A DNA stretch of 64,000 nt, taken from contig JBFFED010000002.1 of NCBI GenBank assembly GCA_041559015.1, forward strand, positions 1,027 to 65,026. Reading direction: 5' to 3'. Origin of the DNA: Thermoplasmata archaeon (GTDB taxonomy: Archaea > Thermoplasmatota > Thermoplasmata > UBA10834). The translations under genes were made by a program, and so were the position numbers. Positions 1-64,000 of the stretch are shown here, piece by piece; positions within the stretch are counted from its first letter, which is position 1, and each line of letters starts with the position of its first letter. The notes beneath the pieces were generated by a model. The model made no database searches. It was not told the DNA's origin and was given only the letters and a program-made list of their open reading frames with translations.

Positions 1-2
1 GG

Positions 3-131
3 GCGGACACGACCGCGAGGACCGTGATCTCGCCAACGGAGCTGCCAGTCGGCATCATAACCGCGCTCTGTGGCGGACCCTTCTTCCTGTACCTCCTCAG
101 GAGGAACAGGTTAGCAGGTGAGGTGCGATGA
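3..131 (+). CDS. C-terminus of FecCD/BtuC-family ABC permease (partial)
   Basis: Hand translation [34 protein letters not shown] is the typical FecCD C-terminus; ATGA overlap with the next gene. Confidence 0.85.
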
Positions 132-1396
132 AGCTCGACGTCCGCGGCCTCTCCTATTCCTTCGGGGACAAGAAGGTCCTCAAGGAGATCTCTTTCGACG
201 TGAAGCCCGGTGAGTTCATGGGCCTGATGGGCCCCAACGGCTCCGGGAAGACCACCCTGCTGAGGTGCATAATGAACTACCTTAGCCCGCCTGCGGACTC
301 CATAGCCATCGACGGCACGGCGATACAGGTTCTCTCTCCGGAGAAGCTCGCGCGCACATTCGCAGTAGTACCGCAGAGCTCCTCGACGGACTTCACCTTC
401 TCGGCCTATGACATCGTCATGATGGGGCGGCTCCCTCACAGGAGGAACAGGTTCGCGGGCCCCACAAAGGCCGATGCGGACGCCGTTAGGAGCGCCATGG
501 ATAGGACGGGCACTTGGCCGCTAGCGAGCAGGCCGTTCTTTGAGCTCAGCGGCGGGGAGAGGCAGAGGGTCATCATTGCGAGGGCGGTCGCCCAGCATCC
601 GGAGACTCTGCTCCTTGACGAGCCCACGGTCTATCTGGACATCAACGGCCAGCTCGAGATAATGGACCTCATCAAGAGCCTCAACCGGGAGGAGGGCATC
701 ACAGTGATCTCCGTGCTCCACGACGTGAACATGGCCGCAAGGTACTGTGACAGGATAGCCCTGTTGAGTAACGGATGGCTGGAGGCTCTCGGCCCGCCGG
801 CTGAGGTCCTCAACCCTGAGGTCATACAGAGCGTCTATGGGGTCGAGGTCGTGGTCAGGAGGGACCCGTTCACGGACGCGGTCTACGTCATGCCTCGGTC
901 CACTATCGCACCCGCGCCCAGGCACGGGCGCAGGGTGCACCTACTGTGTGGGGGTGGAGTCGGCGGCCCGGTCATGAAGACGCTCCTCGATGCGGGGTAC
1001 GGCGTATCTACGGGCGTCCTAAACGTCCTCGACTCGGATTTCGAGAACGCGAAAGACCTGCACGTTCCGACGGTTCCGGAGGTCCCGTTCGCCGCTGTCA
1101 GCGAGGCGGCCCACGAGAAGAACCTAGCACTGATACAGGACTCGGAGGCAGTGGTGGTATCTCCGTTCCCGGTCGGCCCGGGGAACATGAAGAACATGGA
1201 GGCGGCGAGGGAGGCCCTCTCGATGGGCAAGAAGGTCGTGGTGTTGCTCCCTGACGCAGGGAGGTCAATCGATTTCGTGGGCGGGCAGGCAGACGCCATC
1301 ATGAAGGGTTTGATAAGTTCGGGCGCGATTCCAGTAGAGGGAATCACGGAGATGCTGCGGGAGCTCCAGGAGGGACGGGGCAAAGATGAGCGGTAA
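128..1396 (+). CDS. Cobalamin/iron-chelate ABC ATP-binding protein with C-terminal extension
   Basis: GPNGSGKT Walker A, LSGGERQR signature, LLLDEPT Walker B, ~150 aa extra C-terminal domain. Confidence 0.9.
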
Positions 1397-2183
1397 GAGC
1401 CTCAGGGACCTCAAGCGGAACACCGAGATGCTGATCCTGGTTGAGCTTGTCGAGTCCCCGGCCGTGAAGCTCAAGGAAATCTCCAAGAACTTGGGCATAA
1501 CGGTCCAGGCAGTCAGCCAGTACATCGCCGCAATGAAGCGAGAGGGGCTCGTCAAGGGCTCGGGCGGCAAGCTGAAGCCGACCAGGCGCGGGATGCAGAT
1601 GCTGCAGGAGCATTTCACAGGCCTGAAGCACGAGGTCGACGGGATACTCCGCAGAATCAGAGTGGTCGACACCTGCGTGTCCATCGCGGCGAAGAGGATA
1701 GCCAAGGGCCAGAAAGTCGGGCTCGAGATGGAGGACGGTATCCTCATGGCCTTCCCAAACAAGAAGGCAGCATCGACGGGCGTCGCGCTGGAGTCCTCGG
1801 AAGAGGGCGATGACCTGCTCGTCGGCCAGCTCGAGGGGATAGTGGACATGGAGCTTGGCAGGCTCCTGGTCGTCGAGGCGCCCCCCGAGTCCGAAGGCGG
1901 CTCCAAGAGCGCGAGCGTAGAGACCGTCAGGGGCAGGATAGACGACTTCTCCCCGGGGCTGCTGGTCGCGGGCGACACGACCGGGGCAGCGCTGCTCATG
2001 AAGGCGGCCGGTGAGATGTTCACGCTGCACGCGCCAGTGGAGTCAGCCATGAGCGCGCTCAGCAAGGGTGTGGATGTCGTGTTCTGTGGCGCGAGGGAAT
2101 CCGTCGACCGGATGCTTGATGCCGTTTCCGAACTCAGGAGTGAGACGGGGTACGAGATAAAGTGGCGCTCGTACAAGGCGTGA
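1386..2183 (+). CDS. Archaeal winged-helix transcriptional regulator (COG1497-like)
   Basis: N-terminal HTH LKEISKNLGITVQAVSQYIAAMKREGLV. Confidence 0.75.
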   Translation: MSGKSLRDLKRNTEMLILVELVESPAVKLKEISKNLGITVQAVSQYIAAMKREGLVKGSGGKLKPTRRGMQMLQEHFTGLKHEVDGILRRIRVVDTCVSIAAKRIAKGQKVGLEMEDGILMAFPNKKAASTGVALESSEEGDDLLVGQLEGIVDMELGRLLVVEAPPESEGGSKSASVETVRGRIDDFSPGLLVAGDTTGAALLMKAAGEMFTLHAPVESAMSALSKGVDVVFCGARESVDRMLDAVSELRSETGYEIKWRSYKA

Positions 2184-2241
2184 GCGGAAATCGGGGTCAA
2201 GATTTAATGGCATCTTGTCGATTCGACACTCCGGTGATCCC

Positions 2242-2808
2242 TTGGAAGTGGTAGAGGCCATCAGGGCCAGGAGGGCCAAGAGGGTTCTAGATGCCAGGCC
2301 GGTCGAAGATGATAAGATCGCGGCGCTCATCGAGGCCGCGAGGCTGTCAGCATCTTGCTTCAACAACCAGCCCTGGCGGATAGTCATATGCAAGGGGCCG
2401 GAGGCGCTCGGGCAGGTCAAGAGCACTCTCTCGAAGGGCAATGTGTGGGCCACGCGGGCGCCTGTGATCATGGTCGTCGCGGCGAGGCCACCCGATGACT
2501 GCCAGCTGAGCGAAAAGAGGGACTACTTCCTATTCTCGACAGGACTTGCGATAGGGCAGCTGGGGCTCAGGGCTACGGAGCTGGGATTGATAGCGCATCC
2601 CATCGCAGGCTACAACCCACAGAACGCGAAGGCCCTTCTCGGCATCCCGGAGGACTTCGTGGTCATAACATACGTCATAGTCGGCTACCCGGGCACGGAT
2701 GACTCCCTGCTCTCGGACAAGCAGAAACAGACCGAGTCGGTCAGGCCAGAGAGGAAGCCGGTCGGCGAGAACTTCTACCTCGACAGATGGGGTGCCCCGT
2801 TCAGCTGA
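2242..2808 (+). CDS. Nitroreductase family protein
   Basis: RRAKR, AARLSASCFNNQPW motifs; TTG start after GGTGA. Confidence 0.85.
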   Translation: MEVVEAIRARRAKRVLDARPVEDDKIAALIEAARLSASCFNNQPWRIVICKGPEALGQVKSTLSKGNVWATRAPVIMVVAARPPDDCQLSEKRDYFLFSTGLAIGQLGLRATELGLIAHPIAGYNPQNAKALLGIPEDFVVITYVIVGYPGTDDSLLSDKQKQTESVRPERKPVGENFYLDRWGAPFS

Positions 2809-2936
2809 ACTAGAGTCTGGATACAGGGGGGCCGTGACGCAGATGCACTCTGTGATGGTCTGCGCGGCGCCGTGACTGTGGCCTGCCGGAAATCAAATGC
2901 CTTATAGGCCGGTACGGTATACTCGATTCCGGGGAC

Positions 2937-3218
2937 GTGACTGCCGTGGAAGAGCTGGCCCTGGGCCTCCTGCTGATCATTTCAGCGTTCTTCCTAGCTC
3001 TCGCCCTGATGTCCTACAGGCGGAGCGGCGTCAGGGCCATCATATGGGTGTCTCTCGCCCTCTCAGCCCATGTCGGGGCGACCCTGCTCATGGTGGCCGC
3101 TATCATCGTCAACAGTTCCGTAGACGACGCGACCCGGCTCTACATGGTCATCGCTGACGCGGCCGCCCTCGCGCTGATCCTCGCCTTGGGGATCGTGGGG
3201 GGAAGGCGAAGTGGATGA
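2937..3218 (+). CDS. Small 3-TM membrane protein upstream of HTH regulator
   Basis: Three hydrophobic segments; overlaps the start of the next gene. Confidence 0.6.
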   Translation: MTAVEELALGLLLIISAFFLALALMSYRRSGVRAIIWVSLALSAHVGATLLMVAAIIVNSSVDDATRLYMVIADAAALALILALGIVGGRRSG

Positions 3219-3795
3219 CCCTCTCCAGCTCGAGAACAGGAAGCGCATATTCGAGTGCGTGAGGAGCAACCCCGGCCTCCACTTCAGGGAGATACAACGC
3301 AGGATCAACATGCCAATCGGCGTCCTCGACTACCATCTCAACTACCTGGCCCAGAAGGGTATCGTCGTGGTGAGGAAGCAGGAGGGTTTCTCGCGGTACT
3401 ATCCCGGAGGACATATCACGGCTGAGAAGATGCGGCTCCTGTCATGCCTCAGACAGGAGATACCCAGGGGCATCATGCTCTACCTCCTGAGGAACCCGGG
3501 GGCGACGCACGGGCAGATCCTGGCCAGGTTCTCAGTCTCCGGTGGCACGCTCTCGTACCATATCAAGAAGATGTTGTCACTCGGCGCGATCAAGGTCGAG
3601 AAGAAGGGTAGGGAGTCGCATTTCAGCGTGGTCGACCCTGTGGCGGTGACTGACCTCCTGATAGTCTACAGGAGGACGTTCCTGGACAAGCTGGTCGATG
3701 ACTTCGTCGCAGTTCATTCCATGGGGGCCGAGAGTGAAGACGCACGGGCGGTACCTTCGCGCGCGGAGAGCAGCGAGGTCAAGAACAGCGATTGA
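3211..3795 (+). CDS. Double winged-HTH regulator (COG3398/ArsR-like)
   Basis: NPGLHFREIQRR...LDYHLNYL and NPGATHGQI...LSYHIKKM repeats. Confidence 0.85.
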   Translation: MDDPLQLENRKRIFECVRSNPGLHFREIQRRINMPIGVLDYHLNYLAQKGIVVVRKQEGFSRYYPGGHITAEKMRLLSCLRQEIPRGIMLYLLRNPGATHGQILARFSVSGGTLSYHIKKMLSLGAIKVEKKGRESHFSVVDPVAVTDLLIVYRRTFLDKLVDDFVAVHSMGAESEDARAVPSRAESSEVKNSD

Positions 3796-3803
3796 GGACC
3801 GCT

Positions 3804-5051
3804 CTAGTCACGTCCGCCCTTGTAGTATCTGTTGTTCTCCAGGGTCACTGTCTCAGCGGGGTCATCCTTCCCCCTGCGGGAGATGTACAGCGCGCTGACG
3901 CCGCTACCGATGACGGCGCCGCCTACGAGGATCCCCGCGGCGACGGACATGACGGATGAGCCGAATATCCCACCGTCCTCAGGAGGTCGGATCACTCCGC
4001 CATCGCCTCCTCCGGTCGCGGCCGACGCGAAGATGCCCAGGCTGGGATCCAGCGAGATTGCGGCCACGTCCCTGTCTATCGGCGATGAGAGGTAGAGTCT
4101 GAGGCACTCTCCGTCCGTGCCGTAGTGCGCGGTCGAGTCGGCAAGTGAGCTGTTTCCGGCCGACCAGTTCAGCATTATCTTGTTCGCCCAGGCGAAGTAG
4201 CCCATGGGCACCCCGTCCTCGACGAACGCGAACATCTGTTCCTCGGTCTGCCGGTACTGGAACTTGTGCACGATCGGTGAGGTGCCGTTCGTCTCGTTCA
4301 CGGCAGGGTCGCTGGTGGTGACGCCACTTGACTGATAGCCATAGAACCGATATGGTTCGTCGCTTGGCGCGATGACCATGCTGCCTGCCTCCATCACGCA
4401 CAGGTTCATCTCGACCGCAAGCCTGTTGACATAGATCATCTTGTTGAGCCTCAACACCATGTCGAACTTCATCTCCGTGGACCCGTTGACGTCGATCTGA
4501 TGGTCGGAGAACCCGGGATAGGCTGCAACCCGGTTGTCTGTTGATACCTGGAATGTGAACTGGACCTCTGCCCACTCATGGATGATTTCGACTCCTGGCT
4601 GAGCAGTGGTGCCAGTGCCGGTGGTGCTCCCCGGGAGGCGCTTGGTCATGTCGACCACCGCCCTCAGGGCGACTGTCACCGCGCTGCCCTTCTCACTGGT
4701 CGTCTTCGAGGGACCTACGACCTCCCAGGAGACGCCCTCCAACGAAGCCTGATATGCCCAGTCGGCGAAGGGATTCTCAGCGGTCTCGCTCACATTGTAG
4801 CCGATGAATGAGGAGACCGTGAAGCCGTATCCGTTGCCCGAGGAATCATCGGCCGCCCGAATCATGCCTGATGGCTGGAGCTTCGAGATGTCGATGGTCG
4901 CGTTCTCAGTCGCGATGGTGATGCCGTCAGCATCCTCATCATATACGATATCCATCTCCGTGGCGTCCGCTGGGAAAGACGGTAGTGCCGAACCGGCGGC
5001 GAACAGCAAGAATGCTGTTCCGATGGCCGCCAGAACCCATCGTGCGAGCAT
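3804..5051 (-). CDS. Secreted, C-terminally membrane-anchored surface protein
   Basis: Signal-like MLARWVLAAIGTAFLLFAAGSA; C-terminal TM helix and short basic tail. Confidence 0.7.
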   Translation of the reverse strand: MLARWVLAAIGTAFLLFAAGSALPSFPADATEMDIVYDEDADGITIATENATIDISKLQPSGMIRAADDSSGNGYGFTVSSFIGYNVSETAENPFADWAYQASLEGVSWEVVGPSKTTSEKGSAVTVALRAVVDMTKRLPGSTTGTGTTAQPGVEIIHEWAEVQFTFQVSTDNRVAAYPGFSDHQIDVNGSTEMKFDMVLRLNKMIYVNRLAVEMNLCVMEAGSMVIAPSDEPYRFYGYQSSGVTTSDPAVNETNGTSPIVHKFQYRQTEEQMFAFVEDGVPMGYFAWANKIMLNWSAGNSSLADSTAHYGTDGECLRLYLSSPIDRDVAAISLDPSLGIFASAATGGGDGGVIRPPEDGGIFGSSVMSVAAGILVGGAVIGSGVSALYISRRGKDDPAETVTLENNRYYKGGRD

Positions 5052-5507
5052 CGCAATTGAGCATCTCACTGTTGTTAGATAAGCGATTTGGTACGAGTTT
5101 AGAAAGACCGGGCCTCTTGAGGACGGGGGGCCGGAGCCATCGGTCCGCCTGTCAGAATCCTTCACGTCTGGCTCCCCCGCGCTGTCCAAGCGGATCTCGG
5201 AACCCTGGTGTGCGGTTCTCGGACTCCACATCGTCATCACGCGTCGGAATATAGCGCCGTTATATCGGAAAGCGTCATGGTGAGGTCGTCTGCATGCGAC
5301 TTTGCGAGCATAGCCGTCAATCTGGCACTGCTGGGCATGATCGGCCAACGGCTGAACTGGCAATATTGGTGTCGGGGTGCTGTGGCGAGAACCCGTGCTC
5401 CCTCGAGTACGGCACAATCGCCGATCGCGGTCTTCCGCTGCCCGCCGCCGTCAATCCTGGCAACCTATACTCAATTCTTATCAACCCGTTCGCCAATCAC
5501 CTGAAGC

Positions 5508-6797
5508 ATGTCAATCGACCCCAAGCTCCTCAGGCGCGTCAGAAGGGAATTCCCGGCAATCGAGCACGACCCTTCGGGGCGCAAGAGGGCTTTCCTTGAC
5601 AACGGCGCTGGAACGCTGGTGACGAAGAGGAGCGCCGAAGCAGAGGCCAGAGCTAGGATGGACTGGAGCGCCAATGTGGGCAACTACTTCCCGGAATCGC
5701 AGGGCGCCGGGCAGACGATTCTGGAGGGCAGGCGCGCGGTCGCAGACTTCCTCAGGGCCGAGGGGCCGGAGACGATAATCTCCGGGGAGTCGTGCACGAG
5801 CCTGCTCTTCGGGCTCAGCTACGCGATGAGCCGGACCCTGACCGGCAAGGAGAACATCGTTGTCACTGGGTACGAGCACTACGCTAACATGAACCCGTGG
5901 GCTGAGCTCGGCGGCATGGGCTTGATAGAGCAGCTCAAGCTTGCGAAGTTCCACTTGAACTCCGGCTACCTGGACATGGAGGAGTACAAGCAGCTGGTCG
6001 ACAAGAACACCAAGATAGTGTCCGTAGCCGCAGCATCGAACGTGCTCGGGACGCGCTCACATCTCCACGAGATGTGCAAGATAGCCCACGAGGCCGGCGC
6101 ACTCTTCTTCGTGGATGCGGTCCACCATGCCGCCCATGCCCCGACCGATGTGAAGAAGATGGGCTGCGACGCGCTCGTCTTCTCAGGCTACAAGCTCTTC
6201 TCGCGGCACGGCAGCTTCATGTATCTCAAGCCTGAGCTGATCGAGAAGCTCAATCCCTACAAGGTAGACCCTTCCCCGAAGCACGGACCTGAGAAGTGGG
6301 AGATGGGCACCAGGGACCAGGCGATGTTCGCAGCCATCAAGGGGGCGATAGACTACATCGCGTGGCTCGCCAACCCGTCCTCCAGAACGCCCCTGAAGCC
6401 TGGCCCGCAGAGGAGCGCCAAGCTGAGGCAGGCCATGGAGATTATAGAGGCATATGAGAAGGACCTGACGAGGATAGTGCTCGACGGCTACGGCAAGCTG
6501 CTCGGGCTCAGGTACATCAGGAGCCTGACCCTGTACGGTCCCAACGAGATCCACAAGAAGGTCGGCAGGGACCCGACATTCGCGTTCAAGCTCGCGGGCT
6601 ACGACGACCACGAGCTCTCGAAGATACTCTGGGACAAGTACGGGCTCGCCGTTGGCGCGGAGGACTACTACTCGAGCGTGCCCGCGCTGTACGGCGCCAA
6701 GACGATGTCCAGGGCGACACTCGTGCACTACAACACGAAGGATGAGGCGCAGGCCCTCCTGAAGGCCCTGAACGAACTCTCAGAGAAAAAGAAGTAG
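5508..6797 (+). CDS. Class V PLP aminotransferase, cysteine-desulfurase-like
   Basis: FLDNGAGT, DAVHHAAH, FSGYK PLP lysine. Confidence 0.85.
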   Translation: MSIDPKLLRRVRREFPAIEHDPSGRKRAFLDNGAGTLVTKRSAEAEARARMDWSANVGNYFPESQGAGQTILEGRRAVADFLRAEGPETIISGESCTSLLFGLSYAMSRTLTGKENIVVTGYEHYANMNPWAELGGMGLIEQLKLAKFHLNSGYLDMEEYKQLVDKNTKIVSVAAASNVLGTRSHLHEMCKIAHEAGALFFVDAVHHAAHAPTDVKKMGCDALVFSGYKLFSRHGSFMYLKPELIEKLNPYKVDPSPKHGPEKWEMGTRDQAMFAAIKGAIDYIAWLANPSSRTPLKPGPQRSAKLRQAMEIIEAYEKDLTRIVLDGYGKLLGLRYIRSLTLYGPNEIHKKVGRDPTFAFKLAGYDDHELSKILWDKYGLAVGAEDYYSSVPALYGAKTMSRATLVHYNTKDEAQALLKALNELSEKKK

Positions 6798-6838
6798 AGA
6801 GGAATAAATCGAGAGGGAAGGGGTTTAGGGTCGCGGAA

Positions 6839-8314
6839 CTACTTCTTGTTGTAGTACTTGGACCACTCGCCTGGCTGTGAGGAGATGGTCTTCTCGTAGT
6901 TCTGCTGTACCTTCTGGCCCGGCTTCTTGCCGCTCATGAGGACTGCCACGACCGCGACCACTACCACGATGGCGATCACCGCCGCTGCCATCAGCACGAA
7001 CACGGGTATGTCGGGTCCGGTGTCGGTAGAGATGTCCACGAGTGCCTCGGACTCGAATGTCGGGTCGTGGTTGATGAGCGCGCCGCCTGGGAACGCCATC
7101 CCGCCGAGGACGGCGAAGCCCGCGAACACTGCCTTGTTGGGTCCGACCGCAACGATCGGAACGCCGGCCATCACCTGCGCGTGTAGCTGCTCCTGGACCC
7201 CGTCCACCTCGACGTCGGTCACCCAGTGCATCGCCCCGATCTTCGACCACTCACCGTCGAAGGCAAGCCTGTTCTGAGTGAGGGTCCTAATCTTGTCTGG
7301 CTCCAGCACGCCCAAGGACTCGTTCACCCGGAGCTCGGTCGAAGTGCCCTCGTTGGCAGTCATCGCGCCGTTCTCGTTCATCGTGCGGACCATGTTCATC
7401 TCCATCCAGGCAGCCCTGACTGGAGACATCCAGTTCCCGACGATCGCGCCGAACTCCAGCAGCAGCGTCTTGTTGACGGTGTTGTCAGCGTCGAAGTCCC
7501 AGCCCTCGATCTGCTGGTCCCACTTCATGTCGTACTTGATCACCTTGCCGGCGACCTGGAAGTCCTCGATCTTCTCAGTGCCATAGAACGCCATCGTCCC
7601 CAGGGGGCCCTTGGTCACGGTGATCCTGTACTGCGGGAGTGTCTCGTTGTTCATCTGGACCATATTCGCTTCCAGGTGGAAGGACAGCTTCATCGTGTTC
7701 AGCATGTCGTCCCCGACCGCTCCGCTGTAGTCCTTCAGCGGAACGTACGGTAGGTCCGTCGCTGTCAGGTCGAAGGTCCAGTTCTTGGAGTAGTCAGTCT
7801 CGGCGTACACGACCTCCGACTGCGTCCACGAGGTCTTCAGGTCGGCCTTCTTGTAGATCGGTTCATCGCCGGAGTAGACGCCCGTGAAGTTGCCAAGCGC
7901 GAACAGCCTCTGGTATGCCAGGATGCCGTTCCCGTCGACATCGCTGAACTCGACCAGTGAGTCGAGTTTCACTGCGTACATCGTGTAGACCTTGATTGGG
8001 TGGTCGGCCTCTACGAGCTCTCCGTCCCGGTCGTACACCTGCGCCACGCCAAGGTATCTCGCCTTGATCGCGACGAAGTACACGTTGTTCTCATTCGTCT
8101 CGTTGCCCCAAACTACGCCGAAAGCGGCGTCCGTCCCGAACTTGACGAAGAAGTGGTCCCCTCCGCCGAGTATGTCGGTCCCGCCAGTCTCGGTCTCGAG
8201 CTGGTCAGTGAGCACGATCGGGCCTGCGGACGCCATGGAAGGGATGGCGAACATCCCCATGAGCATCATGGCCACGACCGCCACGCCAGCACTCGCGGTT
8301 CTCTTTGCGTTCAT
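6839..8314 (-). CDS. Secreted, C-terminally membrane-anchored surface protein
   Basis: GGAGGTG RBS before MNAKRTASAG; signal peptide; DVDGNG motif; C-terminal TM helix. Confidence 0.75.
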   Translation of the reverse strand: MNAKRTASAGVAVVAMMLMGMFAIPSMASAGPIVLTDQLETETGGTDILGGGDHFFVKFGTDAAFGVVWGNETNENNVYFVAIKARYLGVAQVYDRDGELVEADHPIKVYTMYAVKLDSLVEFSDVDGNGILAYQRLFALGNFTGVYSGDEPIYKKADLKTSWTQSEVVYAETDYSKNWTFDLTATDLPYVPLKDYSGAVGDDMLNTMKLSFHLEANMVQMNNETLPQYRITVTKGPLGTMAFYGTEKIEDFQVAGKVIKYDMKWDQQIEGWDFDADNTVNKTLLLEFGAIVGNWMSPVRAAWMEMNMVRTMNENGAMTANEGTSTELRVNESLGVLEPDKIRTLTQNRLAFDGEWSKIGAMHWVTDVEVDGVQEQLHAQVMAGVPIVAVGPNKAVFAGFAVLGGMAFPGGALINHDPTFESEALVDISTDTGPDIPVFVLMAAAVIAIVVVVAVVAVLMSGKKPGQKVQQNYEKTISSQPGEWSKYYNKK

Positions 8315-8629
8315 CTTCTTTCGCACCTCCTTGGTGTTTTCTGAGATTACAATTGTCAGTCGAGGGTATATGAATGCGGGGTGGTCTTTTGCACTGCTTT
8401 TGTGGTGCCTCAAATCCCGCATCAACGACACGAGCCAGATGTCTACCATGATGGTGTTCGGTATTTAAGCCGCCGCCCCCGCCACAGGTCGCCGAGAGAG
8501 GCGTGTGGCCGCGGATCCGCGATGCCGTGTATGCGCTGTCCGCAGATGTGTGTGTTATCTGGGAGTGAGAAAGAGCATGAGGTTCGGGTTTGACACGATG
8601 ATACGAGAGAGGCTGTGGCCCAATCGCCT

Positions 8630-8857
8630 CTAAGCGCCGGTCCTGTTCTGCATCGAGAGCCCGGGGAACGGGCTGTCCTCGAATGGGTTGCTGTGCTCGT
8701 CGTAGTATCCCGGGTCCTCCCTGTGCGTGTGCTGCACCTGGTCACCGATTGCGGAGACATTGTCTCCCATCCCCATCACTGCGGTTACTGCGACCAATAG
8801 CCCCAAGAACATCATCGAGTACTTGGTCGCTCTAGCTCTTCCCCTCTTGTATGTCAA
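8630..8857 (-). CDS. Small putative secreted protein
   Basis: Basic N-terminus, hydrophobic stretch, VSA cleavage-like site, acidic/His tail; same strand as the downstream surface gene. Confidence 0.45.
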   Translation of the reverse strand: MTYKRGRARATKYSMMFLGLLVAVTAVMGMGDNVSAIGDQVQHTHREDPGYYDEHSNPFEDSPFPGLSMQNRTGA

Positions 8858-9016
8858 GGTTTTTGAGGTTTCCTTTTCTGCCCGGCCGCCGTCGTTATCG
8901 AAAATGATACTATATGAAGTCCAGGCGGTGTTTTGCAGTAGTTTTGCAGCGCCTTAGGGACGCTTCGAATCATGCTCCGAAAGGAGTATTAACGAAGGCA
9001 ATGGTACGAGTAATGC

Positions 9017-11764
9017 ATGGCGAGACTAGCCCTCTCCTCGAATGAGCGCCTGCTGCTCCATCTCATGGAGATGGACAGGTTCAGGGACGACGCTGAGGTG
9101 CCCCTGGCCGCAAGCCAGGAGGGCATCGCGCAGAGGCTCCAGGTGCAGGTGCACAACGTGTCGAGGGCCCTTTCGTCTCTGGAGTCAGAAGGCTTAGTGT
9201 CGGACCGGCTCGCCCACATAAGGGGCGCTCCCAAGAGGCGCAGGGCGTACTTCCTTACGGAGAAAGGCAAGGCGACGGCCCAGTCCATCAAGTCAGATGT
9301 GTTGAAACGTCTCGTGGTGGTCGAATCAGAGGGCACGGCTAGGCAGATGCCGTTGGAGGAAACCCTCAGGATGATATCGGCGAAGGTCGGCGTCACCCCG
9401 TCGCTCTCAGACGCGGTCGAGATCGCAGGCAGGAACGAGATCATCACCATCGAGGCTTTCGCCGGTGCCTCGAGACAGGCCCCCAAGCGCGAATTGCCGA
9501 TGTTGCAGCAGGGTCGCCCAAGGGTCGAGGCGTTCTTCGGAAGGGATGCCGAGGTCGGCAGTATCACGGAGGCGCTCTCCGGGAACTCCGCGAGCGCCGT
9601 GCTCATATGGGGCCTGCCCGGGATAGGCAAGAGCACGTTGGGGTCAAGGGTGTTCGAGGATCTTGCGGGCAAGCGGCCGCTCATGTGGTTCACCTTCAGG
9701 GACTGGGACACTGAAGCATCCTTCCTTGCCGCCCTGACTGAGTTCCTCGTGTCTGCGGGTCGCACAAAGACCTCAGCTGCCTTCAAGCGGGGTGCGGGGA
9801 CGGGGGAATTCTTCTCACCCCTGGTCGCCGACCTCACAGGGCTCGGAGCGGTCATGTTCGTGGACGACGCTCACAAGTCGGAGGGCCGCTGCTCAGCGAT
9901 CATATCAATGTTCGTCGAGGCTGTTGACGCTTCTCGCTCCTCCAAGGCGGTCCTGATGTCTCGCTGGGTGCTGCCCTTCTTCTCGAAATCCGCAGAGGGG
10001 CATGTCTCGCGCGAGCTGACAGGACTCGACAGGGATTCCGCCTGGAAGATGGCTCAGAGCCTGAATGCCAGGGACGGCATCCGCGTCGTCAGCGAGAGCC
10101 ACGGTCACCCTCTTCTATTGCGCATGCTGGCGCGCGCGGGTGCGTCAGGTGCGGCTGGTGACGTCGTCTCCTTTGTCGAAAGGGAGGTCAACTCATCGCT
10201 CACGGGACAGGAGAGGAGGATACTGGAGCTGATATCCATCTTCAGGCACCCGGTCAGCCTCAACGCGGTCGCGGAAGTAGACACAGGTTCAGTGGCGGGC
10301 CTGAGGGAGAGAGCGTTGGTCGTCGACCAAGAAGACGGCCTGTCGACGCACGACCTCCTGAGGGACTTCTTCTCGTCGCATCTGGGCGCTGATGAGAAGA
10401 CCGCACTCCATCGCAGAGCCGCAAAGTACTGCGGCGGCCGCGCGGGGATCGAGTGGAAGCTGGAGGCGCTCTACCATCATGTGGAGGCCGGAGACTGGTC
10501 TTCTGCCCGGCAGACTGCGATGTCGGGTGCTGACGATTTGTCGAAGGACTTCCCCGAGGAGACTCTATCCCTGATATCGAGGATACCGAAGCCGGAGAGT
10601 TCAGCACAGGATTACGCCGAGATCCTTTTCGTCAAGGGGCAGCTACAGGGGTCGCTCGGGAGGCTCGAGTCGGCCATGTCCGACTACGAGGAATGCCTTT
10701 CGTTGATAGGAGACGGCGAGCCCGCCAGGAGGGCAATCGCGCTCGAGGCGCTCGCAAGGCTTCACTCGCAGATCGACAGGGTCGCCGAGTCTCTGGCAGT
10801 GCATCAGGACGCCCTGCGCCTGTACGAGAATTCGGACGACAAGCAGGGTCAGATACGGGAGTGGCTCAGCACGGGCAGCGTGTACAGGAGAAGGGGGGAC
10901 CACGCTAAGGCCCGGGAGGCTTACACGCAGGCGTTGACGATCGCCTCCAAGGAGGAGGACCGAGCTGCTCAGGCCGCATGTCTGAACAACCTCGGGCTCC
11001 TCGACTGGGATGAGGGCAGGCTGCGAGACGCGGAGGTTCGGCTGAAGGAGTCGGTCAGGCTAGCGCATGTCATTAGGGACCATCTTGGGGAGGCCAGAGG
11101 CCTTGAGAATCTCGCAAGGCTCTCGGAGGTCCAGAACCGGTTGAGTGAGGTCCCCAACATGCTCCTGGAGTCCTCCGAGGCCTTCCGGAGGGCGGGGGAG
11201 ATATCAGAGTTCAAGAGGCTGCAGGCCGCGTGCGCCGAAGCGCTCGGAGCACAGGGGAGGTTCGAGGCGGCGGCGGAGATATGTGTTAGGGGCCTGGAAC
11301 GGCCGGAGTTTCGCAGGAGGAAGGGTCTGTTCCAGAGGTCTCCCGTGTTCGACTTCGGCGACCTAGCGCTGTCCTCAGCGCTCATCGACGTCCTTCGCGA
11401 GTCAGGGGACCGAAGGCGCGCCCAGAAGGAACTCTCAAGATACCATTCGATGGCGTCTGCCATCGGGGACGTGAGCCAGGTCGCCAAGGGGAAGCTGCTG
11501 GCCTCCATGGTCAACGAGGATTCGGGAGAACTCGAAGCGGCCGTGAGGAGCCTCGAGGAGGCCAAGACGCTCCTCAGAGCCGCTGGCAACCATGACGGCC
11601 TGATAGCCGTGCACATGCGCCTCGGGATGATCGAAGAGAAGATGGGGGACTACGAAGCGGCCGGGTTGAACTACAAGGAGGCCGCCAGGCACGCGGAGGT
11701 GGTCGGGGACAAGCACGCTCAGTCCCTGGCCCTGGAGAACCTCGCCTCGGCAAAGAAGGAATGA
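9017..11764 (+). CDS. wHTH + STAND P-loop NTPase + TPR protein
   Basis: N-terminal HTH; GLPGIGKST Walker A; MFVDDAH Walker B; GHPL motif; TPR-like repeats (ACLNNLGLL). Confidence 0.85.
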   Translation: MARLALSSNERLLLHLMEMDRFRDDAEVPLAASQEGIAQRLQVQVHNVSRALSSLESEGLVSDRLAHIRGAPKRRRAYFLTEKGKATAQSIKSDVLKRLVVVESEGTARQMPLEETLRMISAKVGVTPSLSDAVEIAGRNEIITIEAFAGASRQAPKRELPMLQQGRPRVEAFFGRDAEVGSITEALSGNSASAVLIWGLPGIGKSTLGSRVFEDLAGKRPLMWFTFRDWDTEASFLAALTEFLVSAGRTKTSAAFKRGAGTGEFFSPLVADLTGLGAVMFVDDAHKSEGRCSAIISMFVEAVDASRSSKAVLMSRWVLPFFSKSAEGHVSRELTGLDRDSAWKMAQSLNARDGIRVVSESHGHPLLLRMLARAGASGAAGDVVSFVEREVNSSLTGQERRILELISIFRHPVSLNAVAEVDTGSVAGLRERALVVDQEDGLSTHDLLRDFFSSHLGADEKTALHRRAAKYCGGRAGIEWKLEALYHHVEAGDWSSARQTAMSGADDLSKDFPEETLSLISRIPKPESSAQDYAEILFVKGQLQGSLGRLESAMSDYEECLSLIGDGEPARRAIALEALARLHSQIDRVAESLAVHQDALRLYENSDDKQGQIREWLSTGSVYRRRGDHAKAREAYTQALTIASKEEDRAAQAACLNNLGLLDWDEGRLRDAEVRLKESVRLAHVIRDHLGEARGLENLARLSEVQNRLSEVPNMLLESSEAFRRAGEISEFKRLQAACAEALGAQGRFEAAAEICVRGLERPEFRRRKGLFQRSPVFDFGDLALSSALIDVLRESGDRRRAQKELSRYHSMASAIGDVSQVAKGKLLASMVNEDSGELEAAVRSLEEAKTLLRAAGNHDGLIAVHMRLGMIEEKMGDYEAAGLNYKEAARHAEVVGDKHAQSLALENLASAKKE

Positions 11765-11821
11765 AAGTCCCCGGCGCGTCCTATGGAATACCAGGCCGTA
11801 GACTCAGGAGGGCCCTCGACC

Positions 11822-14800
11822 TCAACGCACATTTCTCACAAGAAACTCGGCTATCCCGTACCCTGTCCGGCCGTCGAACTCATATTTGGAGAGAGTCTCG
11901 TACATGATCGCCGAGCCGTAGCCCTCATGCCCCGTGAATGGCAGCTTGACCGTCTTGATGACCTTCGCCGTCATCACATGGGAGCCTCCGAGCTTGTCGT
12001 GGAGGACCATGCTGAGGCCAGTGGGGGCGCCCTCAGAGTCGTGGTCGGTCTCCACCTCCGCCTTCACGATGGGCAGGTTTCTCCCGTCCAGGCGCACGAA
12101 CCCTGCGTCGACGACTCCGTCATCCGCGAACAGCTTGGTCACGTTCATCGCCACATCCTCTGAGAACTGGGCCGCAAGCCATATCCACATCGTCGGCGCT
12201 ATCCAGTTCCTGACCCCCCACGAGTGGTCCCTCTCCCCAAGGGCTTCTATCTTGTACTCCCTGCCTCCCACCACCAACCTACCAGTCAGCTTCCCGCACT
12301 GCTCGGTGTGCTCCGAGGCGGTCATCTTGGATAGCCTGATGTCCTCCTCGCTTACGCAGTCTCTGTAGTTGAAGATCGTGTGGAGAGACTCGAATTCCAG
12401 GCTCATCGAAACGTGGGTCTTCGGTTGCCTCTCTGCAGCCAGCCCGGCCAGATCCCCATCGTACTCTATTCTCCACTTCCTCTCGGGGACCAGCTTCTCG
12501 TAGCGAAGGCCGTTCGTCCTCAGGTCGGAGTCCTTGAAGGACTCCGCGGCCATGGTGCCGATGTCGGAGCCATCCGGCATCATGAGGAAGAAGAACATGC
12601 TCTTCTCGTCCCTGTTCGGCTTGAGCCCTATCCTCATGAAGCCGCAGATGTCCTTCTTCCTGTCGTAGAAATTGAAGTAGAAGCTTTCGTTCCAGTCAAG
12701 GTGCTCCCCGAACTCGTGAACGACATCAGTGTCCTCATCGGCCGCGCCGTCGTGCACCAGCAGGATGCCCTCGCCCCCGTCTATGGTGACCCTCTGCCCA
12801 GTGCTCAGGATGGTCGTGGCATTCCGGACTGCGGTCACTGCGGGTATCCCGTACTCCCTCGACACGACCGCACCGTGACACAGTATCCCGCCTGTCTCGG
12901 TCACGAGCCCCCCTATCTTCGCGAAGACGGCGGTCCAGCCAGGATCGGTATTCGAGGTCACGAGTATGTCGCCCTCCCTCACCTCCGAGACGTGGTCGAT
13001 GGAGTGCACGACCCTGACAGGCCCCGTCACGAGACCTGGGCTCGAGGAGGTCCCGGATATCCTCGTGACCGACTCTTCATGGACGAGCGTGTCGTCGAAC
13101 TCCAGCCCGCCTTTGAGGAACTTCGGAGGAAGGGAATTCGTGTATCTGTCGAACTCTCTCCTCCTCCGCTCTATGGCATTCTGGTCCGCCTTCCCCACCC
13201 CAGAGGCGATTCCGAAGACCTCCTCCTTCGAGAGGAAGAATATGTCCTCCTGCCGCCGGATGATCCCATCGGCCGCGAACCTCCTTCCGTATTCGAGGAA
13301 CAGCCTTCGCCAGCGTAATATCTGGTGGTCGAGGTAGAACCTCTGGTTCTCCCTGAACATCAGATATGTCTGCGCGAACCGCATGATGGTCTTGAACACG
13401 CGCTTCTTCAGGAACCCATACCTGAGCCTCGAGATCCTAGCCAGAACCTCCTTCTCGGCCAGGAGCCGCTCATCGTGCCTCTTCCTCTCCATCTCCTCGA
13501 GGTTCAGGCGAGTGGAGGACACGAGGGCCTTGAGGGCGTCAACGATGAGGCGAGGATCCTCGGACCATCTCGGGAAATACATCTCCCGAGTGTGGGACCT
13601 GTGCCCGTACTCGACCATGAACGAATCGAACGCCTTCGCGAAGCTGGCTAGGTCCGTCCGAGTCCTGATGTCCATCAGGAACGCCTCCGATGTCTTGGAC
13701 GCAAGCGCCTCCCTGACCGCGGGGCTTATCCTCGCCATCTTCGCCAGCCGCTCTATCGCGATGTTCGTCTTGATGGTCTTATTGTCCCCGAGGCCGGAGA
13801 CGAGTCTGGAATACAGGGTGCCGGTCCTGTCCCCGAGCCAGTCACTCAGCCATCTCTTGGTCATGAGGTTCATGCCGATGCTGTGGGTGACCATTCCGTA
13901 TCTGATCAGGCGGTAGTGCTTGAGTTGCGCTCGCTCGATGTGACGGAACTCAGCGCTCAGCTCAGGCCCGCTCAGCCCGGTGAGGTCCTTCGCGTCGAAG
14001 TCCTTCATCTCCTCCATGAATCGCTCGGCCCATTCTTTGTACGCCTTATCCGTCCTGATGATCATTCCGTCGGGATCGAGCAGGGCGACCCTCAACTCCG
14101 AGAACAACCTGGGGATCAGCTTCGCGGGCTCCTCGGCTATCCTAGCTTGGTCCCTCTCAGGGAAGTAGTTGAGTAGCTCCTTGGTCCTGGAGAACCTGGG
14201 GTTGTAGGAGAATACTTCCTCCAGGACCGCGCTGTTGAAGTAGACGTGCCCCTTGTGCACTCTCAGGAGCTCCCTGCCGGCGATTCCCTTGTAACCCAGG
14301 ATCCTCGAACCCTCATGGTTCACGTACTTGGTGAGGTACTCGCCAAGGAGCGAGAAGAACAGTGGGGAAGTCACGTCCGCCCAGTACTCATCCCCGTAGC
14401 CTCTCGTCCACAGGGTCTCGTCCTTGGCAACCATCTTGGTGACCGGCCTTGCCTGGAGGACCAGTATGCCCTCCCCATCGAGCGCCCACTCGACGTCTTG
14501 AGGTCGCCCGAAGAGCGCTTCCACCTTCAGGCCTATCTTCGCGAGCGCTCTTATCTCGTCATCGGTGAGGGACGGCTGGACCTGCCTGTCGCCCTCCACG
14601 CTCACATCCGCCTTCCCGTGCTCGGACATGACCACGGCTAAGGTCTTCTTCGCGATGCTCCTCTGGGTCACCGCGAGAGTCCTCTTATCGCACTCGAACC
14701 TGTCAGGGCTTGCCTTGCCGGACGCGATGGACTCGCCGAGCCCCCAGCCCGACTCGATTATCATGACGCCCTTCCTGTTCCTGACCGGGTCGGTCGTGAA

Positions 14801-15373
14801 GAGCACCCCGGAACACTTTGCGTCGACCATCCGCTGTATCACCACGGCTATGCCGTGTGCAAGGTGGTCTATGCCAACTTCGTGCCTGTATGATATCGCG
14901 CGCGCGTTCCAGTAAGAGGCCCAGCACCTTCGCACGCAGTCCGCCACGTCCTCAGGGCGAACGCATAGGAATGAGTCCTGCTGTCCCGCGAAGGATGCCT
15001 CGGGGAGGTCCTCCGCAGTAGCGGATGATCGGACCGCCCAGAGCGAATCGGCCCCTGCAGTGAGGACGCTGGAGGCGACGGTCTCCCCAAGCTCAGGGTC
15101 GAGGGGCGTGGAGATGATCCCGTCCTTGATCCTCTCTGAGCATCTTGCGATCGCCGCTTCGTCTTTATAATCGAGCCCCCTCAGACAATCGGAGATCAGA
15201 GCGCTCAGGGCCTCCTGATTCAAGGCAGACCAATACGCATCCACTGTCACCACGACGCCTTCGGGGACCGGGAATCCCGCCAAGAAGAGCTTGGCTAGGT
15301 TGGCTGCCTTGCCCCCCGTCCTTGATGTGGTGCTGCAATCGGGGTCAGAAAGATGCAGGACTATCTCGCCCAT
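11822..15373 (-). CDS. PEP-utilising ATP-grasp/His-swivel phosphotransferase (RPH-like architecture) with extra C-terminal domain
   Basis: GGKAANL, AVRSSATAEDLPEASFAGQQDSFL, TETGGILCHGAVVSREYGIPAV; ~270 aa C-terminal domain starting near WNESFYFNFYD. Confidence 0.8.
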   Translation of the reverse strand: MGEIVLHLSDPDCSTTSRTGGKAANLAKLFLAGFPVPEGVVVTVDAYWSALNQEALSALISDCLRGLDYKDEAAIARCSERIKDGIISTPLDPELGETVASSVLTAGADSLWAVRSSATAEDLPEASFAGQQDSFLCVRPEDVADCVRRCWASYWNARAISYRHEVGIDHLAHGIAVVIQRMVDAKCSGVLFTTDPVRNRKGVMIIESGWGLGESIASGKASPDRFECDKRTLAVTQRSIAKKTLAVVMSEHGKADVSVEGDRQVQPSLTDDEIRALAKIGLKVEALFGRPQDVEWALDGEGILVLQARPVTKMVAKDETLWTRGYGDEYWADVTSPLFFSLLGEYLTKYVNHEGSRILGYKGIAGRELLRVHKGHVYFNSAVLEEVFSYNPRFSRTKELLNYFPERDQARIAEEPAKLIPRLFSELRVALLDPDGMIIRTDKAYKEWAERFMEEMKDFDAKDLTGLSGPELSAEFRHIERAQLKHYRLIRYGMVTHSIGMNLMTKRWLSDWLGDRTGTLYSRLVSGLGDNKTIKTNIAIERLAKMARISPAVREALASKTSEAFLMDIRTRTDLASFAKAFDSFMVEYGHRSHTREMYFPRWSEDPRLIVDALKALVSSTRLNLEEMERKRHDERLLAEKEVLARISRLRYGFLKKRVFKTIMRFAQTYLMFRENQRFYLDHQILRWRRLFLEYGRRFAADGIIRRQEDIFFLSKEEVFGIASGVGKADQNAIERRRREFDRYTNSLPPKFLKGGLEFDDTLVHEESVTRISGTSSSPGLVTGPVRVVHSIDHVSEVREGDILVTSNTDPGWTAVFAKIGGLVTETGGILCHGAVVSREYGIPAVTAVRNATTILSTGQRVTIDGGEGILLVHDGAADEDTDVVHEFGEHLDWNESFYFNFYDRKKDICGFMRIGLKPNRDEKSMFFFLMMPDGSDIGTMAAESFKDSDLRTNGLRYEKLVPERKWRIEYDGDLAGLAAERQPKTHVSMSLEFESLHTIFNYRDCVSEEDIRLSKMTASEHTEQCGKLTGRLVVGGREYKIEALGERDHSWGVRNWIAPTMWIWLAAQFSEDVAMNVTKLFADDGVVDAGFVRLDGRNLPIVKAEVETDHDSEGAPTGLSMVLHDKLGGSHVMTAKVIKTVKLPFTGHEGYGSAIMYETLSKYEFDGRTGYGIAEFLVRNVR

Positions 15374-15581
15374 CTTATCACACGCGATTCACTCCGACAG
15401 TGAGCCTGTCATTGCCGTGTTCACGAGATAGACTTGCCTGGCGATTAAAGCTGTCTCCTTGCTGCTCGGATGACGGAGGCGTATCCACCTGGCCGGTATA
15501 AGGGATCTTTCTCGGTGCCGATCTCTCCTGACCTGTCGGGCAAGAGTATTTCAGTGCGACTACGTATTTCAACCGCCGAAG

Positions 15582-16844
15582 GTGGACTCCGTGTTGGAGG
15601 CTATCACAGGCAACTTCTGGTTCCAGGTGGCGATCCTGCTCGGGGTCGCCACTGCCTCCAACTTCCTGTTCGTCAGGCTGAAGGTTCCCAAGATAGTCGG
15701 TCTGATAGTCGTTGGGGTCGCCCTTGGCCCGAGCGTGTCAGGGTTCATCAACATCGATCAGTCGGGAGGCGACGACCTCCTGTCACTCCTCGCGGGTTTC
15801 GGGGCGATCATCATGCTGTTCATGATCGGCCTCGAGTTCAACATCAGGGACATATACACAGGCAAGAATATGATGATAGCACTCGGGGGGATTGTCCTCC
15901 CGTGGCTGGGCGGGTTTCTGCTCGCTGAGATCTTGCTGCCTGATTCCGGCCTCGGCGCCACCAGGCTCGCGCAGTCCGTGTTCGTCGGGACGGCTCTGGT
16001 CGCGACGAGCGTCGCGATAACTGCAGGTGTTCTCCGCGAGATGGGCCTTCTCTCCTCGTCTATCGCCAAGACGGTGCTCGGGGTCGCTGTCGTGGATGAT
16101 GTCCTCGGGATGATAGTCCTCGCGATATCCGCAGGAATCGCCAGCGAGGGCGGCCTGGACGTCGAGAACCTGTTCTGGATATCTGTCGCAGCCGTCCTGT
16201 TCGTGACCGTCGGGGCCTATGTCGGAATCAAGTTCTTCACGAAGTTCATCGGAGCGGTCGAGCGTCGGGGCATCTCGTACGGGCTTGTGGAGAGCGGGTT
16301 CATGCTGGCGCTGGCTTTCGCGTTCCTGTACGCGTTTGTGTCGGAGTACATCGGCATATCCAAGATCGTAGGAGCCTTCATTGCCGGCACGAGCTTCTCA
16401 GGGTGCGAATACCGGAAGCAGTTCAAGCAGGGGATAACCTTCCTGGAGTGGGCGTTCGCCCCGATATTCTTCATATCCCTCGGGGTGCTTGTGGACATCA
16501 GGCTGCCGCTCGAGATATGGTTCTTCGCGCTCGCTCTGGCGGCGGTCGCAATCCTCTCGAAGGTGATCGGGGGAGGCATCCCGGCGCGTCTCCTGGGAAT
16601 GACCTCTCGAGAGTCAATGGCCGTGGGCCTCGGGATGTCTCCCAGGCTCGAGGTAGCGATGATCATCGCCCTCTTCGGCCTGACCGAGGGGATTATCGAC
16701 TCTCGCATATACTCGGTGATCATAATCATGGGCCTGATCACCGTCATCGTGGCGCCGTATCTCCTCCGGAGAACCGCCGCGAAGATACCGAGGGGTCCGC
16801 CGGGGTCACCTGAGGATGCGGTGTGCGAACTCAATCCAGGCTGA
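15582..16844 (+). CDS. Cation:proton antiporter (CPA2, NapA/KefB-like)
   Basis: Many TM segments; ATSVAIT, VVDDVLG, GMSPRLE motifs. Confidence 0.9.
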   Translation: MDSVLEAITGNFWFQVAILLGVATASNFLFVRLKVPKIVGLIVVGVALGPSVSGFINIDQSGGDDLLSLLAGFGAIIMLFMIGLEFNIRDIYTGKNMMIALGGIVLPWLGGFLLAEILLPDSGLGATRLAQSVFVGTALVATSVAITAGVLREMGLLSSSIAKTVLGVAVVDDVLGMIVLAISAGIASEGGLDVENLFWISVAAVLFVTVGAYVGIKFFTKFIGAVERRGISYGLVESGFMLALAFAFLYAFVSEYIGISKIVGAFIAGTSFSGCEYRKQFKQGITFLEWAFAPIFFISLGVLVDIRLPLEIWFFALALAAVAILSKVIGGGIPARLLGMTSRESMAVGLGMSPRLEVAMIIALFGLTEGIIDSRIYSVIIIMGLITVIVAPYLLRRTAAKIPRGPPGSPEDAVCELNPG

Positions 16845-16873
16845 CCTCGGGCCCGGGCCAGCGCTCGCATCCA

Positions 16874-18790
16874 TCAACCGCTTGGCTGGCGCTCGTCTTG
16901 TGGTGCGCCGACGAACCTGTACGCTCCCTTGGGCACTCGTATCTCGAACCTGGCCCCTTTTCCAGGGACCCCGTTCTCACAGATCGAGATGTTCGTAATC
17001 CTGAGTATCTCCGAGGATAGGAACAGGCCCCGGGATCGTCTTCCGGTCGTGCTGTCCCTGCTGAACAGGGCCTTCTTTCGTTCTTCGCTTACGCCGACGC
17101 CGTTGTCCTCCATCACGATCATCAGCCCCTCGGAATCCTCAGAGTAGCTGGCTGAGATTTGGGTGCAGGACTGCCCGTGCCTCAGAGAGTTGCTCATCAG
17201 GTTGTGGAACACCTTCGGAAGCATCGGGTCCGCAAAGACCTCGACCCCCTCGAGGTCGACCCTCAGGTCCTTTCCAGAGAGGTCGAGCCCGGCCTTCGCG
17301 GTTTCGAAAGCCCTTCCTATGTCAACCCATTCGGGCTTGTTGACGCCCACATCCTCGTATTCGCTCATGAACCTGAAGAACGCTGTGAGGTTGTCCGTCA
17401 ACACCTCGGCCTTCTGGAGGTAGTTGTTCACTGCGGGGTCATTCGACACTTCCTTCGCCATGTACAGGAGTCCCTTCTGCACGGTCATGAGGTTCATGGC
17501 GTCGTGCCTGGTTATCGAGGCCAGCACCGCCAGCTTCTTGTTGACCTTCTCGAGATCCTCGGTCCGTTCCTTGACTCTCTTGTCAAGGTCCGCGTACAGC
17601 GATTCCAGGTCGGCGGTCATCTCATTGAACGAATTCGCAAGGCGTCCGAATTCATCGGAGCGGGTCACGGTGATTCTCTTGTCGAGTCCGCCCTTGGCCA
17701 TACTCCGGGTCGCTGTCTCCAGTTCAACGAGGGGGGCCGTAACCAGGCGCGAGACGTAGACTGCTAGGGTGGTGGCGAATATTATCGTGAGCAATGCCAC
17801 GGCGAGCAGGCGCAACTGGAGATCGGTTGCGGGACCAAGGACCTCAGCCTCTGCATGACTCAGGATCACAATCCATCCGTGGCCATCGTATTCCAGGTAA
17901 CCAGTCGTGGTCGCATACGAGAAGAGCCTGTCCCCACCTCCTTCTACCTCGGAGAAGTGCCCTCTATCCGCTGAGATCTGTTCGAAGAATGGAAGTGTCG
18001 ACACATTCTCGAATACGGTATACGCTCTGGACGAGAATATCAGCCTGCCATCAGGCGCCACTATCTTGAGTTCGCTCGTCTCGTAACCGAGCGCGGTCAG
18101 CTCGATGTCTTTCGCAAGCGTCAGGATGTTGACAACGGCCTTGGCGGCGCCTATCGTCTGACCGGTACTGTTGCGCACGGGCATGCACGCGCAAACGCCA
18201 TAGATACCTGAGCTCTCGTCATAGCATATGTTGCTGATCGTGAATTCGCCTGTCTGGGAAGAAATCCACCAATCCTCATCGCTCTGCTTGAAATCTGTCG
18301 TGCGGCCCGTAGCTGCGACTAAGGCCCCGTACTTGTTCGTGACTATGACCTCTCCGAAGACCTCCATCCCGTGTCCTGAGACGTAGTGCTCGATGAGCTC
18401 AGTCCTGAGGTGTTCAGAAATGTTGTTTCCCAGGATATCTTCCATGCATTCAGGGGTCACGTCCAACGGCGCCGATATCCATTCCTCATCGATCTGGTCT
18501 ATGTACGCCAGCGGGTCCTCCATGGCGTCGTACGCAACGTTCGAATCGTTCACCGCGGCGACGATTCGGTAGTCGCTCAAGATCGTGAGCGCTTCGTGCC
18601 CTCTCATGTAGATCATCCTGTCCATCAAGTTGGCCAGGCTTTCCGCGATCGCCTCTGAGGCGCGGCCGACGCCCTCTGCGAGCGCATCCCTGCTCTCGAA
18701 GGAAGAGTAGAGGGCGAACGACGCTATCATTAGGATCAGGGCGATGGAGCCCGCCATGAGCTTAATGCCCACTCTTGACAGGATGCGCAC
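16874..18790 (-). CDS. Membrane sensor histidine kinase (extracellular Cache-like domain, HAMP)
   Basis: Two TM helices; HAMP DEFGRLANSFNEM; H-box ITRHD; N-box FHNLMSNSLRHG; EDNGVG. Confidence 0.9.
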   Translation of the reverse strand: MRILSRVGIKLMAGSIALILMIASFALYSSFESRDALAEGVGRASEAIAESLANLMDRMIYMRGHEALTILSDYRIVAAVNDSNVAYDAMEDPLAYIDQIDEEWISAPLDVTPECMEDILGNNISEHLRTELIEHYVSGHGMEVFGEVIVTNKYGALVAATGRTTDFKQSDEDWWISSQTGEFTISNICYDESSGIYGVCACMPVRNSTGQTIGAAKAVVNILTLAKDIELTALGYETSELKIVAPDGRLIFSSRAYTVFENVSTLPFFEQISADRGHFSEVEGGGDRLFSYATTTGYLEYDGHGWIVILSHAEAEVLGPATDLQLRLLAVALLTIIFATTLAVYVSRLVTAPLVELETATRSMAKGGLDKRITVTRSDEFGRLANSFNEMTADLESLYADLDKRVKERTEDLEKVNKKLAVLASITRHDAMNLMTVQKGLLYMAKEVSNDPAVNNYLQKAEVLTDNLTAFFRFMSEYEDVGVNKPEWVDIGRAFETAKAGLDLSGKDLRVDLEGVEVFADPMLPKVFHNLMSNSLRHGQSCTQISASYSEDSEGLMIVMEDNGVGVSEERKKALFSRDSTTGRRSRGLFLSSEILRITNISICENGVPGKGARFEIRVPKGAYRFVGAPQDERQPSG

Positions 18791-18804
18791 CTGGCGCGAT
18801 TCCT

Positions 18805-19950
18805 TCAGAGGTATCTGAGCGCACCCCCCTCTATCATGGCCCTGTGGATTGGCACGTCGATATTGTGCAATCCTTGGCTGAGGGAGACCACTCCGAGGAG
18901 TCCGGAGAAGACAAACCCATTGTCAAGCATTGCACGCAGATTCTCCCTCGACACTTCGCAGTCCGAGAGCAGGCCCCAAATGAGCCTCATGACGTCGGCT
19001 CCGATGGCACCCTGGTGAGTCAGAGGACGTCCGTAGCGGCTCTGGAACTCGGTCGCGAACTGGTCATCGGCCGTGGCGCTGGGCATGTATATCGTGGGCA
19101 CGTTGACGAAGCATCCCTGGGCATCTGGTAGCGCCCATGTGGATGGTATGGACGCCCCTACGGAGCATATGGTAACCCCTCCGTAGCCACTTGAATTGAG
19201 CTCGGCCAATATCGCAGGGTAGTGTATCCTTAACCCGACGGCAAACACCGCCTCGTTGTCCGCCACGCTCGCGACGGCCTCCGAGAAGTCCGAGCAGTTC
19301 TTCTGGAAGCTATGTGATTCGACAGTGCCGTTCAGCGCTTCGAATCTCTCTGTCAACCTGGCCATCGCGGCATACCCGTATCCATCTTCCATGTACAGGA
19401 TGCCCAGGGAGCGGACGCCCGATTCTTCAATGGTCTTCATGGCAGAGTCCGCTTCGTCCGTGGGCGTGATGTAGTATCTGAAGGCCCACTCCTTCCCGTC
19501 GGTCAGATCCTCAGGCGACGCTCCCACCGAGATGAGCACCACTTCTCGCTCCTCGGCGACCTCGGCCATCTGGGCCGCCCCCTCCCTCGTGGCCGTGACG
19601 ATGGCCAGGGGATGATATTTCTCCTCTGCCTCGATGAACTTGCTCAATGCGATTTCGGGGTTGGACTGGCAGTCCTCGATGACGAGCCGTATGCGCATCC
19701 CGTTGATACCGCCCCATCTGTTGAGTTCCTCGGTGATCATGGACATGGAATCTCCTATCTCCACGAGATACGAGGCTATTCCAGTGAGCGGGATCATCGC
19801 GACTATGGTGACAGTCGGCCTGGAGACCCCTGAGAGGACCCATGCAGCGGAGAGTGCGAGCGCGGCCACCGCGACGGCTCCTATCACAACGGTTGCCCGA
19901 CGCGCAGGCCGCCGCTCACCCTGGTCCCCACTCAAGGTGGTCCCCTCCAA
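18805..19950 (-). CDS. Type I periplasmic-binding protein (branched-chain amino acid-like)
   Basis: N-terminal TM anchor; IPLTG, GGINGMRIRLVIED motifs. Confidence 0.85.
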   Translation of the reverse strand: MEGTTLSGDQGERRPARRATVVIGAVAVAALALSAAWVLSGVSRPTVTIVAMIPLTGIASYLVEIGDSMSMITEELNRWGGINGMRIRLVIEDCQSNPEIALSKFIEAEEKYHPLAIVTATREGAAQMAEVAEEREVVLISVGASPEDLTDGKEWAFRYYITPTDEADSAMKTIEESGVRSLGILYMEDGYGYAAMARLTERFEALNGTVESHSFQKNCSDFSEAVASVADNEAVFAVGLRIHYPAILAELNSSGYGGVTICSVGASIPSTWALPDAQGCFVNVPTIYMPSATADDQFATEFQSRYGRPLTHQGAIGADVMRLIWGLLSDCEVSRENLRAMLDNGFVFSGLLGVVSLSQGLHNIDVPIHRAMIEGGALRYL

Positions 19951-20267
19951 CCCGCGTTCTCAATACGGACTATCAGAATGGTTCCCGACATTGTCCCGCT
20001 CGCTCGTGCCCGTGCCGAGTGTCATCTACACTTCGTGAGCTTCAGAGTCAGCCAACTCGCTAACAGATGCCCTGCCGGATATCGAAGGTATCTCCAAAGC
20101 CTAATGTTTTCGCCGGAACATATGGCGTTGTTTTGGCAAATCTTCAAGTACCTGTCTTGGGAGAAGCCCTGTTGTGTGCGAGACTGCTGTGCACGTGCTG
20201 GCTTGGGACGCGATTATGCATTAACGAATGTAAGGCGATTCCCCAGCGCTGCGCCATCCAGATTGAC

Positions 20268-20463
20268 TTAGGATCCGTGGGGCTGTGCCCCCCAGCTTCT
20301 CTTGAGACTCTGCAGCATATCCTTTGCGAACTGCCTAGCCTGCTCGATGCCTGTCCCGACCATGGTTCCCTTCATGCCCTTCCACCCTGAGCTCATCGGC
20401 TACCGCCTCCGCCACTGTCTTGGTGTTGCCGCAGTAACTGTCTCAGACTGCCACTCCTTTCAT
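20268..20463 (-). pseudogene. Flavodoxin remnant with nonsense codon, internal deletion and frameshift
   Basis: Hand translation MKGVAV*DSYCGNTKTVAEAVADELRVEGHE, then in another frame GTMVGTGIEQARQFAKDML. Confidence 0.7.
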
Positions 20464-20544
20464 GACCGATGCCCCGAGATTCCGTATGATGGTGCGTGGA
20501 ACTTGTTATATCGGACGTTGCGGTTCCGTGACAGGGGCGAGAAT

Positions 20545-21042
20545 GTGAAAGTGCTAGTCTCTTACATGTCGTCGACGGGCAACACGAAGAAGATCGCTGA
20601 GGCAATCTACGGAGAGATCACGGCTGACAAGGAGATCAAGCCAGTGAGCGAGGTCGAGAGTCTCGAGCCGTATGACCTGACATTCCTGGGGTTCCCAACC
20701 CACGGATACGGCCCCGACAAGAAGACCAAGGCCATCCTGGAGAAGCTCTGCAAGGACAAGAAGAAGGTTGCGCTGTTCGTGACCCACGCGGCTCCTGAGA
20801 GCGAGCCGGAGGTCGCGGAATACGTGGCGAAGTTCAAGCAGGCCGCCTCAGGCGCAGAGATAGTCGGTGCATACAACTGTCAGGGCCAGCTCGCATCTGG
20901 AGTGAAGTTCATCATGAAGATCTCTCCCAACAAGAAGTTGAGGTCGGATGCCAAGAGGGACAACAGCAAGGGGCAGCCGGACGGGAAGCGGATTGAGAAG
21001 GCCAAGGCGTTTGCCAGAGAGACGATTGCCCAAATGACTTGA
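20545..21042 (+). CDS. Flavodoxin family protein
   Basis: VKVLVSYMSSTGNTKKIAEAI, GFPTHG, YNCQG. Confidence 0.85.
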   Translation: MKVLVSYMSSTGNTKKIAEAIYGEITADKEIKPVSEVESLEPYDLTFLGFPTHGYGPDKKTKAILEKLCKDKKKVALFVTHAAPESEPEVAEYVAKFKQAASGAEIVGAYNCQGQLASGVKFIMKISPNKKLRSDAKRDNSKGQPDGKRIEKAKAFARETIAQMT

Positions 21043-21144
21043 CCCCCGCGCACGGGTCCCGCGCCGCATCTTGATATCGAGGGGGTGGAAACCCTTCCAT
21101 CAAACCACTTCTTCTCTCCGACTCAGGCGCTTCCTCTCATCGCC

Positions 21145-21624
21145 TCATGGTGACGCCAGGATGGCGTTGACGAACTGCTCCACCTTGGCCTGCCATCCGT
21201 CCTCTAGAGGCCCCTTCAAGCCAGTGACATGTATCTTGCCGTCGACGACCTTCTTCAGCCCCTTCGCCTGGAGTACCTCGTTCATCCTCGGGATGACCTG
21301 CTGACACTTTCCCAGCTCCTCCTCGCTCGGCATGTTCCCGGCCTTGTCCGGCTGGGGGTTCATCTCAGTGACAAGTATCGCATAACGCGACCCTGGAGGC
21401 AGGTCGATCTTCTTGAGGAACTTCCGCATGCCCCCGATGGGCTTCCCAAACCTGCCGGGGGAACTGAACAGGTACAGGTCCGCAGGCGATATCTCCTTGG
21501 GCTTGACGTCCTTCACGTGGTGGACGTCGACGGAAACCCCCCTCGCCTCCACGATCCTCTTGAATTCCTCTGCAACCTTTGCTCCATTACCGTATTCCGA
21601 TGCATGATAGTACTCGATCCTCAT
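21145..21624 (-). CDS. Flavodoxin-like protein (paralog 1)
   Basis: HASEYGNGAKVAE, FSSPGRFG, KGPL motifs. Confidence 0.8.
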   Translation of the reverse strand: MRIEYYHASEYGNGAKVAEEFKRIVEARGVSVDVHHVKDVKPKEISPADLYLFSSPGRFGKPIGGMRKFLKKIDLPPGSRYAILVTEMNPQPDKAGNMPSEEELGKCQQVIPRMNEVLQAKGLKKVVDGKIHVTGLKGPLEDGWQAKVEQFVNAILASP

Positions 21625-21686
21625 GACAACCCCTCTTCACTTCTACATCTGATTGACATAGTCCTATCCTAAGGTTCTGGCCGTTC

Positions 21687-21965
21687 TCAGACCCCTTCCC
21701 TGACCTCCTTCTGGTGGTTCTTCTTGACTGCTGGCGCTGCCCGTCTTCCGACGAAGAAGCCAATCGCCATGGATATCAGGCCGATGAGAGCGCTCCCCAG
21801 GCTGCAGCTCTGAGCGCTGACATAGAAATCATATTGCACAGGGTCCAGGGCTCTCTCCTCCTCGCTCATCGCATTTGCCTGGCCTACTGCCCATACGGTC
21901 GCGGCAATCCCGCTCAGCAGGAACACCATGCCTACCACTATCATCGCGATTCCCAGAGGTCTCAT
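21687..21965 (-). CDS. Small 2-TM membrane protein
   Basis: MRPLGIAMIVVGMVFLL...; start overlaps the upstream stop. Confidence 0.6.
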   Translation of the reverse strand: MRPLGIAMIVVGMVFLLSGIAATVWAVGQANAMSEEERALDPVQYDFYVSAQSCSLGSALIGLISMAIGFFVGRRAAPAVKKNHQKEVREGV

Positions 21966-22615
21966 CAGGCTCTCCTCCTCGGCTCTGGTGTTGTGCCCTC
22001 GATTCCGGAGTCTTGCGAAAGGTTCGGGTCCGCCTCTAGAGGGAGCGTTGCTGCTCGTGATTCCTGGACACCATCCAGTGAGATCTCGAGCTTCGCGTAT
22101 GCCCTCGCGCGTGGCATGAACGCCAGGGCGAGTATGACGATCCCGAGTAGGGCGAAAGTCACCTGCAGGAACCGCGGGAAGCCCTCCGGGGAGCCGATGT
22201 AGTAGACCTCCACGATGATCCACGCTATGAGTATGATCCCCGTGGCCGCGGCTGCCGTCCAGGCCCAGTTCTGCCCGGTCCACCTGTTTATCGCGTCCGT
22301 CCAGTTCCACCTCGGGAGCTTCCAGAGGCCGTATATGATGAAAATCGGCAGGATTCCGTAGCAGATCACGAAGAACAATCCCACGATAAGGAAGTCCCCG
22401 ACCGGGGTACCCTCGAGGATGGACGTATCCATGTCATGGGTACCTCCCGACGGGTCCCTTACGAACTGCATCCCGCTGGCAAACCCGAAGAAGGCCAGCA
22501 CAGCCTCCAGCACTATCAGGGCCGTGATCGAGATGGGCCTGACCTTGCCACCCTTCAGGGCGGGCTCCCCTTGTGCGTTCTTGTCTCCTTTTCTCTCAGA
22601 ATCCTCTCCACTCAT
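21965..22615 (-). CDS. Membrane protein (about 4 TM)
   Basis: Hydrophobic segments; GGAGG RBS upstream. Confidence 0.7.
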   Translation of the reverse strand: MSGEDSERKGDKNAQGEPALKGGKVRPISITALIVLEAVLAFFGFASGMQFVRDPSGGTHDMDTSILEGTPVGDFLIVGLFFVICYGILPIFIIYGLWKLPRWNWTDAINRWTGQNWAWTAAAATGIILIAWIIVEVYYIGSPEGFPRFLQVTFALLGIVILALAFMPRARAYAKLEISLDGVQESRAATLPLEADPNLSQDSGIEGTTPEPRRRA

Positions 22616-22617
22616 GC

Positions 22618-23091
22618 TCATTCCTCCACTTGTTCATAACCTTCCTTTCTGCCACCTGTTCCTCGCGTCTCCCCATGCTCCTGTGATCGAATGATCTCGA
22701 CAACGGCACGGCACTCTCTTTCGACGTCGTCGGTCGCGATTTCCCGCTCGCACAACACCCAACAGCTGTCGTGGTGGTCCAGGGAGTACCCTCTTTTTGC
22801 GAGGGTGTCGAGGACCTTGTTCACGCGTTCCAAGTCCGTCACCTTGGGCTGAGAGTCCTTCGCGAGGATACGCAGCGACACCTCTATCCGGAACGAGATC
22901 GAAGTGCCAGGGGCAGCGTTCACCACGAGCCCTAGTCGGAAATGCTCGCGGGCTGCCACAGCTCGGTATGCTTCGTGGTCCTCCGACGAGCGTGCCAGAG
23001 ATGCCAACGAGTCCAGGTCAGTCAGATTGAGGCCTTCACCCTTCGCTTCCGCCTCGCCCTGAGCCGTTCCTTCTGGTGGTCTGCCGGTCAT
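22618..23091 (-). CDS. Hypothetical protein
   Basis: 157 aa ORF coupled to downstream genes. Confidence 0.55.
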   Translation of the reverse strand: MTGRPPEGTAQGEAEAKGEGLNLTDLDSLASLARSSEDHEAYRAVAAREHFRLGLVVNAAPGTSISFRIEVSLRILAKDSQPKVTDLERVNKVLDTLAKRGYSLDHHDSCWVLCEREIATDDVERECRAVVEIIRSQEHGETRGTGGRKEGYEQVEE

Positions 23092-23272
23092 TTCCCGCTG
23101 CCTCTGATACCAGCAGACACCGCAAGGAGGATAATCTCATGTTCACGGGAGGCGGAAGAACATGGACATGGAACGGGCGGATGATGTCAACTTCCTCACA
23201 CTTCGGGTTGTGGAAACGGACACCTGCCTGAGTACTGGCCGAGGCTTGAGGTCTATCTAGGAGGGGCGTTCC

Positions 23273-24202
23273 TCACTTCCTTGTACCCGCCCTATCACGG
23301 AGCATCCTGTCTCGCCAGGTCTCCTGCACCCAGCCGTCCTGAAGGAGCGTGGACAAGGTGTGGTCGACCCCCTCCATGCGGCCTATCTCCTCCATTATCT
23401 CCTTCTGCCTCATCACGGTCGGAGTCCAACTGTAGCACCCGAGGACGTCAAGGGGGTTGACGAACGAGGTGATGAATATCAGGGAGCCGCCGAAGCGGGC
23501 GTTCAGCCGGTTCCTTATCTGTCCGATGTCGGTGCCCGGCCTCACTTTGACCGCTGTCAGTGATGTTATGCCGGTGGAGTAGGCGGGGTTCCAGTCGAGG
23601 CCGAACTCTATAGCGCCGTCATCGATCATGCGGTCGAGGTGGCGTTTGACTGTGCGGGCTGAGAGGTTCAACTCCCTGGCGGTGTCCTCGACGGCCTTCC
23701 TGGAGTCCCCTTGGAGAGAGTGCACGATGCGGTAGTCGACGTGAGAGAGCTCAGGCGGGCCCGTATACCTCCTGTTGAGGACAGTACCCCCGAAACTCAC
23801 CTGTGATTCGATCGAGATGAGCGGATCTGCGATGCGTATCTTGTCCCTCAGGAATCTGGCGATCCCATCCAGGTCGTTCATCTCCCTGGGAATGAACGAG
23901 ATGTTGAGGAAGTTCTCGCCTGCCGCCAGGACGACATAGACCATGTCGTTCTCGTTGAGGAGTTTCTTGACTTCTCTGTAGTCACGGATCTCGGTCCTTC
24001 CAGAAGTGTATACCCGAATCGTCCGCAGATATTCAATTGAGAGAAACGATATGCAGCGGTGGATGACACCATCCTCTCTGAGGTGCTGCATCCTACGATG
24101 AGTGGCCTGGATGGATATGTTCAATCTGTCGGCCAGTTCACGGACAGGCATCCTTGAGTTCGCGAACAGCATCTGGCAGAGCCGGATATCGGTTTCGTCC
24201 AT
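23273..24202 (-). CDS. Tandem Lrp/AsnC-type wHTH regulator
   Basis: MDETDIRLCQMLFANSRMPVRELA and VDYRIVHSLQGDSRKAVEDTARELNLS. Confidence 0.85.
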   Translation of the reverse strand: MDETDIRLCQMLFANSRMPVRELADRLNISIQATHRRMQHLREDGVIHRCISFLSIEYLRTIRVYTSGRTEIRDYREVKKLLNENDMVYVVLAAGENFLNISFIPREMNDLDGIARFLRDKIRIADPLISIESQVSFGGTVLNRRYTGPPELSHVDYRIVHSLQGDSRKAVEDTARELNLSARTVKRHLDRMIDDGAIEFGLDWNPAYSTGITSLTAVKVRPGTDIGQIRNRLNARFGGSLIFITSFVNPLDVLGCYSWTPTVMRQKEIMEEIGRMEGVDHTLSTLLQDGWVQETWRDRMLRDRAGTRK

Positions 24203-24326
24203 CCGGAATACGAATCCCTGGAACCGGTTATTAAAACCTGCGTTGTCTGCCCACAGTCAGCCTCTCTTGGATTGGAGGATTCCAGGGTGTTGCGCTCGTC
24301 AGGCCGACTCTGGCCAGGACACGTCA

Positions 24327-24812
24327 TCACTGTGCCAGTATCTCTGCTGCGAAGGCCTCAACCCTCTTCTGCCAGCCCTCCTGAAGCGGCCCCTTGAGGG
24401 TGTTGGGGTTGACCAATACATTCCCTTCGGCTACCTTCTTGAACCCTTTCGCCTGGAGCAGCTCGTTCATGACGGGCCTGACGCGCTCATACTTGGCGAA
24501 CTCCTCCTCGGTTGGGGTCTTGCCGGTCTTCTTGTCAGGCGAAGGGGGCGCTTCAGTCGTAAGGATGGCGTATCTTGTTCCTGCCGGGAGCTGCAATTTC
24601 TTCAGGAACCGGCGCATGCTGCCGATGGGCTTGCCGAAGCGTCCAGGCGAGCTGAAGACGTACAGGTCCGCTGGCGCGACCTCCTTGGGCCGCGCGTCTC
24701 GGACATGATGGATGTTGACTGTGATTCCCTTGGCCGCCATGAGCTTCTTGAACTCCTCAGCGACCATGGCTCCGTTGCCGAACTTCGAGGCGTGGAAGTA
24801 TTCGATATTCAT
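24327..24812 (-). CDS. Flavodoxin-like protein (paralog 2)
   Basis: Closely similar to 21145-21624 (HASKFGNG, FSSPGRFGKPIG). Confidence 0.8.
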   Translation of the reverse strand: MNIEYFHASKFGNGAMVAEEFKKLMAAKGITVNIHHVRDARPKEVAPADLYVFSSPGRFGKPIGSMRRFLKKLQLPAGTRYAILTTEAPPSPDKKTGKTPTEEEFAKYERVRPVMNELLQAKGFKKVAEGNVLVNPNTLKGPLQEGWQKRVEAFAAEILAQ

Positions 24813-24967
24813 GGGAGCCAGAATCGCGTTCGTCTGATAAGGTCTTTATCCAAGAGACCCCGGCGAATCGGGTGAATCCGAATTCCCCATTGATCTCCCC
24901 GGGCTCTCCTCTCATCAGGCCTCCCCCTCGAGGTCCTGCCCTGGGCGGACTGCATTCGCGGATGGCT

Positions 24968-25765
24968 CTAGGTGCCACTCGATAGGGCCTTGAGGATTGA
25001 GCTTACCGCATAGTCCAAGTATTCCGTCGGTCCGCCCTCGAAGTACTTGGGCCTATGAGTTATCTCGAAGTTCACGGGCTTGGTGTAGCCACTCTGGTCG
25101 ATCCACCGCATCACCCTTGGCCAATCGACAGTTCCCCAGTATGGAGGTTGGTGGTCGTCCACCTTCCCTTTGTTGTCGTGGAGATGCAGGACCTTGAGCC
25201 TGCTGCCGAACCCCATCAGTTCCCCCGAGTTATTGTTGAGGTTTGCGTGCCCTACGTCGAAGCAGAGACCCACGAACTCCGGAGGGAATCTCTCGAAGTA
25301 TCGCGCCAGCATCTTCTCATCCCCCGGGAAACAGTTCTCGACGGCGAGCACGACGCCCAGGTCCTTGCAGAGCGGCCTCACGCTCTCTAGGATTCGAATC
25401 GACCTCTCGAGGTCCGACGATTCCTTCGGAGGATGAACAACGACCGCATCGGCACCGATAGCAGAACAGAACTCCAGACGGTTCTCCAGCAGCCGGACAT
25501 ACTCCTTCCGCGCGCCCTGGTCGCTCGTGCCTATCTTGATGCCAGGAGCGTCGGACCCATGAACGTCCAGACACTTCAGGCCGGAAGACTCGACGACCTG
25601 ACGGAAGAGCGTCATGTCCTCCTCTGAGTAGGCGACGCCATTGTTCCAGTCATCGCACCAGTGGATGAACCTGAAGCCACGGCTCGCGAACAGCGGGAGC
25701 TTCGTCTCCCGGTCGAGCTGGTACGAGTAGTTGAACATATCCGTGGTTATGCTCATCGGCCGCAT
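24968..25765 (-). CDS. Sugar phosphate isomerase/epimerase (xylose isomerase-like TIM barrel)
   Basis: VVVHP, LAVEN, FDVGHAN, LHLHDN, FEI metal motifs. Confidence 0.85.
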   Translation of the reverse strand: MRPMSITTDMFNYSYQLDRETKLPLFASRGFRFIHWCDDWNNGVAYSEEDMTLFRQVVESSGLKCLDVHGSDAPGIKIGTSDQGARKEYVRLLENRLEFCSAIGADAVVVHPPKESSDLERSIRILESVRPLCKDLGVVLAVENCFPGDEKMLARYFERFPPEFVGLCFDVGHANLNNNSGELMGFGSRLKVLHLHDNKGKVDDHQPPYWGTVDWPRVMRWIDQSGYTKPVNFEITHRPKYFEGGPTEYLDYAVSSILKALSSGT

Positions 25766-25798
25766 GTTCTCACTCGATAGCGCGTTCCGCCTCCTCTT

Positions 25799-27127
25799 CT
25801 ACAACTCCTTCCTAGATGCGGTGCGTCTGAACACGGCCATGATGGCCATCAGGCCCGCCGCTGCACCGACGAGGGCGATCCCGGAGCCGAACTCAGGGAT
25901 CACCACCGAGTTCGTGGCATACTTGAGGGCGGAGTTCGTCGAGTCGTAGTAGCTTATGTGGACGCATCCGATGGAGTCCACCGCAATCGAGTTGTGCGGG
26001 CCGACCCACCCTGCGCTGTCTATCGTGTGGACCGCCCACGACCCTCCTGCGTTCGTGATGTACATGAGGTCTCCTGACGACTCGTTGGAGTAGCTTATGT
26101 GCACATTGTCATCCGCGTCCAAGGCGATGGAGGAGAACATGCCGACGTCGTTGGCAGGACCCAGGCCGTCGAGGGTGTAGTACTCCCACGAGCCACCTGC
26201 GTTGGTGGCATACTTGAGATCTTCGACAAGGACGCTGTAGTAGCTTATGTGGACATATCCATTCGTGTCCACCGCAATCGAGGTGCCCTTGCCGACATCG
26301 CCGCCAGTGTCGAGAGTCAGTTTCGTCCATGAACCTCCTGCGTTCGTGGCGTACATCAGATCCTGGGCGATGGCGCTGTAGTAGCTTATGTGGATGTTGT
26401 TGCCAGCATCCACAGCGATTGAAGTGTACTTGCCCCTGTCTACGCTAAACGATCCGTCCACTTGGCTCTGGACCACCCACGAGCCCCCGGAGTTGTTGGC
26501 GTAGTTCAGGCTCATCGTCGAGCCGTCATAGTAGCCTATGTGGACGTGGTCATTGGAGTCCACCGCGATGGAGGAGAACATCCCCACTGTCCCCGCACTG
26601 TCTATCGTGTAGTTCTGCCACGTGCCACTGGCGTTCGTGGCGTAGTTGAGGTCGCCGGCCGTGGAGTTGAGATAGCTTATGTGGACGTTGTCATTGGAGT
26701 CCAGGGCGATCGATGCGTACGTGCCCACGGCCCCGTCGTCGTTCAGCGTCTGGTATCCCCACGCGCCCCCGGCGTATGTCGCATACATCAAATACTGGTT
26801 ACCGGAGGGTACTGGGTAGTTGCAGTAGGCTATATGCGGATAGTTCTCCGAGTCCACAGCTATAGAGGTGAACCAGCCAGAGTTCGCCGAGTTGTCCACT
26901 ATCTCCGAGCCCCAGCCGGGGGGAGCCTCCGACGGCATCGCCCGTCTTGTGGACTCGTTGGAATTGAAGGCAAGGACACATAGCGCGATGACCAGTACCG
27001 CGGCCAAGGCCACGGCGGCTACCGGGACCACGGTTGGGTGTCTCCTGCCTCTTGGTGTTGTTGCGTTCGTTGCGCGTGAACCGCTGCCAGGATGAAGGCT
27101 ACGATCGATTGCATGTGGCGAAATCAA
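25799..27127 (-). CDS. Surface beta-propeller protein with PEF-CTERM sorting signal
   Basis: Seven SIAvD-x4-HIsY repeats; C-terminal IPEFGSGIALVGAAAGLMAIMAVFRR; start uncertain. Confidence 0.8.
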   Translation of the reverse strand: MISPHAIDRSLHPGSGSRATNATTPRGRRHPTVVPVAAVALAAVLVIALCVLAFNSNESTRRAMPSEAPPGWGSEIVDNSANSGWFTSIAVDSENYPHIAYCNYPVPSGNQYLMYATYAGGAWGYQTLNDDGAVGTYASIALDSNDNVHISYLNSTAGDLNYATNASGTWQNYTIDSAGTVGMFSSIAVDSNDHVHIGYYDGSTMSLNYANNSGGSWVVQSQVDGSFSVDRGKYTSIAVDAGNNIHISYYSAIAQDLMYATNAGGSWTKLTLDTGGDVGKGTSIAVDTNGYVHISYYSVLVEDLKYATNAGGSWEYYTLDGLGPANDVGMFSSIALDADDNVHISYSNESSGDLMYITNAGGSWAVHTIDSAGWVGPHNSIAVDSIGCVHISYYDSTNSALKYATNSVVIPEFGSGIALVGAAAGLMAIMAVFRRTASRKEL

Positions 27128-27267
27128 AGGATTCTCCTCGCGTCAGATATGTTCTTCCTGGTTATTTCCTCTTCCCCGAAGGTGAACCACGACCCGATTC
27201 GGCCGTTCCGAAGCTACTTGACGCCGGAAGACCATCCCCGTTGCCGGATCGAGTGCGTGGTGTCCAT

Positions 27268-28032
27268 ATGGATGAGGAGAAGCGCGACAGGTTCGTCTCG
27301 CAGTGGCGTAAGTACTTCGGGGACGCCGAGTTGCCGATAGTAATGTTCTACACGGACGAATCGGCCCCGGTGGCGGTTTCCCGCCCCAGGTCCGGCCCGT
27401 GCGTCGTGGAGATGCTCTCTGTCGTCAGGAAGGGGAAGACACTGTGCCTCTCAGCGAAAGACCGCATGTGCGGGGGCGCGAAGAGGTACCTTGGGTTCAC
27501 GGGTCAGGCCCCCACGCGGGACTTCGAGTACTTCCTCTCTTACGGAATCCCGGGCAAGCTGGAGGGAGAGAGGTACAAGAAATCCCCCGAGCTCGTGCGG
27601 GAGACCCAGAGACACCTACAGCCGTTCAGGGCCCCGAGACCATTCATAGTCTTCAAGCGCTGGGACAAGCTGTCAGAATCGGACGCGCTCGAGGTCATCG
27701 TCTTCCTCGCGGACCTGGATACCGTGTCTGGCCTGTTCACGCTCGCGAACTTCGACGAGGCTGAGCCGAACGCGGTCATCTGCCCGTTCGGGTCCGGGTG
27801 CTCCTCGATAGTGTACCACCCGTACATGGAGCTGCAGTCCCCTCATCCGAGGTGCGTGTTGGGCCTGTTCGACATCTCAGCGAGACCCTATGTGGGCGCG
27901 GACAAGCTCTCGTTCGCGATACCGTTCCCCAAGTTCGAGAGGATGGTCGAGAACATGGATGAGAGCTTCCTCACGACCAGCTCCTGGGGATCACTCCGTC
28001 GCAGAATGAGCGGATGCGGGCGGATTGCCTAG
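27268..28032 (+). CDS. DUF169 family protein
   Basis: Cys motifs CGGAKRYLGF and PFGSGC, GLFDISAR. Confidence 0.7.
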   Translation: MDEEKRDRFVSQWRKYFGDAELPIVMFYTDESAPVAVSRPRSGPCVVEMLSVVRKGKTLCLSAKDRMCGGAKRYLGFTGQAPTRDFEYFLSYGIPGKLEGERYKKSPELVRETQRHLQPFRAPRPFIVFKRWDKLSESDALEVIVFLADLDTVSGLFTLANFDEAEPNAVICPFGSGCSSIVYHPYMELQSPHPRCVLGLFDISARPYVGADKLSFAIPFPKFERMVENMDESFLTTSSWGSLRRRMSGCGRIA

Positions 28033-28048
28033 GAAAGGAATACTAGTG

Positions 28049-28567
28049 ATGAAATCGGTGTCGGCGCCAATGTACGAAGTCAGACCCATGACCAAGGACG
28101 ACCTGGATGAATGTTCGTCCCTTTCGAAAGCAGTGAGAGTCGACTCCTGGAATTCAATTGAGAAGTCCTTCTATCCCGAGGACAAGTTCGAGGAGGAACT
28201 CCTTCTGTACTCGCCGGAATCCCTGTCCAAGTTCATCGGATCGCAAGAGCGGTTCGCGTATGTGGCGGCCGATGAGGGGGAGATATGCGGGTGCGTCATC
28301 GGAAAGGTCGACGCATCCGTCGGCATCGCTGACATCGGCTGGATATGCGTTTCATCCAGCAAACGGGGGAAAGGGATTGCGGGCAAGCTGGTCGAAGCTG
28401 TGTCTGCCAAAGCCGTCGAATCTGGGTGCCACAAGGCAATCGCATTCACGATGAGAGACCTGCCTGACGCGAACGCGATGTATCGGCGTTACGGCTTCGA
28501 GAAGGAAGGGGATTTCAGGAGGCACTGGATGAAGATCGACTTCGTCCAGTACGGAAAGCAGCTCTAA
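28049..28567 (+). CDS. GNAT acetyltransferase
   Basis: WICVSSSKRGKGIAGKL motif A; MYRRYGF. Confidence 0.85.
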   Translation: MKSVSAPMYEVRPMTKDDLDECSSLSKAVRVDSWNSIEKSFYPEDKFEEELLLYSPESLSKFIGSQERFAYVAADEGEICGCVIGKVDASVGIADIGWICVSSSKRGKGIAGKLVEAVSAKAVESGCHKAIAFTMRDLPDANAMYRRYGFEKEGDFRRHWMKIDFVQYGKQL

Positions 28568-28580
28568 TCGGCCCTATTCT

Positions 28581-28922
28581 TCAACCCTGGGAAGGCCGTG
28601 GGATGACGCATATCACTCTCAGCAGTGAGCCGCTCGAGTTGAGGAACTGGTGCATCTCGTTGGGCTCGATGAAGATGGCGTCGCCCTGGACGATGTTCTC
28701 TTCGCGGTCCTTGAGCGCGACCTTGCCGCAACCTTCGACGACGAATACTTCATGCTCCCATTCGTGGGTGTGCCTCTCCGTGTGGCCACCAGGAGAGATA
28801 TCGATCAGGCGCATGTAGAAGTGCGGTGCGTCTAAGTCCTTCGCTATCAGCTGCTTGAAGTCAATGTCCTTCGTGCCGGTAGGCGTGATTCCCTTGATGT
28901 CCTTGTGGTTGACCTTTTTCAT
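28581..28922 (-). CDS. Cupin domain protein
   Basis: HTHEWEHEVFVVEG and PNEMHQF. Confidence 0.9.
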   Translation of the reverse strand: MKKVNHKDIKGITPTGTKDIDFKQLIAKDLDAPHFYMRLIDISPGGHTERHTHEWEHEVFVVEGCGKVALKDREENIVQGDAIFIEPNEMHQFLNSSGSLLRVICVIPRPSQG

Positions 28923-29043
28923 TGCGCTATCTCCGACGCGGGCATCGCCTTCCATTCCCTATGGATGTTGTGATGAAGTGACCCTTCTCCGATGTTGTGA
29001 TTGCTGGATTTGAGGAGGCTAGAAGCCAAGATGTGCATGAGTA

Positions 29044-29117
29044 TGGACCCGGGCGGACCTTGAACTCGCTCGAGCCCATCAAACATGGAATCAGTTCAAT
29101 CAGAAAGAAAACACACC
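29044..29117 (-). repeat. Degenerate tRNA-Ala 3'-end copy + conserved cassette end (att-like copy 1)
   Basis: tggacccgggcggacc-ttgaactcgctcgagcc, then 19 nt, then tcaatcagaaagaaaacacacc. Confidence 0.7.
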
Positions 29118-29234
29118 AAGGCGTCCGCAAACCTCTTCTCCTTCTTCATGTCATGTCCGCAACGATTGCATGGAACATGATATAGACTGAACCAGTACCT
29201 TCCTCACGGGCAACAAATATGAGGTGCAACAGCA

Positions 29235-29753
29235 ATGAGCATACTCGATCCGAACATGAAACCTGCACTCCTAGTGGTAGATGTCCAGAACGCATGGCTC
29301 GACAATACTGCCGAACTGAAGGAATCGGTTGAGAAGCGTCTCAATGTCATTAATGGGGGAATCGGGTGGTTCAGGAAGAACAAGCATCCAGTTATCGTGA
29401 TCTACCACGAGGAGCCGGAGATTGGAGTGATGCCCGGGACCAACGCCTTCGAGTTCTCGCGGCTCGTGCAGATAGAAGAGCAGGATATCAGGGTCACGAA
29501 GCGCTACTCCGACGCATTCAATAGGACCAACTTGGACTCAGTTCTCCGCAGCCTGGGCCGTGACACCGTGCTGATAGTGGGCCTGAGCGCGAGTGGCTGC
29601 GCGCTCGCCACCTACTTCGGTGCCAAGAACTATGACTACAACTCCTTCCTGGTGAAGGGTGGCGTGGCGTCTCACGACCAGGGGCATGTGAGGTTCGCAG
29701 AGGAGATCTGTGAGACCATGGCGGTGGACGAGTTCGACAGAAGACTCAGATGA
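29235..29753 (+). CDS. Isochorismatase/cysteine hydrolase
   Basis: LLVVDVQN, TKRYSDAF, GLSASGC. Confidence 0.85.
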   Translation: MSILDPNMKPALLVVDVQNAWLDNTAELKESVEKRLNVINGGIGWFRKNKHPVIVIYHEEPEIGVMPGTNAFEFSRLVQIEEQDIRVTKRYSDAFNRTNLDSVLRSLGRDTVLIVGLSASGCALATYFGAKNYDYNSFLVKGGVASHDQGHVRFAEEICETMAVDEFDRRLR

Positions 29754-29906
29754 TCAACTCGAGTGACACGGGATCTGCACACAGCAGGTCGCGGAGTGAT
29801 GAGCAGGGATTCGATTTTCAAGGGAGATGACTAGCCTTCGACTTTCTTGTGATTGCTGCAATGTATGCCATAGGTCACAGGAGATTGCGCATTCATTGAA
29901 AGGGTG

Positions 29907-30269
29907 TTACAGTTTCTTCCTGAAGACGCCCCAAGATACACCGTAAAGGTGCTTCTTGTCCTTCAGCGGAATGAATCCTGACCATTGAGCGATCATGCCT
30001 CTCTCAGCTGCCCTCCGCTTGAGAAATCCCGGAGTCACCTCATTGATGTGATCCAGTTTCTCTCTCAGCATTCCTTTTCCCTTTGGAGGAAATCCTTCTC
30101 CCGCTATGCAGCCGTCGCACCATCCCTCCAGCCAGAGGATCCTGTCTTTTCCCCTTATCTCAGCAAAGATCTCGCTTGGTACGGGAATGTCCGGTACGAG
30201 TTCGGCTACAAGGGCCAGGATATCGTCGCGTGTGGGTCGATTAGAGTCTTCCATTTCACGTCTTGTCAT
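29907..30269 (-). CDS. Hypothetical protein
   Basis: 120 aa ORF inside cassette A; no recognised motif. Confidence 0.55.
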   Translation of the reverse strand: MTRREMEDSNRPTRDDILALVAELVPDIPVPSEIFAEIRGKDRILWLEGWCDGCIAGEGFPPKGKGMLREKLDHINEVTPGFLKRRAAERGMIAQWSGFIPLKDKKHLYGVSWGVFRKKL

Positions 30270-30385
30270 GTTCAGTGACTATATCAAGATTGTCTGCTTG
30301 TTGAGCCGAGTTTTGACTTTGAACACTGGCCATCTTCAGTTTCGCGATTCAAGCACCGAGCCAGGCCTCTTCTCCAGTCTCGTCT

Positions 30386-30459
30386 GTGGACCGGGCGAGC
30401 ATTGAACTCGCTCGAGCCAGACAATCATAAAACCGTCTCAATTAAAAAGAAAATGCACC
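30386..30459 (-). repeat. tRNA-Ala 3'-end copy + conserved cassette end (att-like copy 2)
   Basis: 30386-30411 matches tRNA 36740-36765 at 24/26 nt; followed by the 17-mer extension, 19 nt, and tcaattaaaaagaaaatgcacc. Confidence 0.85.
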
Positions 30460-30869
30460 GGGGCATCCCCAAACCCATTGATCTTCTCATCTTACCTGTC
30501 GAAGGAGGCTGCATTGAGCTGGACTTGAACTTGGACATCTGGCTCGGTTCCAATCAGGGGGGGTTTGGTACGCGTATACTAGCCTTTTCCTCGCCTTTCC
30601 TCGCGAAATCAGAGGTTCAATTTGCGCGACGTGCAAACTCGGTTAACCGGCTCATTTCTATCGTCGCAAATTGGCACCGAGGCAGACCGTTTCTCGTGTT
30701 CGTCTTCCGGTCGGGGTGTTGGCCTCGAGTCGCATTTGAGTCGTCTGAGAATATGTCTGGTGGATCATCTGCACATGCACCGGTATGGGTCCGAGTATGA
30801 TGTGGCGTCACTAGAATCCCGCGAAGATTGGGCAGCTTCGCGAATCGACCGCAACAAGCGTCTCATTGT

Positions 30870-31730
30870 TCAGATGTAGAGTCCGCCGTTGATGTCAACT
30901 ACCTGCCCGGTGATATAGCCCGCCTCTGGAGACACTAGATACGTAACCGCAGATGCGATTTCTTCAGGTCTCCCCAGTCTGCCCATGGGTATCTGTGCCA
31001 GAATCTTCTGGATGATATTTGGCGGAACAGACTTCAACATATCGGTCCCGATGAATCCTGGGGCCACGGCATTTACGGTGACGCCTTTGTCCGCGAATTC
31101 CTTGGCAAGTGTCTGAGTCAATCCTATCATTCCTGCCTTTGAGGCTGCGTAGTTAGCCTGGCCACGATTGCCCATCCGACCAATCACAGAAGATATGTTC
31201 ACTATCCGGCCGTATTGCCGCTCAAGCATTCCATCAATGACAGCTTTGGTGCAATTGAAAGTTCCCGTGAGGTTGACGGAGATTACGTCGTCCCACATCT
31301 CTGAAGTCATCTTCACGAACGATTTGTCTTTGACTATTCCGGCGTTGTTTACCAGGATATCGATCTTGCCGAACTCAGCCACCGCCTTGTCCCGCATCTT
31401 GTTCACTTCGTCCATCTTTCCGACGTTGGCCTGGCATAAGATAGCACGTCTCCCCATCGACTCTATCTTTTCTCTGACTTCCTTTCCTTGTTCGACAGTA
31501 TCCATGATGTCAATCATGTTGATCAGTTCGTCAAGATCATCCATTCTATCTGTCTTATTTATGAAGTCGATGACGTCCGCAGCCTGGTCCTTGCGGCTCT
31601 GATAGTTCACGGCGACATCTGCTCCTTCTCCTGCGAGCTTGATGGCAATCGCCTGACCGATGCCTCTCGAGCCGCCTGTGACCAGCGCAACCTTTCCGTC
31701 TAGAGCCCCTGTTCTCTTAATGCCTTTCAC
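30870..31730 (-). CDS. phaB: Acetoacetyl-CoA reductase (SDR) with internal insertion
   Basis: TGGSRGIG, NNAG, GQANYAASKAG; in operon with phaC. Confidence 0.75.
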   Translation of the reverse strand: MKGIKRTGALDGKVALVTGGSRGIGQAIAIKLAGEGADVAVNYQSRKDQAADVIDFINKTDRMDDLDELINMIDIMDTVEQGKEVREKIESMGRRAILCQANVGKMDEVNKMRDKAVAEFGKIDILVNNAGIVKDKSFVKMTSEMWDDVISVNLTGTFNCTKAVIDGMLERQYGRIVNISSVIGRMGNRGQANYAASKAGMIGLTQTLAKEFADKGVTVNAVAPGFIGTDMLKSVPPNIIQKILAQIPMGRLGRPEEIASAVTYLVSPEAGYITGQVVDINGGLYI

Positions 31731-31749
31731 CCCTTGTCCTCGCGTGAGC

Positions 31750-32535
31750 CTAGACCACCAGTCCACCATCGACCAGCAATACGCACCCGTTCACGTACTT
31801 CGCCTCGTCCGACGCCAGATATAGGTTGGCATAGGCGACATCTATCGGATCGCCTAGCATGTTCAGAGGAGTCTTCTCCGCCATTCGGTCAAGGATCTTC
31901 TGAGGCACTGATGCAGTCATTGGGGTCTTTATGAATCCGGGAGCGATTGCATTGACTCTGATCCCCTTCCTTCCCAGTTCCTTGGACAGAGTCTTGGTCA
32001 TGCCAATCAAGCCGGCTTTGGCGGCCGAATAGTTGACCTGGCCGACATTGCCATAGACGCCTGAAACGGAGGACACATTGACAATCGAACCGCTTCCTCT
32101 CTGTAGCATGTGATCGGCGACTGCTTGAATGCAGTTGAACGCGCCCGTGAGGTCAACACGAATCACTTCGTCCCATTGCTCTTCTGTCATCTTCTGCAGC
32201 AGAGCGTCCCTGATTATGCCTGCGTTGTTGATCAGGATGTCAATCCTCCCAAATCTCTGGAGCGTCGCATCGACTGCTTTCCTCACTTCCTCTCTCTTGG
32301 TTATGTCTGCAGTAGCGCACAAGGTGTTCTTGATTTCCGTCTCCTTGGCGAATCCCATGTCACGATAGACCTTCTCTACATCTCCGGTGAAGATATCGAA
32401 GATGGCGACCTTCGCCCCCTCATTCAAGAAGAGTTTCGCTGTTTCCTTTCCGATTCCACTTCCGCCTCCAGTAATTACTGCAACCTTGTTCTCTAATCTC
32501 ATCTCGGGTTCCTCCTTCCCTCTGCTCTCATTCAT
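31750..32535 (-). CDS. Second PhaB/FabG-like SDR reductase
   Basis: TGGGSGIG, NNAG, GQVNYSAAKAG. Confidence 0.8.
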   Translation of the reverse strand: MNESRGKEEPEMRLENKVAVITGGGSGIGKETAKLFLNEGAKVAIFDIFTGDVEKVYRDMGFAKETEIKNTLCATADITKREEVRKAVDATLQRFGRIDILINNAGIIRDALLQKMTEEQWDEVIRVDLTGAFNCIQAVADHMLQRGSGSIVNVSSVSGVYGNVGQVNYSAAKAGLIGMTKTLSKELGRKGIRVNAIAPGFIKTPMTASVPQKILDRMAEKTPLNMLGDPIDVAYANLYLASDEAKYVNGCVLLVDGGLVV

Positions 32536-32551
32536 CTCTTTCGTTCCCGTC

Positions 32552-33637
32552 TCAGCTGCTCTGTTCGCCAGATCGCGCCCTCAGCCAGGAAGAGATCTTC
32601 GGGCAGACGTCCCTTTGTGATTTGCCGCCGACGAACATTCCAATATGTCCCGTCGGAAAGACCACGACTTCTTTATCTGTGCTCGCAACTGCATCGTTGA
32701 GCGGCTTGCTGGCAGCGATGGGAACTAGGTGGTCGTACTCCCCCATCACGTTCAGCAGAGGCATTGTGATGTTCTTGAGGTCGACCCTCTTCCCGTCCAG
32801 CATCATTTCGTTCTTTATCAGCAGGTTCTTCTGATAGCAGTCCTTGATGAACTGTCGATACATTTCCCCTGCCTGGTTAGGACTGTCAAAGATCCATTTT
32901 TCCATCCGCAGGAAGTTCTTCACGGCTTCCTCATTCTTGCGCCCGCTGTCTTCGTCATCCCCGTTGCTCTCAATCTTCTCAAAGAATATGACGTACTTGT
33001 CTATCAAGACTCTGAAGGGGTCGGTTAGTAGGAAGCCCGTGTTGAGTAGATTCCCAGGTACCATTCCGTATGCATCCACTATCCTGTCGGCATCTAGGCT
33101 CTTTGCCCAGACGTGGAGGAGCCCTTCATCGGTGTCGAAATCGACGGGTGTCACCATTGTTGCGAGGTTCTGGATCTTTTCCGGATGCAGCGATGAATAC
33201 ATCACCGAGAAGGTACCACCCTGGCAAACGCCGAACAGGGACACTTTCTCAGCTCCGGACAACTCCCTTATCTTCTCGACGGCGTTGTCGATATACCCGT
33301 TCACATAGTCATCGATGGTGAGATACCTGTCTATTCCTGACGGATATCCCCAGTCAATGATGTATACATCGAGCCCATCATCGAGCAGTTTCTTGACGAC
33401 ACTCTTGTCGGGCTGGAGATCAAGTATGTAGTGTCTGTTGACAAGAGCATAGACGATGAGCACGGGTACTGGATAAGGCTTCTTCACTACTGGGATGTAG
33501 TGAAGCAGCCTCATATCATCCTGTGTGTAGACGACCTCTGAAGGGGTCATCCCGACCGAGATCTCTGGTGCCTTGAGGAATAGGTCGAGCATCCTCATCG
33601 CCTTCCTGTTGTTCTCTATCAGTTCCGCGAATTCCAT
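32552..33637 (-). CDS. phaC: Class III PHA synthase catalytic subunit
   Basis: YALVNRHYILDLQPDKS, lipase-like box GVCQGG, EYDHLVP, PTGHIG, EKWIFDSP. Confidence 0.93.
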   Translation of the reverse strand: MEFAELIENNRKAMRMLDLFLKAPEISVGMTPSEVVYTQDDMRLLHYIPVVKKPYPVPVLIVYALVNRHYILDLQPDKSVVKKLLDDGLDVYIIDWGYPSGIDRYLTIDDYVNGYIDNAVEKIRELSGAEKVSLFGVCQGGTFSVMYSSLHPEKIQNLATMVTPVDFDTDEGLLHVWAKSLDADRIVDAYGMVPGNLLNTGFLLTDPFRVLIDKYVIFFEKIESNGDDEDSGRKNEEAVKNFLRMEKWIFDSPNQAGEMYRQFIKDCYQKNLLIKNEMMLDGKRVDLKNITMPLLNVMGEYDHLVPIAASKPLNDAVASTDKEVVVFPTGHIGMFVGGKSQRDVCPKISSWLRARSGEQSS

Positions 33638-33675
33638 AGTTGTCACTATCCGAAACGACACTCAGGCAGCGTCCG

Positions 33676-34224
33676 TCACTTCCTCGTTGCGCTCTTTCCC
33701 TGATCTCGAACCAACTCTTTCACTTGCTTCTTGAGCAGGTAGACCTCTTTGCTGAGGTCGTCCATCTCCGTCCGCGTGGGAAGATTGGCGGGTCTGAGGA
33801 AATTCTCCTCGATTAGGACCCTCGAGGACTTCTGAAAATCCATCGAATTGGATGTCAGTCTTGCCAGATCCGAGGCAAAGAAGCTAGATTTCAGAAACTT
33901 CTTGAATGTCTCACTGTATGTCTCCATCCAGAGGTCGTAGTAGCCCTTGTAGGAGGAAGGCGAGACGCCCTCTGCGATCCGCTTCTCAACCTCCTCCTGG
34001 GTTTTCTGGCTGGCTTCCATGAAGGCACTCTGGTAGTTCGCGATGGACTGCGCCCATGCAGCATGCATGTTGATTGTGGCCTCGAAGTTCTTCCTCAGCC
34101 TATCCACGCCTTCGCGAGATGGGCCCATGATGGGCATGTCTATGATTCTACCGTAGGTAGCCTCATAGGCCTTCAGCCAGTGCTCGAAGAAGTCATGGGA
34201 TGCTTGTAGATCCGAGCTCTCCAT
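33676..34224 (-). CDS. phaE: Class III PHA synthase subunit PhaE
   Basis: Directly upstream of phaC; YDLWMETY; C-terminal LPTRTEMDDLSKEVYLLKKQV coiled coil. Confidence 0.8.
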   Translation of the reverse strand: MESSDLQASHDFFEHWLKAYEATYGRIIDMPIMGPSREGVDRLRKNFEATINMHAAWAQSIANYQSAFMEASQKTQEEVEKRIAEGVSPSSYKGYYDLWMETYSETFKKFLKSSFFASDLARLTSNSMDFQKSSRVLIEENFLRPANLPTRTEMDDLSKEVYLLKKQVKELVRDQGKSATRK

Positions 34225-34226
34225 GA

Positions 34227-35369
34227 TCAAGTCGCCCTCGTCTGACCGAACTTCGCGTCCATCCACATCTTGGTTGCATTCGCATAGGTGTCCGCCTGAG
34301 CCCGTGCTGCCTTCTTGAGTGGGTCTATCAGTATCTTCATGGGCTCTACCGCGGGCATGAGTTCAAAGAAGTCTTTGTACGCCTTCTCATATGTATCGAA
34401 CCACTGCCCGTAGAACTCCCTGTAGGATTCCGCCTCGGTCGCGTTGGTGAGTAGATCCTTCATCTTCTCTGTAGTCTTCTCCAACACCGTCAACCAGGAA
34501 TTGTACAGCTCCGTACTGTTCTGCATTCCCTGGAGCATTTCATCGACCATCTCCTTCGACGGCTTCGTGATGTCGGTGGAGAACATCTTGGCGTATGTCT
34601 CTTTGTATGTATTCATCCACTGGTCGTAGAACTCTTTGTACTTCTCCGGACCTGCGTCGCCCTTTGACAGCTCGAAGAGCTTCTCTGAGAGCTCGAAAGT
34701 CAGCTTCTCCCAGGGGGTGTACATGTCCTTGTAGGACTCTCTCCACATCTTCGCCGCTTCTGCGAGGTTCGTGAGATACATGTTCGGCATGCCCGTGTAC
34801 GCCTCGAAGACCTCCTTCGTGTTCTTCGATGTCATCATGCCGAGAAACTCATCGAACATCTTCTCATAGGACTTGATCCACATTTCGTAGGAGTTCTTGT
34901 AGTCCTCAGGACTCACGCCACCCAAGAGCATCTTCTGAGTCCTCCTGGAGTTCTCCTCGAGTTCGGCGCTCCACGCCTTCATCAAATCCGTTGACTCCTG
35001 TGCACTCACGACGAGCATGTCCAGTGTCCTTCTGTCCGTCATTGCCTTCAGCATAGTTGCCTTCTGCATAGGATAGAGTCTGTCAAGTGTGTCCTGTTGT
35101 GTCTTGACCAGTTCCTCGTAGAACTCTCGGTATTTCTCTGGCGATGTCTCCCCTGAGAGCTGCACAGCCTTGTCAAAGAGCTTGCCTGTAGACTCGATCC
35201 AGGGGTTGTACAGGTCTGTGTAGGATTCCTGCCAGACTTTCGACATTGCGCTGTAGCTTTCGGTCCACATCTTGAAGGGGTTCTTCCGCTCCTCGGTCGA
35301 TCCCGTTCGGTTCGCCTTGCTCGTTTCTCCCTTCCTGCTCTTAACTGTCTCTGCTTTGTTCTTAGTCAT
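34227..35369 (-). CDS. PhaE-like helical repeat protein
   Basis: Four copies of (P/A)E-x-Y-x-(E/N)-(F/S)-Y-x2-(W/L)-x3-(Y/Q); first gene of the operon. Confidence 0.7.
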   Translation of the reverse strand: MTKNKAETVKSRKGETSKANRTGSTEERKNPFKMWTESYSAMSKVWQESYTDLYNPWIESTGKLFDKAVQLSGETSPEKYREFYEELVKTQQDTLDRLYPMQKATMLKAMTDRRTLDMLVVSAQESTDLMKAWSAELEENSRRTQKMLLGGVSPEDYKNSYEMWIKSYEKMFDEFLGMMTSKNTKEVFEAYTGMPNMYLTNLAEAAKMWRESYKDMYTPWEKLTFELSEKLFELSKGDAGPEKYKEFYDQWMNTYKETYAKMFSTDITKPSKEMVDEMLQGMQNSTELYNSWLTVLEKTTEKMKDLLTNATEAESYREFYGQWFDTYEKAYKDFFELMPAVEPMKILIDPLKKAARAQADTYANATKMWMDAKFGQTRAT

Positions 35370-35791
35370 ACTGGTTCGCCTCCACAAAACTCACAGACGA
35401 TTATTCAAACCGGGCGAATCCATGTAGCAAAAAAAGCTACGAAGTTCCTAACGGCGATCTAAAACGCATCCTGTTGAATTTCCGCGATTTCCAATTCAAG
35501 CTATAGTGTTGCCGCTTATAGTCTTTGGCTTCGTACCGAGCAGTCGTCGCAGAAATACGCTGGCAAGGTTTCCCCGGAACATGGGCAATCTCAGACCCAG
35601 GCAGCGAGATGTACTGATATGAGCTTGTGCTCCGGTTCAATGGCACGCCCTCAGAGATTCCATTGAGGCACAATCACTCGTCAAGCACTAGAATAGTCTG
35701 TCTCTGTCCATTTCGTCTTCTCACGATGAGATGGGTGTGAATCCGGATGCATAGCCGACTCTGGATAGGAAATCCCTGGTGAGCGGGCACG

Positions 35792-36589
35792 TCAGCGAAA
35801 CTTCTCAACGAGGGAAAGAAGTGCCGTCGCGAATTCTCTGGGCTGGTCAACATAGCCGACGTGCCCGCTCGGAAACATGTGCAAATCGGTTCTCAGTTGT
35901 GTCGCGAGCCATTTGGATGCGCAGAACAAGTGCATAGCCGTCTCTTCACCTGCCGCTATGAGGATGGGGACCTTGGATCCCCTAAGCGCTTCTGCGTTGG
36001 GCTTATAGGAGATGATCACCGGCATCTCCACAGAGAAAATGACATCCCCATTGTCGAAAGCGCGTCGCATCGTGCTCGGGTCCAGACCATTGATTGCCTC
36101 GTCCTCTTTCATCTCTGTGAACACTCGCAGTGCGTTGCGGGGGCCTCCCTTCGCTACCTTGGCTTTCCAGAAGTCTGCCAGGTCATGAGCTTGATAGAGA
36201 AGCGGCATAAGCGGCGGTTCGTGCGCGATTGCCCCCCGAACTGACAGCGGGTGGCGAACGATGAGCTCGAGCAAGATCATCGCTCCGAAACTGTTGCCGA
36301 AGACGATGGCTGGACTTAGGCGCAAAGTGGACAGCAATTCCGCTGCATCATCCGCCTGCTCCGTAACCGAAGTCGACGTCCAGCCTTCTGGGCGAGGGCT
36401 TCGAGAATTTGCGCGGCGATCATACGTAATGACCGTGAACTGCTCGGCGAGGAGCTCCGCGAGCGGCTCGAACCATCCTGCGTCTCCCGTGAGGCCCATG
36501 ATCAGTAGAAGGGGCGGTCCGAAACCTCGTATCTCGTAGTAGATGTGCGTCCCATTGACCTCGGCGAGCCCATGCTTCATCGTCGTCAT
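35792..36589 (-). CDS. Alpha/beta hydrolase
   Basis: GNSFG nucleophile elbow, YDRRANSRS, PSGHVGY. Confidence 0.85.
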   Translation of the reverse strand: MTTMKHGLAEVNGTHIYYEIRGFGPPLLLIMGLTGDAGWFEPLAELLAEQFTVITYDRRANSRSPRPEGWTSTSVTEQADDAAELLSTLRLSPAIVFGNSFGAMILLELIVRHPLSVRGAIAHEPPLMPLLYQAHDLADFWKAKVAKGGPRNALRVFTEMKEDEAINGLDPSTMRRAFDNGDVIFSVEMPVIISYKPNAEALRGSKVPILIAAGEETAMHLFCASKWLATQLRTDLHMFPSGHVGYVDQPREFATALLSLVEKFR

Positions 36590-36737
36590 CCCTCTGGCTG
36601 ATTCGCTTCCGTTCACTTAATGCATTCTCCAGTGTGTTGAGCCGTGGTTGAACCGGAGACACTGGCTGTCTCTCAATCCGGCGATTGTCACACGTCCGAA
36701 TCTCTTCTAACGCCCCTATGGCTTCTTCCGAGACTAA

Positions 36738-36812
36738 TGGTGGACCGGGCGAGATTTGAACTCGCGACCTCTCGCATGCCAAGCGAGCGATCTGCCGCTG
36801 ATCTACCGGCCC
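36738..36812 (-). tRNA. tRNA-Ala(GGC), CCA encoded
   Basis: Cloverleaf GGGCCGG/CCGGTCC with G3-U70; anticodon arm CTCGC-TTGGCAT-GCGAG; T arm GCGAG-TTCAAAT-CTCGC. Confidence 0.97.
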
Positions 36813-37020
36813 ATTCAGGATGCGATGTATATGCTCGGCCTAGTTAAACCTTGCCGATGCGATCGCCTGAAGAGCCCTTCTCTGGCGATAAGAATTCACG
36901 GTCCGTCCGAGTTGAGTGCAAACTCTGGAAAATGATGTCCTAATGGGTTTCCCCAGTCCCGCGGAAACCCGCGGGACGGGATGCGTGCGCCTGAGAGCCC
37001 CTCACGGCTGCCCGCAGTGA

Positions 37021-37287
37021 TTACTCGTCACTGTACGGACAGTCAGGGTTAGGGCAGATGCCGCCGCCACAGGATCCGTCCTGCAACTGCTGCTGCACCT
37101 GGTCCTGGTCCTTCTCGCCGTCCAGGTCGCCGGTCTGGTTTCCGTTCGAATCAGCCGTTGCAGCGGTCACGGCAAACGCCCCGCTGACCACCAAGGCGGC
37201 GCAGAACGCAACTGCAATCCAGGCTCTGCTAGCTCTCCTCGCCCCCGATATTCTCTTCACCGGGTCGCTCTCTTGTTCCTTGCTCAT
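37021..37287 (-). CDS. Small secreted Q/D-rich protein with Cys-rich C-terminus
   Basis: Signal-like AWIAVAFCAALVVSGAFAVTAATA; ends QDGSCGGGICPNPDCPYSDE. Confidence 0.6.
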   Translation of the reverse strand: MSKEQESDPVKRISGARRASRAWIAVAFCAALVVSGAFAVTAATADSNGNQTGDLDGEKDQDQVQQQLQDGSCGGGICPNPDCPYSDE

Positions 37288-37495
37288 GTCCTCACTTCCG
37301 GGGGCGGGGCCGTCGAGGCGTCTTCATAAGGTTCCTCAGGTCGCAGCCCGTCCGGCTAGGCTAATCCCGCCCGTTAGACGCAGGATTGGGCAATCAGTGG
37401 TAATTGCCTTACGGGACCATTATCAGACGGTGGCACAACCGAGGGATGGCATGGGGCGGATGGAGTGTCAAGAGCCAGGACCATCATGAGCCCGT

Positions 37496-38911
37496 CTACG
37501 CGAAGGAGTCGAGCTTCTTCTGGAACCGGACCTTCTCCCCGGGCACCTGGAGGGGGTACTCCTCCGTCAGGCAACCAAGGCATAGGTTGCCCTGGGGATG
37601 GCCTATAGAGTCTATGAGTCCCTCGACCGATAAATACCCCATGCTGTCCGCCGTGATCATCTTCCCTATCTGCTCGATGGTCCTCCCAGTGGCGGCGAAC
37701 TGCTCTCTCGTCTTCATGTCGATTCCGAAGTAGCACGGGGCCCGGATGGGAGGGGAGCCCACCCGGACATGCACCTCCTTCGCCCCCGCGTTCCTGACCA
37801 GCTGCACGATCTGCCTGATGGTCGTCCCCCGGACGATGGAATCGTCCACGAGTATGACCCTCTGGTCCTTGAGGATGCTCTTGAGCGGGTTGAGCTTCAG
37901 CATCACGTTCGTTGTTCTCTCGGACTGCTCGGGCATGATGAACGTGCGCTCCACGTACCTGTTCTTCATGAGGCCCTCGGAGTACCTTATGCCGGACTCC
38001 TCGGAGTACCCTATCGCGTGCGACCTCCCGGAATCGGGTATCGGCACGACGACATCCGCATCGACCGGCTGCTCCTGGGCCAGCCTCTGGCCTATCTTGC
38101 GCCTGACCTCGTACACGAGCCTGCCATCAATGTTGGAGTCTGCCCTCGCGAGGTATACCCACTCGAACATGCAGTGCGCCTTGCCCTTCGAGAGCCCAGT
38201 CTTGACGGACTTGAACTCGCTCGGGAGGAGCTCGATCACCTCCCCGGGCTCGACGTCCCTCACGAACTCTCCTCCCAGGGTGTCGAACACGACGCTCTCG
38301 GATGCCGCCGCGGTGCCGTACTTGGTCTTGCCCACGCACAGCGGCCTGATGCCGAGCGGGTCCCTGATGGCGAACACCCGGCTGTCTACCATGATGGTCA
38401 TGGAGTACGACCCCTGGAGCATCGACATCAGATTCTTGAGCGACTTGACGGGGTCGCCCGTATTCGCGATGTCGTTCGCCAGCAGCCTGACGGCAATCTC
38501 GGAATCGGACGAAGTGATGAACGCCCAGCCCTTCTTCTTGAGCTCCTCCATGATCTTGCTGGCGTTCACCAATTCCCCGTTGTGCGCCAGGGCGATGTCC
38601 CCGTAGTTCGTCGAGACGACGATGGGCTGCGCGTTGTCGATGTTCGAGGTGCCGAAGGTGGAGTACCTGACATGGCCTATCCCCAGCTCGCCTTTCAGGC
38701 CCTGGATGTCCTCGGGCTTGAGGGCCTGGTGCGCCAGGCCCATCCCCTTGATCGCCTTGATGCCGCTGCCATGGACTGCGATGCCCGCGGATTCCTGGCC
38801 CCTGTGCTGGAGGACCCTGAGGGCGTAGAAGATGTCAATCGAGACGTTCCTAAGGGAGGCGATGGCGAAAACACCACATTCTTCCTGCGGATGGTCAGAC
38901 TCGATTGACAT
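37496..38911 (-). CDS. purF: Amidophosphoribosyltransferase
   Basis: EECGVF, QHRGQESAG, GHVRYST, HNGEL, VDDSIVRGTT. Confidence 0.97.
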   Translation of the reverse strand: MSIESDHPQEECGVFAIASLRNVSIDIFYALRVLQHRGQESAGIAVHGSGIKAIKGMGLAHQALKPEDIQGLKGELGIGHVRYSTFGTSNIDNAQPIVVSTNYGDIALAHNGELVNASKIMEELKKKGWAFITSSDSEIAVRLLANDIANTGDPVKSLKNLMSMLQGSYSMTIMVDSRVFAIRDPLGIRPLCVGKTKYGTAAASESVVFDTLGGEFVRDVEPGEVIELLPSEFKSVKTGLSKGKAHCMFEWVYLARADSNIDGRLVYEVRRKIGQRLAQEQPVDADVVVPIPDSGRSHAIGYSEESGIRYSEGLMKNRYVERTFIMPEQSERTTNVMLKLNPLKSILKDQRVILVDDSIVRGTTIRQIVQLVRNAGAKEVHVRVGSPPIRAPCYFGIDMKTREQFAATGRTIEQIGKMITADSMGYLSVEGLIDSIGHPQGNLCLGCLTEEYPLQVPGEKVRFQKKLDSFA

Positions 38912-38941
38912 TACCTCCCCTGCCCACTGGGAAAGTGCCAC

Positions 38942-39109
38942 TCAATGCAGCTTCGCCCAGTTGTAGCGTCTCATCTTGGCCGTGGCCCCGAAGCCACAGG
39001 AGGCACAGACCTTGTGCCTCACGTGATATGCCCTCTTGCCGCAGCGCCTGCACACTATGTGCGTCTTCCTGCTGCCGCGTTTTCCCATCGATGGGGTGCC
39101 CTTCGTCAT
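38942..39109 (-). CDS. rpl37e: 50S ribosomal protein L37e (absent from ORF track)
   Basis: Hand translation [41 protein letters not shown]... Confidence 0.97.
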
Positions 39110-39120
39110 TCGCCCCTACC

Positions 39121-39336
39121 TCAAGGTGAGATGTAGATAACATTGTCGCCGCGGACGATGGTCGTCTCCATCTTCCGGACCACCTGGCTATCGTGGGTCT
39201 CCTCAGCGTTCTTGAGCACCAGGTTCATGTGCGGGTCGTAGCCGTCCAGGATGCCTCGGTAGCCTCTCTTGCCCTTGAGTTCCACCATGACCTGCTGGTT
39301 GATCGACTTGTTCAGAACAGCCAGGGGTTTCATCAA
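39121..39336 (-). CDS. Sm-like (Lsm/SmAP1) protein
   Basis: GILDGYDPHMNLVL, IVRGDNVIYISP; conserved lsm-rpl37e order. Confidence 0.95.
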   Translation of the reverse strand: MMKPLAVLNKSINQQVMVELKGKRGYRGILDGYDPHMNLVLKNAEETHDSQVVRKMETTIVRGDNVIYISP

Positions 39337-39437
39337 ATCAAGTCACCAAGGGCAGGATATCAGGTGCCGTACTTAAAGCTTTGCGGTCGCGGGACAGGGG
39401 CCAGTCGGATGACTGGCTATGGCTTTTCCTGGCCCTT

Positions 39438-39911
39438 TCAGAGCTGCACGGTCGTGTCTTCCTTTATCCTGTCGAGGATGAGGTATGTGTTGCTCCTCTC
39501 GACCTCGTCTATCTTGATGAACGCATCCACGATGTTCTTGAGCTCCTCCCTCGAGGAGGCCCTCAAGAGCACTGCGAAGTCAATGTTCCCGAGCAGGAAG
39601 TAGACGGCCCAGACGCCCTGAATCTTGGCTATCTTCTCGCCAATCTTCCGGGAGTACTCGGGCCCGTACCTGCCGGTGACGAGGGATATCGCGAGTATCT
39701 CCTTGCCGACCTTGAGCGGGTCCACGTTCGCCTTGAACCCTGTGATCACGCCCTCCTCTATCAGCCTGTTGACCCTGTAGTGGACCGTGGAGGACGAGAG
39801 CCCCGTCTTCTCGCCTATCTTCTTGAGGCTGACGTTGCAGTCCTCTTGAAGCATCTTCAGAATGATCCTGTCGTTCTTGTCAAGTGTCACCGAATCGTCT
39901 TTCTCCGTCAA
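39438..39911 (-). CDS. Lrp/AsnC regulator
   Basis: LDKNDRIILKMLQEDCNVSLKKIGEKTGLSSSTVHYRVNRL. Confidence 0.9.
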   Translation of the reverse strand: MTEKDDSVTLDKNDRIILKMLQEDCNVSLKKIGEKTGLSSSTVHYRVNRLIEEGVITGFKANVDPLKVGKEILAISLVTGRYGPEYSRKIGEKIAKIQGVWAVYFLLGNIDFAVLLRASSREELKNIVDAFIKIDEVERSNTYLILDRIKEDTTVQL

Positions 39912-40155
39912 GGGCGCTCCCCCGATACCTTTCGAAAAGAGTACAACGGATTCGAATTGATAACGCTTTCGATGCACCCCAGTCGAACAGAAAGGATTTC
40001 AGGGGGTCCGCAATACGAAAAACACGGGTCGATGACGAAAATCAGAGGGAACGCCCCCTGGTATCGATGGAAAACCGTCTAGAACGGCTCTGGAAGTCCG
40101 AATACGAGAATTGCTGTGCCGCGTCTCCCCGGCCACGCATCGAACATCGTTCGGC

Positions 40156-41328
40156 TCACACGAACGCGCCTATGGTAGGGAGGTCGAGCAGGTCCATGTC
40201 GAAGAACACAATCCCCTCCATGATCTCCCGGGAGCCGAGCCTGTCCGTCCCTGCCAGTCCCGCCAGGAAGGACGCCCTCCACCAGAGGTCCAGGGCGTTG
40301 TTCGCGAGCGCGCCCAGGTATACCTGGGCGAGGTTGTACCCGTAGCCCTCCATATCGCACAGGTGGGCCGCGTGCCCGAGGAAGCAGTCCCTGCCGTTGA
40401 CGGTCCTGAGGTAGTCCTCGAACGCCCTCCTGCCCGAGGCGGTCATGGGCGTCAGGTGCACAGAGGCAGGCCCCGTCCTAGAAGTCTCCTCGACGGAGCC
40501 GTCCTCCGAGAGCCTGTAGCCGACTATCGTCTCCCCCTGGAGCTTGAACACGTTCCAGTTAAACTTCCTGTCTACATAGACAGGAAGCATGCTCAAGTCT
40601 TCCAGGTCGAACAGCTCCGCGCCGTCCATGACCGCGAGTTCCTCGATGTCCGAGGAGGCCTCCGACTGCCTCACGAGCCTCACTATGTCGCGCGCGCCCG
40701 TGTTCTGGCGCGTGTGCCCGTGTTCCGCATACGTGAGCGCCCTGCTGAGCCCCATCTCGTCCGCGAGGTCCTCGATCACGACGCTCCCCGCGTCCCGGAG
40801 CGAACCGGTGGACTGTGCCACCTTGGCCCGCCTCGTGTTGTCCAGGAATTCTCTGAAGACTTCCCTTGCATCCTTGAGCTCCTTCTCCAGTTCTGGCCTC
40901 TCATAATCCTGAAGGACGGTCCTCGCGAGCTGTTCGAGTCTCTCGCCTTCGAGCCCGATCCCCCTGCACGAGAGGTTCGCGTTGACCTGTATCCTCCAGC
41001 CGACGAAGATGTTGATCGGGAACGCCCGACAGAAGTGCGGCCTGTCCTGGTATATCGTGCACCTCCTCCCGGACAGGAAGTGACAGGCCCCGTGCTCCCC
41101 CCTGAGCTTGATGGCCGCTCCCCTCACCTCAGGCGATATGTGCGACTCGACGACGGAGTCCCTGAGCAGGGGGTCCGCCCTGAACCTGCTTTCTTCCCGG
41201 GGGAGCAGCTCGGGCTGGCAGAGGCAGCAGAGCGCGCACTTGTCTATGCACCTGTAGCTCCTGCCCATGACCTCGGAGAAGTCCGTCTCGAGGGGATTAC
41301 TCTGGCCGGCCAACGACGTCCCTTCCAT
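40156..41328 (-). CDS. YkgJ-type Cys-cluster protein with long C-terminal domain
   Basis: CIDKCALCC...CHFL...CTIYQDRPHFCRAFP. Confidence 0.75.
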   Translation of the reverse strand: MEGTSLAGQSNPLETDFSEVMGRSYRCIDKCALCCLCQPELLPREESRFRADPLLRDSVVESHISPEVRGAAIKLRGEHGACHFLSGRRCTIYQDRPHFCRAFPINIFVGWRIQVNANLSCRGIGLEGERLEQLARTVLQDYERPELEKELKDAREVFREFLDNTRRAKVAQSTGSLRDAGSVVIEDLADEMGLSRALTYAEHGHTRQNTGARDIVRLVRQSEASSDIEELAVMDGAELFDLEDLSMLPVYVDRKFNWNVFKLQGETIVGYRLSEDGSVEETSRTGPASVHLTPMTASGRRAFEDYLRTVNGRDCFLGHAAHLCDMEGYGYNLAQVYLGALANNALDLWWRASFLAGLAGTDRLGSREIMEGIVFFDMDLLDLPTIGAFV

Positions 41329-42562
41329 TGCGTTCTCCCACCAGGTACCCGTCCTCCACTATGACCTCGCCCCTGAGGAAGACGGCCTTGGGGAATATAC
41401 CGTGCATGCCCTCGAAGGCGCTCCAGGCGCACTTCGAATGCAGCCTCGAGCCCTTGATGACGCTCGTGGATGACATGTCGACCACCGTCAGGTCGGCGTC
41501 GTACCCGGGCGCGATCCTGCCCTTCCTGACACCGTATATCTCCGCCGGGCGCTCGCACAGCGCCCTGACCACAGAGCTGAGGTCGAGGTGTCTCTCCCTG
41601 ACGTGGTGGAGCATGAGGGGGAACATCGTCTCGACGCCCGGCATTCCCGTTGGGGCGTAATCGAAGTCCTCCTCCTTCTCCTCCAGGGTGTGGGGCGCAT
41701 GGTCGGACGCGATGATGTCGAAGGCGCCGTCCTTGAACGCCTGGAACAGGCCATGCCGGTCATCCCTGCGCCTGAGGGGCGGGTTCACCTTTCCCAGGGT
41801 GCCTGCCCTGCTCGAAGTGTCCAGGAGCAGGTGGTGTGGCGTCACCTCCGATGTGAGGTTGGGTACTTTGGCAATGAGGGGGACCGAGTTCCTGGCGGAC
41901 ACATGACATATGTGCAGCCTGCAGGCCTTTGCGTACTCCCTGACCTTCCTGATGGCGCTCGCCTCGCAGTCCTTATTCCTGTTCTTCATATGGTCCTCGA
42001 GGCTCTCCTCCGGCTCCTTGCGTCTGAGGGACTCGTCCTCCGCGTGCACCGCGAGGACCTTGCCTGAGGCGGCGACCGCCCGCAGCTGCTCACCGACCTG
42101 GTCGAGCGACTGAACCAGCAGCTCGCCCGTCGTGCTGGCCATGTACAGTTTGAACCCGATGACGTCCTTGGAGAGCGTGGCGATGTCCGTGCCCGGCCTG
42201 ACCCCGGCGAAGAGCCCGAAGTCCACCAGACTCTTGCTCTCCGCGATCCTCTTCTTGTCCCTGAGCGCGGACGGAGTCGTAGTCGGCGGTCTGGTGTTGG
42301 GCATGTCGAACACGCATGTGACTCCGCCGCATATCGCTGCCATGGACCCCGTCCCGAAGTCCTCCTTGTTGGTCATCCCGGGGTCCCTGAAGTGCACGTG
42401 CGAGTCTATCGCCCCCGGGAGGATCGTCTTGCCGCCGAACTTGTAGACCTTGTCGCCGTCGAGCGTCTTCGCTATCTCTGAGATCCTGCCGTTCTCGATG
42501 CCTACGCAGCACCTTTCGAGCCTGCCAGAGACGTAGCAGTTACCCTCGACCACAACTTCCAT
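41297..42562 (-). CDS. pyrC: Dihydroorotase
   Basis: DSHVHFRDPG, HICHVS, EVTPHHL, KVNPPLR, ASDHAPH. Confidence 0.9.
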   Translation of the reverse strand: MEVVVEGNCYVSGRLERCCVGIENGRISEIAKTLDGDKVYKFGGKTILPGAIDSHVHFRDPGMTNKEDFGTGSMAAICGGVTCVFDMPNTRPPTTTPSALRDKKRIAESKSLVDFGLFAGVRPGTDIATLSKDVIGFKLYMASTTGELLVQSLDQVGEQLRAVAASGKVLAVHAEDESLRRKEPEESLEDHMKNRNKDCEASAIRKVREYAKACRLHICHVSARNSVPLIAKVPNLTSEVTPHHLLLDTSSRAGTLGKVNPPLRRRDDRHGLFQAFKDGAFDIIASDHAPHTLEEKEEDFDYAPTGMPGVETMFPLMLHHVRERHLDLSSVVRALCERPAEIYGVRKGRIAPGYDADLTVVDMSSTSVIKGSRLHSKCAWSAFEGMHGIFPKAVFLRGEVIVEDGYLVGERNGRDVVGRPE

Positions 42563-43166
42563 GCTCTTCACTGAGTGACCTTCGCTTGACGTCCCCGCCG
42601 GGTCTGACCTCGGAGAACACCTCCGCCTGGAACTTGAACACCTTGGTGCCCTGCTGAAGCCAAGCATCGGGCATCAGGCCTGCCTTGAGACAGCATTGGG
42701 ACAGGAACTCCTCGGCGTCCCAGTCCCACTCGACCGGGACCTGCGGCAGGAGCAGCCCTCTGGAGAACCCTCTCTGGATGATCAGGCCGTCCTCGCCGAT
42801 CCTGACATGGTCTCGATGCTCGACGGCCCTCTTTACTCTGACCTCCTCAGGGGACGTGAGCAGGCTCACCTCGACCGATATCTTGTCCAGCTCGCCGTCC
42901 CTGACCGGTGGGAACCTCGGGTCCTTCGAGGCCGCGCTTATCGCTGCGTCCCTGAGGGCCTCTATCAGGGGCATGATCGGCTCGGGGTAGCCGATGCACC
43001 CCCGGAGGTCGCCCGTAGGGTAGGCACTGAGGGTGACGAACACCCCGGACTTCTGCTTGAATATCGGGGGCGTCGGGAACTCCTTCGGCTTCGCCTTCCT
43101 CACGTGGTTCTCGACCACGTTCCTCGCGACCCTGACCGCCAGCTCGCCATCCTCATCCGAGAACAT
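42540..43166 (-). CDS. AMMECR1 family protein
   Basis: GVFVTL, LRGCIG, DPRF, GLLLPQV. Confidence 0.92.
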   Translation of the reverse strand: MFSDEDGELAVRVARNVVENHVRKAKPKEFPTPPIFKQKSGVFVTLSAYPTGDLRGCIGYPEPIMPLIEALRDAAISAASKDPRFPPVRDGELDKISVEVSLLTSPEEVRVKRAVEHRDHVRIGEDGLIIQRGFSRGLLLPQVPVEWDWDAEEFLSQCCLKAGLMPDAWLQQGTKVFKFQAEVFSEVRPGGDVKRRSLSEEHGSCGRG

Positions 43167-43305
43167 ACCACTCGCTCTGCGTGGATGGAGTACTGCCCAT
43201 AAAAGGCTTTATGGCCGTCTTATCGGACTGTCTGGCGCGCGTGCGCGGCGATGTCGCGCCTGCCGAGTCCTCCAGACGTCTGGCCTGGGAACCGTGCGCC
43301 AAGTC

Positions 43306-43313
43306 TTAAATAT
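43306..43313 (+). promoter_or_regulatory. TATA box of the V4R-roadblock pair
   Basis: TTAAATAT about 30 nt upstream of ATG 43343. Confidence 0.55.
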
Positions 43314-43342
43314 CCACCACTCGAATCCCAGAGAGACCAGCG

Positions 43343-43759
43343 ATGAAGTTCGTCAAGCTTTCTCAATCCGAGTTCGAGGAGATCAGGAAGCTGTACGAGG
43401 GGGTCATGTCCCAAGCCTGCTACGGCCTCTTCTTCCGAGAGGGCATGATACTCGGCGAGGAGATGTCAAAGATCGCCATGCAGGAGCCCGAGAAGTACTT
43501 CGAGATATGCGCGAACCTGTTGCGCGCGCGCGGGTGGGTGGACAACATTGTCTTCGAGGAGTCCACCGCCGTGGCCGAGGGGTCGATCGAGGCTTCGAGC
43601 ACGGCGAACGGGTGCGCCACATGCCACCGGCTGAGGGGCATCGTGAGGAAGGTCTACGAGGCCCAGATGCACAGGCGGCTGCACTGCGAGGAGATAGAGT
43701 GCATGAGCAGAGGGGACAAGCGCTGCGTCTTCAAGGTGGAATCTGTAGGGGGAGAATAG
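43343..43759 (+). CDS. Stand-alone V4R domain protein
   Basis: ARGW; CHRLRGIV; CEEIECMSRGDKRCVF. Confidence 0.8.
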   Translation: MKFVKLSQSEFEEIRKLYEGVMSQACYGLFFREGMILGEEMSKIAMQEPEKYFEICANLLRARGWVDNIVFEESTAVAEGSIEASSTANGCATCHRLRGIVRKVYEAQMHRRLHCEEIECMSRGDKRCVFKVESVGGE

Positions 43760-43760
43760 G

Positions 43761-44108
43761 ATGGAACTCAAGCCTGCCCTCAGGTCGCTCAGGAGCAGCT
43801 GCGGGTCCGTGGCGTCCGCGGTCATCAGCAGGGACGGCCTCGTGATAGCCGCCGACATGCCGGAGGGCGTGTCGATGGAGACATTCGCGATCATGTGCGC
43901 GACCCTGATGGGCGCCGCATCGACGGCGAACTCGGAGTTGCGTGTGGGGACGCCCCAGCACATCATAGTCGAGTCGGAGGAGGCGAAGATGGTCGCGGTT
44001 GGCGCTGGGCGTAAGGCCCTCGTCGTCGCGGTCATCGGCAAGAAGGCCGACGCCGCGCTCGCGATCAAGAAGCTCGACGAGATGGCTGAGACCATCAAGA
44101 TGATATGA
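43761..44108 (+). CDS. Roadblock/LC7 (MglB-like) protein
   Basis: SAVISRDGLVIAADMP...FAIMCATLMGAA. Confidence 0.88.
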   Translation: MELKPALRSLRSSCGSVASAVISRDGLVIAADMPEGVSMETFAIMCATLMGAASTANSELRVGTPQHIIVESEEAKMVAVGAGRKALVVAVIGKKADAALAIKKLDEMAETIKMI

Positions 44109-44160
44109 GCCGCCTTCGAGAAACCGATAAGGGGTTTTCCAGGGGTTTGTGCCTGAGAGC

Positions 44161-45996
44161 CTAGGCCAGGTCCAGCTCCTTCATCTTCTCCGGTGTGGGC
44201 TCCCCGTCATGGGTCCACCCGCGGGACTTCATGTAGTCGTCGAGCATCGTGTTCATCTCCTCGACGGATATCTTCGAGCCCTTGGAGACGCCCTCGGGTA
44301 TCGGGTCCTCGAGCACCCTCGGGGGCAACAGCCAGTCCTTCCTCGTCACACCTTCCCGGTGGTTGAAAGCGCCCTTCATGTTGTGGACCCTCTCGCCTAT
44401 CTTCAGGAGCTCCTCCTCGGTGAACTTCAGGCCGGTTATGGCCTCTAACACCTCAGGCAGCTTGGCGATCAGGTAGAATCCCCTCGAGAACTTGCACAGC
44501 CCGACTGAGTCGTAGACGCACATGAAGTTCTCCATCGTGGCGACCATCTCGCCCTTGCCTGCGGTCGAGAACCTGTCGATGCCCTCCCACTTCCAGAACT
44601 TGCCCACGAGCTCGGGCGCGTAGAACCCCGCCCTCAGGTGGCATGCCCCTCTCGTGGAGGTCATGTACGCGAGCCCGTGCCCTTTCATGCCCCTGACATC
44701 GTACGCAGGAGGCTCCATGCCCTTCGTGTGGATGGCGTACCTCTCGGAGCCCTTGCCTATCCTCTGCGCGGCCACCTTGACGCCGTCCGCGAGCCCCTCG
44801 CCGAAGCCCTTCCTGTTGCCGATCATCTCGACCATCTTCGGCACTGCGTCAGAGGCGTTGCTCCAGGAGAGGTCGAGCCCCACCTCATCCTTTGTGATTA
44901 TCCCGCGCTGGTACAGCTCCATCGCGAAGCCTATCGTGACCCCGCATGAGATGGTGTCCAGGCCTAGGAGGTCGCACAGCTCGTTCGCCTTCGCGACGCT
45001 CTCGACATCCGAGTTGCCGCAGGTCCCCCCGAGGGAGTACAGCGTTTCGTACTCGATGCCGTCTATCGCCACGCCCGCGAACTTGCCCGACTCGACCTCG
45101 AACAGCTTCCCGCACGGCTTGGTGCACGCGAAGCAGGCCTTGTTCTTGGAGACGTACTTCGGAGCCCAGTAGTACGGGTCTATCTTCTCGCGCTCGTTGA
45201 ACACGCTCTCCTGCCAGTTCCGGGTCGGGAAGACTCCCCTGTCCTTGTTTATCCAGCCCAGGAACTCGCCGGTGCCGTACTTCGTGTCCTCGACGAACGA
45301 CGGCGCCGCCTCGTACACCTTCTGGTACTGGAGCGCCAGCTGGAGGAGCTTGTCCGGGTCCGCGGGGACCAGGTCCTTCGTGCCCCTGATGACTATGGCC
45401 TTGAGCATCTTCGAGCCCATGACCGCTCCGAGGCCTCCCCTGCCGGACTGCCGGTCCTCGCAGTCGATGCCAGCCATCCGGGAGAGCTTCTCGCCCGCGA
45501 CGCCTATGCACGCGACCTTGACGTCCCAGCCGTGGCGCTTCTTGAGTATCTCCGGGACCTCCCTGGTGTCCTTACCCCAGAGGTCTCTGGCCTCCAGGAT
45601 CTCGACCTTCTCGTCCTCTATCCACAGATAGACCGGCTCGTCCGACTTGCCGACTATCTCGAGCGCGTCGTAGCCCGCGTGCCTGAGCTCAGGCCCGATC
45701 GATCCGCCCATGATGCTCTCCGCGAGGCCGCCGGTCGCGGGCGACTTCGCCGCGAAGGCGACCTTGCCACCAGTGCCCACAGGGAACCCGTCGAACGCGC
45801 CGCCCGCAATCGCGAACACGTTGTCCGCGCCGAAAGTGTCCGCTCCAGGGGGCATGTCGTGGTACACTATCTGTACCGCGAACCCCTGTCCTCCGAGGTA
45901 CTTGCGGGCGTACTTCTCGTCGAAGGTCCGCTCGCTCGACTTCCCCTCGCTCAGGTCGACCTTGAGTATCTTGCCAGTGTATCCCTTCATGGTCAT
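44161..45996 (-). CDS. aor: Aldehyde:ferredoxin oxidoreductase (W-pterin family)
   Basis: GKILKVDLS, KSPATG, GRGGLGAVMGSKMLKAI, CFACTKPC, GLDTIS, RGACH. Confidence 0.92.
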   Translation of the reverse strand: MTMKGYTGKILKVDLSEGKSSERTFDEKYARKYLGGQGFAVQIVYHDMPPGADTFGADNVFAIAGGAFDGFPVGTGGKVAFAAKSPATGGLAESIMGGSIGPELRHAGYDALEIVGKSDEPVYLWIEDEKVEILEARDLWGKDTREVPEILKKRHGWDVKVACIGVAGEKLSRMAGIDCEDRQSGRGGLGAVMGSKMLKAIVIRGTKDLVPADPDKLLQLALQYQKVYEAAPSFVEDTKYGTGEFLGWINKDRGVFPTRNWQESVFNEREKIDPYYWAPKYVSKNKACFACTKPCGKLFEVESGKFAGVAIDGIEYETLYSLGGTCGNSDVESVAKANELCDLLGLDTISCGVTIGFAMELYQRGIITKDEVGLDLSWSNASDAVPKMVEMIGNRKGFGEGLADGVKVAAQRIGKGSERYAIHTKGMEPPAYDVRGMKGHGLAYMTSTRGACHLRAGFYAPELVGKFWKWEGIDRFSTAGKGEMVATMENFMCVYDSVGLCKFSRGFYLIAKLPEVLEAITGLKFTEEELLKIGERVHNMKGAFNHREGVTRKDWLLPPRVLEDPIPEGVSKGSKISVEEMNTMLDDYMKSRGWTHDGEPTPEKMKELDLA

Positions 45997-46442
45997 TCCT
46001 CCTCCTGCAGGAGAGCCCTGACCTTCTCGTACTGCTCCTTCTTCGGCTCCTCGTACACGATGGCCTTCATCGGGCAGAACTTGACGCAGGTCGGGTCACC
46101 CCCGCACAGGTCGCACTTGAAGGCGGTCTCCTCCATGCGCATCACGCCGTACGGGCATACCTCGACGCAGGCGCCGCACGCGGTGCACAGCTCCTGGTCG
46201 ACGTGCACGACGCCGTCCTTCTTCTTGATCGCGTCCACAGGGCAGTGGAGCATACAGCATTCCTTCCCGCAGGCCACGCACTGCGTGCACACTGATGGGA
46301 AGTCGATCTTCACTCCTCGCCTGTGCACCTGCAGGCGCGCGTTCGCGTGGTTCACGACCTTGTCGTGGTATATGGTGCAGGCCATCTCGCAGAACCTGCA
46401 GCCAGTGCAGTTCTCAGGGTAGGGTACCAACATCTTGACCAT
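45993..46442 (-). CDS. 4Fe-4S dicluster protein (AOR partner)
   Basis: CTGCRFCEMAC, CTACGACVEVCPYG, KCDLC. Confidence 0.9.
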   Translation of the reverse strand: MVKMLVPYPENCTGCRFCEMACTIYHDKVVNHANARLQVHRRGVKIDFPSVCTQCVACGKECCMLHCPVDAIKKKDGVVHVDQELCTACGACVEVCPYGVMRMEETAFKCDLCGGDPTCVKFCPMKAIVYEEPKKEQYEKVRALLQEEE

Positions 46443-46533
46443 ACTGACTCTCCCCCTTGGATTCAGAGGCGTCTCTCAGTAACGGAATACGCTTAAAAAA
46501 GCTGTGCCCTCCGGGCCGGTGCTTCTCGGAATC

Positions 46534-46902
46534 TCACTTCGATTTGCGTCTCTGCTTCGGCCGCTGCTTCGCCTTTGGGGACTGCTTGATCTCGATCCTC
46601 TTCAGATCCGCCTTCTTCTCGGGCGTCTCCTTCTCGATCTCCGAAAGGACCACGTCGATGGCGCTCTTCACGGCCAGGAGCATCTCCTTCTCTGCCCTGT
46701 GTATCCTGGTCTTCGTCTCCTCGGGGACGTTCAACTGCTTCACCGCGGAGTTCGCGGCCTGTAGGGCCTCCGTGCCCGCGTTGATGAAGTGCGTCATCGT
46801 TTCCTTCGTGACGACGTTCTTCGTGATCTCCTCAAGATGCCTTTCTAGGCGCTTTGCGGCCTCTAGGCTTTCTTCCACCTTTTCTCTTGCCAACTTCCTC
46901 AC
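46534..46902 (-). CDS. Small helical protein downstream of the ArsA-like ATPase
   Basis: Amphipathic helices, basic tail; overlaps the upstream gene. Confidence 0.6.
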   Translation of the reverse strand: MRKLAREKVEESLEAAKRLERHLEEITKNVVTKETMTHFINAGTEALQAANSAVKQLNVPEETKTRIHRAEKEMLLAVKSAIDVVLSEIEKETPEKKADLKRIEIKQSPKAKQRPKQRRKSK

Positions 46903-48061
46903 CCTCGAAACGTATGTTCAGCCACCCGTCCTCCATCTCGGCCCCCAGGATCTTCCTGTTGGTCAGGGAGTGGGGCAGCGCGATCGACTTCTTGAACGCC
47001 CCAAGCTGCACCGTCAAATCGTCCTTCCTCGTATATAGCTCTAGTTTCTGGTCGAGCGGGAAGGGCAGCTTCAGGGCGAGCACGCTCTCGCCGTCCTTGT
47101 CGTACATCTTCATGGGGGACTCAGTCGAGAAGGTCTGAGAGGGGTCCCCGTCCCCGAACAGCTCGTCCGCAAGGCCCTCCAGGGCCTTCTCTCCCAGGAC
47201 CTCCCTGGGCATCAGCCTCGCCCTCATCGTCTTCAGGGGCGAGAAGGCCTCGTCTATCGCCACCATGTGCCTCCTCTGCTCCTCGAGCTTGGCGTTCCAG
47301 TAGTCCCCGCGTAGCTCCTCGGGGACGACCCTGTTTATGATTATGCTCTCGACCGTGTACCCGTACAGGCAGAGGTATGTGTACGCCCTCTGCGTCTCCG
47401 TGATGACCATCTTCTCCGGGTTCACGACAAGCCTCACCGAGGTTATATCGGGGTCGGACAGGAGGTCCTTCACGTACCGGAGCCTCTCCCTCAGACCCTC
47501 GAGATCCTCGAGGAACTTGTCAGTCGGGAGAGGGGTCGATATGATCTTGCCGACGGTAACGCGCGCGACCTTGATGACGTTCCTGACCATGTGGAAGAGC
47601 CTGTCGAAGTACCAGTTGGCAGTGTCGGGGAAGGCCAGCAGCCTGAGCGTGTCCGCCGTGGGCGCTGTGTCCATTATCACGACATCGTAGGCCTTCTTCT
47701 TGTGGAACTCCTCGACGTAGAAGAGCGCGGACATGAGCTCCATGCCAGGGAAGACCGCCATCTCCTTCGCCGTGACGGCGTCCATGCCCTGCGAGGCAAG
47801 GAAGTCGGACAGGTAGGCCTGTATCTCCTTCCACCTGGTCTCCAGCTCGTGCTGTATGTCCACCTCTATCCCGTCGAGGTTCCTCGAGATCCGCGTCAGC
47901 TCGCCCGAGAGTTGCATCTCGAGCGAGTCGGAGAGGCTGTGGGCGGCGTCCGTGCTGAGGATGATGGTCTTCTTGCCCTGTGCGGCGCACCTGAGGGCAG
48001 TGGCTGCAGCCACTGATGTCTTCCCGACACCCCCCTTGCCTGTGTATATGATTATCCTCAT
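46832..48061 (-). CDS. ArsA/GET3-family ATPase with HSP20-like C-terminal domain
   Basis: GKGGVGKT, STDAAHSL, DTAPT; C-terminal beta domain ending WLNIRF. Confidence 0.88.
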   Translation of the reverse strand: MRIIIYTGKGGVGKTSVAAATALRCAAQGKKTIILSTDAAHSLSDSLEMQLSGELTRISRNLDGIEVDIQHELETRWKEIQAYLSDFLASQGMDAVTAKEMAVFPGMELMSALFYVEEFHKKKAYDVVIMDTAPTADTLRLLAFPDTANWYFDRLFHMVRNVIKVARVTVGKIISTPLPTDKFLEDLEGLRERLRYVKDLLSDPDITSVRLVVNPEKMVITETQRAYTYLCLYGYTVESIIINRVVPEELRGDYWNAKLEEQRRHMVAIDEAFSPLKTMRARLMPREVLGEKALEGLADELFGDGDPSQTFSTESPMKMYDKDGESVLALKLPFPLDQKLELYTRKDDLTVQLGAFKKSIALPHSLTNRKILGAEMEDGWLNIRFEGEEVGKRKGGRKPRGRKAPRKAS

Positions 48062-48117
48062 CTGCGGGCCTCAGGGACGACCGTAGGGTTCGCTCAGAAA
48101 TAATGCTGTCGCAGTAT

Positions 48118-48226
48118 TGGTGTCGGGGACGGGGTTCGAACCCGTGACCTCCGGATTTCTTAGGAGCGCGTGGTCAGGCGATTCTCCCTATGAGTCCGAC
48201 GCTCCACCAGGCTGAGCCACCCCGAC
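48118..48226 (-). tRNA. tRNA with CAT anticodon (probably elongator Met), 32-nt intron at 48157-48188
   Basis: Acceptor GTCGGGG/CCCCGAC; TCGGA-CTCATA|intron|A-TCCGG; T arm with TTCGAAC loop; CCA encoded. Confidence 0.92.
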
Positions 48227-48272
48227 TTTTCGATCACATAACTCCGGAAAGCGCGGACCGATCCCAGCCGCG

Positions 48273-49058
48273 CTATTCCTTCTTCTCCTCTTCCGCGGGA
48301 GCCTCTTCTGGCGCGGGTGCCTCTTCCTCCGCCTCTGGCGGTGGGGGCGCCGGCTCCTCCGGCGGTGCCTGCGCCTCGGGCGCCGGTGGCTCCGGCTCGG
48401 GCTCAGGTTCTGGCTCCGGTTCGGGCTGCGGGCCCATCACGGGCGACTCGCCAGGCTGGGGCATACGCCCCATCCTCGTGACCTCGCTCCTGCGGATCTC
48501 TATCCTCTTGATAGGCACGATGACCTTCGACGCGTCGGAGATCCTCTTCGACAGCTCGCCCATTATGAGCATCCTGACGAACTCCCCGATCGTGACCTCC
48601 GAGGCGGCCTTCTTGACCTCGTCGGCCATGATGGTCCGCACGCCGGTCTCCTGGGACGCCTGTATCCTCTGCTCGGAGACCGCCATGGGCTTCACCCTGA
48701 TCTCCCAGCCGTCCTTGGTCCTGGCGTCCACGACCGCGTCCGTCTTGGTCCTCTTCCTCCTGGTGAGCCTGCGGACATAGTCGCTCGTGAGGTCGTGCCC
48801 TTCGAACATCGTGTGGGCGTCCAGCCCGCGCACGTCGTGCACCTTGAACTTGATCTTGATGTGCATCTTCGAGAAGTCGCCCGTGAGGTCCTGGACCGTG
48901 ACCTCCGTGATCCTGCCGAGGACGCCGTCCGCGGAGTCCGCGGGGGTCTCCCCCAGCTGCATGTTGCTGAACATCTCGGGGGCGAAGAGCCTGTACCACT
49001 CCTTCGCCCGCCACTTGTCCTTGACCTTCTTGGCCGCCGCCCTCTGCTTCTGAGCCAA
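48273..49058 (-). CDS. rps3ae: 30S ribosomal protein S3Ae with Pro/Glu-rich tail
   Basis: KVKDKWRAKEWY, GHDLTSDYVRRLTRR, PIKRIEIRRSEV. Confidence 0.95.
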   Translation of the reverse strand: MAQKQRAAAKKVKDKWRAKEWYRLFAPEMFSNMQLGETPADSADGVLGRITEVTVQDLTGDFSKMHIKIKFKVHDVRGLDAHTMFEGHDLTSDYVRRLTRRKRTKTDAVVDARTKDGWEIRVKPMAVSEQRIQASQETGVRTIMADEVKKAASEVTIGEFVRMLIMGELSKRISDASKVIVPIKRIEIRRSEVTRMGRMPQPGESPVMGPQPEPEPEPEPEPEPPAPEAQAPPEEPAPPPPEAEEEAPAPEEAPAEEEKKE

Positions 49059-49190
49059 CTACATACCTCTCAGTGATTCTGATAGAGCAGGCTCGATAAC
49101 GGGATTCTGTATTTTAAGGTTGCTGTGCGTAGCGGATGCGTGGAAGGCCCCGTCCGCGCGATGCCAGCATGCGCCGTCAAAGACAGTTCG

Positions 49191-50591
49191 TCACTCCTCG
49201 TCCGCGTGCTCCCTGAACTTGCAGAAGATCGTCACCACGCTCTTCTCGAACCGCTTCATGCCATCGACGACAGCGTACTCGTTCGGTGAGTGCGCTTTGC
49301 CGCCCCTGCCCAGGCCCGCGGAGCCCCAGGGGACCTTCAGGACCTCGTCGAACAAGTAGTAAGGGGCCGAGCCGGCTATCATGGGCCAGACCTCGGGTTC
49401 CTTGCCGTGGTGCTTCATCGCGTCTATGCACGCCCTCGCGACCGGGGTCGTCGCGCCGGTCTTCGACCAGGGGTAGTCCTCGTAGTTGCGCATCCTGATG
49501 TCCGTGAACCCGCGCTTCCTGAGGTGCGCCATGACCTTCCTGTGCGTCCCCTCGATTGTCATGTTTGGCACGATCCTGATGTCTATCTTGGCCGTAGCGG
49601 TCGGCGGTAGGACGGTCTTGGTGCCCTCTTCCTGATAGCCTGATATGAGCCCGTCTATGTTGATGGACGGCTCGAACATGTACTTCGTCAGCAGCTTCTC
49701 GGGGGATCCCTTGAGCTTGAACCTCTCGACGCCAGAATCCTTCAGGTATCCCTTGTGGTCGAAGACCTTCGAGAGCTTCCTGATGAGCCGGAGGTCCTCT
49801 TTGTCTGGTCCCTTGACATCGTCCCAGAGTCCGTCCACTGTCGGCTGCTGGTTCTCATCGACCATGGTCGATATGGCGTGCACGAGCCTCCAGACTGGGC
49901 TCTCTATCCAGACGGCGTCGCTGCTGTGCACCTCGGCGGTCGGCCCGCCCCGGGCCTTCCCCTCGGCGATCAGATCGAAGTAGACGCATCCTTTGAGGCC
50001 GAGGCATATCTGAGGCACCCCCTTGGAGTTCTCGCAGTAGTCCAGTGCCAAGGCGGCGTCCGCCTTCGAGAGGACGCTCCTGTTCTTGGCCACGAAGTCA
50101 GGCAGGCTCCTTCCACCGCACTCCTCCTCGCCCTCCAGCAGGAACCGGACATTGACCGGGAGGGAATCCTTCTCGAGCATCATCCTGATGGCCAGCAAGG
50201 TGCCCGCGAGGGATGCCTTCGAGTTGTACGCCCCTCTATTGACCACAACCTGTCCGTGGGGCTTCTGGTTCACCAGCGTCGCCCCGAACGGCGGATGGTC
50301 CCACTCGTCAGGGTCTCCCACCGGCTGCACATCGTACATGCCGTACAGCAGCACGGTCCGCTTCGCGCCCACGTTGAGGTGACCGTGCACCAGCGGGTGG
50401 CTCTTGCGCGTGCCCTTGAACTGCCCGTGCTTGGCCCCCATCTCATCCAGGAACTCCTCGAGCATGTCAGCGGTGTCCTGAATCCCCTCGCCCGTCATGG
50501 ACACGCTCGGCACTCTCAGGATCCTCCTCGTCTCGTTGAGGTGTCCTGACCAGGCCCTGTCTATCTCCTTGTGGAGCCTCTCTATGACCAT
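49191..50591 (-). CDS. M20/M25/M40 metallopeptidase
   Basis: YGMYDVQP, RGAYNSKA, EGEEECG, AHSPNEY. Confidence 0.9.
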   Translation of the reverse strand: MVIERLHKEIDRAWSGHLNETRRILRVPSVSMTGEGIQDTADMLEEFLDEMGAKHGQFKGTRKSHPLVHGHLNVGAKRTVLLYGMYDVQPVGDPDEWDHPPFGATLVNQKPHGQVVVNRGAYNSKASLAGTLLAIRMMLEKDSLPVNVRFLLEGEEECGGRSLPDFVAKNRSVLSKADAALALDYCENSKGVPQICLGLKGCVYFDLIAEGKARGGPTAEVHSSDAVWIESPVWRLVHAISTMVDENQQPTVDGLWDDVKGPDKEDLRLIRKLSKVFDHKGYLKDSGVERFKLKGSPEKLLTKYMFEPSINIDGLISGYQEEGTKTVLPPTATAKIDIRIVPNMTIEGTHRKVMAHLRKRGFTDIRMRNYEDYPWSKTGATTPVARACIDAMKHHGKEPEVWPMIAGSAPYYLFDEVLKVPWGSAGLGRGGKAHSPNEYAVVDGMKRFEKSVVTIFCKFREHADEE

Positions 50592-50660
50592 GTCTACGCC
50601 TTCCTCAGGGTTTGCCCAACTGTCGGACGGCGAGAACGGCTGCAGAAGCAAGCCAGATGG

Positions 50661-50807
50661 CTAACTGTGGCCCTGGAACTTCGGTTTCCTGCCTATGTCC
50701 CTGACCAGTATCTTCTGGATCGGGGCGTTATGGCACTTCAGGGCGGCCTCCTCGGTGTCGTACAACTTGCCGCACATGAAGCACTTGTAGAGCCTCTTTG
50801 GTCCCAT
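50661..50807 (-). CDS. 48-aa zinc-finger-like protein (absent from ORF track)
   Basis: MGPKRLYKCFMCGKLYDTEEAALKCHNAPIQK...; GGAG upstream. Confidence 0.7.
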   Translation of the reverse strand: MGPKRLYKCFMCGKLYDTEEAALKCHNAPIQKILVRDIGRKPKFQGHS

Positions 50808-50893
50808 ACTCGGCCGCTCCTATGCCTCCGTCGTCCTTCCAGTCTGTGATGGGGGGTATCGCGCCCCTAATCTTGAATCTTGTCGGCCCGCTC

Positions 50894-51166
50894 TCAGCTC
50901 TTCAGGTGCTTAGAGAGGGCCTCCCTCGAGTCGACAGTGAGGGTCGCGTCCTGCTTCGCGAGCTCGGCCTCGACCTCCTTGATCGTGACGGGGTCCTTGA
51001 GGAACACTGGCACGTAGCAGGTCGTGGTGTCGATGTTCAGTATCGCCACCAGGTCGTTCTCGTCGAGCTTCCGCTCCTCGACGGCGGCCTTGAACTCCAC
51101 GAACGGCCGGATGTCTGGGGGCACGTTCCGGAGCTCGGTGATGGCCACCAATCTCGCGACGTGCAT
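50894..51166 (-). CDS. DUF749-like protein
   Basis: PFVEFKAAVE...LNIDTTTCYVPVF; directly downstream of hdrB. Confidence 0.65.
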   Translation of the reverse strand: MHVARLVAITELRNVPPDIRPFVEFKAAVEERKLDENDLVAILNIDTTTCYVPVFLKDPVTIKEVEAELAKQDATLTVDSREALSKHLKS

Positions 51167-51187
51167 GCTCGGACACCTCCCTCCCGG

Positions 51188-52042
51188 CTAGAGGTCGACC
51201 TTCACCTGGTGCACTTCGAGGCCCAGCTTCTCCTTCGGCAGCCCGAAGGCGAGCCCCATGAGCTGGGACAGGTGCAGGACCGGTATCTTGTACTCCTTCA
51301 GCTGCGCCTGGCCCGCGTCGTACTGCAGGTGGCAGAACGGGCAGCAGTCGACTATGACATCGACGCCCGCGTCCGTCATGTTCTTCAGGTTCTCGGCGGT
51401 CATCTTGAGCGCGACATCGGGGGTCCTGGCCCTGACGCCCCCACCGGCGCCGCAGCACATGCCCTTGTCCTTGTATGTGACGCTGGTCATGCCCGCCGCT
51501 TCGACTATGTCGTCGAACACGTGCGGCCTCTCGGAGTCGTCGATCTTCTTGATGTTCGAGGGCTTCAGGAAGTGGCACCCGTAGTGCACGGCCGCCCTGA
51601 GGTTCTTGCCGCCCTTGGCCTTGGCCCGTATGGCCTCGACCCCGACGTCCCTGTATAGCAGCTCGACGAAGTGCCTCACCTGCATCGTCCCGTTGTACTC
51701 CATTCCGGAGGCGTCCTTGAGTATCTTGTTGATCTTCTTCCTGAGCTCGGGGTCGTGGTTGAGCTTGTGCGCGACCTCGAACAGAGTGTCGAAGCACCCG
51801 TTGCAGATCGTTAGCACGCCGTCCACGCCCATCTTCTCCGCGATCGCGAGGTTCCTAGCGGCCACGGCCATCCAGTAGGTCTGGTCGAAGGACCTCATTA
51901 CCCCTGGCGCGGGGCAGCAGCTGGCGCCCTGCATGTCTATCAGGTCGACGTTCAGTGACTTGAAGACCTCCCTCGAGGCGCTCTCTATGCCCGGGTACCT
52001 GAGGGGCATGATGCATCCGAGGAAGAAAGCGTACTTAGCCAT
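51188..52042 (-). CDS. hdrB: Heterodisulfide reductase subunit B
   Basis: FFLGCIMP, SCCPAPG, CNGCF, HYGCH, CCGAGGG, CCPFCHLQYD. Confidence 0.93.
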   Translation of the reverse strand: MAKYAFFLGCIMPLRYPGIESASREVFKSLNVDLIDMQGASCCPAPGVMRSFDQTYWMAVAARNLAIAEKMGVDGVLTICNGCFDTLFEVAHKLNHDPELRKKINKILKDASGMEYNGTMQVRHFVELLYRDVGVEAIRAKAKGGKNLRAAVHYGCHFLKPSNIKKIDDSERPHVFDDIVEAAGMTSVTYKDKGMCCGAGGGVRARTPDVALKMTAENLKNMTDAGVDVIVDCCPFCHLQYDAGQAQLKEYKIPVLHLSQLMGLAFGLPKEKLGLEVHQVKVDL

Positions 52043-52566
52043 CAGGCCTTCCCCCCTGACGCGACGAGTTTGTCGAACCCGCACAGGACCGCGATCTTCT
52101 TGACCTCCTCCTGCGCCTTCGGGTCGGAGAACACCGTCGGCGGCGTCCCCTGGAGCCCGAGCTTCGACCTGAGCGCCTTGTCCTCCTCCCTGAGCGTGAC
52201 GAGGTGCCCCGTCTTGGATATCAGCTCGGCGACCTTCCTGTGGGGCTCGGCCATATGGCCCTTCCTGACCGCCATGTTCCTGAGGGCCATGACGACATCG
52301 ACGATCTCGACACCTCTGGGGCACCTCTCGTAGCATGTGAAGCACGTCGTGCACAGCCAGAGGTCCTCGGACGGCAGCACGTCCTCCTCGAACCCCAGCT
52401 GGGCGCGCCTGACGACCTTCCTGATTCGGAACGCCGTCTGCCGGCCTGACGGGCAGCTGCCCGTGCATGTGCCGCACTGGAAGCAGAGGTTGACGGTCTT
52501 GCCTCCGCCCTCGATAACCTTTCTCGTGAACTCTGGGTTTGGTTCCTTCGCTTCAGCCAAGAACAC
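52042..52566 (-). CDS. hdrC: Heterodisulfide reductase subunit C
   Basis: CFQCGTCTGSCP and CTTCFTCYERCPRG. Confidence 0.93.
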   Translation of the reverse strand: MFLAEAKEPNPEFTRKVIEGGGKTVNLCFQCGTCTGSCPSGRQTAFRIRKVVRRAQLGFEEDVLPSEDLWLCTTCFTCYERCPRGVEIVDVVMALRNMAVRKGHMAEPHRKVAELISKTGHLVTLREEDKALRSKLGLQGTPPTVFSDPKAQEEVKKIAVLCGFDKLVASGGKA

Positions 52567-52625
52567 TCACCAGGGCTCAGAACGCCGGCTCCATATTTGA
52601 GCGTTTTGCTGTAAAGGGAAAAGAA

Positions 52626-53450
52626 TTATCCTTTTCGGTAAATCCATGCCTCACTGGCCTCCTCGAGGAACAGGGGCAGATCGTCGTGCTCCGTGCACTT
52701 GAGCGCGGCGATAGAGTGCAGGGACCACTTCTGATCCCTCGCGCCCTCCGCCCTCACGATGCCGTTCCTGACGAGGCTCTTGTTCACGAAGTAGCTCAGG
52801 TCCGTCCTGTCGAGCATCGTCGGCTCGTATATCACGCGCGCGACCTCGTTCGGTATGTCCTTCTCCTTCAGGTACCTGAATCCAAGCCTCTGGGCGCCGA
52901 AGGCGACCCGAGCGAACCTCATCCCTGCGTCCTTCCACAGGAGCATGTCGGTGCCTATCTCCTCGGCCTCGACCTCCTGGGCGCGCTCCATGGCGAGCAT
53001 GGCATCGTCGAGCAGGACGCAGTCGACGCGCATCTCCTCGAGGAGCCTTAGGTTCTCCTCATCGGTGGAGATGACGACCCTGCACGCCCTCCCCTGGTCG
53101 GAGAGCTCTGTGGCCGCGCTCAGCACGCAGCGCTCGGTAATCGGCGTGCCCGCTATCCTGAGATCATTGCCATCCACCAGCCGCCTCTCGTACGCCTCGA
53201 ACCTCCTGAGCAGCTTCCGGCCCGCTCCGGTGAGCCTGCTCCCCTTGCTCGAGGTCGAGACTATCCTGAGGTCCGTCTTCGACTCTATCTCGCGCACGTA
53301 CTTGTGGAGCACTGGCGTGGACACGCCAATCGAGGCTGCGGCCTTCTGCATGGAGCCTTTGGCGTGGAGGGCCTTCAGGGCCTCCAGCTGCCTGTGGGTC
53401 ACCTCGTTCCCGTCGGAGACGAACACCACTCTCGGTCTCGGGTCGGTCAT
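52626..53450 (-). CDS. ModE/LysR-type HTH regulator
   Basis: KGSMQKAAASIGVSTPVLHKYVREIE...GSRLT. Confidence 0.75.
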   Translation of the reverse strand: MTDPRPRVVFVSDGNEVTHRQLEALKALHAKGSMQKAAASIGVSTPVLHKYVREIESKTDLRIVSTSSKGSRLTGAGRKLLRRFEAYERRLVDGNDLRIAGTPITERCVLSAATELSDQGRACRVVISTDEENLRLLEEMRVDCVLLDDAMLAMERAQEVEAEEIGTDMLLWKDAGMRFARVAFGAQRLGFRYLKEKDIPNEVARVIYEPTMLDRTDLSYFVNKSLVRNGIVRAEGARDQKWSLHSIAALKCTEHDDLPLFLEEASEAWIYRKG

Positions 53451-53454
53451 CTGA

Positions 53455-54609
53455 TCATCTCCTCTTCCTGAGACCGTAAGTGCTCAGGAGCATCATTACA
53501 GCTGCGAACGCCAGGAGCACCGCTACCTCGGCCCAGACGTCCCAGACGCCCCAGCCTCTAATCATGACGGACCTGAGCCCCTCGACCTCGTATGTCAGCG
53601 GCAGGAAGTACGAGGCCGGCCTGAGCAGCTCCGGGACGGCCTCCAGGGGCCAGAACACCCCTGAGAGCAGGATGGACGGGAAGAGCACGATGGGCATGAA
53701 CTGCACCGCCTGGAACTCGTTCTTCGCGAACGCGGAGAGTACGAACCCCATCCCCTGCATCCCCACCCCGAAGATGAATATCATGAACAGCGCGAGGAAC
53801 ACGCTGCCCTGTACCTCGATCCCGAACAGCAAGATGGCTGTGATGAGTATCACCACGGACTGTACCAGCCCGACCAGCCCGAAGGCCAGCACATACCCTG
53901 CCACGATCTCGCCCTCGGTGGCCGGTGAGGCGAGCAGCCGGTCGAGTGTGTGCTGTCCACGCTCGTGCACGAACGATATGATCGAGAGCATGAAGGTCAC
54001 CATCATCGCGGCCATGCCCATCACCCCCGGGGCGAAGAAATCTATGAACTCCGCGTCTTCGCCGTAGACCAGCACCTGCGAGGTTCTGATCGGCGGGACT
54101 ATCTCGAACGACGTGAACACCTTCTGGATCGATATCTGGAGATCTCCCATGATGGCGCTCACTATGTTGGGGTTCGTCCCGTCCATGTAGACCATGATGG
54201 TCACGGGGACGACGGCGCCCCCTGTCTTGATCGCCTGCACAGCCTCGTTCAGGTCTACGGTGAAGTTGCGTTCGAAGACGATCACAGCCCACAGGTCGGC
54301 GTCCTCGACCTTCTCACGGGCTGCCTGGACGGCCTCCTCGGTCGCCTCTGACGGGTCCGTCACACGGACGATATTCATCGTGTCCCTGTCGAGGAGGTCT
54401 GTGATGATAGTGGATGGGGCCGAGGGCCTCCCCGAGGCGTCGAAGTCAACTATCTCCACGTCCAGGTTCTTGACGTCGCCCCCAAAAGTGTACCCGAATA
54501 TCGTTATCAGGAGCAGGGGCATGAACACGAGGAACCCGACGGTGCGTCTGTCGTGCTTGAGGCTCCTCAGGTTCTTCCTGGCGATCGCCAGGACCCTCCG
54601 CAGGTTCAT
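53455..54609 (-). CDS. ABC-2 type exporter permease
   Basis: FFAPG, HERGQHTLDRLLASP, LLSGVFWP. Confidence 0.9.
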   Translation of the reverse strand: MNLRRVLAIARKNLRSLKHDRRTVGFLVFMPLLLITIFGYTFGGDVKNLDVEIVDFDASGRPSAPSTIITDLLDRDTMNIVRVTDPSEATEEAVQAAREKVEDADLWAVIVFERNFTVDLNEAVQAIKTGGAVVPVTIMVYMDGTNPNIVSAIMGDLQISIQKVFTSFEIVPPIRTSQVLVYGEDAEFIDFFAPGVMGMAAMMVTFMLSIISFVHERGQHTLDRLLASPATEGEIVAGYVLAFGLVGLVQSVVILITAILLFGIEVQGSVFLALFMIFIFGVGMQGMGFVLSAFAKNEFQAVQFMPIVLFPSILLSGVFWPLEAVPELLRPASYFLPLTYEVEGLRSVMIRGWGVWDVWAEVAVLLAFAAVMMLLSTYGLRKRR

Positions 54610-55391
54610 GCGTCCTCCCTCCTGGAGAAGAACATGAAAGCGGACTCCAGGTCGGAGGCGCCCGCCTTGGCCATGAGCTCCTTCGGGGTGCCCTGAGCGA
54701 TCAGCTTCCCCGCCCGCATCATGCCGACGATGTTGCACCTGACCGCCTCGTCCATGTAGTGCGTCGTGAGCACGACGGTCTTCCCCCGGGCCTTGAGGTC
54801 GTGGAAGTACTTCCAGAACCCGACCCTCAGCTCGGGGTCGACCCCGACCGTGGGCTCGTCCAGGAAGAGCAGCTCAGGGTCGTGGACGAGCGCACACGCA
54901 AGTGATGTCCGGTGCCTCATGCCCCCGCTGAGCTGTGACACGAGGCTATCCCTCCGCTCCTTCAGGTCTATCACATCGAGCAGGAGCGCTTCCCTCTTCC
55001 CGGACTCCTCCCGGGGGACGGAGTAAAGCTCCGCGAACAACTCCATGTTCTCGTGGACCGTGAGGTCGGGGTAGATGGCCATCTCCTGGGGCATGTAACC
55101 TATTCGTTGCACGACGCCTCTCCCCGGGACCTTCTCGCCCAGCACGAACGCTTCCCCGCGGGTCGGCCTCAGGAGGCCGACGAGCATCTTGATGGCCGTC
55201 GTCTTGCCGGAGCCGTTCGGGCCTATGAGGCCGTAGAGCAGGCCCTTGCCTATGCTCATGTCGAGGTCGTCGACCGCGACGAGCCCGCCGAATTCCTTCC
55301 TCAGCTTCTTGGCGAGCACCGGGGCAGCCTCGGCCTTCCCAGCCCTCTCATCCCTCAGAACGTCGTCCATCGCCTTGTCCTGCAACTGCAT
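54606..55391 (-). CDS. ABC exporter ATP-binding protein
   Basis: [24 protein letters not shown]. Confidence 0.93.
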   Translation of the reverse strand: MQLQDKAMDDVLRDERAGKAEAAPVLAKKLRKEFGGLVAVDDLDMSIGKGLLYGLIGPNGSGKTTAIKMLVGLLRPTRGEAFVLGEKVPGRGVVQRIGYMPQEMAIYPDLTVHENMELFAELYSVPREESGKREALLLDVIDLKERRDSLVSQLSGGMRHRTSLACALVHDPELLFLDEPTVGVDPELRVGFWKYFHDLKARGKTVVLTTHYMDEAVRCNIVGMMRAGKLIAQGTPKELMAKAGASDLESAFMFFSRREDA

Positions 55392-56011
55392 CAGCCTCCT
55401 TGCCCCGTTCTCATTCCGTTCAGGAAGATTGAGACGAAACCGCGGACCATCCTCTCCTCCTCTTCCTGGCCAGGGCTGCCGCCGCCCATGACCTCAGTCG
55501 TCAGGAAGTAGAACTGCACCGCTCCCATCAACGTACGGGCCGCGATCTCCGGGTCCATCCTTCTTATCTTGTCCGCGTCCATCAGTCCTCTCATGAGGGC
55601 CGCGACCATCTCGATGCCCTTCTTGACCGTCTCCTCGTAGGCAATGATCCTCATCTTCGGCTGGCGCCACGCGTCGCCCAGGACCACGAAGTAGAGTTGC
55701 CTGTTCGCACGGAGCATTCTGAGGACGATCCTGACGTTGTCCGCGAGCAGTTCATCTACGGGCGCCTTGACGTCGAAGCGGACTCTCGCGGCGATGTCGA
55801 TCACGGGCGACCTCTCCGTTATGACCGCCGAGAAGAGCGCCCTCTTCGACTTGAACTGGCGGAATACTGTGACTTCGTTGACCTTGGCCCTCCTGGCAAT
55901 CTCCTTTGTGCTCGTCCCTGAGAACCCTTTCTCCGCGAATGACTCGAGCGCTGCGTCAAGGATCCTGTCCCGGGCGGTCCTGACCTGTTGCGCCTGAGGT
56001 TTACGCGTCAC
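55391..56011 (-). CDS. TetR/AcrR regulator
   Basis: RILDAALESFAEKGFSGTSTKEIARRAKVNEVTVFRQF. Confidence 0.92.
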   Translation of the reverse strand: MTRKPQAQQVRTARDRILDAALESFAEKGFSGTSTKEIARRAKVNEVTVFRQFKSKRALFSAVITERSPVIDIAARVRFDVKAPVDELLADNVRIVLRMLRANRQLYFVVLGDAWRQPKMRIIAYEETVKKGIEMVAALMRGLMDADKIRRMDPEIAARTLMGAVQFYFLTTEVMGGGSPGQEEEERMVRGFVSIFLNGMRTGQGG

Positions 56012-56128
56012 CTATGCAAGTAAGTACTTACATACACATATCGTTTTCTCAGGGCACCCGCCCGCCCTGTCGTTGCCGCTCCGTTACTGACCTCCCCGTT
56101 CTCAGCTCCGGCCGCTGGTTTCTGAACA

Positions 56129-56136
56129 TATAAATA
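56129..56136 (+). promoter_or_regulatory. TATA box of the GTPase operon
   Basis: TATAAATA about 30 nt upstream of ATG 56166. Confidence 0.6.
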
Positions 56137-56165
56137 CGGACGTGCTTATTGACTTGCGATTCTGA

Positions 56166-56675
56166 ATGCCCACTGGAAGATACATCATCAAGCTCTGTCT
56201 CCTTGGGGACGGCGCAGTGGGGAAGACCAGCCTCGTGAGGAGGTTTGTCTTCGACGTGTTCGATGACAAGTATCTCATGTCCTTCGGGACCAAGGTCTCG
56301 AAGAAGAGCTTGAAGGTGGGCGAGGCCAATCTGGACCTGATGATATGGGACATCCTCGGCCAGAAATCGCAGGAGTCACTCCACGCGGCGTACTACAGGG
56401 GCGCCTCGGGCGCGCTCGCGGTGTGCGACTTCACCAGGCCGGAGACCATGAAGAACCTCAGGGGATGGTTGGACAGCTTCAGGTCTGTGGTCGGCGATAT
56501 GCCTGTGATCATCCTGGGGAACAAGACTGACCTCGAGAAGGCGTTCACTTCAGCCGAGCTGGAGGCGTTCGCCAAGGAGGTCGGGTGCAGGTCCCTGGAA
56601 ACGAGCGCCAAGACAGGGCTCAACGTCGAGTCAGCGTTCCAGGAGCTCGGCAAGACCGTCATGGAGGCTGTCTGA
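56166..56675 (+). CDS. Rab-like small GTPase
   Basis: G1 GDGAVGKT, G3 WDILGQ, YYRGA, G4 NKTD, G5 ETSAK. Confidence 0.92.
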   Translation: MPTGRYIIKLCLLGDGAVGKTSLVRRFVFDVFDDKYLMSFGTKVSKKSLKVGEANLDLMIWDILGQKSQESLHAAYYRGASGALAVCDFTRPETMKNLRGWLDSFRSVVGDMPVIILGNKTDLEKAFTSAELEAFAKEVGCRSLETSAKTGLNVESAFQELGKTVMEAV

Positions 56676-57607
56676 TGCGCTCTCTGCCCTTCTTCGTCAT
56701 GCCCGGCATCGCCCTCGCGCACCTGCGCGAGGAGCTCGAGATAGTCGAGGGCGACCAGCGCGCCCGGCTTATGCTCTACAGGTACGGCCAGAGGTGCGGC
56801 AGGGCCCTGGTCGAGAGCTTCGGCCTCTCCTGCAAGGACCTTTCCGAGGTCAGGTCCATAGTCGAGCCGATCTGGATGGAGGCGGGGCTGAGCAGGCTCA
56901 GCATAGAGTCGCTCGAGGAGAGCGAGATCATAGTGAACCTCGAGGACTCCATCGAGGCGAAGGAGGGCAACACGTGTGACTTCGCCCGGGGATACCTGTC
57001 CGGGATAGTCTCGCAGCTCATGTCTGAGAGGTACGAGGTGGACGAGGTCGAGTGCGCGAGCCGCGGCTACATGATATGCGTCATGCAGGTATACGAGGTC
57101 GTCGACGACCTCAGGCCCAGCAGGCATGAGGAGCCCGAAGCCGTCAGGAAGTACAGCCTCGACTCCGGCTACTCATACCTGATCAAGGAGGAGATCCCGG
57201 ACCAGGCGTTCGACATATTCGTGGACGCCTCGAAGAACGGCGTGCCCTGCCTGTGCGTCACCAGGGAGTACCCGGAGAAGCTCAAGGACAGATACGACCT
57301 CAAAGCGGTGCCCTTCCTCTGGCTGTCCATGGACCAGGAGAGGAGCTACTCCAGGGACCCGTCGAACGCGGCGCTCCTCTATTCCGACATCAAGACATTC
57401 ATCTCCGAGAACCCGGGGTGTATGGTGCTGTTGTCCGGTGTGGAGTACCTGATATCCCAGAACGGTTTCCAGAAGGTGCTCAAGCTGCTCCAGCACATCA
57501 ACGACAAGATCGCGGTGACCGACTCGACTATGCTCACGACCATAAGCCCGCTCACGATCCAGGAGCAGGAGCTGAAGCTCCTTGAGAAGGAGATGCGGAC
57601 CTTCTGA
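56675..57607 (+). CDS. V4R domain + DUF835-like domain protein
   Basis: CDFARGYLSG...EVECASRGYMIC; C-terminal CVTREYPEKL, FLWLS, GVEYLISQNGF; TGATG overlap with the GTPase. Confidence 0.8.
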   Translation: MRSLPFFVMPGIALAHLREELEIVEGDQRARLMLYRYGQRCGRALVESFGLSCKDLSEVRSIVEPIWMEAGLSRLSIESLEESEIIVNLEDSIEAKEGNTCDFARGYLSGIVSQLMSERYEVDEVECASRGYMICVMQVYEVVDDLRPSRHEEPEAVRKYSLDSGYSYLIKEEIPDQAFDIFVDASKNGVPCLCVTREYPEKLKDRYDLKAVPFLWLSMDQERSYSRDPSNAALLYSDIKTFISENPGCMVLLSGVEYLISQNGFQKVLKLLQHINDKIAVTDSTMLTTISPLTIQEQELKLLEKEMRTF

Positions 57608-57623
57608 GGCCGGGGTCGTGGGC

Positions 57624-58076
57624 ATGAAGTACGGTCTTCTCATCTGTCCCAGGTGCGGTATGGCCAAGGGCGTGGAGGCCAGCAGGAAGACCACTACCTG
57701 CCAGTGCGGCAGGGAGATAGACCTCCGCCGGGTGAAGCTGAGGTACACTACTGACTCTCCCCTCGAGCTGGCGGACTCGGTCGCCAAGGCCAACGCCGCG
57801 CTCAGAGGGGGTCAGCAACTGCCGCCTGAGAAGAGGCCAAGGAGGAAGGACCCGTTCTTCGTCATCGCGGAGAGGGCGAAGGCGGTCAAGGACCCCGTCG
57901 AGAGGATGAAGGTCATCGCCAAGGGCCTGACGGATTTGAAATCGTCCTTCGGGGTGGAGGACGTAAGGCGCGTGGTCGTCTTGATGGGGAAGGGCTCGGC
58001 CGAGGACGTCATCAAGGTGCTCCGAGAGCACAACCTGGTCTACGAGACCGCGGACGGCCGGTTCAAGGCGGTCTGA
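57624..58076 (+). CDS. Zn-ribbon protein (DUF1922-like)
   Basis: ICPRCG...TTCQCG. Confidence 0.7.
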   Translation: MKYGLLICPRCGMAKGVEASRKTTTCQCGREIDLRRVKLRYTTDSPLELADSVAKANAALRGGQQLPPEKRPRRKDPFFVIAERAKAVKDPVERMKVIAKGLTDLKSSFGVEDVRRVVVLMGKGSAEDVIKVLREHNLVYETADGRFKAV

Positions 58077-58796
58077 TCACGCCTTCTTCTTCTGAGCCAG
58101 CCTCTTCGCGTCCCTGACTATGTCAGGGAGCAGCTGGCCGTGGACCTTCTTGTATCCGTAAACGACGATCGCAGTGGCCCCGGCCAACCCTATCAGGTTG
58201 AGCGGCGGGATCAGTATGTCGGTGAAGTAGAACGATTCGTAAAGGAGGCCGAAGATGACGTGTATCAAGAGCGCCTCCGAGAAGTAACCTTTTACGTCCC
58301 CTCTCGCGACCCCGACGCCTATTATCGCGGTGGTCGAGCCGTGCAGCAGGACGAACAGGAGTCCGAACATGACCATCGCGGCCACCTCGACGGCGGTCGG
58401 CTCCGATGGTCCGAGCAGGAAGATGTACACGCTGGCAAAGGCGAAGGTCGAGGATATGCCGAGCCCCAGCGCGAGGCCGTAGAACGCGGTGTCGATTCTC
58501 CTCTGGAACTTCGGGTAGTTCAGGATGATCAGCTTGAGCAGTTCTTCCATGAAAGCGAAGCCGAGGATCAGGAGCAGCACTGTCTCCGCGGCCCCTGTGG
58601 ACCCGCCCCATCTCTCGAAAACGAACACCACCATGCCGAGAACGACCCCGAGCGCGAACATCATGAAGACCCGCCGGTCGTCGAAGAACGGCTTCTCCAC
58701 TCTCGGGAAGGTGTACCTCCTGAGCGTGTAGTACATGAGGAACATCGCGGGCCCGAAGCCCACGGCCGCGCTCACGAGCTGAAGTAAGTCGACCAT
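58077..58796 (-). CDS. PrsW-like intramembrane metalloprotease
   Basis: FMEELLKL, LLHGSTT, LIH motifs in a multi-TM protein. Confidence 0.7.
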   Translation of the reverse strand: MVDLLQLVSAAVGFGPAMFLMYYTLRRYTFPRVEKPFFDDRRVFMMFALGVVLGMVVFVFERWGGSTGAAETVLLLILGFAFMEELLKLIILNYPKFQRRIDTAFYGLALGLGISSTFAFASVYIFLLGPSEPTAVEVAAMVMFGLLFVLLHGSTTAIIGVGVARGDVKGYFSEALLIHVIFGLLYESFYFTDILIPPLNLIGLAGATAIVVYGYKKVHGQLLPDIVRDAKRLAQKKKA

Positions 58797-58889
58797 TGCA
58801 AGCCGCTCGTAAGCCCCCGGCGTTATATGGTAATTCTGGTCCTATTCCTATATAACCGGGTGCCTCATTCCTACCCCGAGGTCAGGGAC

Positions 58890-59168
58890 ATGGTGAAATG
58901 TTCGAGATGCGGCCGTTCCATGGGGGAGGCTGAGACGTGCCCTCATTGCGGCTCAGGCCCGAGCAGGAGCGTGCTCGACAAGGGCGTGGTGAAGGTCGCG
59001 AAGGCCACGGGGACGGCCCTCGAGGTCGGCGTCCAGATAACCGAGAAGGTCGTCCAGGACGCGAAGCCGGTCGTGAAGAGCGTCCTGAAGGAGAGCAGGA
59101 AGGGCATCAAGAAGGCCAGGGACGGGACGCTGAAGGTCGCGAAGTCGCTCAGGGATGAGGAGAAGTAG
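58890..59168 (+). CDS. Small Zn-ribbon + helical protein
   Basis: CSRCG...CPHCG followed by a basic amphipathic helix. Confidence 0.65.
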   Translation: MVKCSRCGRSMGEAETCPHCGSGPSRSVLDKGVVKVAKATGTALEVGVQITEKVVQDAKPVVKSVLKESRKGIKKARDGTLKVAKSLRDEEK

Positions 59169-59337
59169 GCCCGGTCACTCAGCCCGTCCGAGACGGCACA
59201 GACGATCTCCTCTGGGGAATAGTCTACTTGGCTGGTGTAAGCGCGTAGGTCGTCCAGGCGTAGCAGGATCTGGTCTGTATCTGGCCAGGGTCTTGCAGGA
59301 CTAGCCTTCCAGCTTGACTGCGAAAAGACAATAGAGA

Positions 59338-59778
59338 TTGAAACGCCATCCGTCGACTCGTGAGTCCATGGTCCCCAAGAAGGTTGCCAGAAAGGAGTTC
59401 TTCTCCTTTCTCGATTGCCCCAGAAACGTAGGCAAAGATCAAATCACGGATACGATTGTGATGTCCGTCGAGTTCATGAAATATCAGGCGGAAGTCACCT
59501 ATCAGGTCAGCAAGAGTCTTGCGATCTCGATCACCTCGACCGCCTCGACCATCGGGGTCGGATGGTCAGCATTCTTCTTCGGGATCTCGCAGGAATCCTG
59601 GGTCACGTCAAGTCTCGGCCTCATGATGGTATTTGCCGGGACCTTCTTCCTGGCGTTCTGGACCCCAAGGATCATGGACAAGGCAAGGACGGGGCTTGAG
59701 GAACTCGGGGCTGCTAAGTTTTGCGACAAGTGGCTCTCGAACGCGTCAAGGATCGAGGGGGTCGACAAGAGCCTATGA
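59338..59778 (+). CDS. Hypothetical 2-TM protein (accessory)
   Basis: Two hydrophobic segments; start uncertain (ATG at 59368 possible). Confidence 0.5.
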   Translation: MKRHPSTRESMVPKKVARKEFFSFLDCPRNVGKDQITDTIVMSVEFMKYQAEVTYQVSKSLAISITSTASTIGVGWSAFFFGISQESWVTSSLGLMMVFAGTFFLAFWTPRIMDKARTGLEELGAAKFCDKWLSNASRIEGVDKSL

Positions 59779-59975
59779 ATCGGAAGAGAGGGCACGAGCG
59801 CGACGGAACGAACCGGCGCCCTTCCTCGGCAGTAGTCGGTCATGACCGTCCTTCATCTTCCAGGTACATGGATTCTGTTCAGTATCCTCGAAGTCCTGAA
59901 GAGGGACTATTGTCGAAACCCGCAGGAGGTGCTGGCCGCACACCATGCTCGTGTGCCTCCTCATGAAGGAGTTGC

Positions 59976-60464
59976 TCAGGCCGAAACCTGCCTGAACCCC
60001 CGGGTGTAAAGAAGGAACGAATCCACAACAAGGGCAGCCCCAAGCACTGCGATAAGAGTCAACCCCAAGTCGAACGCGCTCAGGTCGACGAGCTGGTTGA
60101 CGATCCCTAGGAATATCAAGTAGGAGCCTGCTATGACCTCCACAGCGATGTACAGGGCGGGCAGTACCGAGGGAGAGGGAGGGGATCGAATAATCCATTC
60201 ACGACTGCTGCGGAACGATGCAATCGTGAGAACCACTCCGAAGATGATAGCCACGGACGCGTACAGTATCGCGTCTTCGATTAGTCCAGACCCCAGAGCA
60301 ATCATGCCGGCCCCGAGGATGAGTAGCAGGAAAGTGGCAATTGCAGGATTGTCCACGACGTCAAACAATCGAGGCTTCCTTATAACGATTCTGGTATTGC
60401 CCCTTGATGGGCGACTACTTACTGACAATGGAATTCGCGAACACTCTGGCTCGAGCGAGTTCAA
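59976..60464 (-). CDS. Hypothetical 4-TM protein (accessory; true start probably downstream)
   Basis: Four hydrophobic segments; the track start lies inside the att-like motif. Confidence 0.5.
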   Translation of the reverse strand: MNSLEPECSRIPLSVSSRPSRGNTRIVIRKPRLFDVVDNPAIATFLLLILGAGMIALGSGLIEDAILYASVAIIFGVVLTIASFRSSREWIIRSPPSPSVLPALYIAVEVIAGSYLIFLGIVNQLVDLSAFDLGLTLIAVLGAALVVDSFLLYTRGFRQVSA

Positions 60465-60477
60465 TGCTCGCCTGGTC
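60445..60477 (+). repeat. att-like copy 3, inverted relative to copies 1-2, over a stop codon
   Basis: Reverse complement gaccaggcgagcattgaactcgctcgagccaga matches 30389-30421 at 32/33 nt. Confidence 0.85.
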
Positions 60478-62410
60478 TTCTCTTACCATGAACCTTCGTC
60501 TTCCTCGTCGAGGCTTTCCCCGCCAGCTTGTCGAAGTAGTGCGCGACCACGCAGCTATCCGCGCACTTGCCACAGCGCGTGCACGCGCGGTCGTCGACGG
60601 TGATGCGGTCCTCTAGCTTGATCGCGCGCTGAGGACAGGTCCTGACGCATATGCCGCACTTCGCGCACATGTTCGCCCTCAGGACAGCCCTCGCGACCCT
60701 GTCGAAGTACTTCGTAGCGTCCTCGGGCGTCTTCCCGACGGAAGATACCTGCCCTCCAACGAAGACCTTGGCGTCCGCGTCCTTGGAGCGCACCATCGCG
60801 ACCCCGAAGTCCTCGACCAGGTTCACATCGCCGACTGTCTTGAGCAGCTCGGATATCTCCTGGAGGCCTCTCGTCTCAGGCATCCTCAGCACGGCCTCGA
60901 CTGAGTATCCGCCTGCGGTGCACGGGCTGACCCCTTTGATGACATGCAGCTCCAGGGTGTCGGCCCTCTTCGGCCTCGCCTCCATCCCCAGCCTGTCGGC
61001 GAGGGCGCGCATCTTGGGCGGGAGCTGCTTCCACCGCCAGAAGCCATATTGGACGAACTGCCTCGGGAGGCCGTTCTCTGCCGCCCACGAGTGCAGTCTC
61101 TGCTCCCACGCCTTCGCCAGCTCGGGGCTCATGCGGGATATCTCCGCGCACTCGCTCGCGAGCGCGGAGGGGCACATCCAGCACCCCACCCTCTCGATGT
61201 CCTCGTCGTAGAGTGGGTTGTACCTGAGGCCCCGCCAGAGTATGTAAAGCCAGACATCGAGCGCCGTCCAGCCCCTTATCAGGTTGGCCACCATCTGTCT
61301 GGGCACGAACGGGTTCCTCTCGATCAGCTCCAGCCTCGATCGTGAGAATGATTCCAGCCTGCGGTTCCCCTCGACCGTGAGAGTGCCGTCGGGGAACGAC
61401 TCCTCGACGGCCTTCGCTGCCGGGGCGAGCTTGCAGACCTTGCAGCACCATCTGAAGTCCTTCGCGGGCGGCCCGAAGGCGGGGAAGTTGTCATCGAACG
61501 CGTCTCCCGCGGGGGCGGTGACGAGCCTGAGCGAGTTCTCCTTCGCGAACCTCTTAACGTAATCCCTGGTTTTCGGATGTTCGAGGCCGGTGTCCACGAA
61601 GATGGCGGTGAAGTCCTTGGTGACCGACGACACCAAGTCCAGGACCACCAGGCTGTCCTTGCCTCCGCTGAAGGAGACTGACAGCAGGAGGCCGCTCCTG
61701 GACATCGCGTCCTTCAGCTCGTGCTCCGCCTTGGCCTTCTTCGCCATCAGGTGCGGCAGGTTCGCCTTAATCAGGTCCTTCGGCCACGCCCTCTTCCCGG
61801 GCCTGAGCGGCCCGGACTGCGTGATGTCCCTGACCTTCACGCCCTTGGCGGAGTTCCTCAGCTCGGCCGCGTTCACTTTGGCGCTCCCGCAGCCGATGAA
61901 CTTGCCCATCTGCACGATCACCTCATCCCCGGCGCTGATGCCCGGGTCGAAGGACGAGATGTACTCCTTCGGGACGTAATTGCCCTTCATGTGCCCGTCC
62001 GTCTTGTTGAGCAGAATCTCCTTCTTGGGGCGCATGCGCGCGAGCATGCGCGCACCGTCTATCCTCAGGGTGAGGCGGTAGTCTGCCCGCTCGAGGTCGT
62101 AGCTCAGCAGGGCGATCCTCCTGCCGTCCACTATCACCTCCTCGGCCCTGTCCTCTCCCGAGGTCTTGTTGAGGACAGTGATATCCGGTATGAGTTGCTG
62201 AACGCCAAACTGTCGCAGGAAGAGATACCTGAGCCTCCTCTTGGTGCCCTCGAGCGCCAGCCGGACTTCCCCCGGCGGAGAGAGATCTATCTCCCGGCCG
62301 TTGTGTCCGCACCTCCCGCATGTCATACCAATCAGAGGCACGTTGCAGCTGTCGCACCAGTGAAGCGTGGGTGCGTGGTGATGGCGCTGAATCCTCACGA
62401 GTCGAAGCAA
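60461..62410 (-). CDS. PAPS-reductase-family protein with Zn-ribbon, PUA-like and C-terminal 4Fe-4S domains
   Basis: WCDSCN, SFSGGKDS, WCCKVCK, RVGCWMCP, CAKCGICVRTCP, CTRCGKCADSC; start may be GTG 62398. Confidence 0.85.
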   Translation of the reverse strand: MLRLVRIQRHHHAPTLHWCDSCNVPLIGMTCGRCGHNGREIDLSPPGEVRLALEGTKRRLRYLFLRQFGVQQLIPDITVLNKTSGEDRAEEVIVDGRRIALLSYDLERADYRLTLRIDGARMLARMRPKKEILLNKTDGHMKGNYVPKEYISSFDPGISAGDEVIVQMGKFIGCGSAKVNAAELRNSAKGVKVRDITQSGPLRPGKRAWPKDLIKANLPHLMAKKAKAEHELKDAMSRSGLLLSVSFSGGKDSLVVLDLVSSVTKDFTAIFVDTGLEHPKTRDYVKRFAKENSLRLVTAPAGDAFDDNFPAFGPPAKDFRWCCKVCKLAPAAKAVEESFPDGTLTVEGNRRLESFSRSRLELIERNPFVPRQMVANLIRGWTALDVWLYILWRGLRYNPLYDEDIERVGCWMCPSALASECAEISRMSPELAKAWEQRLHSWAAENGLPRQFVQYGFWRWKQLPPKMRALADRLGMEARPKRADTLELHVIKGVSPCTAGGYSVEAVLRMPETRGLQEISELLKTVGDVNLVEDFGVAMVRSKDADAKVFVGGQVSSVGKTPEDATKYFDRVARAVLRANMCAKCGICVRTCPQRAIKLEDRITVDDRACTRCGKCADSCVVAHYFDKLAGKASTRKTKVHGKRRPGEH

Positions 62411-62502
62411 TGCCGGAAGGCTGTTATCAAGTTATCCACGCTCGTCCGAGCCAGCGGGCCCGGGCAATCATTAACTACCGACTCCGTAATCCCTGGGGGA
62501 AG

Positions 62503-63177
62503 ATGAGCGCCAAGAAGGTCAGGAAAGGGTACACGATCGTGGGGCCGCAGGAGCCCGCACGGTACGGCACGGGCTACGACCTGTACACCGTCCCCAGGCA
62601 CCGCCTCACCAGCCCTATCGAGATACGGGACATGCTCGTGGCGATAGGGATACTCACGGTCGCATTCTCCTACGTGTTCTTCGAGAGCATCTCATTGGTC
62701 GACTTGAGTTTCGCCTTCGTGATAGTCGTCGCCGGCTTCTTCACCCACGAGATGGCGCACAAGATGGTGGCCAGGAGGTACGGGTGCTGGGCGGAGTTCA
62801 GGGCGGACTTCAGGATGCTAGGGTTGGCGCTCCTGATGTCGATATTCGGGTTCCTGTTCGCCGCCCCTGGCGCTGTCATGATCGCCGGGCGGATCACGAA
62901 CGAGCAGAACGGGAAGATAAGCATCGCGGGGCCGGCATCGAATATGCTCGTCGCCGCGGCGTTCCTTCCCGTCTGGGTGTTGGAGGTGGAGGGTGTCCCT
63001 GACTTCGCGATGACCCTGGCCCACGGGCTAACATTCATATGCGGGTTCCTGGCATTCTTCAACCTGCTGCCGATACCCGCCTTCGACGGGCGCAAGGTGT
63101 GGGCCTGGGACAAGCCGCTCTATATCGCGTCGCTACTTGCTGCAGGCCTTCTCGTCTACTCCGCCTGGGCATTTTGA
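62503..63177 (+). CDS. Site-2 (M50) metalloprotease
   Basis: THEMAH, AGPASN, FNLLPIPAFDG. Confidence 0.92.
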   Translation: MSAKKVRKGYTIVGPQEPARYGTGYDLYTVPRHRLTSPIEIRDMLVAIGILTVAFSYVFFESISLVDLSFAFVIVVAGFFTHEMAHKMVARRYGCWAEFRADFRMLGLALLMSIFGFLFAAPGAVMIAGRITNEQNGKISIAGPASNMLVAAAFLPVWVLEVEGVPDFAMTLAHGLTFICGFLAFFNLLPIPAFDGRKVWAWDKPLYIASLLAAGLLVYSAWAF

Positions 63178-63999
63178 GGGCGGGCACTCCTGCTCCAGGA
63201 ACGCGGGGTACCTGAGGTGCTTGATGATGCTCCCCTCCCAGTCGAACATCTTCCCCGGGTTCATGATGTTCTTCGGGTCGAGCGCCTTCTTGATGGCCTT
63301 CATGGCGACGATTGAATCCGCGCGCTCCTTCTGCATGTAGGGCGCCTTCGAGATTGAGACCCCGTGCTCCCCGGTGACCGTCCCCCCGAGCTCCAGGACC
63401 TTGTCGAAGATCTGGCCCACGGCCTTCTCGGCCCTCATCCAACTGTCCTTCGAGTCGGGCTCGACCAGCATCTTGGTGTGCAGGTTGCCGTCCGCCGAGT
63501 GCCCGTAGGTGCCGACTATGACGCCGTTCTCCTCGGCAATCCGCTGGAACGCGACCACTGCCTCCGGTATCCTCGAGATCGGCACCGACATGTCGTCAGC
63601 AAGTGCCACGGACACGAATTTCTCGCCGTAGCGGGAGAGCGAGGGCATGATGGCCTTCCTGGCGTAGGTCCAGTAGTCTATCCTCTTCTTGTCCCTCGAA
63701 GCCTCTGTCTGCACCGCACCGCTCTGCCTGGCAATCTCCTCGACGGTCTTCAGCTCCTCCTCGACCGCGACCGGGTGCCCGTCGACCTCAATCATGCATA
63801 TCGCGGCCACGTCCGGAAGGCCCACGTTCATGCACTTGTTGACAGCCTTGATGCACACCGAGTCCATCAGCTCGATGGCCGAGGGCATCAGCGGCTTCGC
63901 GATTATGTTCGAGACGCACTTGCCCGCGTCCTCGAGCGAGTTGAATGCCGCGAGGGTCATCGCGGACGCCTTCGGCTTGAACGCCAGCTTGAGCGTGAT
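63133..63999 (-). CDS. FAD-linked oxidase, GlcD/D-lactate dehydrogenase-like (partial, runs off window)
   Basis: GHSADGNLH, GTVTGEHG, LDPKNIMNPGK. Confidence 0.9.
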   Translation of the reverse strand: MTLKLAFKPKASAMTLAAFNSLEDAGKCVSNIIAKPLMPSAIELMDSVCIKAVNKCMNVGLPDVAAICMIEVDGHPVAVEEELKTVEEIARQSGAVQTEASRDKKRIDYWTYARKAIMPSLSRYGEKFVSVALADDMSVPISRIPEAVVAFQRIAEENGVIVGTYGHSADGNLHTKMLVEPDSKDSWMRAEKAVGQIFDKVLELGGTVTGEHGVSISKAPYMQKERADSIVAMKAIKKALDPKNIMNPGKMFDWEGSIIKHLRYPAFLEQECPPSKCPGGVDEKACSK

Positions 64000-64000
64000 C

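Follow-up and report, generated by a model that had tools for sequence, protein, structure and literature searches.

In several described systems the gene of a small GTPase is conserved beside that of a dedicated non-GTPase partner, with which it makes up a signalling switch, as in MglA-MglB, the actinobacterial conservons CvnA-D and the Rup group 1 neighbourhoods (PMC4316618). The Rup proteins have eukaryote-type G1-G5 motifs and a G3 Asp, and they show no coupling to MglB (Wuichet & Sogaard-Andersen 2015, PMC4316618). No conserved partner has been assigned for the Rup-type/Rab-like proteins of Crenarchaeota (PMC4316618), and in the Asgard strain MK-D1 small GTPase genes generally lie outside operons with Roadblock, longin or TRAPPC3 genes, an absence of operons that prevents GTPases from being matched to regulators (Tran et al. 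2024, PMC10933270).

Proteins of the V4R and KaiC-like families are known from other settings. The eukaryotic TRAPP-Rab system, in which Bet3/TRAPPC3 and longin subunits serve as the GEF of Ypt1/Rab1, pairs a GTPase of this kind with a Bet3/V4R-fold protein; the homology of V4R and Bet3 has been published (PMC2253512), and zinc binding through a Cys cluster has been reported for Thorarchaeota TRAPPC3 (PMC10933270). In XylR, DmpR, PoxR and MopR a V4R “A domain” controls a P-loop AAA+ ATPase, and zinc ligation at positions of the XylR C149/E172/C175/C183 type has been established experimentally for PoxR, MopR and DmpR. Within archaeal KaiC-like modules, DUF835 serves in signalling as a diverged member of the KaiC family that has probably lost its activity (PMC5847659). 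Under the name iKaiC it appears among the output domains of response regulators in archaea (Galperin et al. 2018, PMC5847659), and REC-DUF835 response regulators occur in Thermoplasmata (PMC5847659).

The window analysed here, a stretch of 64,000 nucleotides from an uncultured Thermoplasmata archaeon (contig JBFFED010000002.1), contains a Ras/Rab-like GTPase gene tightly linked to a gene for a V4R-DUF835 protein, whereas the GTPases of MK-D1 are generally unlinked to regulators. The GTPase resembles the Rup proteins in all the features named above. In contrast to MglA-MglB, the partner is a fusion of V4R with an inactive KaiC-like domain and not a Roadblock/LC7 protein, and Roadblock joins in only one family examined; V4R is not mentioned in the Rup study (PMC4316618). 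The combination of GTPase and V4R fold is common to TRAPP-Rab and this pair, as is zinc, here as a predicted site. However, the window's V4R is fused to iKaiC, has no adjoining longin gene and no TRAPP Pfam match, and belongs to Thermoplasmatota and not to Asgard archaea. As in the XylR-type regulators, V4R is coupled to a P-loop NTPase-type module, but the protein has no AAA+, sigma-54 interaction or DNA-binding domain; its fused P-loop-type domain appears to be RecA/KaiC-like and inactive, and the active NTPase would be the separate Ras-like GTPase. The same GTPase, and not a KaiC ATPase, would be the nucleotide-hydrolysing component when the pair is set against archaeal KaiC-like modules, with which it shares DUF835.

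Organization of the locus

The two open reading frames are as the first-pass annotation had described them, a GTPase with complete G motifs and then the V4R-DUF835 protein (Table 1). The start coordinate given there, 56129, is the first base of the TATA-like box TATAAATA. Boxes of the TTATATA/TTAAATA type are found at the same distance before the ATG (30-37 nt) in 41/41 orthologous loci inspected, which suggests a short leader and a single transcript for both genes. The TGATG junction claimed earlier is present, the stop codon TGA of the GTPase (56673-56675) and the ATG of the V4R-DUF835 gene at 56675 having one A in common. A stop/start overlap is kept in the window itself and in 41 of 42 orthologous loci (NTGA 31, TGATG 10, 1-nt gap 1), and junctions are tight in distant loci too. 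Since the frames differ at every junction type seen, an in-frame read-through fusion of the two proteins is impossible.

Downstream lies a gene for a Zn-ribbon protein with weak DUF5817/DUF1922 matches below the Pfam cut-off. It is found there in 42/42 family loci versus only 6/30 distant loci, and the transcript may include it as a third gene, in this lineage alone. A search for defence-system membership gave no PADLOC matches.

Table 1. Features of the GTPase/V4R-DUF835 locus (coordinates of the window)
Feature	Position	Strand	Basis or remark
TATA-like promoter box TATAAATA	56129..56136	+	30-37 nt 5' of the GTPase ATG
Ras/Rab-like small GTPase, 169 aa	56166..56675	+	Pfam Ras 5.8e-37
Switch I S39-F40-G41	56280..56288	+	Phe for Ile of TIG, Ser for G2 Thr
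Switch II/alpha2 signature L72-H73-AA-Y76YRGA80	56379..56405	+	Leu-His specific to V4R-linked GTPases
TGATG stop/start overlap	56673..56677	+	junction of translational-coupling type, from sequence
V4R-DUF835 protein, 310 aa	56675..57607	+	Pfam V4R 1.3e-10 and DUF835 2.6e-28
Predicted structural zinc site of V4R domain	56975..57079	+	C101, E124, C127, C135
Predicted zinc ligand C101	56975-56977	+	
Predicted zinc ligand E124	57044-57046	+	
Predicted zinc ligand C127	57053-57055	+	
Predicted zinc ligand C135	57077-57079	+	
Zn-ribbon protein, 150 aa	57624..58076	+	starts 16 nt past the V4R-DUF835 stop codon

The GTPase

The GTPase consists of a G domain of ~170 aa of the Ras superfamily (PF00071; 127 bits vs cut-off 21.6), with a further match to Roc (3.9e-27). 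It contains G1 (G14DGAVGKT21), the Thr/Ser position of switch I, G3 (W61DILGQ66, with Asp62 and the catalytic Gln66), G4 (N119KTD122) and G5 (S147AK149), and the G motifs are invariant across 42 orthologs. Its C-terminus, ...GKTVMEAV, has no Cys for Rab-type prenylation, in line with the archaeal Rab-like proteins, all of which have been reported to lack a C-terminal prenylatable Cys (PMC4915359). The motifs listed in the first-pass annotation (complete G motifs, switch I SFG, an exact YYRGA and no C-terminal Cys) could all be read from the sequence, and Rab-like GTPases are indeed known already in some non-Asgard archaea, the Thermoplasmatales (Surkont & Pereira-Leal 2016, PMC4915359).

The best 60 PDB sequence matches are all Rab, Ypt/Sec4-type or Thorarchaeota Rab proteins, with Rab-2B (1e-31), Rab-21 and Thorarchaeota Rab 7ezb at the top. 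The motifs RabF1 to RabF5 are reportedly IGVDF, KLQIW, RFrsiT, YYRGA and LVYDIT; against these only RabF4 is exact, and the others match at 1/5 (RabF1, FGTKV), 3/5 (RabF2, DLMIW), 1/6 (RabF3, SQESLH) and 3/6 positions (RabF5, AVCDFT). In a quick maximum-likelihood tree with yardstick sequences, the Thermoplasmatota GTPase clade (SH-aLRT 91) falls in an unresolved polytomy with Rab, Ras/Rho and Ran. The earlier name “Rab-like” is founded on sequence similarity and not on a resolved phylogeny.

The partnered GTPases form a clade of their own in the same quick tree (34 proximal GTPases, SH-aLRT 93), with recognizable switch regions. The SFG of switch I is invariant in the family, [ST]FG is found in most V4R-linked GTPases, and other paralog clades have TIG. 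The Leu-His of switch II is shared by almost all proximal GTPases, including those with as little as 35% identity, and is missing from the long-form, C17/C63-type and eukaryotic GTPase sequences compared. Among the paralogs, no Pfam match was obtained for the C-terminal extension of the long forms, nor for the cytoplasmic tail of a 1409-aa surface protein encoded beside the C17 GTPase. Assignment to MglA was rejected on the retained G3 Asp62 and the lack of an adjoining Roadblock gene, and the role of a metal chaperone supplying zinc to V4R was set aside by reasoning, the GTPase being of the Ras family and not of the G3E class.

The V4R-DUF835 protein

The Pfam V4R match (PF02830) covers residues 91-139 with 41.6 bits vs a cut-off of 31, and the sensor-fold domain spans approximately residues 10-142 of the 310-aa protein, which is 72-92% identical across the family. 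In Foldseek searches with the N-terminal domain of an AlphaFold2 model (pLDDT 80.7), the best matches were the phenol sensors PoxR, MopR and DmpR (E ~1e-6), alongside Bet3/TRAPPC3 chains, including Thorarchaeota TRAPPC3, with E 8e-6 to 1e-4 (TM 0.6-0.7 on the target); MJ1460 and H-NOX were also matched. The fold shared with Bet3, as earlier proposed, is therefore there, and the modelled domain resembles phenol sensors at least about as well as Bet3. The likeness to the Bet3/TRAPPC3 family is at the fold level only, with no Pfam TRAPP match and no adjoining longin gene.

Besides the profile match above cut-off, the domain carries a cluster of putative zinc ligands, whose C-x22-E-x2-C-x7-C spacing equals that of XylR C149/E172/C175/C183. 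Orthologs show little or no variation at these residues, which are kept in ~20/29 distant homologs; they are lost in the most distant homologs and in a natural fusion, P0123 (see below), so that not every member need bind zinc or sense a ligand. Judged by the fold matches of the model and by the spacing of the predicted zinc site, the V4R half is a sensor-type domain. The MsvR redox regulator (NF053755) was rejected as an identity of the protein: its 40 bits fall far short of the cut-off (220), the alignment is confined to the V4R part (profile positions 130-236), and an HTH is absent.

The C-terminal half matches DUF835 at residues 176-307 (98.9 bits vs cut-off 33.1) within a KaiC/FlaH-like domain of approximately residues 160-310, for which Foldseek returned FlaH 4yds (2e-4) and KaiC. 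It thus combines the DUF835 profile and a RecA/KaiC-like fold with a lost Walker A motif: [AG]xxxxGK[ST] was found in the DUF835 half of 0/71 homologs, whereas the KaiC-like protein of the neighbouring type has GEPGTGKT. DUF835 recurs as a C-terminal, output-type domain behind many different N-terminal sensors. This inactivated KaiC-like half, which the earlier interpretation left out of account, ties the GTPase module to archaeal KaiC-type signalling.

Conservation of the pair

Across the phylum, the GTPase gene adjoins a full-length V4R-DUF835 gene in 86/91 loci. Within the family (42/42 loci, all from distinct species) it lies directly upstream; the whole 12-kb neighbourhood is syntenic there, so this count alone carries little weight. 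More telling are the full-length V4R-DUF835 homologs of ~13 other families of the class (30 loci, 28-57% identity), in which the GTPase adjoins in 26 (25 upstream on the same strand, 1 divergent) and the other neighbours are gone, the genes other than that of the Zn-ribbon protein being kept in <=5/30. The pairing extends to other classes (18/19 loci, with the order inverted in 5), so that it spans ~21 families in several classes with the GTPase upstream, downstream or divergent. Three loci with a full-length V4R-DUF835 homolog and no adjoining GTPase are L061, L062 and L067. The same arrangement was seen in independent gene calls with precomputed Pfam matches, and 27/33 near-complete genomes of the class that lack V4R-DUF835 have no Ras-like gene at all. 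Neighbourhood conservation had been named in the first-pass annotation as a check, and the pairing passes it.

In a single case, the 527-aa protein P0123, Ras, V4R-like and DUF835 parts are naturally fused. A search with P0123 as query retrieved P0123 alone, and library representatives of 475-556 aa, considered as further GTPase fusions, proved to be tandem-DUF835 or 7TM-DUF835 proteins. The AlphaFold2 model of P0123 has confident domains (pLDDT 79) and a pTM of 0.45, with no confident interface between the GTPase and its partner. The mirror-tree partial r of GTPase versus V4R-DUF835 is 0.31, no higher than that of control neighbour pairs.

Paralogous operons and extended clusters

The genome itself has 5 Ras-like genes, 13 DUF835 loci and 9 loci resembling KaiC-like ATPases, and only one such adjoining pair. 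It also contains V4R-KaiC-DUF835 and V4R-Roadblock operons, both conserved in distant families; the former, found in 9 distant loci, encodes an active KaiC-like ATPase, to which the Walker A GEPGTGKT belongs. No Roadblock gene lies beside the GTPase, the nearest, at 43761-44108, being 12 kb away and the other on another contig. In one family of another class, the order is GTPase, V4R-DUF835, V4R and Roadblock-LC7 (Pfam Robl_LC7 2.2e-9), and in another family a second GTPase gene is followed by that of a V4R-only protein. The module had been called minimal, which is doubtful given the second V4R protein, Roadblock/LC7 protein or extra GTPases of these clusters. Its placement outside Asgard archaea holds, the two genes being conserved and apparently co-translated across Thermoplasmatota loci.

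Discussion

The pair is kept together phylum-wide, and the two proteins therefore very probably form a single signalling module; that they act together physically is, in our judgement, highly likely. From the observed domain identities, gene overlap, phylum-wide linkage, fusion, clade-specific switch residues and paralogous operons we infer how the pair may bind, in which direction regulation might run, and what kind of ligand and output it could have. The reading that we prefer, and hold to be reasonably probable, is that of a cognate pair in which a soluble Ras/Rab-like GTPase switch is served by a dedicated partner protein, a zinc-stabilised V4R sensor joined to a dead KaiC-like domain. Both genes would be expressed from one TATA-box promoter with coupled translation, favouring similar amounts of the two proteins. 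V4R would be the sensor domain for a small molecule (or for thiol/redox state), and the V4R-iKaiC protein would dock onto its GTPase at the switch I/II face, thereby linking occupancy of the V4R pocket to the nucleotide cycle, through altered GDP/GTP exchange or hydrolysis or through read-out of the GTP form; the iKaiC domain would relay the state to other partners in the expanded KaiC-type signalling network of this genome. The module would then parallel the paralogous V4R-KaiC-DUF835 operon, with the GTPase replacing the ATPase as the nucleotide-driven element. The particular direction in which the partner controls the nucleotide state of the GTPase, as opposed to being its effector, is plausible but falls somewhat short of probable.

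That V4R acts like its homolog Bet3 and itself catalyses GDP/GTP exchange, which would make the pair a minimal prokaryotic counterpart or relative of TRAPP-Rab, seems unlikely to us. The fold matches to Bet3/TRAPPC3 chains from TRAPP complexes and to Thorarchaeota TRAPPC3 speak for it, as does the homology in the literature; the cluster with a second V4R and Roadblock-LC7 assembles three TRAPP-core folds plus a substrate, the V4R-only protein behind a second GTPase points to V4R as the GTPase-cognate domain, and the clade-specific residues belong to the switch regions, which are the binding site of GEFs. In TRAPP, it is reportedly the longin subunits Bet5/Trs23 that provide most of the surface for Rab binding and catalysis, and Bet3 adds to it. 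However, neither a longin nor a Roadblock gene adjoins here or in most loci, ligand-sensor V4R domains are matched at least as well as Bet3 and the zinc site is kept, the Pfam TRAPP profile finds no match at E <= 0.01, and the P0123 model yields no interface; in this non-Asgard lineage the TRAPP likeness may be a convergent use of a common sensor fold. We are similarly sceptical of the broader proposal that the Bet3-fold V4R is a direct regulator of the nucleotide state of the Rab-like GTPase, gated by a small molecule or by redox and joined in some lineages by a second V4R and Roadblock.

The hierarchy might also be reversed, with the GTPase upstream as a timer whose GTP form binds V4R-iKaiC and switches its oligomeric state or partner binding, so that V4R-iKaiC is the output. 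The GTPase retains catalytic Gln66 and all G motifs and could thus cycle by itself; it would play the part of the KaiC-like ATPase in the paralogous operon, where the same two accessory modules surround an active ATPase, and varied N-terminal sensors carry DUF835 as their C-terminal domain of output type (PMC5847659). On the other hand, a V4R sensor would then act after the switch, an uncommon place for a domain of the input type, and the evidence is the same as that for the cognate pair, the results not separating regulator from effector; we regard this arrangement as a minority possibility, of slightly more weight than the exchange-factor proposals. The bare alternative that the two genes have no functional relationship, their adjacency being inherited synteny or chance and the overlap mere packing in a small compact genome, could draw on the syntenic 12-kb neighbourhood within the family, on the undistinctive mirror-tree signal and on short gene overlaps, which are commonplace in compact archaeal genomes. 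It is hardly tenable, since the pairing persists where all surrounding synteny has gone, where the gene order is inverted and, once, as a fusion, and spans ~21 families in several classes; with ~5 Ras-like genes in a 1.78-Mb genome (a rough estimate of 1,800 genes), a given gene would come to lie beside one of them by chance in well under 1% of cases.

In the searchable literature, which did not extend to Makarova et al. 2017, no description of DUF835 or V4R linked with small GTPases was found. Few partners of small GTPases are known in archaea, and the pair described here is one-to-one, phylum-wide and probably translationally coupled; with the fusion and the clade-specific switch residues, it can be expressed and assayed directly. 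The cognate pair connects small-GTPase switches to the network of KaiC-like signalling that has been proposed in archaea; by analogy with the paralogous operon it suggests that GTPase and KaiC ATPase are interchangeable around the same V4R and iKaiC accessory pair. It also makes a question of eukaryotic origins testable, namely whether, in a prokaryote, a Rab-like GTPase can be under the control of a Bet3-fold protein. If V4R does regulate the GTPase, joined in some lineages by a second V4R and Roadblock, a functional triad of Bet3 fold, Roadblock-longin fold and Rab-like GTPase would exist in non-Asgard archaea, and TRAPP-Rab would be either a descendant or a re-invention of a more ancient ligand-gated GTPase module of archaea, one that is also plugged into KaiC-type signalling.

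The GTPase gene and its overlapping partner

The window encodes a Ras-family GTPase followed directly by a V4R-DUF835 protein. The G1, G3, G4 and G5 motifs, the exact YYRGA stretch, the SFG of switch I and a C-terminus devoid of cysteine, all listed by the first-pass annotation, are present in the sequence, and so is the TGATG junction that it described, in which the TGA stop of the GTPase and the ATG of V4R-DUF835 have one base in common. The two genes lie in different frames and cannot be read as one. Their layout, which leaves no space for a separate promoter before the V4R gene, makes a single transcript likely. A TATA-like box (TATAAATA) begins at 56129, the start that had been assigned to the unit, and a TATA-type box is located 30–37 nt 5′ of the GTPase ATG in 41 of 41 orthologous loci inspected. 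A 340-aa, GTG-started version of the V4R-DUF835 reading frame was rejected as the gene, because the listed homologs are nearly all of 310 aa.

A Zn-ribbon gene, which starts 16 nt past the V4R-DUF835 stop, is found at that position in all 42 loci of the same family, and the gene of a 649-aa PAPS-reductase/PP-loop protein is syntenic in 41 of them. The latter protein also has a 4Fe-4S dicluster region at its C-terminal end and weak PUA- and TGT_C2-like matches that do not reach the Pfam cut-offs.

Genes and motifs of the GTPase/V4R-DUF835 pair and of related modules
Feature	Location	Position	Strand	Evidence or remark
Ras-family GTPase, 169 aa	window	56166-56675	+	Pfam Ras 5.8e-37, also Roc, Arf; NCBIfam small_GTP
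G1	GTPase	G14DGAVGKT21		
Switch I	GTPase	S39-F40-G41		
G3	GTPase	W61DILGQ66		
RabF4-type stretch	GTPase	Y76YRGA80		
G4	GTPase	N119KTD122		
G5	GTPase	S147AK149		
V4R-DUF835, 310 aa	window	56675-57607	+	Pfam V4R 1.3e-10, DUF835 2.6e-28
Zn-ribbon protein, 150 aa	window	57624-58076	+	weak DUF5817/DUF1922 similarity
PAPS-reductase/PP-loop protein, 649 aa	window	60461-62410	-	PAPS-reductase/PP-loop domain 9.7e-42
V4R, 138 aa	window	43343-43759	+	Pfam V4R 1.6e-11
Roadblock/LC7, 115 aa	window	43761-44108	+	Pfam 7e-10; one base after V4R gene
V4R (146 aa), KaiC-like ATPase (224 aa), stand-alone DUF835 (168 aa)	own genome, contig C4	46102-47734	-	tight operon
Long-form Ras-like GTPase	own genome, contig C48	2803-3618	-	
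Long-form Ras-like GTPase	own genome, contig C73	2028-2849	-	
Ras-like paralog (178 aa), then 1409-aa protein	own genome, contig C17	2036-6902	+	
Ras + V4R-like + DUF835 fusion, 527 aa	L079 (P0123)	2941-4524		one genome
Ras-like GTPase / V4R-DUF835 / V4R-only / Roadblock-LC7	L123, L124, L126	e.g. L123 1588-4072	-	one family only
Ras / V4R-DUF835 / Ras / V4R-only	L139/L140; L118/L119	L139/L140 1865-4480		doubled module

Conservation of the pairing

Within the family, a GTPase ortholog lies directly upstream of V4R-DUF835 in 42 of 42 loci from distinct species (56–88% identity for the GTPase, 72–91% for V4R-DUF835), with a stop/start overlap in 41 of them (NTGA in 31, TGATG in 10) and a 1-nt gap in the other. 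This count alone is weak evidence, because the entire neighbourhood is syntenic within the family. A genome search across the class yielded full-length homologs at 28–57% identity in about 13 further families, of which 30 loci were examined. In 25 of these a Ras-like gene directly precedes V4R-DUF835 on its strand, and in one it is divergent; one locus ends at a contig edge and three have no Ras-like gene. The other neighbours seen in the window are mostly gone from the same loci (6 of 30 for the Zn-ribbon gene, at most 5 of 30 for the rest).

Elsewhere in the phylum, in other classes, 18 of 19 loci have a GTPase adjoining V4R-DUF835; in five of these the gene order is inverted, with the GTPase downstream. 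The arrangement is borne out by independently made gene calls carrying precomputed Pfam hits. One genome encodes a natural fusion of the three domains. Full-length V4R-DUF835 is missing from 33 near-complete genomes of the class; Ras-like genes are entirely absent from 27 of these, and the remaining six have only long-form or distant ones. The pairing is kept in the family, in further families of the class and in other classes, and because it outlasts synteny loss, inversion and fusion in about 21 families, neither chance nor inheritance alone can account for it. Of the three full-length V4R-DUF835 genes without an adjoining GTPase, two (L061 and L062, in the related genomes G063 and G081) have flanks with weak similarity to a KaiC-like ATPase on the opposite strand (tblastn E 1e-6 to 2e-13).

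Family of the GTPase and its paralogs

By sequence, the GTPase is nearest to Rabs: the 60 best PDB matches (1e-31 to 2e-26) comprise only Rabs, Ypt/Sec4-type proteins and the Thorarchaeota Rab 7ezb. To this extent the earlier label “Rab-like” holds; it does not extend to the defining tests for Rab membership, which the protein fails, RabF4 being the only exact RabF motif and the prenylation cysteines being absent. In a quick tree with thin sampling, the clade of Thermoplasmatota GTPases (support 91) remains part of a polytomy that includes the Rab, Ras/Rho and Ran yardstick sequences. Rab-like proteins without C-terminal cysteine and of inconclusive phylogeny had already been reported from a “Thermoplasmatales archaeon” and Aciduliprofundum (PMC4915359), as the first-pass annotation noted for some non-Asgard archaea. 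By definition, the GTPase can also be counted among the prokaryotic Rup proteins, a family with G motifs of the eukaryotic type and no coupling to MglB (PMC4316618).

In the archaeal part of the tree, one group (support 93) holds 34 of the 38 V4R-proximal GTPases and a second one the other four, with the long-form paralogs and the C17/C63 type each apart from them. The proximal clade carries [ST]FG in switch I, where other paralogs and Rabs have TIG, and Leu-His (L72-H73) followed by YYxGA in switch II. Switches I and II are the surfaces that GEFs, GAPs and effectors read. Since these residues are specific to the partnered clade, they suggest that the partner binds at the switch face.

The window-bearing contig, C2, belongs to an assembly of 1.78 Mb (60% G+C, 88% complete), and the closest public loci are from uncultured “Thermoplasmata/Thermoplasmatota archaeon” MAGs. 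The genome has five Ras-family and 13 DUF835 genes, and the window pair is their only neighbouring combination. Two of the paralogs are of the long form (271–273 aa), with about 100 additional, conserved residues at the C-terminus that have no Pfam match; such extended proteins are also present in L069-L075, L077 and L087. In several other families the long form opens a GTPase/GTPase/V4R-DUF835 operon. Another paralog precedes a protein of 1409 aa, in which an N-terminal signal or transmembrane segment is followed by a large extracellular part, a transmembrane segment around residue 1232 and some 150 aa of cytoplasmic tail, the latter without Pfam hits.

Architecture of the V4R-DUF835 protein

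The AlphaFold2 model of V4R-DUF835, obtained from 51 sequences, contains two domains (pLDDT 80.7, pTM 0.58). In Foldseek searches against the PDB, the N-terminal domain matches the phenol-sensor V4R domains of PoxR, MopR and DmpR (E ~1e-6) and Bet3/TRAPPC3 (8e-6 to 1e-4), including chains of TRAPP complexes and Thorarchaeota TRAPPC3, which bears out the claimed Bet3 fold; YslB, the M. jannaschii V4R protein, BcsD and H-NOX are matched too. Residues C101, E124, C127 and C135 form a predicted zinc site, whose C-x22-E-x2-C-x7-C spacing is identical to that of the XylR zinc ligands C149/E172/C175/C183, the equivalents of which bind zinc in PoxR, MopR and DmpR. These residues are invariant or nearly so among orthologs, and about two-thirds of the distant homologs retain them; the most distant group and the fusion have lost them.

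The C-terminal domain matches FlaH (2e-4) and KaiC. DUF835 has been described as “iKaiC”, a divergent, possibly inactive KaiC-family domain that provides the output of archaeal response regulators among the Methanomicrobia and Thermoplasmata (PMC5847659). The absence of a Walker A motif from every V4R-DUF835 homolog examined fits this label. DUF835 is common among 1.84 billion representative proteins searched, with 1403 matches (E ≤ 1e-10); the full V4R + DUF835 architecture makes up only about 20–25 clusters at 50% identity, whose named members are all Thermoplasmatota, Methanomassiliicoccales or “Euryarchaeota” MAGs.

Related V4R modules

The genome has two more V4R genes, each tightly packed with a partner related to nucleotide switches. 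One precedes a Roadblock/LC7 gene, an order found in at least 15 loci of distant Thermoplasmata families. The other stands in an operon with a KaiC-like ATPase, which has an intact Walker A (GEPGTGKT), and a stand-alone DUF835, an arrangement conserved in nine distant loci (L106, L110-L117). This operon parallels the GTPase module, with the ATPase standing where the GTPase stands in the window pair; V4R and iKaiC accessory modules are thus found around a KaiC ATPase in one operon and with a Ras-like GTPase in the other. After the stand-alone DUF835 gene of the KaiC operon comes a GKGKTT P-loop protein, by appearance a putative cobalamin adenosyltransferase.

The module had been proposed to be minimal, a description that does not extend to other classes, where the cluster is larger. 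In ten loci of four families, V4R-DUF835 is followed by a V4R-only protein whose closest similarity is to the V4R half of the fusion. In one family the V4R-only gene is succeeded by a genuine Roadblock/LC7 gene (Pfam 2.2e-9), so that the four-gene cluster brings together the three TRAPP-core fold types and a Rab-like GTPase; in another, a second GTPase precedes the V4R-only gene. The order Ras / V4R-DUF835 / Ras / V4R-only makes a doubled module in L139/L140 and L118/L119. DUF8166 and a DUF87 gene, the latter a putative HerA-type ATPase, come after the V4R-only gene in L137, L138 and L141, and L137 also has ubiquitin-like system genes (UQ_con, YukD, SAMP2) close by.

Possible mechanisms

The GTPase and V4R-DUF835 very probably act together physically, and a sensor-plus-switch pair is the best-supported model. 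The V4R domain would bind a hydrophobic small molecule or report thiol/zinc redox state, roles that such domains have in XylR-type activators and MsvR; the V4R-iKaiC protein would touch the switch face of its GTPase, and the iKaiC domain would join the module to other partners. The protein may set the nucleotide state of the GTPase in a GEF- or GAP-like manner, a possibility that we rate somewhat below even. That it is instead an effector of the GTP form seems rather unlikely.

A TRAPP-like role, in which V4R would be the exchange factor of a Rab-like GTPase, is suggested by its Bet3 fold and by the existence of GTPase plus V4R-only pairs and of a Roadblock-containing cluster, but the sensor-type zinc site, the absence of a TRAPP profile match and the lack of a longin or Roadblock partner at most loci make it unlikely. 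Nor was an interface predicted: the natural fusion was modelled, since the window genes are not readable as one frame, and its domains are confident (pLDDT 79.1), but a pTM of 0.45 means that their packing is not reliably indicated. Mirror-tree analysis of the two proteins gave no distinctive signal.

Each component of the sensor-plus-switch pair is known, the archaeal Rab-like GTPases (PMC4915359) as well as the V4R-Bet3 homology (PMC2253512) and the identity of DUF835 as iKaiC (PMC5847659). The conserved pairing is not mentioned in the literature searched and is apparently undescribed there, although Makarova et al. 2017, outside its coverage, might list the neighbourhood; nor did the literature searched contain anything relevant on V4R + Roadblock + GTPase or V4R + KaiC. 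V4R and small GTPases of archaea are treated together there only by Tran et al. 2024, who stress that an Asgard strain lacks operons of this kind (PMC10933270). The module is classed with the known prokaryotic small GTPases whose cognate partner is encoded in the same operon.

Follow-up and report, generated by a model that had tools for sequence, protein, structure and literature searches.

How did 1.3 kb of DNA that ends in a sequence belonging to a tRNA-gene cassette array come to lie between a zinc-ribbon gene and a PAPS-reductase-like gene, and why does the second of these now stop inside that sequence? The locus occupies 59.2–60.5 kb of the window (the whole stretch of Thermoplasmata DNA that was analysed, 64,000 nt), and the features discussed below are collected in Table 1.

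The insertion, its junctions and the rewritten gene end

In all 19 relatives (same genus or family) for which the locus was fetched, the zinc-ribbon and PAPS-like genes are directly convergent, their stop codons adjoining, overlapping or being separated by a few nucleotides, and the two small ORFs seen here are absent from the locus in every one of the 19. The check suggested in the first-pass annotation, whether relatives lack 59.2–60.4 kb and join the two flanking genes directly, is thereby answered in the affirmative, and conservation of these genes in place, which would have spoken against an insertion, is not observed. The inserted DNA has a GC content of 55.0% vs 61.5% in its flanks, and recurs in two other MAGs and in one independent Logan contig at 99.86–99.89% identity. 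As the arrangement is shared by these three further assemblies of the species, it is not an assembly artefact. The insertion is fixed in the species (4/4 assemblies) with no empty site among the three other assemblies, and there is thus no polymorphism to indicate recent mobility.

Table 1. Positions in the window of the insertion, its junctions, its neighbours and the related sites.
Feature	Position	Strand	Remarks
Partner core copy	30389..30421	-	Full module; far end of PHA cassette in tRNA-Ala array
tRNA-Ala(GGC)	36738..36812	-	Natural attB of the family; 3′ part GCGAGTTCAAATCTCGCCCGGTCCACCA
Zinc-ribbon gene, 113 aa	58827..59168	+	Left host flank, C-terminus intact; Pfam Zn_ribbon_3, weak
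Left junction repeat GCCCGGTCA, attL overlap	59169..59177		6-nt native spacer and stranded native stop
Inserted DNA, 1301 bp including right-hand repeat	59178..60478		Integrase-less cassette; absent in 19/19 relatives
Cargo ORF, 136 aa, hydrophobic	59368..59778	+	No family match
Cargo ORF, ~132 aa, hydrophobic, apparent membrane protein	59976..60374	-	Gene callers: 162 aa, start 60464
33-nt cassette-end core, T-arm mimic inside	60445..60477	+	P side of attP and overlap; pattern search, nhmmer
PUA / PAPS-reductase-like / 4Fe-4S gene	60461..62410	-	PRK13795 family (uncharacterised); Pfam, NCBIfam
Right junction repeat GCCTGGTCT, attR overlap	60470..60478		Codes new Arg-Pro-Gly on minus strand

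The insertion is bounded by imperfect 9-bp direct repeats, GCCCGGTCA and GCCTGGTCT, that agree at 7/9 positions, and agreement of this degree at a fixed offset is estimated to arise by chance with a probability of ~2e-3. The left repeat matches GCCCGGTC of tRNA-Ala(GGC) at 8/8 positions, GCCCGGTC being the T-stem/acceptor segment of the tRNA gene at which recombination of the family takes place; however, because this 8-mer occurs 116 times in the genome, it cannot explain the choice of site by itself. When the inserted DNA is removed in silico by joining 59177 to 60479, the product can be aligned gap-free with the two closest relatives, L011 (76/105 nt) and L010 (75/105 nt), which agree with each other at 91/105 nt. 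The join yields a 644-aa protein ending ...HGKR*, the length observed in L010 and L011 from the same aligned start, and restores the layout of L011, in which TAG is followed by a 6-nt spacer (GCCCGG here, GCCCCG in L011) and TCA. It also places the FDKL motif 54 nt from the zinc-ribbon stop codon, a distance that is 54 nt in most relatives of the same genus and 51–54 nt overall. Among the joins tried, only 59177/60479 gives all of these properties together. With 59168 joined to 60470 the gene has no stop (718 aa), and joins 59181/60470, 59189/60473 and 59189/60470 provide plausible tails (RRPG*, RRPGRAE* and RRPGGRAE*, respectively) at the wrong FDKL spacing and require gaps relative to L010 and L011; the idea that a ‘GRAE*’ tail is a fossil gives way to the 59177/60479 reconstruction. 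The left-end motifs previously suggested at 59194 and ∼59282 find no support, as the real left end is the 9-bp repeat, and CACAGACGA at 59196 recurs at the 30386 junction, but has no part in the reconstructed junction. A P′-arm motif was not found at the left end of the insertion.

The consequences for the PAPS-like protein follow from the same reconstruction. Its native stop codon is stranded at 59175–59177 (TCA on the plus strand, TGA on the minus strand), and the protein is now 649 aa long and ends ...HGKR-RPGEH*, having gained the five residues RPGEH relative to the 644 aa of the empty site. On the minus strand GCCTGGTCT exchanges TGA for AGA, and reading continues through CCA GGC, supplied by the overlap, and GAG CAT, supplied by the T-stem mimic, to a new TGA, read antisense to the T-loop mimic (final codons CCA GGC GAG CAT TGA). 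The proposal that the host C-terminus had been rewritten is confirmed by the empty-site join, with the native stop displaced and RPGEH added. As to whether the tail ...RRPGEH is native, orthologue tails and the reconstruction divide it, the native end ...HGKR* being retained and RPGEH being an addition.

The right end of the insertion coincides with a core repeat. The sequence at 60445–60477, TCTGGCTCGAGCGAGTTCAATGCTCGCCTGGTC, is the reverse complement of 30389–30421 with one mismatch (32/33), which verifies the inverted match from which the locus was first noticed, and this 33-nt core is the consensus of a module family described below, in keeping with the claim that the same cassette end is present here and in the tRNA-Ala array. 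A 25-nt core pattern searched with ≤3 mismatches gives three matches in the window, where 0 are expected from 100 shuffles, and the reversed-pattern control gives 0 matches across 45 genomes. The core contains the hairpin reported earlier as overlapping the last codons of the PAPS-like gene, and its position at 60455–60471 was verified: stem GCGAG at 60455–60459, loop TTCAATG at 60460–60466 and stem CTCGC at 60467–60471, with the stop codon of the gene (TCA at 60461–60463 on the plus strand) sitting within the loop. The geometry is that of a 5–6-bp stem and a 7-nt loop, and the fold is weak and unremarkable (−5.1 kcal/mol, z = −1.2); with no Rfam match, an RNA gene at the hairpin was rejected. 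The T-arm-like hairpin arrived with the element, of whose attP it forms the P side, and the gene merely ends inside it. The earlier view that the target gene itself mimics a T-arm has to be given up, as the pre-insertion site offered only ∼9 nt, GCCCGGTCA, which resemble the end of the T-stem and the acceptor 3′ strand of tRNA-Ala. The accompanying notion that the recombinase can use a non-tRNA site is upheld to the extent that the site is indeed not a tRNA gene. At 60445–60477 nhmmer aligns ∼31 nt of a 110-nt module profile (E = 1.4e-4); the 65-nt arm that characterizes eight full modules is absent beside this core, and no P arm was found inside the insert by nhmmer.

Neither of the two cargo ORFs has a Pfam, NCBIfam, PHROG or PADLOC match. 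They had been described as orphan membrane-protein ORFs, and the ORFs themselves stand, whereas strict orphan status does not, as homologues exist in 3 and 6 genomes. Homologues of the 136-aa ORF (58–62% identity) are restricted to three members of the genus, G004, G006 and G007, among 48 genomes of the order, and that of G007 lies directly 3′ of tRNA-Leu(CAA). The search of the 48 genomes also gave homologues of the 132-aa ORF (32–45% identity) in 6 others, and the G018 homologue is located 0.6 kb from tRNA-Glu. Because these homologues align only from residue 15 onward, the 162-aa call that overlaps the core is probably too long; a TTATAA box precedes the GTG at 60374 by ∼25 nt. In G007 and G018 the cargo homologues have no convincing att-like repeats around them.

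The tRNA-Ala(GGC) cassette family and its integrase-bearing parent

The tRNA-Ala(GGC) gene is the one credible tRNA nearby in the window, and its 3′ part exhibits 92% identity to 30386–30411. GC content falls from ∼0.61 to ∼0.52 in the interval 29.05–36.7 kb, and the genes located there are accessory (an isochorismatase and a PHA synthase set of phaC, phaE, two SDRs and a hydrolase) with no integrase among them. The tRNA-distal ends of the array blocks consist of the T-arm-like core together with a conserved arm of ∼65 nt. A genome-wide nhmmer search with the 110-nt module profile gives ∼11 copies, all of which border cassettes: eight full modules (two on C2, one on C6, four on C28 and one on C31), one degenerate copy on C10 that lies 1 kb behind tRNA-Pro(CGG), and two core-only copies, at 60445–60477 and at C55:192-228. 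The C55 copy precedes a catalase gene of patchy distribution.

Conservation of the full module extends through the genus and the family, and its copies typically stand in rows behind tRNA-Ala(GGC). Modules are located 9.5 and 18.9 kb from this tRNA gene in G001, and three follow one another in ∼2.4-kb steps in G015, the nearest at ∼2.9 kb; in the present genome, G001, G015, G004 and others, the copies are distal to cassettes behind tRNA-Ala. Across 45 genomes (≤3 mismatches) close core copies number 8 here vs 0–1 in most relatives, and 9/11 core matches in relatives coincide with full modules, the other two being in G047 and G053. In the arrays, the T-loop of the module reads TTCAATG or TTCAAGG and that of the tRNA reads TTCAAAT, and because the two differ, the natural crossover must lie 3′ of the T-loop, within CTCGCCCGGTCCAC. 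This crossover segment is the one repeated at the 59.2–60.5 kb insertion. The native trailer is seen in genomes whose tRNA-Ala is unoccupied; in the arrays it is found again behind the outermost module. The insertion at 59178–60478 has its kin in these integrative elements, which target tRNA-Ala(GGC) and form a group found widely in the archaeal family of the host; most cassettes of the group are without an integrase.

An intact, integrase-bearing parent element of the module family is present in G010, where tRNA-Ala is immediately followed by a 396-aa tyrosine recombinase (L033:1983-3173), three small ORFs and a module, within 2.9 kb in total. The recombinase matches PF00589 (E = 1.7e-13), and its best NCBIfam match is an archaeal XerA-like family, under the cut-off. 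Directly after tRNA-Ala in G010 stands CTCACGCATAGCCAGACAAATATTTTTCCGTTTCAATTAAA, which recurs in G009 and G018 and is ascribed to the P′ arm. Since CTCACGCATAGCCAGACAAATATTTTTCCGTTTCAATTAAA is the module arm in inverted form, an intact attP comprises palindromic arms around a tRNA-like core. The host genome, 88% complete, retains remnants of the G010-type integrase at C52:1914-2192, next to a P′-arm-like sequence, and at C10:44681-44803, adjoining tRNA-Pro; a further PF00589 fragment at C46:1314-1445 adjoins tRNA-Val, and a likely XerA gene is found on C32. Within 59178–60478 there is no PF00589 match, and the insertion is an integrase-less derivative, rather than an autonomous member, of a tRNA-targeting tyrosine-integrase family with a non-suicidal, lambda/pNOB8-like layout.

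Probable integration at a secondary site and competing explanations

We favour, with a probability of roughly 0.7, the integrase-mediated integration of a tRNA-Ala-targeting cassette into a secondary, non-tRNA site. The cassette would have existed in a circular form carrying attP, whose left half would be the T-arm mimic ...TCTGGCTCGAGCGAGTTCAATGCTC, followed by the overlap GCCYGGTCY and then CTCAGCC..., the overlap being an imitation of tRNA-Ala at the end of the T-stem and in the 3′ strand of the acceptor; the circle junction is expected to read ...CAATGCTC-GCCYGGTCW-CTCAGCCC.... A tyrosine integrase of the family, presumably acting in trans, would then have recombined this attP with a secondary attB, namely the 9 nt GCCCGGTCA that constituted the 6-nt spacer and stop codon between the convergent genes (in context, GAGAAGTAGGCCCGGTCATCTCTTACC). 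In such a conservative exchange the native overlap would remain on the left with the native stop, and the version of the element, GCCTGGTCT, would pass to the right. The PAPS-like gene would in this way have lost its stop and acquired five codons, R-P-G from the overlap and E-H from the T-stem mimic.

Certain features count against secondary-site integration, namely that the insert has no integrase and the 88%-complete genome, apart from its likely XerA, holds integrase fragments only, that the 65-nt arm is missing, that the repeats differ at 2/9 positions, that GCCCGGTC is so frequent and that no polymorphism among the four assemblies speaks for recent movement. If arm sites are required, the attP of the insertion was defective or was later remodelled. 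The same lack of integrase and P arm, the short and imperfect repeats and the abundance of GCCCGGTC would also suit an illegitimate event, in which a linear cassette-end fragment, originating for example in the arrays of this genome or in incoming DNA, was joined at a break between the two genes through 8–9 nt of chance homology with no integrase involved. In that case, however, the homology need not fall exactly on the crossover segment of the family, immediately 3′ of the T-stem mimic, nor the right end stop exactly at the family core, nor the exchange be fully conservative, with zero bases lost or gained relative to the spacing of relatives. Microhomology-mediated joining is rendered less likely by the location of the homology at the crossover segment and by the base-perfect event, and we regard it as an improbable source of the insertion. 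An IS or MITE was rejected, as the insertion has neither terminal inverted repeats nor a transposase domain, and its flanking repeat is the recombination core of the family and not a duplication of an arbitrary target.

The core might instead be a self-sufficient site for a host recombinase, for example the XerA-like gene product encoded on C32. Some bacterial elements exploit Xer at dif, and both the two core-only copies in this genome and the scarcity of integrases among the cassettes would fit such a scheme. The dif sites have an 11-6-11 layout, unlike the core with its 5–6-bp arms around a 7-nt loop; moreover, no core-only copy is confirmed elsewhere among 45 genomes at ≤3 mismatches, the G047 and G053 matches aside, and an integrase-bearing parent element exists. 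Use of the core by a host recombinase thus appears quite unlikely. An ancestral segment that relatives have since lost would agree with the presence of the insertion in all four assemblies of the species, but 19 lineages would each have had to delete it precisely and to regain an ungapped junction and a stop codon, and this reading sits poorly with a GC content 6.5 points under that of the flanks and with cargo that elsewhere occurs in other contexts; we consider it scarcely credible. Equally hard to sustain is a generic origin for the repeats, either as a terminator-like hairpin, as its position at a gene end might suggest, or as the breakpoints of a 30-kb inversion, as the near-identical copies in inverted orientation 30 kb apart might suggest. 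No T-run follows the hairpin, no terminator is called there and its z of −1.2 is unexceptional, and the limited number of copies (∼11), all bordering cassettes, leads us to reject the common terminator-like repeat that had been named among the findings that would refute a recombination site. An inversion is contradicted by the complete genome G001, where the PAPS gene and tRNA-Ala are arranged as they are here in order, orientation and spacing (21.6 kb in G001 vs 23.6 kb here).

Relation to known systems and biological meaning

CIMEs are stretches of att-flanked DNA without recombination genes, and accrete in tandem at sites of the ICESt1/ICESt3 type. The insertion likewise has att sites on both sides and no recombination or transfer genes, and its cognate integrase resides in related elements; further common traits are an integrase-bearing relative as source, by whose integrase the units could presumably be moved, and stacking at a tRNA gene. 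Unlike CIMEs, the units here belong to an archaeal host and are very small (1.3–6 kb), mobilization is only presumed, and the 59178–60478 copy is not part of the array and occupies a non-tRNA site. A resemblance to integron cassettes and attC is seen in the promoter-poor or single-gene units, the imperfect palindrome as end site and the fixed entry point. In contrast to integrons, the entry point is a tRNA gene, and an IntI-type integrase and attI are absent: no integron integrase was found in the genome of the host itself, and with the integron-integrase profile the G010 integrase reaches 40.4 bits, far under the cut-off of 265.

Archaeal elements are documented to use secondary att sites, to enter protein genes, to integrate in tandem and, through loss of the integrase, to bring about gene capture (PMC8371274); also treated in that review are lambda with its secondary att sites, SSV1, whose specificity is relaxed, and the model of ‘gene capture’ put forward by She, Chen and Chen in 2004. 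The present case is similar to integration at secondary att sites in that the attP of the element imitates the 3′ part of a tRNA, the target shares only a short overlap and the overlap repeats are mismatched, and probably represents secondary-site integration by which DNA was trapped in the chromosome. It departs from the usual cases in that the pseudo-site is the spacer and stop codon between convergent genes, the stop has been swapped with the addition of five residues to a conserved protein, and the insert contains neither an integrase nor the attP arm. In Prochlorococcus, tycheposons are described as cargo elements at tRNA genes, where newcomers push older elements outward (10.1101/2020.12.28.424599), and the partial tRNAs and degenerate, integrase-poor remnants in islands that this source describes have counterparts here. 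Tycheposons, however, belong to another domain of life and have a different integrase lineage, the insertion sites named in that source are tRNA and tmRNA genes, and the partial tRNA is here only a T-arm and acceptor mimic, accompanied in full copies by a conserved 65-nt arm. For the pTN3 integrase of Thermococcales, low-specificity recombination at short tRNA-derived sequences away from the cognate site is described (PMC5495485). The outcome in that account is chromosomal inversion, unlike the simple insertion observed here, where G001 synteny reveals no inversion.

No new mechanism is needed for the present case, which is an unusually clean example of known off-target integration. A broader possibility is that in this lineage the 25–33-nt core alone may be the sole cis requirement for moving integrase-less cassettes, so that a recombinase supplied in trans, either the integrase of an element or the XerA of the host, could direct cassettes to tRNA-Ala and also to any GCCCGGTC-type pseudo-site. 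We hold this to be doubtful, as core-only cassette traffic has little in its favour given that core-only copies were found only in this genome (≤3 mismatches, the matches in G047 and G053 aside). If true, it would amount to tRNA-mimic-based, integron-like gene capture through which host gene ends could be edited, and the two core-only copies, as well as the expansion to ∼11 copies, would be footprints of such core-only traffic.

What sets the locus apart, on the reading of secondary-site integration, is the combination of a spacer and stop codon as target, a five-residue rewrite of a conserved protein and a core-only att. A similarity of ∼9 nt in the overlap sufficed for capture, and an insertion between two abutting convergent genes was tolerated. 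The case indicates that an attP imitating a tRNA arm can give a host protein a new stop codon and tail, and it extends what is described of integrase-less cassettes in this genome from the arrays to a non-tRNA site. Finally, it provides a defined pair of substrates for the specificity of an uncharacterized Thermoplasmata integrase, tRNA-Ala on the one hand and the pseudo-attB GTAG-GCCCGGTCA-TCT on the other.

The intact element and its attachment site

In three relatives of the genome under study (G010, G018 and G009), an intact element of the family is present, in which tRNA-Ala(GGC) is followed by a 396-aa tyrosine integrase gene, three small ORFs and, at the far end, the module of T-arm-like core and conserved 65-nt arm. 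The attP of this element consists of the tRNA-like core between inverted-repeat arms of ∼32 nt, TTAATTGAAC...TGTCTGGC / GCCAGACA...GTTTCAATTAA. In a further relative, G001, T-arm-like sequence of a second type (GCGAGTTCAATTCTG) was observed ∼80 nt from the tRNA-Ala gene and ∼80 nt from the first module; a different element family that uses the same hot spot may have left it behind.

Intact elements, modules, core-only copies and integrase remnants by genome (G), contig (C) and fetched locus (L); G000 is the genome under study
Feature	Location	Remarks
Intact element, 2.9 kb	L033 (G010:C110:62000-69000), 1908-4860	Likewise in L059 (G018) and L063 (G009)
T-arm-like fragment of second kind	L029 (G001:C1:1285500-1297500), about 2060-2140 and 11590-11680	
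Second core-only copy, GGCCTGAGCGAGTTCAATGCTCACC	G000 C55:192-228	Outside the window; 65-nt arm absent
Full module and single flavodoxin gene	G000 C31:22034-22968	Directly behind tRNA-Leu(CAG)
Four full modules in a row	G000 C28:12396-22096	Unrelated cargo between them
Integrase C-terminal remnant	G000 C52:1900-2200	43% identity to G010 integrase over 93 aa
tRNA-Pro(CGG), then faint integrase remnant	G000 C10:44552-45640	Integrase remnant at 44681-44803
Tandem repeats	Window 25943-26870	Periods 291 nt and 141/150 nt; 60–82% identity

Core-only copies and features of the window

The second core-only copy lies 12 nt past the stop codon of a gene that occupies the start of the contig. A catalase gene follows 170 nt downstream of this copy; only 6 of 26 relatives have it, with a different upstream context every time. 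Within the window, the insertion that ends in the core-only copy at 60445-60477 carries a 132-aa cargo gene (59976-60374, minus strand), and a TTATAA box on the minus strand (within 60375-60444), ∼25 nt upstream of its GTG start at 60374, suggests an own promoter and a leaderless transcript. The tandem repeats are part of an apparent long repeat-domain gene on the minus strand. An 84-nt tRNA-Lys(TTT) called by ARAGORN at 22766-22849 (anticodon at position 31) is probably a false positive, as the sequence resembles coding DNA.

Dispersed modules and integrase remnants

The module behind tRNA-Leu(CAG) still carries a T-arm mimic of the Ala type, and its cassette is not bounded on the distal side by the tRNA-Leu 3′ end; thus, this cassette also lies off its cognate tRNA. 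The four-module array, on a contig without any tRNA, holds genes for a 1104-aa TPR-like protein, an SDR, an MFS transporter and an 809-aa surface protein, and probably continues beyond the contig end. The C52 integrase remnant adjoins sequence (CTATGCATAGCCAGGCAATCG...GGTCAATCAGG) resembling the P′-arm, the inverted module arm that directly follows tRNA-Ala in intact elements, and no tRNA adjoins this remnant. On C10, a degenerate module ∼1 kb off has a conserved arm and a divergent tRNA-like part (GGGTGCGATTCCCACCGGGCCCA), which suggests sub-families with other tRNA mimics.
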